Source: Nageia nagi (lineage: Eukaryota; Plantae; Pinophyta). From it: a stretch of DNA of 64,000 bases. Under the pieces are notes generated by a model. It saw only the letters and a list, made by a program, of their open reading frames with translations, did not search any database and was not told where the DNA came from. Positions 1 through 64,000 of this stretch are shown here, one piece after another; within the stretch, counting starts at the first letter, position 1; every line of letters begins with the position of its first letter. The stretch lies in the NCBI GenBank assembly GCA_050084985.1, contig JBITNC010000001.1:141608001-141672000 (forward strand), read 5' to 3'. Both the position numbers and the translations under genes were made by a program.

Positions 1-309
1 AGCCAAACAACTGGTTTTAATTACTTTATTTTATTAAAAGTGTTGTCTCTTCATTTCTTTACGTCATTTTTTTTTCTTTTAGAGAATATAAAGTGAGTAG
101 TATAGGTCACCCATGGCTTAGAGAATGTATTCAATTCCTGTTTCAAGGTTTTGGTATTGTATGAGTGTGTTATTAATAATCTAAGACAAGTTTATGGTGT
201 TGCCTGTGAGCATTCTTTGATGAATGCATCCTACCTTTGAGTTGCAAAATAATTTTTAGCTATGAATCATTTATATTATTCAATTTATTATTTGTATTAA
301 TTAACTTCA
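1..309 (+). repeat. 5' LTR (3' part) of copia element
   Basis: Aligns with ~4772-5081 (e.g. CTGGTTTTRATTACTTTATTTTRTTAAAAGTGTT); ends ...TTAACTTCA. Confidence 0.92.
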
Positions 310-375
310 TCTATTATTAGAGCTTTGTTGGATCAGATTGGGTTTAAGAAGTTATCTAGGAAGAGATGAGAAGAT

Positions 376-3300
376 ATGGAAAGTAACTCAAATGCAATCC
401 CCATTCCAAAATTTTATGGGAGTGACTATGAGTACTGGAGTATCCAGATGAAGACTCTCTTAAAGGGAAGAGGCTATTGGGATATTATAGATATTGGTTA
501 CAATGATCTAACTGATTAGAGTTCCTTGAGTGTAGATGCAAAGGATAAAGAGAAGCATAATTCCATGGCTCTCTCCTTCATCCAAGAAGATTTAGATAAG
601 AGTATTTTTCCTAGAATTATATCTTGTATCTTACTCCAAGAAGTATGTGCAATATTGAGAGAAGGCTACTAAGGGAGCCTTGAGGTGAAAAAGGTAAAAA
701 TCCAAATATTGAGAAGGTAGTTTGAGAATTTGAAGTAGGAAGAGATGGAGATAGCTAGAGATTACTATGTAAGAGTGAAATCCATAGTCAATAAAATGGC
801 CACTCTTAGAGAGAAGATAGAGAAGGAGGTAGTCATAAAGAAGGTTTTGAGAACCTTAACTATGAGATATGATCATGTTGCACTCATTATTGAAGAAATA
901 AAGCACCTCTTAACCATGAAAATTGATAATTTAATTGGCTCTCTTACATCACATGAAGAGAGAGTTTTGAAGAGAACAAAAATAATATCAAGCAATAGTG
1001 ATGAACAAGAATTCTCCATCAAAGAGAATGAAGGACAAGGTAGAGGTTCAAAGGGAAGAGACATATTTGGAAGAGGAGGAAGAAGAAGCTCTTTTGAAAG
1101 AGGAAGAGGAAGAGAACAAAGTACAAAAAATGGACTAGCATATGCATCAAGGGGGAGACACTCCGAAAGAGGAGGTAGAGGTAAAGATAAGAGAAATTTG
1201 TAATGTTTTTATTTTAAAATAAATTTGGCCATCTTGAGTATGAATGTAGGATGAAACAAGCACATGAAGGTAAATCAGCCCACTATGGAGAAGAAAAGCA
1301 TGGATATGGTGAAGAATAGTCATTTATTTCAATTACAGCCCTCCAAAAGCTTGAACATGAAACTTGGCTCTTGGATAGTGGGTGCTCAAACCACATGATC
1401 GATGAGAAGTCCCTAATCTCTTCAATTGACTACTTCTACAAGTCAAGTGTAAGATTGGGAGATGAGAAGAGCTTGAAGATTGTTGGCAAAGGAGAGAGGC
1501 AAGTTCCAACAAAGAAGGGAACTATGAAGTAAATGATATTTATTATACTCTATATTTGAGATAAAGTTTATTGAGCATTGTCCAAATGCTGTAAAAGAAT
1601 TACAAATTGATTTTTGAGGATAACATGTGCAAAACCTATAATAAAGCCCATGATGGAAGGTTTGTTACTACTATTCATATGACTACAAATAAACTCTGTC
1701 TAGTAAAGTTTCTTGATAAGGATGGAGGATTTGTATTTGTGAGAATTAAAGATAAAAATGCACTTTGGCATTTGAGGCTTGGAAACTTGAATTTATAGAG
1801 TTTGAAAACTCTTCCAGCAATTGTGAAAGGTCTTCCACAAGTAGAATATTGTAAATATGTGTATGAAGGATGTGCACTTAGAAATAAATAAGGGAGAAAG
1901 TTTCTAAATGAAGAAGCATGGAGAGCCAAACACCCTCTCCAATTGGTCCATATCAAAATTTGTGGTCCTATGCAAACTCAAAGTTTTGGTAAATTTTATT
2001 ATTTTATCACTTTTATTGATGATTTAAGTAGAATATGTTGGACTTATTTCATCAAGAGAAAGGTTGAAGCATTTGGTAAGGAATTTAAAACTTTTTTTAA
2101 GAAGCAAAGTGGGTATAGTGTGAGGTGTTTGAGAAGTAATAGAAGAGGAGAATACTATACCAATGAATTTTTAATTTTTGTAAAGAGAATGGAAATAGAA
2201 GACACATGACCTCTCCCTACACAACACAACAAAATGGTGTATTGGAAAGGAAAAAATGGAAAGTGGTTGAGATGGCTAGAAGCATGATGTAAATAAAGAA
2301 ATTATCCAATACTTATTGCGTTTAAGAAGTAATAAAAACTATGTACATTTTTAATAGGTATCCTACAAGAAGCTTGAATAAAATTACCCCCTATTAAGCT
2401 TGGTTTTATAGAAAATAAAATTTGGAACACTTGAGAGTGTTTGATTGTCTTGCATATGTGCATGTAAATGATGAAAAGAGGAGGAAGTTGGATGCAAAAT
2501 CTGAAGCTTGTATGTTTATAGGATATTGTGAGCATTTAAAGGCTTATAAATTCTATAATACTAAGACTCACAAGTCAATTGTGTCTAGAGATGCCATTTT
2601 TGATGAAGGGGAAGAACATAGTAATAAAAATTACAGCAGAAAGTGTATGAAGATGAAAGTTTGGAGGAGAAAAATTGGAGAAGAAAACATCAAAAAAAGA
2701 GAAACCCCACTATGTTGGTTGTAAAAATTAGAAAAATAAAGGACAACCATTAAGTTTGTGTGTTCCAATCTCACCAAAGTCCTCTAGCTCCACTATAACA
2801 CCAATAAGTGGAAGTGTACCAAGCTCACCCAATGCAAAGATGATGAATCAAGGTAACAAAGGTAAGATATGGTTGAAGGATCACCATAAAGTCAAATAAT
2901 AGATGCTAATAGTATGAGAAGAATTACAAGGAGCTAAAATCAAGAAATGCAAAGTCTAATTGTAAGACTAGTGAACATCCAATTCTATGAAGATGAAAAT
3001 AGTGGAGAGTCCAAAGGAGAAATGGTAAATTATGCATTTTATTCCTCTATTTCCAATTTTGTTTTAAATGCTACTATTGTTGAGCCTTCTTGTTATGAAT
3101 AAGCTTATTCTAATGGTGTTTGGATGTAAGCTATGAGAAAGGAGATTGATGCTATTAAGAGGAATGATACTTGGGAACTTTATGAGTTGCTTAACGATAA
3201 AAAGGTTTTTGGTTATAAGTGGGTGTATAAACAAAATGCAAGAGTGATATGAGCCTTTAAAGGTATAAGGAAATCCTAGAAGTAAAAGGATTCACATAGC

Positions 3301-4605
3301 AAGATGGTGTGGATTTTGAGGAGATATTTGTATCAGTTGCAAGATAGGAAACTATAATATTAGTGCTCTCTTTGCTTGTAAGAAAAATTTGGATAATCCA
3401 ACAAATGTATGTAAAGAGTTCCTTTCTCAATGGGTACATCTATGAAGAGGTGTATGTAGTACAACCTCAAGGCTTTGATATTCAAGGAAGAGAATACCAT
3501 GTGTACAAGCTCAAGAAGGCATTATATGGGATGAAGCAAGCTCCAAGAGCTTGATATACTAGAATTGATGGATACTTCAAAAGTGTGGGCTTTCAAAGAA
3601 GTCAAAGTGAGCCTACCTTGTATTTTAAAAAAAATGGTTCTAATATTTTGATTTTTTGTTTATTTTTAGATGATTTGATCTTTATAGGAAATAATAGTAA
3701 GATGAATGAAGATTTCAAAACTCAAATGATAGTTGAGTTTGAAATGAAAGATCTTGGTTTGATGAGCTACTTCCTTGGCTTGGAAGTGTATCAAATAAAA
3801 GAATAAATCTTTATGTCAAAATCCAAATATGTACATGATATGTTGAATAAGTTTAGAATGGATAATTTAACATCTATTGCAACACCTACAACCCATGGAG
3901 AACACCTTTACAAAGAAGATGGAGAACCAAAAATGAATAAGAAAGAGTATAGATGTAGTGTTGGAAGCCTAATATTTTTAACAAATACAAGGACAAATTT
4001 ACAATTTAATGTTTCATTTATTGCAAGGTATATGAATGATCCATCAATTATCAATCTCAAGGAAACAAAGAGAATCCTTAGATATGTGAAGGGAACAATC
4101 AATTTTGGAATACATTAGACATGTAATTCCAAGTTCAAACTTACAAGTTTTAGTGAGAGTGATTGGGGCAATGATTTGGATGATAGAAAGAGCAAAAGTG
4201 AGAATTTATTCTCTCTTTAGATCAGATCTAGTATCATGGAGCTCCAAAAACTAATCCATTGTTTCTCTTTCAACTACTGAAGCTGAGTATGTAAGTGTAA
4301 CAAATGCTTCAACACAAGCTCTATGGTTGAGGAAGGTGTTGAAGGAGATTGGAGAGGAGAAAAAAAAATTAAATTACCATTTTTTGTGATAAAAAAGGTG
4401 TCATAAAGTTGGCACAAAACCTTATCCATCATTCTAGAATAAAACTTTTTATTTGAAGACTCATTTCATCTAAGATTTGATGGATAAGGGGATAGTAAAA
4501 TTGAGGTACTATCCAACACAAGATTAAGTGGCTGATATATTCACTAAATCTATGGAAAAAGCTCAAATTTTGTTGCTAAGAGACTTAATTATTGGTCCTC
4601 TTATT
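376..4605 (+). pseudogene. copia gag-pol polyprotein remnant (many stops and frameshifts)
   Basis: gag MESNSNAIPIPKFYGSDYEYWSIQMK and KVLRTLTMRYDHV...LIGSLTSHEER; protease WLLDSGCSNHM (~1365); WHLRLGNLN; integrase ICGPMQTQS...YFITFIDD and HLRVFDCLAYVHV; RT VYKLKKALYGMKQAPRA and LFLDDLIF; RNase H STTEAEY and ADIFTK. Confidence 0.95.
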
Positions 4606-4619
4606 AGCAATGTGGAGTA

Positions 4620-5081
4620 TGAAGACTTTGAAGATGTTAAAGTAACTTAAAACTTGTAAATTCCCTAAAATTTGTGCTTACTATTTTAGTTAAATTCTAC
4701 TCTCTATCTAAGAAATGGTGTCCTACAAAATAGTTAATTTAGTGTGTACCTGACCAATCAGTTATTCCTTCAGCCAACTGGTTTTGATTACTTTATTTTG
4801 TTAAAAGTGTTATCTCTTCATTTCTTTCCCTCACTTTTTTTCTTTTAAAGAATATGAAGTGAATAGTCTAGGTCGCTCATGGCCTAAAGAATGTATCTAG
4901 TTCCCATTTCAAGGTTTTAGTATTGTTGGAGTGTGTTATCAATAATCTAAAGTAAGTTTATGATGTTATGTAAAACTATGAGAATCCACTTATGAATTCA
5001 TTATACCTTTGAGTTGCATAATCATTTTCATCTATGAATCACTTGTATGATTCAATTTATTATTTGTATTAATTAATTTCA
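4620..5081 (+). repeat. 3' LTR of copia element (~460 bp, TG...CA)
   Basis: Starts TGAAGAC just after the PPT; ends ...TTAATTTCA; matches 1-309. Confidence 0.92.
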
Positions 5082-5086
5082 CTTCA

Positions 5087-5720
5087 TAAGATACTTAGGG
5101 TTGGATAATATTGAATTTCTTATCATTCTTTATAAGATATGACTTCTTAGGATTATGTTTGGTTGTATTAACATATTTTAATTGACTTGCTCCAATCATT
5201 GCTAGTTGTTTTTAAATCAATTTATAAGCCATATCCATTAAAGGATCATACATATAATCTAAGTACTACAACTTTTAAAGAAGGCATTATGTTTGCTATA
5301 AATACTTGGGAAATCATATACTTAGGAGTTGATCCTTCTAAATTTCTCCATACCTTTTGAAATCTTGAGATGAACTTTTCTAAATACTCATTAGGCCCTT
5401 GTTTACATATGATTAGATTCATTAATTGTAGTGGCATTTAAATATTATACTTAGAATGGATCTTGAATAATTATTCCATTTATTGATATAATGTTATATA
5501 AATAGACTCTAATATCTAAAACCATTTATGAGCTTCATTAGTCAAGCTTATAGGAAAGTAATTTACCTTTGTATGATCATTAATATCATACCTCAGTTCC
5601 ATAGTATATTCAATTCTCTAAATATGAGGGTTAGGGTATTCTTTACTATTAAACCTTTTTAACTTAGGCTCCTTATCAATTCTTGGGAGAATGATATTAC
5701 GAATTTCAACAAATGAAGGA
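5087..5720 (-). mobile_element. Ty3/gypsy gag (retrotrans_gag-like) remnant
   Basis: ORF 5246..5437 NLIICKQGPNEYLEKFISRFQKVW resembles the gag QxxxE motif and the gag of the element at 18.5-19.3 kb. Confidence 0.65.
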
Positions 5721-8700
5721 TTCGCTCTACCTTAATTTATAGGAACAACACTATGCACCCTCTATGTTACGATAGTAATATATGCTTGCATACTCTTTAT
5801 CATTTCAAAATATTATAACTTTACCGGATTGATATGAGATTATGTGAGATGAACATTTGTGCTATCCCTAGTGTTAATGTTTGGATACATGTATATCACA
5901 CTTAAAGAAAATACATATAAAATACCTCTAAATACCTTCGATATTTTAGTTAAAAATAACTTAATAATATACAAAATGTACTATATATGATATTTAAAAA
6001 TCACCAATATGTCTAAATAATAATAATTTATGAGTGAGGTAAAATTTTTAAATATAAAAACTCATTAGATTTAATAGAATGACCTTCAAAATTTAGATTT
6101 TTTTATAAAAATATATTTTTCTTAGTCAAAAAAATTAAGAAAATGTATATATTAACCTCAATTTACCTTTTGAAATTTGTCTACCATTAATATATAAGGT
6201 TTGGGAAAGCTCTTAGGGCATAAGTAGCTGTAATATTTCCAAAAGTTAGTCTTAAAATCTAGAGGGTTTTAATCAAAACTATTTTTCTAATTATTTTATA
6301 TAAATATTATTTTCTAATTTTAAATAAATATTATTTTCTAATTTTGTAAAAATTAAGATAAATAAAGATCAAGCAAAACCTAGGGTTTCTAATGAAAAAC
6401 TACATAGAAATTGCAATGCTCTGACTATGCTTGTCAAAATATTCTTCAAAGTTCATAATTGTTCTATATTTCTCACTTTATCAAATTATTATATCCAATT
6501 ATCTATATTTTCTTTGATATTAGCTAATTCAATATCATTATAATCATCATTGTTATTGTTCTCTTCTTCACTAGTTTCCTCTATTTTTGAATTTTCACTT
6601 TCATTTTAATAATTAAATGGAACATGATAATATGTACATGCTTGAAATTCCTTTTCTTGGTGCATTAATGCATGGAAATGCCTTGCTACATGGGATCTAA
6701 TCCACTTTCAAGGGGCTACCATACTCAAATTTATCATTTGTTTTTTTCTCCTATAGTTGTGTTAGATTAAAATCTTTGAAAATAACATTAGTACAATATA
6801 AGATACATAAAAACAAATTACAAATGTAACACATAATACACAACCAAATATCATAAATGTAGCATATAATACAAACATGATACGATGATGCAACTTATGA
6901 TATGCAACATAACATAATAATCATAGTACATCTTAGTTTTAATTATCTATTAAAGTAATCTTTTATATTCATGATTTTCAGCAATGCACAAATGCAAGAT
7001 CTAAGAGTTCAAAATAAAAATAAAAATTGTAAAATTCATCAAAATATAAAATTTCAAACTTTACAAAATCACAAAAATTTTCCAATTATATTTATCTATC
7101 TTTTGGAAAAAACTTTCTAATGTAAGATTTCCTCCAATTAAACAAAATAACCTTCAAAATATAGGGTTTTTGTAAAACATATTTTTGTAAAAAATAGAAA
7201 TTCCTTAATTTTTTAATAATTCTCAAATATTATAATTTTCTAATTTCAAAGAAAATTAATGCAACCAAAGAGCCAACATAAACCTAGGATTTTCAATGAA
7301 AACTCTATATAAAATACAATGCTCAACAAACCTATGATTTTAAAAAATGTTAGAGTTCATCAATTTGTTAATACTAAAAGAATGATTTAACTCAATTAAT
7401 AATATTCCTTATAATATCAAATAAAAATCCAAAAGTATACATACATGCCATTCATACTTGAATTGTAGGAATAAAGATATATTTTAATGCAAAATCAAAA
7501 TTGATTATCCATATCTAAACTTGCAACAAGCCTTAATCTAATAATAAGAGTACAAGGATAAAGGTAGGGCTAATAATAGGGCACAAAGATCATGATTTGA
7601 TAAGTGGTACCTAAAGATACTAATTAATGTAGTTTGCAGTGTGACTTATCAAGATCAAAATCATGATAATTGTATTGAGAAATCCTCTTTTTATAGGCAA
7701 GTTTCCTTCATCTCGCTTAACACTCCTTAAATCTTGTGCTAAAAAGAAAGGAAATAGTGAGATAACCAAAAGAAGTTGGTTTAATAATCTATAATACCCT
7801 TCAAATATATTAGTAAAGCACATTGATCATTTATTTCAATTAGATACTTAATTTAATATATTTTTTGAACAAATAAAAAATAAATTTGGATGTTAACAAA
7901 GATATTGCTTCTAGTTTTCATACTCATCCTCCGTTATGCCAAAATGAATCTCAATTTATCAATAAACCACTCAAATTTTTACGTATCTACATGCAATCAT
8001 TTACTCATCTTATCAACTTCCAACAAACCTACATAGTACCAAGCTTAGAAGTTCTAGTCAATTGCATAGTAACCAAATTGATCTTTTTACAATAAGGAGA
8101 TAATTATTTATTGTGGGTAAGTTCTCATGTAGTCATAGTTATTTTTTGAGCTTTTACAAATCATGCGAGACTATTCTTATTAAATCCATCAAATCCTATG
8201 TTCAAGGTACAACCATAAGAGAAAACTTTAAAGTTGGTGGTAGGTATATCCCCATTTATGGTGTTGTTTACAAAGATTTTGGTTTGTCTCTTTGAAGTTA
8301 TTATGGTGTTCTTCACTGATTATATAGTCCCCAAGTTTTTGACAACCCCACTCACCTCGTATGGTGTTTAGGTTACCTCAATGATTTCTCAACATATTTT
8401 GCTTACAATTTTTGTATTATACCACCAACAATATAACCCCTTGATTGTAAAATATATTTACGATTTTAATCCAAAAAAATTATTTACCAAAAAATAGAAA
8501 CAAAACAAGCCTAGAGGGCTTGATGTCTTGTGGAGAGGTCCAATTTGAGTGTGAAGGCCTAGGTTCAAGTATTGAGGGCTCATGTAATCAGGGACGTGTT
8601 GTACTAGTACTATTGAATACATAAATAATTAACTTGTGCATTGAAGGTTATATTAGTAGTGAGAAGCATGATTCAAACCCATGAAGAGGTATCTAAAATT

Positions 8701-9442
8701 GTAATGAACTATTGATTATCCTAATCGTAAAAAGCATAAATATAAATCAAAACATAAATTCATTAAAAAATTAAATATTTTAATTTATATAAATAAAATT
8801 ATAATAGAAAAACCATATCCTTAATAATTTTATTTCCCATACTAAATAACATATATATAATAAAAAGTAAAAGAAAATAAAATCATGTGAGGGGATATGA
8901 GAGCCAAGTGGATATTTGAATCTCTCAAATGGATAAAAGGATGTCCCATCTCTCTTCACATGTTGTGGATATGCTAAATCTAATCCATTGTTTTTAACTA
9001 GTGTGAATGTGATCTAATGCAACTCCCAACTAACTTTGACGAAAAAGAACCCCATAAACAGAAATTTTAATTCAAAAATATAAATCTGAAATGATGAACT
9101 AAAACAAAATTTAAATGAAATATGTAATTGATATGAATTTTATATGATGAAACTGAAAGGATGGACTTCAAAAAAAAAGGAAAAGAAACCTTTAAAAATG
9201 TAATTGAAATGAATTTGATATAATGAAACAAATTAATATTTCCTTTTTTTAAAAATAAAATTACAGATGAATTGAATATAATGTAATTGAATCGAAGTGC
9301 ATGTCACACAAGTTGCATATGCTTGTACCCAGAATCTCGAATTGCAAACAAGTTCCGAATATTAGAGGAGGGAAAGGTGTCCGACTGCGGGCTCAAAACA
9401 AGAATCTGTGCTAAAAACAATAAAAAACAAGAATTGTGCAAT

Positions 9443-10006
9443 ATGGTTCCCATTCGACAGGCAACCCCAGCGGATTTACCTGGAATCAAGACATGCTCTT
9501 GGATGTGCCTCGGCGAGACTTACAGACCAACACTTTATGCCCAACACCTTCTTTCGTGGCCTCAGCTTGCATATGTGGCCGAGGATCGCAGCAACAAAAT
9601 AGTTGGTTACTTGCTTGGGATGATGGACAACGAGAAGGAGGAAGAGGAAGAAGAATATGGAAATTACAGACGATATTTTTGGGATACATATCATGGGAAG
9701 ATTAATTCTCTGGCGGTTGTGCGCCCTTACAGAAAGATGGGCATTGCAACAAAGCTCATGGAGGCAGCTCACAACGCCATTTCTAACGTTTATGGAGAGG
9801 GGTATGGTTTTGTTCGCGTCAGTGCCATCAACCGGGCAGCCACAATTCTCTTTCATAAGATGGATTACATATTTTACCATGTTGGTAGTGTTTCTTTACA
9901 AGACCTGAACATATCGATGTCTTTGAAATCCAATCAACTTTTGTGGCAAATCGTATATCTTTTATTCTGGTATTCAGTTCTGGAAGTTGTTCAATTTATC
10001 TGTTAG
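9443..10006 (+). CDS. NAA10: NAA10/ARD1-like GNAT N-terminal acetyltransferase paralogue, copy 1 (187 aa from ATG 9443; native C-terminus deleted and replaced, possibly a pseudogene)
   Basis: MVPIRQAT..DL...C..MCLGETY...Y..HLLSWPQLAYVAED..NKIVGYLL, HGKINSLAVVRPYRKMGIATKLM and NRAA are collinear with plant NAA10 (MVCIRRAT, HILSWPQLLYVAED, HGHITSLAVLRTHRKLGLATKLM). Acetyl-CoA motif RxxGxA is intact. The symbol denotes family, not orthology. Confidence 0.85.
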   Translation: MVPIRQATPADLPGIKTCSWMCLGETYRPTLYAQHLLSWPQLAYVAEDRSNKIVGYLLGMMDNEKEEEEEEYGNYRRYFWDTYHGKINSLAVVRPYRKMGIATKLMEAAHNAISNVYGEGYGFVRVSAINRAATILFHKMDYIFYHVGSVSLQDLNISMSLKSNQLLWQIVYLLFWYSVLEVVQFIC

Positions 10007-10477
10007 AAGAAAAAAAAGAGGATAGCGTGCAGTTGTATTCAACGGTGGTTCGATACTGTCATAGTAACGTAAAGATGGTATTTCTTTTAAAGACAGCCCG
10101 TGGAAAATTATGTGCACATTTCGAGTAGCCTGTATAAGAGTACTATGTTGCTTGGGTCTCCGTGAAGAAATGGATAAACAAATCATGTCAATTCTGAAGC
10201 ATTTTACTTTTCAATCCCTACTGTTTCAATTTAAAAGAAAATTCAATTGCTGTTTTATTCCACTGTATTTAAATGCTTCAGATATAGAATAAACATACAT
10301 GAAGAAAGATGAACGTTGTTATGATTCCGTTGCTTTATAAACTAGCGAGAAACTGATGTCTCTTACTCTGAAAATGGTCATTAGTATGTAGTGGTGCGTT
10401 TAAGTTAAATATTATATTTATTGTGGTGACTAAGAAGATTTTCAGTTGGGTTTTTATTTTATAAAACATATAATCAT

Positions 10478-10614
10478 TTATATATCAAAAAATGTTAGAG
10501 ATATCATTTCAAGAAATGAGATAGGCACCTCGAGAATGATATATCAATGTTTTTTGATATATAAGGGGTTATATCAAAGCCAGTGGCATCCTTGGCCGTG
10601 TGATATATAAGAGG
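10478..10614. repeat. Double hairpin built from alternating TTATATATCA / TGATATATAA motifs
   Basis: 10478-10510 TTATATATCAAAAAATGTTAGAGATATCATTTC pairs imperfectly with 10532-10564 GAGAATGATATATCAATGTTTTTTGATATATAA; a smaller second hairpin spans 10569-10610. Confidence 0.7.
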
Positions 10615-10974
10615 TAATATTTTAAATATTCAAAAAACACACAAATTAAAAGTAAAGTCATCCATGAATGTTCACAACATTGCACTCCATTCAACCAATA
10701 GGGTTATATAATTATAATATTAATTATATCAAAACTAGTATACAAACCTAAAATCCTACAAAAATAGAAAATCGAAAAAATCAAACAAAACAAATTATAC
10801 AAACAAACTATTCTATTGATAGATACTATACAAATACTTTAAATAGAATCATAATCATATTTATCTAATCGATAAGTTGATATATATAAACCAACATAAT
10901 ATAATAAAGACACTGAAAACATGATTGACTATATCAAAATGAATGTCTAAACCCTATTCAAAAGTCTATCTTCA

Positions 10975-11300
10975 AAGAATTATATATCAACAATGAAATA
11001 TATGTATGTTTGACTATAATATATATAAATTGCAATGAATATATATGTTTAAGCGAAATAAATTACAAATGTATATATATGTTTACATCAAAATATATAT
11101 GTTGTAATGAATATATGATTATGGTCAAAATACATTACAAATTAATATGGGTTACATCAAAATACATTACAAATTAATTTGGATTACATCCAAATACATT
11201 TTTACAATGAAATATATTTTTACATTTCAAAACAATAAATATAGTAGCAAAACCAATATATTTTTAGAGTCAAATATATTACAAATCAATTTGGGTTGTG
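10975..11300. repeat. Degenerate AT-rich minisatellite, ~32-bp unit
   Basis: Best units CAAAATACATTACAAATTAATATGGGTTACAT and CAAAATACATTACAAATTAATTTGGATTACAT at ~11126-11190, with looser copies on both sides. Confidence 0.7.
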
Positions 11301-12064
11301 AGATCTTACATAGAAGAAAAAGATAAATTGTAGTAGAACTGATTCTCTCTTCTTCTCTTCCATCTTTGCTCTTTTTTCTTATCAGTTCACTCTTCCTAAT
11401 TCAATTAATGAATATGCAAAAATATTTAATATTGTTACTTGTATTTATACAATTATTTCTGAAAAGATGTGCTAATTTATATTTAAGTAAGCTTTGTAAT
11501 TTAAATTTTTATTTTCCCACCAATTGTTTAACTAACGGACTCATATGCGAAATTTTGATCTCAACGACATAATAATTAGAAAGCATTTAGAGAATATAAT
11601 GTTTTGTTTTCTTTCAAAAGTTTTTTCTTAATTATTATAATTTATAAGATAAAATAAATATAATATTTGTAAACAACCATTAGATGTTTAAGTAGGTATT
11701 TACTCAATGATTTGCAAGCATTTTTATAATTTTAGTATGAATTAGGTAGTATAGACATTTAACAAAGTTTTAAGATTTTAATATTTTCAAGTAATTGAAG
11801 ATTGAAAATAATCATTAAATTGACAAAAATCATAAGAAGAAGATATAACAATTTTTGCCATAACTTCTATGGTGATTAACATTAATAAGGAACTTCTAGA
11901 TCTATTATTTAAAGTATATATAAATATTTATGAAATCATTTTTATTGCAAGCTAACATATTTGATGAATTGTATGAGAGACCACCATCCATGGTGTTATA
12001 CTTACCTAATAGCTCCAAGGTAGAGTAAATGGAAATGATATTAACCACTAGCATCGGTATCCTA

Positions 12065-12518
12065 CAAATCCATACAAAAGCCTTCCCATGGCATATAATA
12101 TGATGAAAATAATAAGATAATCATATATCAAAATGATATTTTAAAAGATAAAATATTATCTTCTTGTAACTCCATCAATTTAAGAAAATATTTATGAAAT
12201 TATATGAATGTAAAAACATTATTATAAAGTTTAGTAAACCATATAAGTTTACTCCACATATTGGTAAGAAGATATACAAGTCTAGATGAATCTTGATTTA
12301 TAAATCTACATAAAGCCTTCCCATGACATATAATATGATGAAAATAATAAGATAAACATAGATCAAAATGATATTTTAAAATAGAAAATATGGTCTTCTT
12401 GTAGCTCCATCCATTCAAGAAAATATGTATGAAATTAAATGAATGTTAAAAACTTATTTTAAAGTATAGTATAACCATATATAGGTACTTAACATATTGG
12501 TAAGATGATATACAAGTA
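12065..12518. repeat. Two-copy tandem duplication, period ~235 bp
   Basis: AAAGCCTTCCCATGRCATATAATATGATGAAAATAATAAGATAA at ~12077 and ~12312; both copies end CATATTGGTAAGAWGATATACAAGT. Confidence 0.9.
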
Positions 12519-13599
12519 AGAGATATGACCAATAATCAATATCCATCTAGACTTATATTGACTAAAATAGAATTGTAAATAAAGTTCATATCATGTACTA
12601 ATCATATAACTATATGATAAAGGATGTTTTTCGGCTAATCAAAATCATTTTTAATTAATGTGAAAATCATCTTCACCCTTAGGAAATCATCAAAAGACTA
12701 ATATAATGGGAAAGAATATTACTAAAATATGTCATTCAAGAATATATCGATAATTTCCTTCTATAGCATGTACAATTCAAGCTTTAAGGCCTAATCTCTC
12801 CTAAGGGGGATAGCTTATTATATATGTACTTTATGTCATATTTTAAAGATACTATTATTGGTAAATAGATATTACTCATTATTGTAATGAAGGAGTTACA
12901 TGTTACATCTTATTATAAGGGAATATAACTATTGATCATAGTTTTGTAATACAAGCTCCCTTGGATTACAATCATAATCTCTTTATTGAAGGGACTAACA
13001 CAAGTGTCAATTCCATATTCGGAGTAGGTTGGTTCCTAATCTATTGAAATGGTAGTCTAACTATCTCAATAATAGAGTGCATGAAAGAAATAAAAAGGCA
13101 TAGGGAGAAAGAAAGAAATGAGAGGAAATATCCTTGACCAACATGAGCTTCCATAAGACAAGAACAAGTTTGATAGAATTTAGTCTCACAATCATTAATT
13201 CATGCAATACATTCCAATTTACAAGTTATCAAATACTTCTAATGGATGCATATTAGATAATAATTACCTCAATAATCATGAAGTGCAACTAAGAAAATCA
13301 CACAACAATTTAAGAAAAGTACATGATCTGTCATCGCTGAGAGGGTAAATAAAAATACTTAATATTTCTAGGTGTAATAAACATTAAAAAGTGAAAATGA
13401 CTAAAATACTTGACTATTATTACATTCACCTTGGTTATATTTATAGTATAAAAGTTCAACAAAATAAAACCTCTAGAATGGTGGTGATAAAATAAAAATA
13501 AGAAAATATCTATCTAAGTAAACTACATCTAAATGTTTAACAAGTACTAAAATGAGCATATAAATATCATGTCTATAAGAGTTTGCAAGTTTAGTTAAC

Positions 13600-16500
13600 C
13601 AAAATAACTGATAGAATTAGATTCTTGATAATGCAAGTGAAGCCATTTGGGATTGATTTTGATCTCCAAAATATTCTTCAAGATTAAATCTATCATTGGT
13701 ATCAACTTAACTAATTTATAACTGAACAACCATCACTTGGTTCTTTTATCATTTCTTATATTTTTTTTGATAATTTTATACTATATCAAATATCTTATGG
13801 TCTTGAACTACACTATCGCATCATTCTATGAATTACCTTACCACTTTGAATCCTTTTATAGTTCATTTTTGTATTATATTTTTCATTTTTATTTACCATG
13901 GTCTAGGAAAAATATAGGTGACATCATTAATACTAAAGAGAAGTGAGTTTTAAATACTTTCATTAGACTACTTTTATCAAGATGTGGGATCAAAAATCAT
14001 GATATCATCCTTCAAAAAATGTAACATTCATCTTTGAGAACTTGATGTTGTGATGTAGGTAGTTGAATGTTGACATCATCATCTCTAAAATATGATAAAG
14101 TGACTTTACTTGATGAAACACACCTTTCCATAATTCAATAACCATTTGATGGTGTGGGTCAATGAAAACTACAATATTAATAAAAATTAGTATCCAAATT
14201 TATAGTTGTGATGCAACATTATTGAAGTTGATGTTATTTATTGCAAAATACAACATTTGAGTAACATCTCTTAAACTTAGGCCATTAAGTTCAAAACTTT
14301 GCTGATACCTTTAATTGTAAATATGTGTATACATTATGGTAACTTGCAAGGGGAAATTTGTACCACCAAATGTATAACCTAGACTTCATTCATAACTGGA
14401 GGATGGAGCTCCCAACATTACTTTTAATTTCACCCAATATTCTTTTGTAGGGATATCAAAATTACCTATATCGAACTGGATCAAAATAAACTAATTTGTG
14501 CTAACAAAATTTATATGCTTATGCATTGAAGTTAATATTTTTATTATTGCCTAGATAGTCATTTGATTCACCATGAACTCTATTAGCTTGTTTCTTTCTG
14601 CATTAGGAGTTTCTTATGTGAACTCTTGTTGGTTATTTTTTATTTATGTAATTATTGCTTAAAACTCTTAGTTTGTCAAGGAGACCCCCTCAAGTGTACA
14701 AACATTTGGAATTTGAAATATTTTTAATGAACCTAAATCTTTAGATAACTTGGTTACTTGAGCTACAAATGTATTTATGAGCTAATCCTCTTTTTCCACT
14801 ATTTCTTCTATAGTTAAGATTGCATGGGTCATTAACAACAATGTTTCTCAATATTCTATAGTTACACTAGAATCCTGCAAGGTACCTAGTGCATTCAATT
14901 TCCTTTGGACATACTTTTCCTTAATAGACTACATGAAATCCTAGATGAAATATATGGATTTTACATCTTCTATAATATTCATCCATTATTTCTTCCTCAT
15001 TTAAGTTACCACATGTGTGTCAAAAGGTACAAAGCTCATTCTCTACTGAACTATGATAGGTTGAGCTTCAAATTCTCATAATCCAAATTTAGTCTTGACA
15101 TTTTTTTACTTTAAGCCTTCTTATAAAATTATCTTGATTACTCATCTCTTCATATATCTATAACAAATTTGCGTACGTTCCACTTACTATAGTCCTTAGA
15201 TCTTCTTTCTCTATATTCCATAGTTTGTAATTTTGTCTCTAGTTGCTGGACTTATGAATTTTATTTTACCAAGTTGCACATTCCTCCATCATTTGTTTGA
15301 TTTTAAAGGCTAGTTGGTGCTTAGCCTTTTCTACTTATATTTTAATTTATGCTATTTCTTGATATTTGGATACTAATTGAGCATCCTTATAATTTACCAC
15401 TTTTTATGAAGGAGAGAAATTTAATATATGTTGTAATGTTTCAATCTAGCTTATGAGGGATCTGATTGAGGATTGACCATTTACTAGCCTCTTTTACACA
15501 TTTCTTGCTTTTCTTTCTCTCTATTGAATTTTCTTTCAAACTAAGATGCATCTAAGTTGATTAGGTACAACCCTCTAATGGAAAATTTAGTTTTATCTTC
15601 ATAACTTACTTTATCATACTTGATGAAAAATACCAAACTTACCATTTGAGAGGATCTTTTCCTTGTAATGACAGCTTGATGATAGCCATGTGTCATTTCT
15701 TTTATTGTAAGTTCAATATTTTCTTCACATGTATTTGATTTGGTACAGGAGGGAGCTCTTTATGGTTTTTATGTAATCATGGGCTGAAGATTGCCTTTTT
15801 CTTCTCATATTCCTCATATGTATCTTTGAGACTCAAGGTACAACTTTCTAGGTCAAGATACAGGAAAATAGTGAGGGTTGTATTTGACATGGGGGTACCT
15901 AGGGATAAGATAATTTTACTTCTAGCTAGAGAAAATATATTAGTGTAGATACCATGTTGGGAAATGACTAGAATATTAGAGATGATTTTAGGTTTCTCAT
16001 TTGGATTTTTAGGGGATATAGGTTGAGTATCCATGCTAGTCTCACTCTATCTAGTAACATCATCTCTAAATACTGATTGATATGGACATATTTATCAAAT
16101 TAGGGATGTTTATAGAGTTAGAACTTGAGTATTTATTTAGGTTTTAGCTTGAAATGAATTCCTAAAAGTAGTTATAAAAGGGGTATATAATTTTTTTTCC
16201 ATGTGTTCTTTAGAAGAAAGGTCAAGATTCAAATGATACGTAACCCTGATTGGATTTGCAATGGTTGATCCTACTTAGCCTTCAACAACTATTTCTCTGT
16301 CCATCAGATTTATCTAGCACTTGTCTTATTCTCCTTATTTATTTGGATGGGGTACCTCTACTTTAGCCTCTTTTTCCTTCATTTCTTCTATAGTTTCCTC
16401 ATATTTTAGAGTGATAACTTGAGATTGAGTTACTTTTAAGGTCATTTCCATTAATTTTGACTTCTTTCTTTAGAACCAACCCTACATTTTTTACTTTTTT

Positions 16501-17735
16501 TTATTTTATTTTTATCTTCATAATTATTTATCTTACATGGGATTCTTTCCATGGTCTCTTAATTTTGAGTCCTTTTTCCTTTTTTCTTGGTTGGACTATA
16601 TTTTCTTCATCATAGTATTTATTTAATTTTACATCTTAGTATAGTCCCAAGTGGTCAAGCAAATTTGAGAATTTTTCCTATATCAGATGAATGCTTATTG
16701 CTTTTGTAGGCTCCAACTGTTGTTATCTAAATTGGTTTTTAAGTTTTTAGATAACTCTTTGCTATTTTATAGGTTGAAATCTTTGGTATTTTGGTAAAAG
16801 TTCCTCCACTCTATCTTAGGAATAAATTATCCACTAGTTTCTACTAAGAAGAGATCATCCTTTGCAATTTTTTAGATTTGTTTATACTCAGTATTTGAAG
16901 TTGCATGAAATTTGAGGGGCTTGATATTAATGCTATTGATTTTACCAATGAATATTTTCATAAGATCATAATCCCATGCTATGCTAATATCTTAGAGTTG
17001 AAATATGAGCATCCTCATGGTAATCATGGACCAACAAATTTTTTCTTTGATGGTGATTCCTTTATAGAAAAATAGGGTTTTATATATTCTTTTATTTACT
17101 CTTTTTCTTCCCTATTTTGCTTATATAAAGTATGTTTATTAATAATACTCCATGTAAATAACCAATCAATAACATAAAAATAAATTTGCACAACCTTTCC
17201 ATAAAATCCATACAACTATATGTTGGTGTACTTCTTTATGGATTACCAATCTCCTTCTTCAAACATATTTGTTCTCAATTTATTCACGATATTGGGAGGA
17301 AGTCATGGAATTAGAGCTCTTTTTATTAGTGAAAGTGTGGTACCTAAGAATAATTATATAAAATCATGATAAGAGTTATCTAGGATCATCCTATTTGTCC
17401 ACTAGTCTATGGGTTATGGCTTCCCATCTTCACCTTGCATTTGTAACTGTAACCTAAGTAATCTTTCTAGATATTGATATAAAAATAACCAAAAAATACA
17501 TGAACCATAGTGAAAAGAGGATATTTGTGCAAGGATGCTTTACCTTTATTTAATGAATGAAGCTAAATACTCAACCCAATTAAATAATATTGGTTATTAT
17601 GGATGTGTAATTGCATATGCTTGGGCCATTTGGTTCCTAGTTACCACTTAATCATTTCTTCATACAAACACTTTGATAATAATGGATAAGATAAATTATA
17701 AATTGTATTTGAATGCACTAATGGAAGTTTATTAT
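13600..17735 (-). mobile_element. Highly decayed Ty3/gypsy gag-protease remnant (host of the 17741-26315 insertion; continues after 26320)
   Basis: Minus-strand traces of gag (ALxW...LPPNI near 17300) and of the post-protease LLGRPWI...VKFP region near 14350-14430. Boundaries uncertain. Confidence 0.5.
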
Positions 17736-17740
17736 GTTGG

Positions 17741-18440
17741 TATTAACACCTAAAAAGGAATATTATTTTAATTAAAATACCCTTTTAAGTATTCAAAATA
17801 ATTTATTAAATAAATGATTTTATCATTATGCATACTCATATACCTTTATGTTTTATTATAACATGTTAGCTCAACATCATAATAAGTGTAAGGAGGAGCC
17901 TTAGCACTAGATTTGTTACCCATAAAGGTGGAGGGGTTATGCATGATCAAATACATGACATGACATAACATAATCCTGAATCCTTGATAGGTTGAAATAT
18001 ACTTGTGTTATTCTTGTATGGTCTTTCTTAATGCCACCTATCATTTTTGGATTTTGTTATACTTTAAGAATTGTATTCCTATGATATTTTTATCCATTTG
18101 TGAGCGATATTCTAACCATCGAAGGTGATAAGATAATATTAAGTGAAAGTTTAAGGTAATCATATAGTCTTGTTGGGTTCCTACCACTAGCATTGGGTTG
18201 AGGATGGATCTGTGGCTCCATTCTTTAGAGAATCTCCTTGTTCATCCTCTTTTAGTTGGATATTACCTTTGTTGTTTGTAATAGGTAAAGTATAGGCTTG
18301 TATATTTCATAAATCCAATTTGATAGGTCAAGGTCAATTAGGTCATTATCATATTTCATATCATCATTTAATGCTATTGTATGATTAATTAATTATATTG
18401 AATATAAATAACCCTAATTATTATTATTTTGGTTATAAAA
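17741..18440 (+). repeat. 5' LTR of Tat element (~700 bp)
   Basis: Collinear with 25590-26315 (e.g. CATAATCCTGAATCCTTGATAGGTKGAAATATACTTGTGT). Confidence 0.92.
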
Positions 18441-18547
18441 ATTGGTGAACTTAACTCCTTTTTGATACATCATGTTATCCTTCACTAGTTGCATCAAAAC
18501 CCTAAGATTTTGGATAGGACTAATCTTTCATTTCAAGAGTTTTAGAA

Positions 18548-21500
18548 ATGGAACCAACAACATTTCTTTCCATGGTAAATAGCTTTGATGAGGTAACCAA
18601 ATATAATTAGAAGAAAATGCTTTATGAAAATGAAGAAAGAAGTGAAGCCTCTAACATTGGGGGCAATAGTTGATCCATTGGAGCTACTCCACCTATGTCT
18701 AGGGATTCAAACCTACTATGTGATGAGATTCACTTTACTAGGGCATTGGATTAATAATTAGAACCAAATTTTAAAACATATAATGGTGAGGGATACCTTA
18801 CAGCTCATATTAAAGCTTTCAAAATGAAGTTCAAATTTCATTTTGGGTAAATGATAATATGATGGCTAAATATTCCCTACTACATTTAGAGGTGATGCAC
18901 TCAATTATCTTTACCCACTAAATCCATTAATTGCTATGCATAACTTATCTCATAATTTTATATCCATTTCAAATATCGTGCTCCTAGAAAAATGATAGTT
19001 TCAAACTTAGTTAGTGCTATCTAATTTCCAAATGAAAGATTTGACAAATTTCCATAAACATTCCAAAAAATATAGAACATGATTTTTGAACCTCTATTCG
19101 AGTCTCATGTCACCTCCATGTTTATCCACAATATCGATCCCAAATTGAAAATCATAGCTTTTGATTATATGAAACTTCCATTTACATAAATTATGCATAT
19201 GCTTACCCAAAAAGAGAAGTGCTTAGTTGATATGGATGACTTGAAATATAAAAATCCTACTAAGGAAACAAATGGTAGAGGACATAAAAAAAAGAAAGAT
19301 AAAGAGGTCCATGCCATATAATAACCCCTAACCAAAGAGTAATAAAAGAGTCAAGCAAAGCAAAATTTTAGGAAGAACACTAGGTTACCTTTAGCTCCTG
19401 CCATTATGTTCAAGAATTGTTTACAAAAAGAACTAATCAAACGTAATCCAAAATAATAACTAGGTCCCCATGATGATAAACCTAGGTGGTACAATGAAGT
19501 AGAATTTTATGAATATCATAAGGTTAAAGATAAAAAAATAAATGGTTGCATGATCCTAAGAAAATAATTGCAAAAATTATTAAATATCATAAGGTTAAAG
19601 TTCAAAAAATGAATTCTTGCATGATCCCAAGAAAATAATTACAAAATTTATTGGATAATGGAAAAATATAGCATGAGGTTCATGCAGTTGACTCAAAGGA
19701 AGCCAAAACACTTAAAATGATATTTAACCATTAATTATGCAACACCAATAGGAGAGGAAGGCCTAAAGAGAGTGTTAATCTAGATACTATAGAAATAATA
19801 GAAGTCCCTTATAATTCTGGCATGCAACAACTCCTTAAGAAACTAAAGGTAACTCATGCCAAGATAAGTATTTTTGAACTTTTGTAATTATTAGTTGATC
19901 ATATAAATACCTTATTTGATGCATTCAATAAAATTGAAGTTGATTTAGATATTATTATTGATAAATTTATGGATTAGTAGCTAATCTTAATACTAATTTA
20001 GTTTGTAATATGCTTTGCTTTAAAGAGAGTGAATTGCCTAGTAAAGATATTATTAAAAAGAATTTAGGATTATATATCCATGTTAATATTAATTGTATTC
20101 CAATTGAAAAAGCATTGCTTGAAACTAGTTCCAATGTAAATTTTTGTTCAACTAAATTATTAAAAAAATATTTTCCTTTGATTTATGCAAAAAATGGAAA
20201 GAACCACCATTAGTATAAAAGGACTTCATAATATTGAAAAAAATGTATTGGATATGTATCCTTTCCTATTGAAGTAGGAGGAAAAATTGTTCATCAAAAA
20301 GTCTATGTTTTTAAATTAAAATTGTTATATAACTTATTTCTTGGTAGACTATGTATCCATAAGATTAGGGCTATTACTTCCACATTGCATCAGTCAATTG
20401 AATTTATTCACAAAGATAAGTAGGTTACTATTCATGGAGAAGAAAACCCTATAAATATATGTCAATCATTTGAGAGATCTTAGATACCTCACAATTTGGT
20501 TGAAAGTGAGGAGGATACACCAACACTTGTCAATGATGTCAATCTGCAAGAGGTAAATCATGAAGCACACAAAATACCAAATATTGATATTTGGGAGAAC
20601 TTTAGAGAGCTTAGATGACCCCTTTCTATCTTGGGAACCTAACACTACTACTTGGAAAAGGATGAAATCAAGCACCACCACTCCATTCCTGAGAAGGAAA
20701 AATATCTTGTTTAAGATGTGAATTTGATCTATCATGAACATGAAGAAAAATGTGCATAAAAAATGAGGATATTATTTCTATCTCACAAGTTTTGTCAATC
20801 CAAGTAAGTATGCATTTTAATAGTATCAATTTCTCTTTTTGCTAACCAATACATGCATAAATATTAATATGGTGGAAAAGGATTAGGTAAGAATGAGTAG
20901 GGTATCATAGAGCCTATCCCAAATAAAGGTCAAAACAAGAGAACAATCGATGTTGAATTTGATGAGTCTACACCTATCTCAGCCTCATCAACTCCAATCA
21001 TTCAAAATCTTGATAACAATGATTAGGTTTTCACCAAAGATATCTTTGATTAATGGATGCAATGTAGCATGATGTATGGTCCTATGGAATAATTACAAGC
21101 TTATTATAAAAATTCATTCTTACCTCCTACTGATTTAGTTTGAGTGGAAATTTACTAGGATGATGATGTTATTCTTGAGAAGCTAGGGGCATGAAGTAAG
21201 TTTCCTAAATTAAGTGAAAAGAGTATCATAACTTGGTTCATGCAACATCAAGTTTATTTTAGTGAGGAGGTATGCATAAATGATGCAAACATGGTATTTT
21301 ATATGCTTACCTTTTCTTTTTTCTTTTGTTTATTTTTTTGTTGATTCATTCCTAAGTCTAGGTAGATAGTATTTCAATGCCAATCATCTCTTTTCCTTAA
21401 TATAGTGACATTGCTAGAATCCTAGCATTGTCACTTTATTATTCATATTTATTATAACTAATTTTGGATGCAATAATGGGGGAATTTTCTATGCCTCCCC

Positions 21501-24500
21501 AAATTAGTGACAAAATATCCTATATTAGTGAGGAAATAATAAAAGTAAACATCGATACATAAGAAGACCTAAAGTTGACCAAAAAAGGATCTTGGTTAAA
21601 CTTATAAGAACATAAAAGGTACCACCTAATATTAAAATAACTATATAATATATTTTCTTGGTATTATTATGATATTCCTAGTCTTGATCTTGAGTTTTTC
21701 ACCCATAGCCTCATTATCAATGAAAATGTGAAACTAGTCTAACAAAAACCTAGAAAGATGCATCCTATCATAACCCTTACTATTAAAAAAGAAATCAAAA
21801 AGTATATTACTACTAGTTTATTTTTTCCCATTGATTATTCTCCATGTATTTCTAATATTATTCCTACAACTAAGCCTAATGGTGAAATAAGATGTAGAAA
21901 TTTTTAAGATATCAACAAGGCATGTCCTAAAGATGTCTTTCCTTTACCTAACATGATATGAAATTTTATCTTTCATGGGTGGTTTTTTTGGCTACAATAA
22001 AATAAGGATCAATAAAGAGGATAAACATAAGATAGCTTTTATTACTCCTTGGGGCACATTTTGTTGGGTGGTCATACCTTTTGGTATAAAGGTTGCAAGT
22101 GCAACTTATCAAAGAGCATTGGTGACTATGTTCTATGATATGATCCATTACAATGTTGATGTTTATGTTGATGATATACTAGCCAATTCTATAACCAAAT
22201 ATGATCATATTTTAGATTTAACTTTTTTTTTCCAATAAATGAGAGAATACATGTTGAAGTCAAAGCCTCAAAAGTGTGCATTCATAGTCTCATCTAGTAA
22301 ATTGCTTGGTTTAATTATTTTAAGAAGAGCTATATAGGTATATCCTAAGAAATTTTCAACCATTATTGATATGCCTCCTCCTAAGAATTTGAAATATTTT
22401 ATAATTATTCAAGGAAAAGTTCAATTTGTCAAAAGGTTCATTGCCCAGTTAGAAAATATGACTTACCAATTTTCTCATTTATTGAATAAAGATCAGAAAT
22501 TCATTTTGGATGAAAAGTATGAAAAGGATTTGGATAAAATAAAAAGGTACCTTACTAGTGATCTAGTTTTAGTCCCCTATTATTCAAATAAGAGTTTGTT
22601 GCTTTATGTTTCAACAACATTAAGTGCATTAGGGACAATGCTAGGTCAAAAGGATGGCAATAATAAGGGAAGAGAATTTTAGTATATCAATAAGACTTTT
22701 CTTGATTATGAGATAAGGTACACTCCAATAGAAAATATGTGTTTTATAATAGTCTTCTAAACTAAAAAGTTAAGGTATTACATTCTTGGAAATACAACAT
22801 ATATCATAGGTTAGGCTAATCCTCTTAGATATCTCATGTCCAAATCATACCTATTTGCAAGAGTTGTAAAATGGGTAATGTTGCTTTAAGAGTTTGATTT
22901 GGTATTTTTCACATAGAAATCAATTAAAGGATAAGTTATAACAAATTTAATTACTAACCATCCATGAAACAAAGTATTGTAAACTCAGGAAGAGTTCCTA
23001 AATGAAGTGGATGGCTAGAATGATCATAATCCTAGCATCATTGCTATAGTGGAGCACTTTCACTCCATTTTTGAGCTTGAGTATCTTCAATTTTTTGTTG
23101 GATTTATGAAAAATGATGGATTGACCGTATTTGTTTTATGGTTCTTAGTGCATTCATATGGTATGGGAAGGAATTATCCTAATCAATCCTCACAATGATA
23201 CTAAGAAAATATAAGACCCTCATATTTCAAGCATATGGACCACATTTACTAAAAAATAATTAAAAAATATAAAATCTTATCAAATTGTAAAAAAACTTAT
23301 ATATTTGAAATATACACTCTTTAATCTATAATGGGTTTTAATTTCATGAAAAAATTCAATCAAAAACTCCATCAAACATATGCATGAAGTTAAGATTTTC
23401 CATCAAACTTGCCATGAACATATACTTGTAGGTCCAAGGCTAAGTGTTGGTTCACTAAGGCAAGTTTTTGATCTTAAATTTTATGCAAAATAATAGATTC
23501 AAATATTGAGATCTTGATATTAATAAATTAAAGTTAGGATCTTGATATTTGTACTTATTTTTTCTTTAAATATTGAGATCTTGATATTTATTGGGATCCT
23601 GAACCTAAATCAAGATCCCAATTTTTTTGATTTTGAATTTTTACTTAGTAGATTTTCCCCACTCACCATTGAAGTGGACCCAACTTCTTGATTTCACCCT
23701 TTAGTGCTCAACTTATCTATCAAAGGTTTCTTAGACTAGGTTATTATTGGCCCACTATGCTAGAAGATTATGCATTGCATGCTAATAAATGTCAAAAATA
23801 TCAAAATAATACTAAGATTCAACCTTCTCCTTGTCATGGTTTCCACTGTATTGTATCTGCTTGGCCTTTTTCTATTTGGGTACTTAATTTTATTTGTAAA
23901 TTTAACCTTGTTTCAAGATATGGCCTTAAGTTTATGATTACAACTATAGAATACTTCATAAAATGGGTGGAGGCTATACCCATGAATTCTACAAAAGGAG
24001 GTAAGATTGTTTAATTTCTTATTAAATTTATCATCTCTAGATATGTTTTGCCTTCTAAATTATTCATGGATAATGGTACAAGATTTAGAGGTAATGAAGT
24101 TAAAGAGTTTTGTAATAAATATCATATTAAAATAAAATTCTCCACACCTAATTATCCCTAAGGAAATGGTCAATCCAAAGCATCCAATGAATTCATTAAG
24201 AGTATCTTATACAAAACTATCATAAAGCATGTTAAAGATTAACATGAACAACTCACTTATGCTTTGTGGGTCTATAAAACAAGTATAAGGACTTCTATAG
24301 AGGAAATCCCTTTCTTCTTAATGGTGATGAAGTCCTAATTCTATTAGAGATAGAGATCCTATTTCTTCGTGTGTCATTAGATTATATCATTCTCAATGAA
24401 GATAGAAGCAAAGCTAGACTAGCCCAACTAGAAGTCTTAGATGAAAAATAGGTTAATTCTCTAGAAAATCTTTATGTCTATAATTCTAGAATCCAAAAAT

Positions 24501-24735
24501 CCTATAGCAAAAAGATCAATCCTAATGAGTTCAAAGTTCATGACCTAGTATTAAAAGAAATCTTTCCAATAGTAAATATCTAGAAAATAAAAAGAAAGGT
24601 AAGTTTTTACTTGACTGGATAGGTCCTTACATTATCATTGAAAATTATGGAAAAGGTGTATATAAATTATCCACAGTTAAAGGATAAGAACATAATTTAC
24701 TTAACGTTATACATTTGAAAAAACTTTATGTCTAA
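18548..24735 (+). pseudogene. gypsy gag-pol remnant with G-patch and additional RNase H
   Basis: Protease-like ALLETSSNVNFCS; G-patch YGGKGLGKNE*GIIEPI (~20868-20920); RT GFFGYNKIRI...AFITPWGTFCWVVIPFGIKVASATYQR...VYVDDIL; RNase H LLLYVSTT; aRH start ~23130; integrase RLGYYWPTM, WPFSIWVLNFI, EYFIKWVEAIP; ends HLKKLYV*. Confidence 0.93.
23199..23650. mobile_element. Non-autonomous CACTA-like DNA element (~452 bp) nested in the aRH domain
   Basis: Termini TACTAAGAAAA ... TTTTACTTAGTA (CACTA...TAGTG after C>T/G>A); GA duplicated on both flanks; subterminal repeats AAATATTGAGATCTTGATATT at 23500-23620. Confidence 0.65.
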
Positions 24736-25002
24736 TATTTTTCATAAAAAAATGCATTTCTCCATCTTGGGATACTAGCCTTTCAGGAGAATAAAGCAAT
24801 ATTCTAACAATGTCATTGTGTATCTAGTGATGTCTCTATGTTAAAATCATAAAAATATCCAAAATTTATTAATTTCCTCTAAGTCATGGTAAAATGAAAA
24901 AAAGATAATTCATTTCTTTATTTACCTTTCTTTTTCATAATATATTTCATCATAAATGATGCTTATAAAAACATATCAAATTTATTTCCATATCATTGTT
25001 CT

Positions 25003-25210
25003 TATCACTTGATGCCTTTGTAATAAATGGTCACTCTCATTAGAAAATCCATGGAAACATGGTGGCTTGGAAAACCAAGTTGATCACTTTTATCATTTGA
25101 TGCCTTTGTAAGGAAGGGTCAATCTTATCATTTGGTGCCTTTATAAGAAAGGTCCATCCATATAAAAAACCCATGGCAAAATGGTGGCTTGGAAAACCAA
25201 GATGATCAGT
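25003..25210 (+). repeat. Tandem repeats in the 3' UTR of the Tat element
   Basis: TATCAYTTGRTGCCTTT x3 and CCATGGMAAMATGGTGGCTTGGAAAACCAAG x2. Confidence 0.8.
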
Positions 25211-25589
25211 TTAAATTAGCAATTTATATTCATAACTCTTGGTGGGTAAGTCACCAAGGATAGGTTTTCTTTCTTATCACTTATATACTTTTTGTATCCT
25301 AATATTTAATTTCAACATTTGAAATATCTTGCACAAAACTATTTCTTGTTTAAGCTTTTTTTAGGTTCCCTTGTCTTTGCCTTGGATTGCTCCTATCATG
25401 AGATGTCCATCATGTCATAATAGAGTCAAAGAAGGGGTATAATATATGCAAAAATCTACAACATCCAAAGCTATAGTGATGAGATAGATTTTCAAGGAAT
25501 ACTTTCTTACTTTTCTTCTTATAATTTGAATTTATTATTTGATTATCTTTTGTGCCAAAAGCATGAAATCATATTCAAAGTGGGGCATC

Positions 25590-26315
25590 TTTTAACATCT
25601 AAAAAGAAATTTTCATTTAATTAAAATACCTTTTTAGGTATTCAAAATAATTTATTTAATTTATTAAATAAATGCTCTTATCATTATGAATACTCATCCA
25701 TGTTTATGTTTTATGATAATATGTTGGCTCAACATCACAATAAGCCTAAAGAGGAGCCTTAACACTAGACCTATTACCTATAAAAGGTGTAGGGGTTATG
25801 TATGATTTAATTTATGATATAACATGACATAATCCTGAATCCTTGATAGGTGGAAATATACTTGTGTCATTCTTGATTGGTATTTCTTAATTCCACCTAT
25901 CATTTTTGGATTTTATTATACTTTGAGCTTTGTATTCTTGCAATATTTTTATCAATTTATGAGTGATATTCTAACATCAAAGGTGATATGATTACATTGA
26001 ATGAAAGGATAAGGTACTCTAGAAAGGTAATTGGGTGGTGCCATTAGGTTCCTAGTGTTAGCACTAGGTTGAGATTATATCTGTAGCTTGTTAGTTGGAG
26101 AAGCTCATCATTTGTCCTTTTTTGGTTGAATATCACCTTCATTCATTTTAATAGGTAAATTACAAGTTTGTACCTTTCATAAAGCTAGTTTGATAGTTCA
26201 AGGTCAATTAGGCCATAGTCATTTTTGATGTCATCATTTACTATTATTCCATGATTAATTGATTAGATTTAATATACTATAAATAATCCTAATTATTATT
26301 ATTTTAGTTATAATA
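25590..26315 (+). repeat. 3' LTR of Tat element (~725 bp)
   Basis: Follows the PPT, matches 17741-18440, and is followed by TSD GTTGG. Confidence 0.92.
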
Positions 26316-27139
26316 GTTGGCATTCTAGGGAAAGTGCTTTCGATATGTTCATTTAACCAATTTAGTAAATGTAACCTATACTGCTTTAGTTTCTCATTCA
26401 TGCTAATATTTTTTAAATAAGTTTATATAGTAAGGGGATGAAATTCCTCTATTATCGCAAGCTACAACATATCTAAAATCCTTTTACTATGTTCATTTTC
26501 ATTACAACATTGATCAAAATTCACCTTTTATTCTAGAGAAGATATTAATTCAAGATAGGGGTGATACCTCTAAGGAAAAAAATACATTAGAAATGAGCCC
26601 TTTGGAGTGTAATTGATGTTATTTAAGGTAACAATTGTGGACTTCTTTGAGGCTATTTTCTTAAAATCTTTATAGTTCTCATGAATCTCTATGTTCATAC
26701 AAAATTTCATCAAATTTTATGCGAAGAAGCATTGATCTGCATCTTACCCATGATATGTTTTAATTAAGAGCCCTAACTATAAGTTTCTTTTGGCAATGTA
26801 TTACCCTTCTCCTACACTCAAATATTTTAACATCTCTTGTTTGATATCCAAGTGCAAGATCAAAATCCTTGCACCACCAAATTATTATTTTGGAAACTAT
26901 GAGAGTGGTGATGATATTTGTGATGAGGCATGTCAACCTACCCTAATTGTAATCCTGCTTAGCCATAATTACATGACTAGGAAAATGATTCTAATATAGG
27001 AAGTAACACTTAACGAATATCCTAATTACTTAGCACACTTTTCAAAATAGTTCTATTTACATATGGTACATCCACTAAGTGATGGCATGTCCCACCTGTG
27101 ATATGATGCAATATTTTAAATGTTGGTCATTGATGGGCA

Positions 27140-28930
27140 TATGTAAAATTTGAACATCCATTCATGCCAATTTAAATGCATTGCATTCTTTCTTTCCAGT
27201 GATGAGGTAGGGTCCAAACCATATGGAATCATACTTCTAATGCTTGTTGGGATTTTCCTCCTCTTCATCCCATTTTAACACTAGATATCCTTATTTAAAC
27301 TCTATCATTGATGATTTCTTATTATCAAATCATCTTTTAATAATGTTATTCCTTCTTTTTAGCCCATGATAGGCTTGATTTTGCATTTCTTCTAAGTGTA
27401 TCAATTCATTCATACATAATTGCATGGTGTCCATGTTTGACATCTCATACTTTTGAAATAAGAGTTAAATTTTTTGTATATGTAGGTAAGACAACCCTGT
27501 TCCCACAAATAAGCATGTAAGAGGAAGAATTGATTGATTATTTATATATGATTTAGTCTACCCATAGAGCAAAATGAAGCTTTTTGTTCTAGTATCTTCA
27601 TTTATAACTAATCATCCTCTTAAGAATTTTGAGTAAATTATTATTTGTAAACTTAGCCAAACCATTGTGTTGGGGGTAGCAGTTAGAAGATGTCTTCTAG
27701 TATATATCATAGTTTGTGGAAAATTCTATGAATTTTATCCCTAAGAATGTAGGAACATTATCTGATATCACCATTTGTAAAATTCCAAAATGGGTGATGA
27801 TCTTCTCCATGAAATTATGATTGTTTCTTGATGTACACTTTTGGTCATTATGGCCTCTTCTTATTTTATAACATAGTTAGTAGTAGTTAAGATAAACTTG
27901 TGTCCAACTAAAGAATTTGGATTTATCATCCTTATAAAATTGAGTTCCCATTGCAAAAAAGGTTCTTCTACCAAAGTTGATTGTAGTGACATAAAAATCA
28001 TCCTCCTATTCCCTACATATTATTGATATTTATCATATTATTTGGCTAACTTAAAGAAGTCAATATAGATAGAAGGCCAATAATATTCAACTTGAACAGG
28101 TTTTATCATAGTTGTGTAATCTGAGAAATGTCCTCCCCTAAGTCTAGAATGAAAGTCTTTAAGGACCTTACTAGTCTCAGTAGGACATATGAATCTCAAT
28201 AACACCACATCATAATTCTTTTTGAATAGTACATTCTATATCAATGTATAATTAAGTGAATTAAACTTAAATATTCTCCTTTCTAGGGCATTCAACTATC
28301 ATGGGGGTTTATAGGTATTAAAATATTTATTTATTTATGTGACCCAATTATTATGTTCATATGATACCTATGATTCTCTTTCATATTCCTCTTGCATGCA
28401 CACTTCTTTGGAAGAGGCATCTAGTGTGCTCTACCCTTCATGATCTTCATAGGTTTAATCTCTACATCATTTTATAGTATTTTAGTTATCCATCTATCTC
28501 TTCAATCCCCTATTTCTCCTTGTAGAATGTAATCTTGCACATCCACGTGGATAATTGGGAAGAATATCTAGGTCTATGATACACATTGCTTGAACTTGAT
28601 TAGAAATTTCATTATGATAAATATCTATTTTTCTATAAAATTATACCTTTCTTCCACATCATGCAAAATCCAACTAAAGAATGCAATAGGATGCTCATTG
28701 TTATCACTATTCTTCTAGATTAATATTGCAACTATACTCTTTTAGGACCCATAAACATACAAGGGAAAATTTTTAATAAGTTTGAATTAACCAATACATG
28801 AGTTTTTATGATTGCCATTTTATTTTCTCAAATGTGTATTTCTTCTTAGGTTTCCAAATGAAAGGGACATATACTTTTAACATATATGTGCTAAGATACA
28901 CTATTTTCCTTTCTTAGAATGGCTATGAAG
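27140..28930 (-). mobile_element. Ty3/gypsy RNase H-integrase remnant
   Basis: Minus-strand EHPIAFF (~28690), GGHFS, YYWPSIY (~28080), EPFxQWELNFIRMINP (~27950), TSSNCYPQHNGLA (~27670), KYDSIWFGPY (~27220). Confidence 0.85.
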
Positions 28931-29074
28931 TTTAGAGCATAATAAATTTCAAGCAATTTCCAAACTATATTTCTATAATACATTAAGTAATGATGTTCAC
29001 CGAAAATCTTTCTTTCACTTGACTTAATATAAGGTTTGAGTCACCAAATATGCTTTGGCAATTAATATTCTTTT

Positions 29075-29360
29075 AATAATATCTTAAACCATACATGAAA
29101 TACCTATAATAGGAAAATAGAGGCCACATGAGGTTTAAAAATTGAAATTAAAAACTCTTTGTATTTTTTGATACCTATAAATCTTATTGGAATAGGCTAA
29201 AGTTTTGGCTTATTATATAAAATAAGGATGAATTCAACCTTAACTTTGATGTTTTTAAGATCTTAAAATTGCAGGATTTTTCTAATGAGTTTAGAATCTT
29301 AGCCTTGCAATTTGATTTCTTCAATTCATCCTAAACTGTATTGTTTTGGTATGAAAAGTT
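29075..29360 (+). repeat. Dispersed repeat copy A (~285 bp)
   Basis: Matches 38655-38940 (CATGAAATACCTATAATAGGAAA...CACATGAGGTTTRAAAATTGAAATTAAAAACTCTTT...TCTAATGAGTTTAGAATCT). Confidence 0.88.
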
Positions 29361-29389
29361 CTATGACATAAGTCACATTCAAAGATCAT

Positions 29390-31280
29390 TGATTTATCAA
29401 TTATTTTAAATACTCTTGCAAAGCCTGCTCAAACATTAGGCAAAGTAAACTACAACTCTTGCAAAAAATCATAAGGCAAAAAATAAGAGTTAGGATCATA
29501 GAGGTGCAATTTACTCTTCATAAAAAACCAGGCTTCCCTTGCACTTGCACTCCATATCATAGAAGATTGAATCAATTTATCATTAGATTTTTTCCACCAT
29601 ATTAAAGTCTTTATAGAGGACCTAGGTAATATGTGGAAAATGTAACACCAACAAACACCAAAGGGTACATATATTAGGAGATTTTGTGGAAGCATACACA
29701 TTGATAATTCCAAATGTTTTATTATAAATTTCTAATAGATTCCAAATGAACTATTTTGAAGGGTCGACTCCCCAAGTCACCACATGGGCTTGCCACTTCA
29801 TATCAAAAATAGTGACAAATCTTTCTTTCTAAGAAAAATAATTCATGGTGTAAAAGTTATAATTAGGCCACATAAAGTTATAATAACACTATATAATAAA
29901 ATTGGTTATTTTATCTTCTTTTATATACATGAAATCAACAATACAAAAAAGGTAAGAGGTGTTACCCAACTCATGTTGGACATGATATTTTTGGAATGGG
30001 TTTGTCATTCTCCTCACATTCTAAGAGAAAAAATCATGAGGTATTATCAATATTGATAGCATCCATGATATCTTCAACATATCCCAAGGAACCATGAGTC
30101 CTAAAAGAATTGAAGATATGTGTATCACCACCTTCAAGAAGAGACATCTAGTAACAAAGTTCCTTCCTAGGTCATTGCTCATTAAACATTACCTCACAAA
30201 TAACATCTAAATTAATCCTTGTTGTACATTGGAAATGATGTACTTTAAGCATAGGTTCCTCATCAAAGTGGATGTAAAAATTACTTTAAGAAGGAATACC
30301 TTCAAAGGAAGAGGATAAAATAAGACTTAGGGAGGGGAAAGAATCTATAACAACTATGGTAAATGAGGAGTAAGACTAAAAGGAAGAAAAATAGGATTAT
30401 GATTATGGAATAGATAATATAGAAGAGGTGGACTGCATGGTCACTGATGTAAACATAGGAGATGAGAGAGTGATAAAGGTGGCTTGGGGTTGCACTATGG
30501 GTGTATGTGGTTACATGGTTGAGATGATGAGTGGTTTCATGGTGAAGGTGAAAGGGGTAAAATTTGGTTGAGAGGAACTAGTAGGTTCGGGTTGTTTATT
30601 CTAATGGCTCCTTATATTAGGGATTGTTATCCATCCCTCTTATCCTCCTTTAATACCATTGGATAGGGATATAGGAGAAATTGAGGAGCTTTGAGGTTAT
30701 TTGTGCTTACACTCCATTAGTGGGTAATCCTTAATCTTATTAGTTGCTAACTTGCAATGGTAAAAAATGTTCAATAGATTGATATATATAATTCTTTGGT
30801 GTAGGGTATGTTCACCAATTTTGATATCTAAATACTCTTGTAAATATTTAGCTAGGTAAAATTTCACACATACCCTTCTAGTGTGATGAGTGGAGAACCA
30901 CTTCTTTGTCTCAAAATAGAAAAAATTGCTAAGGGATGACACCAACTCTTGCAAAAACCCCATAGATAGACAAATAACCTAGGAAATTCAACATAAACTA
31001 GGAATTTTAACTCAACTTGATAACATGTTGTGAAATCTTATGTGTAATATTACATAATAAGATAAGAGTTATAGACTATCTATGGGAACTTGTTAAGGAT
31101 CTTTTGATATTGGAATAGGTTAGAAAAATGCATGAGGGGGTCACTATTAGGAAATGGTAAATACCATGTGAGTGCATGCCAAGGGGTATTTTAATATTAA
31201 GTCAAACTATTGGTATATCGGTAAGTACTTTATAAGGGGAAGGGGGGGTATGGGTGTTTAAAATGTATATAAAATATTAT
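29390..31280 (-). mobile_element. gypsy gag-like remnant
   Basis: ORF 30697..30963 (KKWFST) and a Pro-rich stretch; 31136-31278 is an inverted copy of 50919-51062. Confidence 0.5.
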
Positions 31281-31479
31281 ATTGATATTATCTAAGTAAG
31301 CTATTTTCTTTACTCTTGTTTGTGAGTGTATAACTTTCAACACTAAATAAACACCACAATATTAAATTATGATTTCCATTTGCATCAATTGATGATCTTA
31401 TATAATAAAAAAAGGTTATAAAAGTGTTATAGGGAAAGAACCATTGCACACCCATTTTATTTAAAAAGAATATTTTCTT

Positions 31480-33280
31480 TTTACACTTACATACAAAGGA
31501 GAAGCTACTTGGATTTTATAATCAAGAGTTTATCCTCATAAATAGATCCATAAATAGGTCTCTTGGACTTTATCACCAAGGGCCTAGGCTATACTCTAAT
31601 TTCATCATAAAGATAGTTTTCCCTTATGTCATCATTTTGTGTGATTTTAAATAACAAAATATGATGGTTTCAATTGAAAAAGTTTTGGATTACTATAATT
31701 CCAAGTGATGATATCAATGAGTAAAACTACTAGTTAAAGGGTATTAAAAAAAAATTATTTTATTCGATAAAATGGTGATTTTTTAAAAAGGGTTATTAGT
31801 TGTTATACAGGGGTTTATCATGAGGGGTTGAATAAATTAAAATATAATGTGGTAAATTTTACAAAAAGAGGCTTTTTAAAGAAGATTATGAATGCACATG
31901 TTTTGAAGGCTTTCTATTAAGTGACTCTCCCATGGAAAAATGAAATAGGAAATAAATTTTGGTTAAATTAGGGATGTTTTCCACCTTGACACCATATGGA
32001 ATCCAAAATTATTGCACCTAGGTGTGAATAAAGGAATCAATCATAAATCTACCTAGAAAATAACCAACTAAAGTATGAATTTTAAACCAAGTACATTCAG
32101 ATTGAAAGTTTTCAAGAGGAATGCAAACTTCAATAATGGAGCCTTTACCTTATGGAATATATTTGCAATAACTTTGGACAAATATTCCTTTATTTTTTTT
32201 CAAATCCCTAGATATCATATTCAAGAAATTTATAAATAATGGATATGAATTATCCCTCACACATCAAGGTTTGTTCAAGTTACTAATTGTAGATGCTCAT
32301 GCCAAACTTCTAGTACTAGAAAATAGGTCATGGACACATTTTTGAACTCAAGAAGGGCTAACCCTTATGAAAATTAGAGAATAAAAATTCTAAGATGAAG
32401 TTATGAACCCTCTTATAGATCAATAAAGAGATGAATAGTTTTAGAATCAAAAGAAATTAACCTTAAAAGAATAGATAAAACCATCCAAAATAGCTAAATG
32501 AAAGAGCAAAGCCTCTAAGTTATGCTTGCTAATGGAAGAACCAATTCTAGATCTAGAACAATTATAATCTTCTAGAGTAACTAGGAGGAGATAAGAAATA
32601 TCCCTATTTATAACACATGTAAAAATGAAATAGGCCAACTTGAGGATAAAATTGAAGATAATTTGATGAAAAATATAAAAATTAGAAAATAAATTTTACA
32701 TTCTATGTGTAAAGATAAAATTAGCTAAAATGATTCTTCCATGCCCTTGTAATGTGCACATAAAAGAGTTAGTTTTTTGAGTTACAACCTTAGCATTCAA
32801 TGAGCTTTTTTCCCATGAACATCTAGAGAAGATAAATAATGAAGCTCTAAAATAACAACCAAGTAGTGGAGATATTTTGAAATTTGTAGAAGAATAAAAT
32901 CTAATAGACATTGTGCAATTGAATAAGAACTGTGAGTAGATGAAAGGACTTAAAATTCTCCATTTGTCATTTTAGCAAATGATATATAACCCATGGACTA
33001 TGAAGAGTATCAATTTCCTTTAGAACTTGAAGAGGAATAACTAATTGAGAAGGAATAATTATAAGATACTATAAACCTTGTGGACATCATAGAGTCTACC
33101 ATTGAATTGGGAAAATAGGTAAAATAATAGAAAAGAGGAAAAGAAAATAAGAGCCAAATGGCAATAGCTTCAAAGGTTTCCCTATGAAGACCACATAGTA
33201 ATATAAATTGATGATTCAAGTTTGAAAGAGCTTGAATCCAAAACTTATCTTACCTTAGTAAAAGAATAATAATAATAATT
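31480..33280 (+). mobile_element. Probable LINE 3' remnant carrying extra ORF-X (copy A)
   Basis: KYIQIES, NIPLFFFKSLD and HQGLFKLLIVD (32262) match the ORF at 56550-56870; ends AAAACTTATCTTACCTTAGTAAAAG(AAT)n, similar to the LINE 3' end at 55391-55430; possible RNase H tail near 31540-31590. Confidence 0.55.
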
Positions 33281-35181
33281 AGAGAATGTATAACCTCTAA
33301 GCATATCATCAAAAGATGTAAATAAGTGTATGCCATTATTTAATAAGAAAATAAATATTATAATGTCCATTATAAGGACATAATTGAAGGTAAAATCCTC
33401 TATTTGAACATACACAATTTAAAAATGAAAGGAAAAAAATTAAGAGTTAGAGGATAAGTTAGGATTTAAGGTAGAAGAGAAAGGGTTATGTGAGTAAGAG
33501 CTTAATTATCCTAATAAAAGGTTAGAAAAATTATAAAAAATGCTCCAATCTCTTCAAAGTTGTAGACCCTATATTGAGATGTATACTTTATTGTTGAAAG
33601 AGTGGTACATACTCTTCCAAATGTTTAAGAGTTTTGTAGGAAAGTTTTATCAAATCACCATAAAAGAAGATTTCTTTGGAATCTTCTTTGAGATCTCACA
33701 AAATCAATAAAATTTAATGCTAGAGATTTATGTCCATAATGACTACCTTCATGCTATTAGTAATTTCAATCCTCATCCATGGGTGGGAGATATACATGTT
33801 AGATCCTTTTACTTTAGCATGCAGATATAGGTTCTCACACATAGGGAAGCCACATAGTATGATAAGATGAAATGAGAATTAGGTCTTGTTTTGAAAGCCC
33901 AATGCCCCTTTCTTAAACTAACAATTACAAAATTTATTGAATGGAATAGAGAATTAAGATGAAAGGATAAAGCCATGGATATTAGGACATATATATGATG
34001 CATTTGTATGAGATTCCCTAATAAGAAAAATGGATAGGCATTAATATTTTCTTGCTATTTTGAGGAAGATACTAGAGATGATTTCGATTCCCAATTTTTA
34101 AAAGGCTAAGTAAAACTTTCCATAATATAAAGATCAATTAGAGATAAATGTTACTATGGAGTGCATTGGGGAAAGGTATCATCAACCCTACTTATGACTT
34201 AATTTCCCTTATTTAACATACATGCATTAACTATATTATGATTAGATCATGGAAGAATGGGAGAAGACTATTGAGGATGATGAGTACTACCTTATAAAGA
34301 CTTGGTAAGATTCCCAAGATCTTGAATTTAATGCCTTTGTTAAGAGAATAAATGAGAAAGTTGCATAAGTACATGCAACATATTAGATTTGGGAGGATTA
34401 TGAGTTATGAAATTAACCATTTTATGGACTATTTTTACTTAATTAATCCTTAAACATTATTCTCTTTTTTATGAACAATCTATGTATTGGTCTTAAATAT
34501 GATGATTAAAAATGATAGCCTTTAATTTGGTGATTTATAAATTTTTGGTATCAAAATAAGAATTTTTTTTTGTTTCCCTTTGGATGTTTCTATTCTCATT
34601 TTGGTAGGTGTAAGAAGGAGATAAGGAGGTATTTGAATGGTACACAAATAATTTACTAATGACTAAATATCCTTCTCATGATCTTGTTGATCCATTTATG
34701 TCAATCAATTTAATCCAAATTATCCTATAAAAGTCCATTAGGTGTGCATTCAATGACTTGCAATTGGGTACCTATTCATTTTCTAGTCTATCTTACTAGG
34801 TATATATGATACATGCTTGCAATGACTTGTAGAACCTACATTCTTGTATAGAATGAACAAGCCTAAATGATGAAATCCTTTAAGAAAGTTGTATATCATT
34901 AAAGGGATTGTAAGAGAATGAACATTCATTAGTTGATAGAAGAAATAACAAAACATTAGCTCCTCATAGTCAACTAATGATAATGTTGTATTACAATATA
35001 AACTTGTGAATCATGCATAATTAGAAATTTAGGTATAGTTGATTTGAGTAACTTTAAAAGTTATCTCCTAAAGGTACTTGGGTTTTTTCTAGGATCATGT
35101 TTTTTGATATCCTTGATGTATCTAATATTTATTATAGTACTTAATAGAAAATATTTTTTTCAAGACTATAAATATTGTAAT

Positions 35182-35459
35182 TATTATGGAACTAAAATCT
35201 AGAATACATTTTATTACAAAGAGAGGCCTATAAATAGGCATTTACAAGAAGAAATACCATGGTTTGAGAACATGGTATTGACAACATGATTTTACAATAC
35301 AATCATAAACATTAAATGAACTTAACAAATACCATGATTTGAGAATATGGTATTGAGGATGCAGTTTTACAAGACAACCATAAACATTAAATGACCTTAA
35401 CTAAATGGTTATAAAGCATTATTTTATCATAGATACCTAATGAACAATATTATTTATTA
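35182..35459 (-). repeat. LTR (left) with internal ~75-bp tandem duplication
   Basis: Matches 37132-37400; AATACCATG...GAGAAYATGGTATTGA unit present twice. Confidence 0.88.
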
Positions 35460-37131
35460 TTCCTTATCATTCCTCCTAATAATAAAGGCTTTGATACCCA
35501 AACATTAGGAGGAGGGGTTGAGAAGAAAACCAAAATGATCAAGATACAAAGTTGCTAATGTTGATGCAATATCCAAAGTTGAAGGATGAAGAAGTGCAAG
35601 ATAGCCAAAAGATGATCATAGAATTACTATAATATCAACTATTACTCTTTTATTATTAAGAGGCACCATAAATAAGTCCAAGGAATGATGAACCATGGTA
35701 TAATGAAACTACAAATCTAAGTAATGGAGTACCCAATGCATATGTTATACAATATCCAATGAATAATGGTAATAGTCATAAAATGAATCCCAATAATTAA
35801 TTTATTTTAGGGAAAAACCAAGCTGAGAACATTGCAAGAATATTTGAAGCACAAAAGCATTAAAATAATGTGAAGTACAAGTATCTCAAAAATGGAGCTA
35901 ACAAACCAAAGGAAGGATACAAAGAGAGTCCCTCAACGTGAAACTAGGGCATAAAATTTTCTTTGATGACTAAATTATGGTAGAAGGAAAATCTCAAAAG
36001 TTTAAGACCATTGTATCAAATAGATCTAAAATCAAACTTCGGATGATAAAGATACAATCTTATGAAAATTTCATTAATTAATGAAAGATATCCATTGTAA
36101 AAGAATGGTGGTCACATAGAGGATAATGAGGAAAACTATGCCATGCAACCACTCATTGTGAAGCTCTTGAAGTGATGAATCCACTAGAATCAATTATATG
36201 TCATACAAAGGTCTAAGGAAGAAATTATGAAAAAAACTCTTTCAAAATTGAAAATTGCCCAAATAATTGCAATTTTGATTTATCCATGATGCCAAATAGA
36301 TGCCAACAAATGATGAGTCAACATCAAAAATAGGTACAATAATATGAAATGATGATGAATTTCCAAGTGGAAATTAGAATATGATTAGAAAAATCCATTA
36401 CATTTTATCCACTTGTAGTAGATATAAAAATAGAAAACTTGTAGAAGGCATAACTTTTGATACAGACTCTATTTTCCATGCTCTTAGAAATTTTGGAAAG
36501 GTATGGATATGCAAAATCCAAATACAAAATTTCATCCCATTTGAAATAGTATAGGACCTTCATTTTTCACCTGCACCAAAATGTATTTGTATAAAATATT
36601 TCCTTTACAAAGGATAAAATACATGCAACATCTAATGGCTTTCATATCTAAAATAAAAGACACAATAGAGAATGAGAATAAACCCAAAGTAGGAATGATG
36701 GTAGGGAGGGGTTAATGGCATGGAGCCAATTCCTCCTCATATTTGACAGTAAATTTGAGAGTCAAAATCCCAAAATTTGAGAATGCAAATAAATAAATAA
36801 TTACAAAACCCAAAATACTTGTTTCAAGCTACGGATAGCAATTTATACCATACAAATAAACATATGAAGAAGATAGCCACTCTAGAATTAGGATGACAAT
36901 ACCAATCAAGAACTATGATTTGTATACTTTCCTTATGAAGCGTACTTGACATCAAAGAATGATGATATGTGGGTGACAAAGGAATCCTACTCCAGAAGCT
37001 ATGAACTGAAATATTGCAAAAAGAGGATCGTGGGCAATGTATATGTTGTATAGGAGGAACATCAATGGTGTATTTTACATGAATAAGGAACATCGATGGT
37101 CTTTGTCAAAGTATTCTTTTTCTATAACTAA

Positions 37132-37400
37132 TGATGTGGAATTAGAATCTAGAGTACATTCTATTACAAAGAGATGCCTATAGATAGGTATTTAATACCA
37201 TAGTTTGGGAATATGTTATAGAAAAAATGATTTTACAATACAATCATAAACATTAAATATTCTTAATGAATACCATATTTTGAGAACATGGTATTGAGGA
37301 CATGATTTTACAAGAAAATTGTAAACATTAAATGACCTTAACTAAATGCTTATAATGAATTATTTTATCATAGATACCTAATTAACAATATTATTTATCA
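37132..37400 (-). repeat. LTR (right), TG...CA
   Basis: TGATGTGGAA...TTATTTATCA; matches 35182-35459. Confidence 0.88.
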
Positions 37401-38654
37401 GTAATAATTGAGGGTTGTTATGATATATTCACTTTTCTTGGAATAAATTATATTATAGTTAAAGTTTTTTTTTTATATATATATATTTAAATAGAGGAGG
37501 ATTTAATTATTTCTCAAATAAGTCAAGTTATTTTCAAGTACATTAAAATAAAAACTATGTATTAAGTTTCAAGTTTATGTAAATTCTAGATTTGTGATAA
37601 TTAAGAATGAAGTTAATTTTAGGAGGAAATAGACCTATCTGATAGCTAGGATATGGATCAATCTACACTTATAGTTGAGGTTGTATTACCTCCATATTAT
37701 AATTTTTTTTTCCTATTTCTTGTGTGTTTAGTATTGAACATTTAGTTTGTATTTTTCTTGTTATCATGTGTTTACAAAGATTGCAATCACTTTTTCCTTC
37801 TTATACTTTCAATTTTGGATATTATCATTTATTTCTTTCTAGTGTAGAATTACTTTTGTGCATGTTACTTCATTTTATAAGAAAATTTCTTTATGATTGT
37901 TTTCTTCTTTATAGTTATGTTTCTATTCCAAGTTATTTTTATTGTCCAAGATATTTTTAAAAGTACTTTAGGTTAGTGTTAATTCCCTAAATTAGTTGAG
38001 AAGAATTTAGGTTCATAGTTTTACTACAACATTAGGATCAATAACTATTAATCTATATATATATACTACTTTATATGTATCAATAAAGTTCAATACATTA
38101 TTTTTTAACATCTTAATATTCCAAAAGTCTTTATTTGATACTACTAATAGGTCTTTAAGGCATAGATAAGCTTTCATCCAAATAAGATATTTCTCTAAAA
38201 AACCCTATAACAATATTTCTATGCATTAATTTTACTTTTAAATAGACCATATATAACTAATTTCACACTAAATATGGGTTTTATGATGTTTTATTATGTA
38301 TATATAGATAATAAAATAGATTATAACCATTAAAAACATTATTATTTTCCTACAAATTATAATATAAATATGACTAGGTGATATATGACCAAAGGGTGCA
38401 ATATAGTGATTTTGAGAAAATTAAGATATGTAAGATCTAAAACACGAGTTCCACTATCCTATATCTAATATATATTAAAATGAAATGAGGAATACATTAT
38501 TTTGTGTCATTAATTCTTTCACAAAAGTACACTAAAAATAAATGGTTTCAATAAGATTGATGCTTTTACTAGATTTTGTATGGCTTAAAATGAATGTTGA
38601 TGATCATCAAATTATTCCCCATGTGTTAATATACAAAATAAATCTAAATTTAAA

Positions 38655-38940
38655 TAATAATATTTTAAACCATGCATGAAATACCTATAATAGGAAATAG
38701 AGGGCACATGAGGTTTGAAAATTGAAATTAAAAACTCTTTCAATTTTTTAATAACTAAATATCTTATTGGAATAGGATTAAGATTGGGATTATTGGTTTA
38801 AATAAGGATGCATTAAACCTTGATTTTTATGATTTTATAAGATCTAAAAATTGTACAATTTATCTAATGAGTTTAGAATCTCAACATTGTAGTTTAATTT
38901 CTTCAATTCATCTTAAACCTTATTATTTTGGTATGAAGAG
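38655..38940 (+). repeat. Dispersed repeat copy B (~285 bp)
   Basis: Matches 29075-29360. Confidence 0.88.
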
Positions 38941-40142
38941 TTAAATAATTTTATATAATCAAATAATCATAAATTTTAGAGTGTCTCAAGTTTGAAATGA
39001 TGATCTCCAAAGGTTTATAAGTATCTATAAAATAGGGTAATTATAGATATTAATACCTTGTTTGATGAAATTAAACATGAAAGAGATTAATGACTTAAAA
39101 TGACATTGATGCATCCTTTTATATCTTTCATAATAAATAAAAAATGAATGTTAGATAACATTATGAAATTCTCTCCAATATTTTAAATAATTTTAGATAC
39201 ATAAATTGAGATTTATAACAAATCAAAAATTAAAAGTAGGTCTCTAAGATATTTCCCCTTTGGAGATGTTGTGGTAGGAATGAAGGCCACATTTCCAAAT
39301 TGATAAAAGAAAAAGATATTCATACTTTTTGGAGATATATCCTTAAAATGATAATAATATTAGTGAATACCATGAACTTATTATTTTGTATTTTTAATAT
39401 TTTTAATGCCCTTTTTATTTTTGGGATTGGTTGTAGATCCTTATGTAAAGCAATGAATTTGAAGTAAAACTGAACATATAAAATTTGGAAAGAAAGATCC
39501 CAACAAGTAGTTTAGATATTTAATATCATTTATGCCACTTCAAAATGGTATGGGGGATATTAAAAAATCTTGATAGTGATCAATAATTGATCAAGAACCC
39601 AACACTTATTAGTGAAAATCATAAATAAGAATGAACAACTTGAAATACATAAAGAGCTAAGCAATATATATGAAATGACAATAATACCATGTAATGAAGA
39701 ATTTGAAGAACATGAATAGTATAAATATCTTGAAAATAATTAAGAATGCAAGAAGTATATAATAATCAATGAGCATAATATAAGAAAAGGAAAAAAATAG
39801 TCATTCATGATAAACATAAATAAAAACTGAAGAGCTAGATATAAAGAAGATCTACTTGAAGGATTTAAGAAGATCTCATTGATGTCATCATAATATGAAT
39901 ACTTGAAGGATATTCTATTCTTTTGAATATTAAAATGGGTTGTGATGTTTCCCCAATTGAGTATATGGAAATGATAAACAATTAAAAAGTTAAATCAAAT
40001 CCTAAAATATATAAATTATTTAAATAGCTAATTAGTAACATGTTATTATTATGGGGTTGCCATGATTCATACTTAAATGCCTAAAAGATAAAAGAGGAAT
40101 AATAATTATTAAAATAATTTGAAAAGCATTGCTATTGATCAA

Positions 40143-43100
40143 TTTTTTTTGTATGAAAAAGTACTTATATTACTTAATTACATAAAGAAGGTAGGTGGGA
40201 AGAATTAACACTCCCTAAAATATCAAAAAGGATAAAGTCACTAACTACATCTTATTATTAGTTAGGATTATACAAATATAAAAATACCATAAGTTTAAAA
40301 ATAACAACATTTCTATCAAACTCTAAACATAAAAATTAAATATTCTTCATAAAAAAGTTCTCAACCAAAGTATCATAGTGCGACCCTTGAGAGATGTTCA
40401 GATCATCCTAGCCATTATATATAGCCCTGCTACCTTTACCATTCATTGTATTATCAGTTGCATTATCTATTTCTTGATATGACATTACTTTATTACCCTA
40501 AAAAATTACCTCTTCAAAAGTTACTAAGGGCACATCCCTACTTTATTTGTTTTTGGAAGAGGAGGCTATTTATGTGTGAGGATACTTGTTAATCGAAGGA
40601 GGCTAAGATCAATATCTTCCTAGAGGAGGAGGTGGGTCTCATGCATATGTCTAACCTCTACATACTTTGGGATGAGCTCTCCCTTATGCCAATGGTAGAG
40701 AATCCTACCTATCATCAAAATCAAGGGGGATCATGTTGACTAAAAATGGAGCATTATGCTAATATTCTATAAGATCCCATAAGTGCTACATTTGAATGTT
40801 GGTTTTTTCTACTTGATTGTAAGTATGCAACCAATAGTCATATAATACCTTATATTTATCAAAAAATAAAAAGGAAAGATAAGGCATCCATTCTAAAAAT
40901 AGGATTTTGTATCTTGTCTTCCATAAGCAAAATAATAAACCAACTCTAAATATATTTCAAATAATTGAGAGATTTTCAATAAACTCAACATGGTCCCCTA
41001 ACAAAATTTGAACCTAGGAATAGGGGCTTCTCATCTAGGGTATAAATAAGGAAAGGATCTAATCCCATGATTCTCATGCTCTAGGGTAATCCTAGAACAC
41101 ATGTTTATAGTCCTCTTATTCTAAGAAATTTTTACAACATGTGTCAAAAACACCCATTTATTTTAGCCTTAACCTAATAGGGAGGTCATGGTGTAGCATA
41201 TTCCATCCAAAACTGCTTGAAATTGTGAGACCCAATTTTTTTTGGAAGAAATAAGATCATGTTTTTTGTTAAGTTTATCGTACATTGGAATGAATGGAGA
41301 TAATCAAGTGTAACCAAACTTGGATTTATATTGCATTAATGGGATATTATTAGGTCAAACCTAATCTTCCACCCAAGATATTTGGTGTCATCTAAAGACT
41401 TTGTTCCATACCTCCAAGGGGATATTTTCAATCACTACCTCATATGTGGGTCTATCCTTGGCTAGGAGGTTAAATTTCTTCCAAAATTCATCTCATGGAA
41501 TCCATGCCTTACTGAGGGGAGACATGAAATTAGTCAAATAGGCAATTCCCATATTAAAAAATATTTGCATATGAATTCATTGTACATTGATTAATGGAGT
41601 ACCTTAGATATCAAATGCAAATCAAATATTTAACCAAGGTATAAAACTAGCATAATATTTATTTTTCAATGAAAGCTTACTCTTGAAATAATCCCAATCT
41701 TTCCAAATACTTTGAATGAGAAAGAACCCTTTAAGTTTTATTGGGATAGGGGCAGTAATGATAGTTTGAAGGTCTATATCTTTTCATACCTTTTTTCCAA
41801 AAGGAAACTTAGAAAGGATGCTATTCCTAATAAGGATTTTCTATCTTTATTCTCATTTTAGGGATTTGATAATCCATTTAGCACATAAAGCAAATCTTTA
41901 TATTTGAAAATCAAACATACCCATACCATTGAAGGATTTGGGGAGACAACAGGTTTCCTAGGCTACTATATGAAAACCTTTCTTACCTTTAATGTTGAAC
42001 TAAAGGAAAGCCTTAAGTAATTTTTTTAAATACTTAAAAATTTTTTTGTAAGGGACCCAACAAGAAGTATAATACACATGTGTCGAAGCTAGAAATTTGG
42101 AACATATTTGAAATCTCCAAGCCAAAGGAAGATTTTTGGTGGTCTAATAACTTAGTTTTTTTTCAAAATTTTAGATCACATAATGCTAGAAGCTAGGGTG
42201 TTATTAAAATAAAAGGATATACCCATGAATTTGAGCATATCCCCATTTTTAATCCAATTTTATGGTTTTCAAGCTAACCACTAAGGGGTGTCACTTGCTA
42301 GTTTTCTATAACAAGAAGTCTTTCTCTACTGTATACTTGAACTAGAGGCTAAACAAAAGGTATTCAAGAAATCTAGGGTAATAGATACAAATGATTCATA
42401 TTTACCATGAGTTAAAAAAGAATCATAAAAAGTGACCATTGATCAGTTATCTATTAGTGTGGGGAAGGGGAATGCCTGTTACCAACCCTAAATTAGCCTT
42501 ATGAGCAAGGAGGTATCCAAAGGTTTCAACTATAAGAATGAACAATAAAGGGGCTAGTGGAAAACTTTGTCTAACATATATTCCAAAGGGAATTATTTGA
42601 TATCATGGCTCATTAAGGGGTAAAATTGAAGAATAATCCTTGAACAACATCTTGATTATGTTCACAAAGAAGGACTCAAATCCTAAGGCTCTCAACATCG
42701 TAGAAATAAAGAACCATTCTATTTTGTTATAAGCATTTACAAAATTAATTTTGATAAAAAGAGATAATTGGTTTGATAGTTTAGCCCATTCCATTCCCTC
42801 CCATACTACTATCCCATTATCAAGAATGCATTTACCCTAGACAAACCTTATCTTCTCAAGTTGAATAATAAGAGGTAAAAGGGATCTAATTTTAAGTGCT
42901 AGATCTTTGGAAATGATTTTATAATTGATATTCAATAAAGTAATCTGTTTCCAATTAGTGATTAACTTTAGATCATCTTATTTGGAAATGAATTTGACAT
43001 TTCCTTTATTTAAGATCAAACCCAAGGTCCAAGAGATATTACTTCTTTGTAAACATTCCATAGGTCTAATTCTACAAAGTCCCAATATTTTTTGTAGAAT

Positions 43101-46000
43101 TCACATGGAAACCCATCTATTATTAGGGCCTTTTCGTTATCCATAATAGAAAAAGCTTACTTTATATCATCCAAGGTAAGGGGATAATCATACACACCTC
43201 TTTAATTATCTATAACTTTGGAACTTGGATAATGGCACAACATTCCTTAAGTATCTTTTCGTGATCTACACTTAATGTTTGGAAGGCAAAGATAAATTGG
43301 TAATGATTTACAAAGGCTTTAGTGATTTCAAGAAAAGTGGTGAGTCTGTAATCATCAACCTTGAGAGCAAAGAATTGAGTATACTTACTAGGATTCCTAA
43401 TCCTTTTAAATAATTCTTTGGAGACTTTATCACTTATCTTAAGATAGTGCAATTGGGATTTGAGTTATGCACCTTTTTCTTCATGCACTTCTACTTTTTG
43501 GAGTTCAAATCTAATGGTAGATACCTAATCTTGTAGTTCATAATCAAAAGGATTCCTCTCAAGTTTGATTGAGAGTTTGTTGAGTTCATATTTGAGCAAA
43601 ACATTAAAGATCCTCCTTCTCTTGGTAATTTCTTTTCCTAAAGTTCCAAATAAGACTATTGTTCTCCTTATGGTATACTTCCACCAATCTATCCAACCAA
43701 TAAAGACTCTAGGTCTAGGAACAAGGTTACACATATGGTGGATATGAGCAATGATAGAAGTTTATTCCAATAAAAGAGTATTAAAATAGAATTGAATAAG
43801 AAATTTTAATGGCCTAACATCTGATGATTCTATAGAGAATGTAATTATAGTATGATAAGATGTGTAGTCCTTGGAATTATTGAAATAAATGGTATCGAGT
43901 TGAATTTTTTAATGAAGTAGAAAGTGGTTTTTTCTAACATCATAGATCAGTCTAATCTTGTTAAGACTTTGTTGTCTCCCTTTTGCATATTGGAGCATGT
44001 GAACCATTGTTCATCCTAGAATTCCTCTCCAATAAAGTAAAAATTGGGATCATACACATTAAGTTTATTTTTTATGAAGTAAAATGATTGTCTTTCCCCA
44101 CTAGTACACCTCATTGGGGAGAGACTTTACTTATTACTAGCTTTCCCTACTATGTTGAATTCTCTATAGAGAATCCAAGTAACTATCAGAACATTCATGG
44201 TAGTCCACCACCAGAGAGCATATCTATTGGTTTCTAAGTTTGAGACATAAATATTTATGATACCAAAAGATTTACCTTTTGATTCAAATAAATTCCAAAC
44301 AACTTGGTTGGTAGGGTCTACCCCAAAGTGACAAAGTGAGATTGCCACCTTAGGGAAATGATTATGATAGCTCCCCATTTTCCATGTTCATAATTTGTGA
44401 CATGGGAAATACATCTAAGTGAAAGCAAGTTTACAAATAAATTCAAGCCTAATGCCAACTACTTTAACTTCTTGAAAATACAATACATCCCAATTATCCC
44501 CATGGTGAGATATTAACTCTAAATCATTGCAGAATCTATATTTATAGGTAGGGCCCAATAGTCCTCTCACATTATAAGAGATAATAATCATTGAGAATTG
44601 TTAAGGTGTAGATTATCCTCCACATACATAACATCCTCTAAATCCCCTAATTCACCTAGGGATTCAAATGCATTAACTAATTATGGAATGGGTGCTTCAT
44701 TTTGTTTTCTTTTTTGCAAAGTAAAATCCTTAGGAGGAGGGCTCTAGAAGATTATGCCACTATATCCTTTAGGTGGAACCACAAAGTTAGATATAATTAC
44801 TATGATCCTCAAAGTATGATAATTTGAGACTACTTAGGCATAGCTTGGTAGCTCTATAATAACACCCCATCTTGGATGCAAGGAGATACTTCAATTTGAA
44901 CTAGAAGTGGACCTAGGTGAGCTTTTGGGGAACTAGCACCTAAGCTTGACCATTTGAATAATAATTTTATCTGTTATGTATTAGGGTCTATCCATTTTGA
45001 TTATCCTTATTTATTTGTACTCCATTTCCTTTATTATTATTTTGATCAACTTGAGCATTTCCTCTAGTAGTATTACTTTGTACATTTTGACCATTATTTG
45101 TAAGATTTAGATTTTGATGGAATGTCTTAGTCATAAGTAGATAATACTTAATTTTATGGTTCAAATATATATTTCAAAAATAAGTGTTCAAGATACCTAT
45201 ATACTGCACTCTCTAATGAAACATCACATCCCCATATTTAATGTCAACAAACTTAAGTAAATCGTTAGTAAGATCTACCTTGACACAAAATTTTCTACAC
45301 AACCTTACTATGAAGAATTTGGGTTCTTCAAAATATACAAGACTTCCTAATAGTTCAATTATGTTATGTATAAAACCTTAGTAATATATGGGAATATTTA
45401 GAAACTCTACCCATACAAGGACTTCAATTGAGGCAACTTTATCCACTGTAAAGTCCTTGTTATATTCTTGCTGAATCATAATTGAATTCCTAATATACCA
45501 AGTACCTCAAGAAAGTATTTTCTTGGCATATTATTCTTTGGAAAATCTAAACAAAAAATAGCCTTTGGTAAGGTTTTGGACCAAATCGACAATGACACCA
45601 TTGGGATCCCAAACTTGATTGACTTAGGATTTTAGTAGAGTATCATTTAGGATTTGATCTAGAAAATAGCCAATAATAGTATACTTCTCATACCAATCAC
45701 ATGCAAACTGAAAAATATCAACATGAATTGAGACCTTAGGTACAAAACTATTATCTTATGGAATACCTTTGAGATGAATTTCTTGGGTCTCTTCCCCAGT
45801 AACATTGCTCGCATTCCTCTCTTTAAAGGCTCCAAAATTCATTAGACTAGCTCTTAGAGCATTTATTATAATAGATGTTGGACCTCTACCCAAGATAGAG
45901 TTACTCCATAATAAATAAACTACACTACTCTTGTAACTAAATGTGATATGATGGTGGAAGCACCCAAAGCTTGAATCTCTAACCATGCAAGATAAATCTA
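40143..46000 (-). mobile_element. Near full-length L1-type LINE, degenerate (ORF1 + ORF2)
   Basis: ORF1 (DUF4283-like) VNQVWDPNG...KGYFLFRFS...VWVEFLNIP at ~45390-45630; ORF2 starts MIIISYNVRGL at ~44592 (APE endonuclease); RT ITLLNINYKIISK and MEWAKLSNQLSLFIKINFVNAYNKIEW (ORF 42603..42794); T8 at 40143-40150 is a candidate poly(A). Confidence 0.9.
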
Positions 46001-48438
46001 TTGGTGAAACATAGTAGCTATCCTCACATTTCTCTTGAGATGATCTTATATTAATGAAATACATTATGAAATATACTATAAAATAATATCTTTTAGTGAT
46101 TGAAAAACTTTAACAAGAAAAACTTAATATACCTAATTTTTACTTTTATTTATTTATTTTTATTTTGAACTTAATAAGAGTTATTAAAGTTAGAAGATAA
46201 GATGGAGACTTTATTAAGAGAATTATTTTATTCCTTATCCATATTTTATATGATAGGTTTTCATACTTTTTTGAACTTATGTACCTTTCCATCTTCTCAT
46301 TTTAACCCTTTCTTAACTACATACAAATATGTTAATGTTACTTTTTTCTTGATATTGTACCTATAGTTATCTATAATTTATTTTTTCACTTCTTGATAAT
46401 TTTTTGAAAAATAAGTAGGATTTTTGCAAAACCATTCATTAACTTCTATCTTAAAGCCTCTAGGGAAAAATTCAGCTTTTAACTTATTGTTATAAACCAA
46501 TTTTACTCTACATTTTTCTTGAAAGTTGGTGAGGTGATATTTTAGATTACTCTATTCTTGAAACACATCAAACCTATGGTTTTATAATTTATAGGTAGTG
46601 GAATATAAAATATATATCAATGCAAAATTATAATATTTAAGATATCAAAATTATATGTTTCATATTTATTTATATTCATTTTTTTATTCTAATATTTCAA
46701 ATTTCTTAGAAACTTTTAATACATGATTTTCTAATTACTTTGATTACCTTTCTAGCTACCATTTTGAATAATTCTACAATTCTAATTAACCTAACTAGTT
46801 TGTATTACAAATAAATAAAATTTTCCCAATAATCCATTATCATTCAAAAATCTTTTAAATGTTTCTAGATTTTATGATAATGTTTACATTTTTTATGTTT
46901 TTTGAGTTTTTGGAAAAAATTCAAATCTAAATAAAAGTAACTTGATACATGGTTCAAGCAAAATTTAAATTTTTAATAAAAAATGAACTTCAAGTTTGCT
47001 AAAATTATTTACCTATGTTATAAGAGACATATTACTAAATAATACGTAATTGAGTAAACCAAGTGATAGGCATCTTAAGAGATTTAACATATTTAGAAAG
47101 TTAAATACATATTTTATGAACCACTTTATATTGTATAATATTTATTGAATACAAATAATATCTCTTCAAGGCTTAGAGTTCATTTAAACAAGAACTAACA
47201 TTACAACAATGTATAGTTGTGATCCCATGTAGTATTTTGACTTCTACATATGCCTTATGTGATCAATTATTTACTAAAGATGATAGATAATCATTGGTAA
47301 ACAATGAATCCCTTGGTTATGATGAATTCCCTTATGAATTTTATAAATCCTTATGGAATATTGTTATTAAGATTTATTTTAAATTTATCTAGAAGTAATT
47401 CATACTAATTATAAAGGGACTCAATTAATTACATGAGTAATTTTATATTTAAATCAAAATATAGAGATTCAAAAGAAATCAATAATTGAAGGTATATTAC
47501 CTTATTGAATATTTATTACTAAATCATTATTAAGGTCTTAGTTCTCTACCAATATAACTTGGTCCTACTAATTAGTAATCTTGAACATATAGTTTTTATT
47601 TAAATTAGATATATTTTAGATAACAATACTACTATATTGAAAGGTATGGAATAGGCTTATATCTTTCAATATAAAATATTATCTATATAACTTGATTCTA
47701 CCACATCTTGTAATCATATAAAGTAGCATTTCTATTATTTCAATATGACAAGCTTTAGGATTTCATAATCTTCATCCACTCTTTCAAGATACTATTTGTA
47801 AATACCATTATTTTTTCTTAAACATTAATATTAAAAAATATTTTATGACATTTTAAAATCTATTTTATAGGGTTGTCTAATTTATCCAACATTATATAAT
47901 TTGGTGGTAAAGGGTTTTGGGTATTTAATTTCCTATATAGTTTCTCATAGTTTAGTTAAGGACATATCCCTTAGCCATACTATACAATAATTTGTTAATG
48001 AACATTTTAGAGATAATTACTTTATCAACTTACTAAACAATAAACTAATACCACACAATCATTTCAATGCTTACATATAATTTGCCTAACATTAGGATCT
48101 ATAATTTAAGGGTAGCAACCACAAGGTTATCATGAATCCTTCATTTATAAACATTTATAGCTTAATGAATTTAATTATAAATAGATTGAGCATAGTAAGG
48201 TGTTTATATTTATTGAAATTTACTTTGTATTCCAATATTTTGACTCTTATTCAAGCTTCTTCAAGTTGACCCACATGGGTCACTTAATAGAAATTCTTCA
48301 AAATATGTCCATTCATAGTCTTCTTTAGAAACCCCCTATTTTTAAAATTTATCACATTCTATTTTAATTTATTAAACTCCTCATGGTAAACCCCTATATA
48401 ATAAATGATAATCCTTTTAAAATTTAGAGTTAAAAAAA

Positions 48439-50909
48439 TATATTGAGATCACTTGCAACTTCAAAGATTAAATAAGGAAAAAGTTAGAATAATTCACAAC
48501 AAAATGGAGAAAGAAATTTCCATTAACAAAAACAAAAATTATAGAAAACTCCAATGCTTCATGCTCAAAACTAGTTTTTCCCATTAAGGGGTCATAAGTT
48601 GGACTATAGGAAGGTGTTGTGAAAGGATCTACAAATAGGTATAAATAAGAAATCACCACCAATAAAAATGCAAAAAAATAGGGTTTAAATTTGAACCTAT
48701 CATTAATGCTTATAAAGGTAGGTGGAATTTTAAAATTAAAAATCCTAATAAATACCCAATGTAAAGGAATACATTAAATATTCAAAAAGTATATGGCATG
48801 ACACCTTTAACCTAAAAATTAAATAAAATCTATATACAATTTAAAATTTAAAAAGGTCTCCATATTAAATGTAAAAGCATAAATAACAAGGGGGTTAACT
48901 AATTATCTATAAAATTAATCCACCAAATATATTCTCCCTACAAAAATTGAGCTAAAATAGACTATGTATTTTTCCAAAAATAAATACAAAAATCTATCCA
49001 TTGGATAAAAAATGAACTCATGCATGGAGAAAAAGGTAGAGGGTGATATGCAGGAAGGTTTTGTCCATGTAGGAGAAGGAATAATCATCATGTTGGATAT
49101 CCATGAAGAGGATCTCATCCATGTGTATGGGTAAGGGGGGATGATAAAAAAATTACCAAATACTATCAAACATTTCTATACTACCACAATAATTTCCCCT
49201 TGTGTCATAACAGTGTTAGATCAATAAGTCCACAACGATGGTGGGTCCACCTACTTTTTTTAAAAAGTGAGTGCATAAATGTTGAGCATTTATACACATA
49301 GATACAAAATCAAATGGATTTAGATAGATTTCATCACTAATGCTATGTTATGATGGTTAAAATAGTGTATTTTAAACCCAATAACTTGAGTTCAAATCCC
49401 ACAGAGAACCTTTTCATGTTATGAGGTTTTAACACTTATACATTTTTCATATTTTTTATAAGCACTTGATGTTTATACATGGATAATAAACATATAGTAT
49501 TTATCACAATCAACACAGTGAAAAGCACCTATAGTTTGTATAATTTTCATTGCCCAAAAATTAATGAACCTCTAACATTGTTAAGCATAATAAGAGGGGC
49601 ATTTTTGTTATAGTATAAACTACTCCAAACACTATCGTAACATGTAAGAGACGTGGAGAGTAGATAGGGAAGAAGATGAAACTTTCAAAATCCACTAATA
49701 CCTATTTTATAAGGTTGACTCGATGAGAGAAGACCATATTGATGTTACAAAATGCGTGAGGGATGGGGATGCCAAGAAAATCATGGATGAATAGAGGGAA
49801 AAGGGACAATACCAAAAGAGGGATCATCATGAAGTACACAATAGATATTTCCAAATGAAATATGTCATGCACTAAGGGGGATATGCCATATGCTACAAAG
49901 GTAACTATAAAAAATGGTGAATATCTTTAACTCATAAGAAAAACCATGCCCACTAATAGAAGAAGCAAATTAATAAATAAAAATCCATTGAGTATGGAAG
50001 GAAGGATGATAAGAATCAATGATATTGCATATTTTAGGACAAATATCATGCACAAAAGGGGCCATATCATGTGCATTGAGGGCCACAATACTAAATACCA
50101 AGAGGATCATTAAGTAGAGGGGGCTAAAATGGGGACCATCATGCTATGCATCATGAGTGAACAAAAGCAAGGGGTTGCTAACTGAGGAGAAATGATACCA
50201 TGCATGGAGGAGGTTACAAAAATGTTGGATGAATGTTGAGAAAAAATCCATGTGGGACTATAGAAGCTACCACTAATAGTGGAGAGGATCTACCAATGGA
50301 ATCCATGAGGCTAGGGCACAACCAAATAGCAAAGGAGACATAAGACTTAAGAGCTATTGAAAATAACCATATTTACTCTTCATGGAAAATATGAAGAGAA
50401 AAAGACTATAATTTATAAATTATATAGAGATCACTTGCATATTTGAAGAGTAGTTAAGAAAGAAGCTAAAATAATTCACAACAAAAATGGAGAAAGAACT
50501 TTCCATTAACAAAATAAAAATTACAAAAAACTCCAACACTTTATGCCCAAAATTAGTTTCACCCATTAAGGGATCATCAATTGGATTGCAAAAAGGTGTT
50601 GTAAAAGGAGCTATGAATATGTATAAATAAGAAATCACAACCAATCAAAATGCAAAATATTAGGGTTTACATATGAACCCATAATTAATTCTTACAATGG
50701 TAGGTGACATTTTAAAATCTAAAATATAAATATACATATAATGTGAGGGAATATATTAAATATTCAAAAAGAATATGACATGGGATCTTTAACCTAAAAT
50801 TTAAATAAAATCTATATAAAATTTAAAAAGGCCACCAAGTTAAAATGCAAAAGCATAAATAAGAAGGAGGGGTCCACTAATTAACTAGAAAGTCAATCTG
50901 CCAAATATA
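48439..50909. repeat. Pair of ~490-bp direct repeats (48439-48931 and 50421-50909), LTR-like
   Basis: Collinear copies (ORFs 48468..48662 and 50420..50644 are mutual homologues); TTCTCCCTAC after the left copy resembles a minus-strand PPT; no TSD found. Confidence 0.8.
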
Positions 50910-50918
50910 TCCTGGAGG

Positions 50919-51062
50919 AATATTTTGTATAAATTTTAAACACCCTTACCCCACATCCCCTTATAAAATAGTTATTGATATACCAATAGTTTGACTTGAT
51001 ATTAAAAATACTCCCTAGTATGCACTCACATGGTATTTATCATTTTCTAACAATAATACCCC
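50919..51062 (+). repeat. Inverted copy of 31136-31278 (gypsy gag 5' fragment)
   Basis: GATATACCAATAGTTTGACTT...ATGCACTCACATGGTATTTA is the reverse complement of ~31160-31220. Confidence 0.85.
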
Positions 51063-51084
51063 TATGAGTTTACCAATGGATAAC

Positions 51085-52350
51085 TAAGTCATTATTGCCA
51101 TGTTTTAAATCCCATGGCTTCTCCAAGCTCTTCACAATAGTTTATGTTTATTATTCTTGTTATTAGGCTTCCTTTGAAACCTCATATTGAATTATTAAAA
51201 AGCTTCTTTGGGATTTTAATGAGAAATTGTCAAATATAAGGATACCATCATGTTACATGGTAGATCTAGTTTCTCCCATATGATATTAGAATCTAGATAT
51301 TTTCTATTGGATATTCAAGGCTTTACCTTTGTGTTAAATAGGTCATTTGATCATTGGTGGTAAATGAAGAATGAAAAATTCTACAGCACTATTATGTTAC
51401 ACCATGCACTTTATATGGCCATCATGTTTAGGAGGGGGTTTGGTTGTATATCACTATGAATCTTAAGGAACCAATTCAAATTTAGACTATCTTCATGAAA
51501 AAGAGTATCTAAAAATCCCAAAAGGCTAGATCACACCATTATTAATTTAGAATCAAAATGGTTTCCATAATATTTTATCAATCATTGACCAATTATGATG
51601 GAGTATAATCATTCGCAAGGATCATCCACTAGCTAAAGTTTCATAGATTCACTCTTTAAAATTATTTTACCATGGAATTCAAATGGTTTCATATTTTTCT
51701 TGCAAGATCAAGTTAAAAATGATTTTTTAGGATTGAAGCCAAAGCTAAATTTAGATTAAGTAACTAGGATCATATTGAATCCTTCCAAATAATAATGTAC
51801 TCTATTTCTTCATGTATGCATCATAATTAAGGTCAAATCTTCCCAACCCTATTAAATTAGAGATGATTTCTAGATGTCCCTTTTTTTAGATATAAACCTA
51901 GTAAGGGTTATGGAACATCCTTAAATCCATATCTTCCAATTGTCTAGAATCTCAATGAAAAATGGAGATTGTAGTCTAATAATAAAACTTAGCAATGCAT
52001 ATTCTAAATAATCTACTTTTCTTGGTGCATTCTATATCAAGTCTTCTGATTCAAAATAGATTAGCTCATTTAGATATCACCAACCTATGGTGCCCATTAT
52101 ATGCATTATAAGAAAATATCAAACATCTCCTTTAGTTTTTCCCTATAGATTAATCTATATCCATACTTATATCCATGAATTGTTTAGGCCATTCAAACCT
52201 AAATAATTTTCTTGGTACATGACTCTTTTGAGTGATTAAATCAATATACTTTCTCAATTCACTACACTATCCCATGTATTTCAAGTGGAAAATCTACTTA
52301 ATATTTGAAAATATATAAATGTAGCTATCTTTTGTGGAGCTACTTTTGAT
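51085..52350 (+). mobile_element. LINE ORF2 C-terminal fragment related to the 40-46 kb LINE
   Basis: Similar to the reverse complement of ~40900-42130 (VYYSC region, FLW, HxVxW, GFTFCVK). Confidence 0.65.
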
Positions 52351-53269
52351 ATCCATATTTTAGTGAATAGGAATGCTTAAATAAGCTCTAATGTGTTTTT
52401 ACAATTCTATGTCTCGGTGAACAAGGTGATATTAGAGGTGTCACACTTACAAACTATTATGGATCATTGGGTCAATACCTAAAGTATGGCGTAATGCATC
52501 CTACTAGCTTATCTTCCGTATTATAGTTAGTTTTGAGAACTAATTTTATCTTGAGGGTAGAGTCACTATCAAATAAAAAGCTCACAAGATCTCCACTAAA
52601 TCCTTTTGCATAGATATACAGGTTACAACTACTCAATAACTCATTTCCCTATTTGCCTAACATGGGAGCCTAAGGTTGGCTCAAAAATAACAAGTTCCTA
52701 TATCTTAACCTTAGACGGATGTAAAATATAACTATATGGCCAATCCTCCTAATAAAAGTGATGACTTAGGATAAAATTGTCCCTCAAACACTCATGATCC
52801 ACCTTTTTAAAGGGGAGTCTCCTTGATCATGATCCACAACCTACACTTGACTCTATTGCTATTTTTGATACATTAATAAATCATGAGTGTTATATTTCAT
52901 TTAAATTATCTTAGGTTTGGTTGGTTGGCTTTATACCTAAACATAAACTTTGAGATGTGATTGAAATATGTGAAATTTACACAAATTGATATTGTATGAT
53001 ACATAAGTTGAAAATGTCCTGAAAATATAGGACGGTAAATTCAAAGACCGTCCAAATTCAACGCAATTGTTTTTAAAATAAAAAAATATACATGGGTAGA
53101 AATAATGTTTATTGACTCGATTTGCATTTCACGTAAGTTGCATTTGCTTCCACCCAGAATCGAAAAGAGCTCTGAACATTCAAGAAAGTAAGAGGAGAGA
53201 AAAGTGGATCCGACAGTGGGCACAAAACAGGAATCTGTGTTAAAACATTCAAAACAAGAATTCTGGACT

Positions 53270-53758
53270 ATGGTTTGCATTCGACGAGCAACCCCAGCCG
53301 ATTTGCCTGGAATGGAGACATGCTCTTGGATATGCCAAGGTGAGATTTACAGCCGAACACTTTATTCCCACTATCTTCTTGCTTGCCCTCAGCTTGCATA
53401 TGTGGCCGAGGATCACAGCAACAAAATTGTGGGTTATTTGCTAGGGATGATAATGGATCCATTGACGAAGAAGAAGCACAACATTGAGTTGACGATTCCA
53501 CATGATATTTGTGGGATGATCATTTCCCTGGCGGTTATGCGCCCTTACAGAAAGATGGGCATCGCAACAAAGCTCTTGAATATGGCTCACAACGACATGA
53601 ATTACGTTTTTGGAGTGGAATATGCTGCTCTTCGAGTCAATTCCATCAACAGGGTAGCCCTCAGTCTCTTTCAAGAGATGGACTACAAATTTTTCAAGAA
53701 AGTACCCCAATTCTTTGGTAACGACGAGGACGCATATATGCTGCTCAAGCAATTGTAG
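53270..53758 (+). CDS. NAA10: NAA10/ARD1-like GNAT N-terminal acetyltransferase paralogue, copy 2 (162 aa, intact)
   Basis: MVCIRRAT start as in plant NAA10; PQLAYVAED..NKIVGYLL; SLAVMRPYRKMGIATKLL; EYAALRV.SINRVA; FFGNDEDAYMLLKQL corresponds to YYADGEDAYDMRKxL. Open frame, CpG retained. The symbol denotes family, not orthology. Confidence 0.92.
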   Translation: MVCIRRATPADLPGMETCSWICQGEIYSRTLYSHYLLACPQLAYVAEDHSNKIVGYLLGMIMDPLTKKKHNIELTIPHDICGMIISLAVMRPYRKMGIATKLLNMAHNDMNYVFGVEYAALRVNSINRVALSLFQEMDYKFFKKVPQFFGNDEDAYMLLKQL

Positions 53759-53771
53759 TTCAAACAAGATG

Positions 53772-53961
53772 GTATAATATCATGACCAGCACATGTAATT
53801 AGGAAGTTTTTTTTTTAAAGAATGATAGTGATTAACAGGTTTTTCAAATTCTACGGGTCCAGATCTTGGAGGTGTTGTTAGATACAGGAGCTGTTTCTTT
53901 TCTTAATGCTTTGGCTGTAAATGCTAAATAGCAAGTTTATGTTGTTGCATCTTCTCTGCAG
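53772..53961 (+). other. Predicted 190-nt GT-AG intron in the 3' UTR of NAA10-like copy 2
   Basis: Donor G|GTATAA 13 nt after the stop; U-rich body; acceptor TTGCATCTTCTCTGCAG|. The acceptor is more convincing than the donor. Confidence 0.55.
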
Positions 53962-55390
53962 TGTTTCTTTACAAGACTTGAGCATATCCATGTCTTACAA
54001 ATGGAATCATCTTTTCTTCTTGTTTTCAGTTTTGAAATGTGATTCAATTAGTCCGTTAAAGGAAAACGAAAATGATAATGTTTGGGTGGATTCAGCATAT
54101 CAATGCTGTTATATAAAACTAAAACGATATTTCTTTTGCCCACAACCTGTGAAAGATTATGCGCACATTTCGTGTAGCCTGTAAGAGACTACTATCTTGT
54201 TTGGGTCTCCGTGAAGAAATAGCTTAACAAATATATGTTTAACCATGTCAATTCTGAAGTATTTTACTTCAATTCCCATTCTTTGAATGTCAAATAGTTT
54301 ATTCCAGTGTGTTTAAATGTTTCCACATATAAGATAAACATACATGAACGGATGTATCTATTAGTCTCGATGTTTTCTTTCATGTGTATCGTGGTTCTTT
54401 TACATTAGATTTATAATTATTTAGGTCACGTAACAAGTTATGTTATAAATAGTTATTTATTTGATATTTTAAAAATATTATTCAATTAATTTATATAATA
54501 TCTATAGTCATTTTTCATTTTTAAGATGTAATAAATAATTTTTTTGTACATGGATCTTCGTTAATAGAATGTTGATATTTTTAAGATAAATAGAGATTGA
54601 AACAATTTATTAAATTGAAATATATTACAAGAAGGATTTATGCGATAATTAATATTAACAAACTATTTATCAATTTATTATTCAAGGAATAGATAAAATT
54701 TCATGATATCATTCTTATTCAAGATAACAACTTTAATGCATTATATGATCAATTGATGGAAACAACTAAAAATAATATTGGGTAGATATAATTATAATAA
54801 TAGCACCAAAGTTAAAACACCAACATTGGAGTTATAATATTAGTAATTATAAGGATATAAAGTGCACATAACTTGATAAAAACTTGTATGGTTTGATTCT
54901 ATATCGAAAGTGATTTCAAATAGTGTATAGAATAAAAATGTTGTAATAAAATATGATTTATAGATCTTCTAGAAGTTGGCAATAGTGTCTAGAAAAAATG
55001 GAGGGATAAAAAGAAAATTTGCATAAATATGGATGATATAAAATGGTCTTTTAGATTCTAAATAATCTTACAAGTGTTAAAAAAATTTCCTCATAAAATT
55101 TTAATGATATGGAAAACTAATTTGATATTTATAAGAGAGAAATTGATAATGTAATACTTTATTTCATGGTTCAAGAATTCTAATAGTCATGGTGGCTCTT
55201 TAATTCTTATGCAAAATTTTAATCTTTTTCAAATGTATGAGAAAATTTTTGATTTTTGTATCTCATCTAGCATAAATCTACAACATATTCCACCTTGATG
55301 TTAAGTGGTATAATAAGCTTATCTCAATCTCAAAAAATTCTTTTTAGTGATTCTTTTCATGAATAAGTCTGCAAGTTGTTGCTTACTATT

Positions 55391-58300
55391 TTTTTAGATA
55401 AGGGTAAAAAATATTTACATAAGGTTTTCCAAGAAATAGGGTCATAAAACCTATATATACATGATAGTATAGATATTCTATAGTATTATATTTGAGTCAA
55501 AAAGCTATCACAAAGTTTCCCTATAGTTAAACAAAAAGCTATAGGCTATGGACTATCATCTTTTTTCACTAGCTCCTCATTGCACCAACCATACATTGAC
55601 TACAGTACTAAGCTCCAATCAACTTCAAAGTTTGAGTCTTTCTTGTTGAAATTGTCCTAGAGAAGTTCCATTTACATATTTGTTAGTCCTTCCAAATTTG
55701 GGATTGGGATGACCATGGGGATTTTTTTCTTATGAGAATCTAGAGTCACCTTCCACCTATCCCTACCAAGCTTCTATATATTGGACCACAAGTATTGAAT
55801 AGCCTTCATTTCCTGTATGACTAAACAAATATTTCTCCATTATTTTTCTCTCCTTCCAATTCATTCCCATTCAAAAACATGTCTAAGTTTCTTGTATACT
55901 TTCTTGAATCTCATTTTAGGGACGATAGTTTGTAACTTACTAGGGCTAGCAAGATCCTTCCTAGAGTAATTATTTTTAGGAACCTATTCCTCTTAGGGGG
56001 GTTGAGGATCCTCTACCTCATCCTCATTTAGCTGGCTTTGGTTTCCCAAAGGAGAGTTAACATCCATATTTTTATATCCAATTTTTAGGGGCAACCACTA
56101 CATGTCATCTGATTCTTTTGGAGGAGCCCAATGGTCTTTAGATATATCCTCCATTAGCTAACATGTGGGTTTCTTAGGGAAATTCTCCTCCATATCCTTT
56201 ATTCTTATAGCATCAGGGGATTCCAATAGTTCTTCCTTTTTTTCTTTCTCAACCTCCATCTCATCTTCTTTTATATCTTCATCTTCTTTTGTATCTTCAT
56301 CCAACTCTTGATTATCTCCAAATTCCTCCAAAACATTTCCCCTTATCCTAGATATAGCTTCATTATCACCATCATCTAATACTAAGTCCTTTGAGTCTAA
56401 AGAGACTATAATAATAGGAGAGATGCTAGGCTCCTTGGTTGGGTGAAGTATTAGTTGTGAGCCACTACTAAAGGAATCTAAGTCTACCAAAAGAGGTTCA
56501 AGAATGTATTGAGACATGGGTCTCATCCTTCTTTCCTTTGTCTACTCAAAATCCACCAAGATTTTTATTAATCCTTAGTGCAATAGAATTTCTCTCTTAT
56601 GCTTTCTAAAATATGCATCAATTGAATTATATAGAAAGTAGGGGCCATTGTTCCTATATGTTCTTGTAAAATGATTTAGCAAAACAAAGTAAACCCTAAA
56701 TAGTTCATTGTATCTACCTTCTATAGTGAATAGTTTCACAATGAATTTCACCACCTCATTCCAAGGATATCTAATAGATGCAATTGGGTAGGCTAATTTC
56801 TTTATCTTTGAAAGATGTACCCCTTTCCTATAGAATGTATACACTTTAAAAACCAAAGCCCTCATTTCCTGATGTACCTATAGCTTGAATTGACCATCCC
56901 CATAGCCTCTTTAATCAATTCAAGGTTAATTAAAAAACATCACCCATCTACCATGATACTTCCTCCATTCCAAGAAGTTGCAACCTAACTTGACTAGTTA
57001 GTATTGTGGCCATTCAGGGCATCTATGAATCCATCTATACCCCCATTTTATAAGATATGCTAGACTACTTAGTCCCTCCTAATTTCTTTCCCTATAACTA
57101 CTTATAAATGGTTTTATCTTATCATCCTTTATGTATGCAACCAGAATGTAGAGTGGCTATGGGTGTTCCATTCTAATAAGTAAATTATAGGTTTCCATTC
57201 TAGAAAACAAATGTAGGCTCTCCACCTATGCTCATAATCAATGACCAATATCTACTCAATCCATGGCATTTGTATGAAGAGAGGGCATGCCATTACTACA
57301 CATGCACTCCTCTAGGCTTTTCTTCTATCATTCACATCATCATGTTAATGCCTTTCTTACCCACCCACCCTACATGTATTTGAATCTTGCACTTCATCTT
57401 TATAGATAAGCTTCAAGTTCTCATGTGCCATATAATGAATTTTTCTTATCAATCTTTTCATTGTAATCATTTTCTCTTGTAATATTCATCTATTTCTTTC
57501 CTTCCAGATTTCCCAAAGCATATGGGGGAGTTTCATAGCCCATATTCATTTTTCCTCTTTACTAAGAATATTAGGATACCATTTAGAAATTAACTTAGTG
57601 ATATCAATACCAAACTTGAATCTCTTCTCTCCTAGGATTCCACTCAAAACTTCATGTGTAAGGGAATAATTGGCATAAATGATCAATTGATTCTTCCATT
57701 TTGTAACATAGAGAGCATATATTGTAAAGAATTTATCCTCTCTTCCTTAAATTGTTAATAGTAAAATTTTGGTTCCTAAAGACTAGCCATAAGAAATGGG
57801 TTACCTTAGGAGTAACACCTTTTAGCCATACATTCTTAATAGGAAATTCATTTATATCTTCCACTAGGAGGGAGCAGTATCCAAACATTACTAACTATAT
57901 ACCTCCTTTTCTTGGTTTCCACATTGGGATGTATGGCTTATAATCAAGAGGTAAAGGTGCTGAGACTAACATATTGTTGACTATTTTTGCAACAATGGCT
58001 AGATCTTATCTTGGGGATTAAAGAATGCTCCATGCTCTTTACCTATTGCTATCATCCATATAACATTAGGCTTCCCAACCCACATTGTTCCTTTCCCATA
58101 TAGCTAAATCAATTAACTTTGAAACTTGTATGAGGGGTTTTTTATCAATCCATTTATCTTGCTAAAATTGTACATCTTGATCATTGCCAATGCTCCAAGA
58201 GACATTCTCCTTCAAGAAGTACCTGATTTTGGAGATTTCCTTCCAAAAAGTTGATCCTTTCCTATTCAAGTCATTCTAAATGAAGTTTAATCCTTCCAAT

Positions 58301-58706
58301 AGGTATTTATTCTAGTATATGTTTATACATTTTCTTTCCTCCCATGTTCTCACCTTCCTGCCAACTTCCCCTATAATGCTATATTACATTATTGCAAACT
58401 ACAGAGTCCTAGTCCTCCTTGTGACTTTAGTTTGCAAACTTTAATCCAACTTACTTGGGAAATTCTCTTTTTCTCCTCCATTATTATCTAGAGGAATCTA
58501 TTATATATTTTATCAATTTAGTCACATATGCTTACTAGTATTTGAAATACTAAAGCATAGTAGACTTGCATGCTTTTAAGTATTACTTTCACTAAGAGAC
58601 ATTTTTTCAACTATAGATAAAGTTGCCCCCTTTCATCTTGCAAGTTTCTTCTAGAACCTCTCAATCAAAGGCAGTCATAGGTTTTTTTTTATATGGTCCA
58701 ACAAAT
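55391..58706 (-). mobile_element. 5'-truncated L1-type LINE with extra 3' ORF, poly(A) tail and 18-bp TSD
   Basis: AAGTTGTTGCTTACTATT at 55373-55390 and 58707-58724; T-run 55389-55395; ORF2 C-half at 57400-58706 (LFVGPYKKN, KKLAR*KG, VSWIKVCKLKSQGGLGL, VSWSIGND...DKWID, zf-RVT-like EESIDHL). Confidence 0.92.
55550..57135 (-). pseudogene. ORF-X (copy B): LINE-borne ORF of unknown function, ~500 codons, disrupted
   Basis: NGGIDGFIDALNGHN...SWNGGSIMVDG*CFLINLELIKEAMG; ORF 56575..56865 PWNEVVKFIVKLFTIEGRY...LLNHF...PYFLYNSID; H*GLIKILVD; acidic tract in ORF 56158..56526. Confidence 0.75.
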
Positions 58707-61700
58707 AAGTTGTTGCTTACTATTGTAGTACATTAAATTTACAATATTCATATCTAAGATATCGTTATAAAATAAAATTTCAAATGGAGATGTTTAGATA
58801 TACTATAGTGGGTTATACTATTAATAATTTTGATTACACATGTTTTATCATGAAAATTCTTCATTATATTTTCCAATAACACATCCTTCACACAAGCACT
58901 TATGCTCTCAAACATTAGGTAGTCTATTTACTAAGTCTTATGAAGATAAAAAAAAAATGAACATTTGAAATTCAAGACATAAAGTCTAATACACTAAAGT
59001 GAATTCTTATCTTCAAGTATCATGTGTACCAAGCTCATATACATTTTTCTTCTAAAATTCAAAGGGAGCATCTAGTTCTTTGACATAAAAATAATTATTA
59101 CCAAATAATTTGTATGATTCCTTTCATAAATTATAAATTAATTATTATCAAATATAACCTTGTAGGTATTTTCTATAAATTATCCTATACTTTATAAATT
59201 ATTATTCAAATAAGATCATAGTGAATATCATGGATTTTCTCCATGCAGGTTATTTATTACCAAAGTTTATTATATATTTTGGAACCACATATAAATTATC
59301 ATTATTTCCAAGTATAATCTTGGTTCTAAAAATTTAATTCACCATAGAAAATAAGTTTTTCATTCCAATCATGTGGCTAGAAAAATTGGAATCTAGGTAT
59401 CAAACTTATTGATTAGTTTTTTGTAATTATGTGACTAGTTAGAAATAAACTACCTTATACCACATGTGCATATTCATCCTCGTGTATATAGTGGCTATTA
59501 TATTTCCATTTATGGTCTTCACTCTAAAATCTAATATTATTTTTCCACTTCTACTATAATTTTAGTATTTAAATCTTCTTTGTTAAATCCTTTAACATCC
59601 TCTTTAGATAATAATAATTACACTTCCTCTTACTCTTCTACTTCTTTTACAATTTTAATTTATTTCTCTTCCTTATACCTTTCCACATAGAAATTTTCAA
59701 CTTATAAATAAAATTATTTTCATCATTTTCTCTAAAGGTTTCTCTTGGTATTTTCTCATATTGAATAAGAGAACCAACTAGGTAATCAAAATTAAGTTTA
59801 GAAAATATTTATACTCATCAATAATTTGTACAATATGATTCCATGTAGGGGTAATATATATAAATAATTCTTGAAAAATACATATTTTTTCAATGTCTCT
59901 CTAAGGGTGGCCATCTTCTTCACCACATCCTTCACTCAAATAATAATAACTTACATTATGAACCTCTTTCAATATAAAATTCTTAAAGTTTTCTTAAGGG
60001 TATGTTACTTGACTATTAGCAATTGATTGCTTCCTTTGTAAGCTTGTTAAAAATACTTTCAAGCCTCTTTGGTTTAGGTGTTAATAAAAATAGATGGAAA
60101 TAAACTTTTATCAATGCTATAATGAATATGGTATAGGGCTAATGAATTCGTTTTTTTTTTTAATTTCTTTTATCCTATTTGCTCCTTATAATATTGTAAA
60201 ATCAAGTATCTCTCCTCATAACCACTATGTACTAATTTTATAAAACTATTATCTAATAAATAAGGTCATAATCTATATACTATAATATTTATAATATTAT
60301 TTATTAAATTTTATAATGGGTAATGAGCTGATGAAGTTGATCATTAGAATTAAGCAATAATAGATGCATTTTTCACTCAATTAACTTGTCAAACAAGTTA
60401 ATCAATTATATTAGAAAACCATATAATTAAATTTTTCCAAAACTAAAAAAAAAAAATCTATATTAATAAAATAAAAAATAATTTACACTAATTATAGTTA
60501 TGGAATTATAACTAAAGAATCATATCTATAATAGCAGCATAACATTTATAATTGTAAACATTAAAATTTGATTTTAATAAATTTAAAATATCTACTTAAA
60601 ATAATAAAATTATAAATTATATATGGAGTAATAAAACAACTAATTCACTAACTAGGTCATAGATGAAAATTTTTAATAAATAATAATACAACTTAATGAA
60701 CTAGACCTTACACTCATCAAATATGAATTATAAATGAATAAAGAAAGCTATATTATTTATCTAATTAGAATAAATAAATCTATATTTAGCTTGAAATGGT
60801 TCATAATGAACTTCACTTAATTTTGGACTTTTATTATTTGTTATTTTGATGTATTTTCACACTATATATAAATATGGAATCATATGATAGTATGATATTC
60901 CATTAGACATACAATTCAAATTCAAGATAATTATCCTATTCACCAATAAGAAATACTAATCTTGAGATGAATATAAATTTTTTATGGTAGTGATATGAAT
61001 AGGGTACAAATTTAGACTTGATATGTTGTGATAAGAATCACTCGTTGCATCCAATAATGAGAATTATAGAATGTATAGATTATAATATATTAAGGTTTGA
61101 TTCTTCTTATGTCAAATAGATATTTCTTCTTTCATAGATGACTTATCTCCTTGCCAATATACCTCACTTAGCATTGTTTGTACCTTTCAATATAAAATAA
61201 AGAAGTTAGAGAATAATGTATATTAGATGAATCAATAGGATAATATTTCAAATATATAAATAAGGTACATAAATAAATTATTTATTTTGTAAATGTAAAA
61301 TATAACTTTTAATAAATTAAGAATTAAATTTAGAAGCCTATAGATGCTCCTCTATGAGTATATTTTTGTGTAACTAACTACATAATCCAATAAAGAAGAT
61401 AAAAAATTAAAATAATCATGGACTTTTGAAGGGAACCAATGCAAAAAAATACATATAATGCCATAAAAGTTTTACTAGACACATATTATAACCTAAATAT
61501 TATTAGCAAAAAGTATATCATAACATCATCATCACAGCATACAATAATCATCAATTGCTTAATACTTAATAATTAAAGGGATTGGAATAATAAAACAACC
61601 ATCAAGTTCTTAAAGACTAAAGAATCAAATGAGAATAAAACAATATAAACCCATCAAGTAGTTAATTATCCAAGCATACTAGTTATTTTATTTCTATGGT

Positions 61701-62872
61701 TACTCTTCACTAAGTACCATATAGTTTGGACAATCATGGGGTTATCATGATCAATAATATTCACTCAATTACCATAAGTAAGGGTAAATTTTAAGACCCC
61801 TCTCTAAAATCTTGGTGAAAATACAAGAAACCTAATTAGAAATGATGGTAACAATTTAAAAATTATGTAAATTTGTAAGAAACTTTTATATAAATTATAA
61901 AAAAATGTAAAATATTAGTAAAATATTTGTGAACTAGGGTAAATTTAAAAAACCAAGGTCCAATGTTTTACTTTTATATTAAAATTTTATATATACATTG
62001 AATAATTGAAAATTGGGTATAGGGTAGTTGTTTCCACCATGGAAAATGTTTCCTAGATGTGCTTAAGATTTATGAAATCGTAGTGTAAGGAAAAAGTGGA
62101 AAAATTCTATCCTTAGATTATTTTTTCCACCATGAAAGATGTCTCCTCTATATTGTTGAAGTCATGGGAATTAAGGAACTTATTTCTCCTAAAATTTGTA
62201 TAAGGGAACATCAAGAACACACTAGTAGGGAAAAGTCTTCAAATATTAAACATTTTTTTATTTAGAATAGTATTTTAAAGGGAATATGGACTTTATTATG
62301 TAGTAAATTAATAAATTAAAGAGAATAAAATATATAATATGTTACATGATCATAAAAGTTTGACTTGAGAAGAGAAATAACTATAAAAATATTACCTAAT
62401 GGCCATATCTAAACAACATTTAGAAACATCCATAGATTATGTATAAAAATAATTCTTGCTATTTTGGATAGTTTTTCAAGTTATTTTTAATCATCATTTA
62501 AAACACTATTCCTAAACAAGTTGAAAAGATACAACTAATTCTCTTTTTTGAGCAATTTGTTTTAAACTCTAATTCGTAGTATTGCATGTTAGATTATTAG
62601 ATTTGATTCAAGAAACTACACTAACACATGAAAATAACTACAATTATAGAGAAAGTAATTGGTATAGGAAATCAAGAACTAGAAAGGAATATATTAAAAT
62701 GAAATGTAGCTATTTTATAGAATATTTTCATGTAGGACTTGTAATACAAATTGAAAAATAAGTAAATATTTTAGAGTAGATAAGATATTTTGTATTTGCA
62801 AGAAATATTTCATATATGGAAGAGATGTTTCACTTTTTTTGTATTTGTAAACAATCTAGAAAAAATTATCTA

Positions 62873-63410
62873 CAATTGATTTACCATACACACATGGAAC
62901 CAAATTGACACTAAACACACATGGAACTGTCTTGGCACCACACAAGTTCTATTTGTATCTATAGTTAGAATGATACATATACATGTAACCAACTTGACAA
63001 CACCATACATACATGTAACTGAATGGGTACAATATACACATATAATTATATCAACACCATACACATATGCAATTTACTTAATTCCATATAGAAACCTTAT
63101 ATTTGCAATCAATCCATTACCATAAACACATGCAACAAATTTGATGCCATATACATATGTAACAAGATCAATATCATACACCATATACACATGTAACTGA
63201 CTCAACCTCACATAAATTCCTTATATTTGCAACTAATCTAGTACCTTTTAGGCATTCAATTGGCCCATAAATATATACACATGCAACTGGATCAACACTA
63301 TAACCCATAGACATAAGTAATTGACTCAACATTACAACATACTACAACCGATCCAGTAACATATAGTCATGCAACTAGTTTGGTGCCATTTCAACCATGC
63401 AATTGAATCA
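62873..63410. repeat. Degenerate tandem array, ~27-bp unit (core ACCATAYACAYATGYAAC), roughly 20 units
   Basis: Repeated CCATACACACATGGAAC, CCATACATACATGTAAC, CCATAAACACATGCAAC, CCATATACACATGTAAC, etc. Confidence 0.85.
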
Positions 63411-64000
63411 ATAAAATATTACATTAAATGTTACTTGTACTACATTGATACATCAATAAAACATGTTCAAAAAACTAATTTATTATTAAAGAAACATCTA
63501 TAAATACATTTTTAATGTTCAAAGTAGTCATTATTAGACTAAAATAAAGAGAAAATAGAGTACAGTTCATAGAGAGAATAGAGCATAGGTAAAACTAAAG
63601 GAATTTATTTATTCACAAATTTTTAATGTTTTAAGAATTTTATTTTGAACATATGTAAAATTATAATTTGATGTAAAGTACTAAAAGGGGTGCATATTTT
63701 CAAATTATTTCTATCACATGCACACCATCCACTACAAATTACAATGTATTCATTAAGACTTTAACATCTCATGTACTTCTCCTACTACAATCACCAAAAT
63801 TGTTGATAGATCCTTAACATGGGCATGGTCATCATCCCACTTTAGCGATGCAATAATCCACCACCCAAAATGTTCATACAATGACCTAGTGAATACTTTT
63901 AATATACTCTAATGCATATTATATTGAATTTTACAATGCTCTATTGATAGGCCATTTCTTCTCCTTAACAATGTACTTTCCCATACTATACCAAGGAATT

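Follow-up and report, generated by a model that had tools for sequence, protein, structure and literature searches.

The window, a 64-kb stretch of DNA from the gymnosperm Nageia nagi, contains on its minus strand a truncated and decayed LINE that interrupts another retroelement and carries a further open reading frame, ORF-X, downstream of ORF2. The features of the locus are given below in the order in which the element reads, with reference to L001, an independent copy recovered from metagenome data.

58725..59400, resuming below 55373, minus strand: host, a decayed copia-type element interrupted by the LINE; split RNase H end motif, weak Pol_BBD match
58707..58724, no strand: target-site duplication, 5' copy; identical 18-mer, with homology to L001 starting directly inside it
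57357..58706, minus strand: post-RT part of a decayed, 5'-truncated L1 ORF2; its zf-RVT spans about 57861-57673 and its stop codon is 57359-57357
57126..57356 (231 nt), minus strand: non-coding spacer between ORF2 and ORF-X; pN/pS 0.78-1.18 over all six frames
56540..57125, minus strand: ORF-X N-domain, ~195 codons, with a frameshift near 56866; predicted VANC21-like fold
55945..56539, minus strand: acidic, indel-rich linker of ORF-X; 26% D+E, pN/pS 0.67, several indels
55546..55944, minus strand: conserved C-domain of ORF-X, ~130 codons, stop at 55548-55546; 50% identity to L001, stop common to both copies
55396..55545 (150 nt), minus strand: 3' UTR; 97/145 positions identical to L001, 65/80 over the last 80 nt
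55391..55395, minus strand: short A-tail; L001 has an A-run at the same point
55373..55390, no strand: target-site duplication, 3' copy; identical 18-mer

A first-pass annotation of the window had described a perfect 18-bp duplication bracketing 3316 bp, and this was confirmed: the two 18-mers match exactly and are the only two occurrences in the whole window. In a chance control, some exact 18-mer repeat was present in 9 out of 200 regions of 14 kb that were simulated. Because the two copies fall exactly at the limits of homology to L001, we regard them as a real target-site duplication. The copy at 58707-58724 is still perfect despite the many C-to-T stops in the insert, which is plausible for a sequence with only five G/C positions. 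The A-tail reported at the other end is present but short, consisting of five A residues plus two that belong to the duplication. A long duplication, an A-tail, and 5' truncation are together the signature of target-primed reverse transcription, the established route by which this LINE copy would have been inserted. The variable-length target-site duplication, the 3' A-tail, and the lack of LTRs are those of the L1 clade. It had also been claimed that excision of the insert restores a copia RNase H; each flank does read as half of what we take to be the end motif of a copia-type RNase H, and in Pfam the host gave a weak match to Pol_BBD (E = 0.006).

The assignment of the minus strand to the C-terminal part of an L1 ORF2 was borne out by a zf-RVT domain (PF13966; E = 8e-13 in Pfam) in the ORF2 remnant. 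A HMMER search with the ORF-X N-region against 1.84 billion proteins returned 82 hits at E <= 0.001, of which six reached 1e-10 or better. Of the 20 homologues that were looked up, the only ones with an organism name were three Ginkgo proteins, in keeping with a gymnosperm host. A scan of metagenome loci, queried with an alignment of five close sequences, yielded three loci, of which L001 is real; L002 and L003 contain 18-residue matches only and were taken for chance. Word-indexed searches of proteins gave no match to the N-region (one query was partly off-frame, and another covered proteins of 434-2000 aa), locus scans for ORF-X found nothing in viral contigs or prokaryote genomes, and sequence searches of the PDB gave no match, one of them returning only E values above 0.6.

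L001 aligns to the whole element with 61% identity over 3367 columns and with its parts in the same order, whereas the sequence flanking it on the 3' side is unmatched in the window. It extends farther 5' into the reverse transcriptase, where its contig ends, and the 80-codon RT fragment there was recognized as RVT_1 with an E value of 7.7e-5, below the curated cut-off. The zf-RVT in the window and the RVT_1 fragment upstream in the colinear L001 give the order of reverse transcriptase followed by zf-RVT seen in the L1 clade. The occurrence of ORF-X 3' of an L1 ORF2 in another copy, proposed earlier as a check, was thus observed in L001, and ORF-X lies behind ORF2 in both copies with readable context (2/2, a small sample). 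Two further sequences, P0088 (C-domain) and P0011 (a piece of the N-domain), each derive from a contig of 8361 bp, and the two probably share a single contig.

On the minus strand, ORF-X begins at 57125, with what is presumed to be its ATG, and ends with a stop at 55546, a span of ~525 codons that revises the extent of the disrupted ~500-codon frame noted at first. It is decayed: 20 stops interrupt it internally, and its frame shifts once, near 56866. Comparison of the window with L001 in the coding frame gave pN/pS values of 0.39, 0.43, 0.67, and 0.34 for the ORF-X N-terminus, core, linker, and C-domain, respectively, and of 0.23, 0.46, and 0.27 for three segments of ORF2; all are rough upper bounds, as they include neutral post-insertion decay and synonymous sites are near saturation. 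The dN/dS-type check asked of ORF-X returned values of 0.34-0.67, as against 0.78-1.18 for the spacer. Third-position excess was found in ORF2 (p = 7e-12) and in the ORF-X N-domain (p = 2e-12), linker (p = 4e-4), and C-domain (p = 2e-5); the spacer has no codon-position bias (p = 0.29-0.87). The terminal stops of ORF2 and of ORF-X each lie at the same codon in the two copies. Three more stops inside the ORFs are shared (58490, 56160, and 55776), and since P0088 has Gln at the position of 55776, that stop is best explained by parallel C-to-T decay. Given the coding constraint, the common stops, and the non-coding spacer, ORF-X is a separate gene kept within the LINE lineage. These data indicate that ORF-X was under purifying selection while in that lineage, and together with the second colinear copy they support the proposal that it travelled within the RNA of the LINE, as an accessory gene shared across the lineage.

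ORF-X could alternatively have arrived by a one-off 3' transduction or as a fragment of an LTR element that later nested within the LINE; its domain family is a large one, and L1 3' transduction is well known (excerpts of PMC6431247). This explanation is largely refuted and very improbable, as the independent L001, with synonymous sites near saturation, agrees with the window copy in order, spacer, and 3' end, and ORF-X is under purifying selection. A second alternative is that ORF-X is made as part of ORF2p by read-through or splicing, in the manner of the RNase H found C-terminally in the ORF2 of some plant L1s. The end of ORF2 and the start of ORF-X share a frame in the window, the spacer differs in length from that of L001 by a single 1-nt indel, and its lowest pN/pS (0.78) falls in the shared frame. 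However, the stops at 57359 and 57314 are common to both copies, the frames lie one base apart between copies, and the spacer is without codon-position bias; a search of 434-2000 aa proteins, which is weak evidence, also found no long fused protein. We therefore judge a fusion to be improbable. The architecture, which we accept with high confidence, is that of an L1 lineage with a separate conserved ORF-X downstream of ORF2, recurring in an independent copy. The earlier description of a three-ORF LINE stands as regards the extra ORF after ORF2, but its ORF1 is assumed, being visible in neither truncated copy.

The spacer between the two genes is present as described, but it is 231 nt long rather than ~250 bp. 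It is more alike between the window and L001 than are four-fold sites (125/230 versus 32/88; p = 0.006, with alignment bias possible), and this likeness, together with that of the end of the 3' UTR (65/80), suggests that the spacer and the last 80 nt of the 3' UTR carry cis functions. The spacer is possibly a cis element for the expression of ORF-X, which would probably proceed via a subgenomic RNA or reinitiation.

Plant L1-clade LINEs share with this element an ORF2 3' region with zf-RVT, a long target-site duplication, an A-tail, and 5' truncation. The element differs from them in its additional sense ORF of ~525 codons, under selection, after ORF2. Plant L1s have been described with two ORFs, and a selected third gene in the sense orientation would alter this picture. 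In the excerpts of PMC5203782, the extra L1 ORFs named are ORF0 and mammalian antisense ORFs only, and the terms gymnosperm, Picea, and Pinus occur nowhere in that paper. None of the literature titles and abstract openings listed describes a sense ORF behind ORF2 in a plant LINE; the architecture or the fold link may already be noted in Repbase, Dfam, Heitkam 2014, or the VANC21 structure paper. As far as could be checked, a selected third gene in an L1 lineage is new.

The acidic linker attributed to ORF-X was upheld by its composition. A coiled-coil tail was not supported: the C-terminal ~130 residues form a conserved domain, half of whose residues are identical between copies (judged without a coiled-coil predictor). 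This C-domain has a third copy in P0088 (E = 3e-29), belongs to no Pfam family, and has so far been seen only in the LINE-linked lineage; its structure model, from an alignment of three sequences, reached a pLDDT of 31.5. The hint that ORF-X is an env-like membrane protein would fit its position 3' of the polymerase gene, as in the Athila/SIRE env-like ORFs (excerpts of PMC6317226). We find it scarcely credible, as ORF-X lacks any hydrophobic segment (its Kyte-Doolittle mean over 19 residues peaks at 1.38, against a threshold of ~1.6), its N-domain is basic with a model that is compact and mostly helical, and no match was found in a viral fold library.

The first-pass annotation did not include what the structure model of the N-domain suggests, a resemblance of its predicted fold to the anti-silencing protein VANC21 (PDB 9lnk and 9lnj). 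Sequence identity is 4%, and the likeness lies in the predicted fold. According to excerpts of the respective papers, VANC acts on tandem motifs in non-coding regions (PMC5735166 and PMC10398659; summarized in PMC12844716) and is dicot specific (PMC13547354). Like the VANC of VANDAL Mutator-like DNA transposons, ORF-X is an accessory ORF that combines conserved domains with a variable region, and its predicted N-domain fold may be similar, but its carrier is a non-LTR retrotransposon and its host a gymnosperm. The DUF1985 and DUF287 Pfam domains of VANC were found in neither ORF-X nor its 82 homologues, and no tandem short target motifs were common to both copies in the spacer or 3' UTR, the 5' UTR being absent from both. 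Structural homology between VANC and PMD has been reported (excerpts of PMC13547354 and 10.1101/2024.09.27.615353), extending to the PMD proteins MAIN, MAIL1, and MAIL2, which differ from ORF-X in being host genes. A profile comparison of ORF-X with one PMD-type sequence gave no match. Host proteins related to the VANC/PMD fold promote silencing, which counts against an anti-silencing role, as does the lack of tandem target motifs in the retained parts of the element.

We hypothesize, with slightly less than even confidence, that the ORF-X product is a DNA-binding accessory protein that protects the element from silencing by the host. Its N-domain would attach to DNA of the element itself and, jointly with the C-domain and the acidic linker, help to keep master copies transcribed. 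With ORF-X at the 3' end, most truncated copies would retain it and could supply its product in trans, and silencing would be resisted in a genome where nearly all CpG has been lost from the element (observed/expected, 0.01). The main rival, which we consider somewhat less likely, keeps the same architecture but has ORF-X tether the LINE particle to chromatin, for integration into heterochromatin, or bind the element RNA. The fold alone reveals no function, both copies lie within or beside other decayed retroelements, and no tandem motifs were seen in the retained parts; however, in a genome of this kind insertions would be expected to fall among repeats, and the sole relative with a solved structure is an anti-silencing protein in complex with DNA.

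The extra ORFs of Athila, Ogre, and Tat elements (Transposase_32, PF20167; ATHILA ORF1, PF03078; PMD, PF10536) are likewise accessory ORFs outside the core polyprotein, whereas ORF-X is LINE linked and has a C-domain of its own lineage. Excerpts of the literature describe such extra ORFs of LTR elements and a link between Transposase_32 and ATHILA (PMC6317226 and PMC11728184) and place PMD-A in gypsy elements (PMC5418596). At the Pfam cut-off, 0 of the 82 homologues matched Transposase_32 or ATHILA ORF1, and one gave a weak PF20167 match (E = 0.037). Language-model feature likeness (ESM Atlas) to Transposase_32/ATHILA ORF1 was 0.90 for homologue P0021 and 0.77 for P0010, and through P0021 the suggested link to a "putative plant transposon protein" gains support as a lead. 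The accessory gene may have been captured long ago from a PMD/Transposase_32/ATHILA-ORF1-type pool of LTR elements.

In L001, a PMD ORF (4453-5130, plus strand; PF10536, E = 2.5e-22) lies ~750 bp past the A-tail, so the L001 LINE is probably inserted in an LTR element that bears PMD. The window itself contains, at 32181-32333 (plus strand; E = 5e-8), a distant and heavily decayed homologue of the N-domain of ORF-X. This relic is antisense to a gypsy-type RT RNase H remnant (28500-28800, minus strand), at a distance of ~3.5 kb, and is possibly an LTR-borne form of the module.

That relic has no L1 ORF2 match nearby, and the majority of ORF-X homologues fall outside the LINE-linked clade, as would be expected if ORF-X is a hitch-hiker whose benefit goes not to the LINE but to the host or to another element family, such as an LTR donor. 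Selection on ORF-X inside the LINE lineage, similar in strength to that on ORF2, speaks against this, and we regard it as a poor prospect.

An anti-silencing role would have wider consequences, which we put forward tentatively. A gymnosperm L1 may encode a sequence-specific anti-silencing protein, the first in a non-LTR retrotransposon, and the VANC/PMD/ATHILA-ORF1 fold may be an old mobile module of DNA transposons, LTR elements, and LINEs that predates eudicot VANC. The presence of ORF-X in a LINE suggests that LTR and non-LTR elements have exchanged modules. Should the VANC21-like fold be a guide to function, transposon-encoded anti-silencing would extend from Mutator-like DNA transposons to LINEs, the unexplained extra ORFs of plant retroelements would gain a testable function, and the result would bear on element activity in heavily methylated giant genomes. 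A fold already mobile in gymnosperm retroelements would question the proposed origin of VANC from the host gene MAIN in dicots.

Elsewhere in the window, a weak translated match to L1 ORF2 (42092-41916, minus strand; E = 0.002) may mark a further old fragment of a LINE. Long direct repeats that are 79-85% identical (17743-18445/25592-26320, 48435-48935/50417-50913, and 29074-29360/38655-38942) are candidate old LTR pairs or dispersed repeats, and a degenerate array with repeats of ~30-60 nt occupies 62879-63376. Two intronless-looking GNAT acetyltransferase ORFs (53192-53758 and 9443-9900, both plus strand), which we take to be NAA10/ARD1-like, are 75% alike at the DNA level, lie in CpG-richer islands, and are likely a dispersed retrogene pair.
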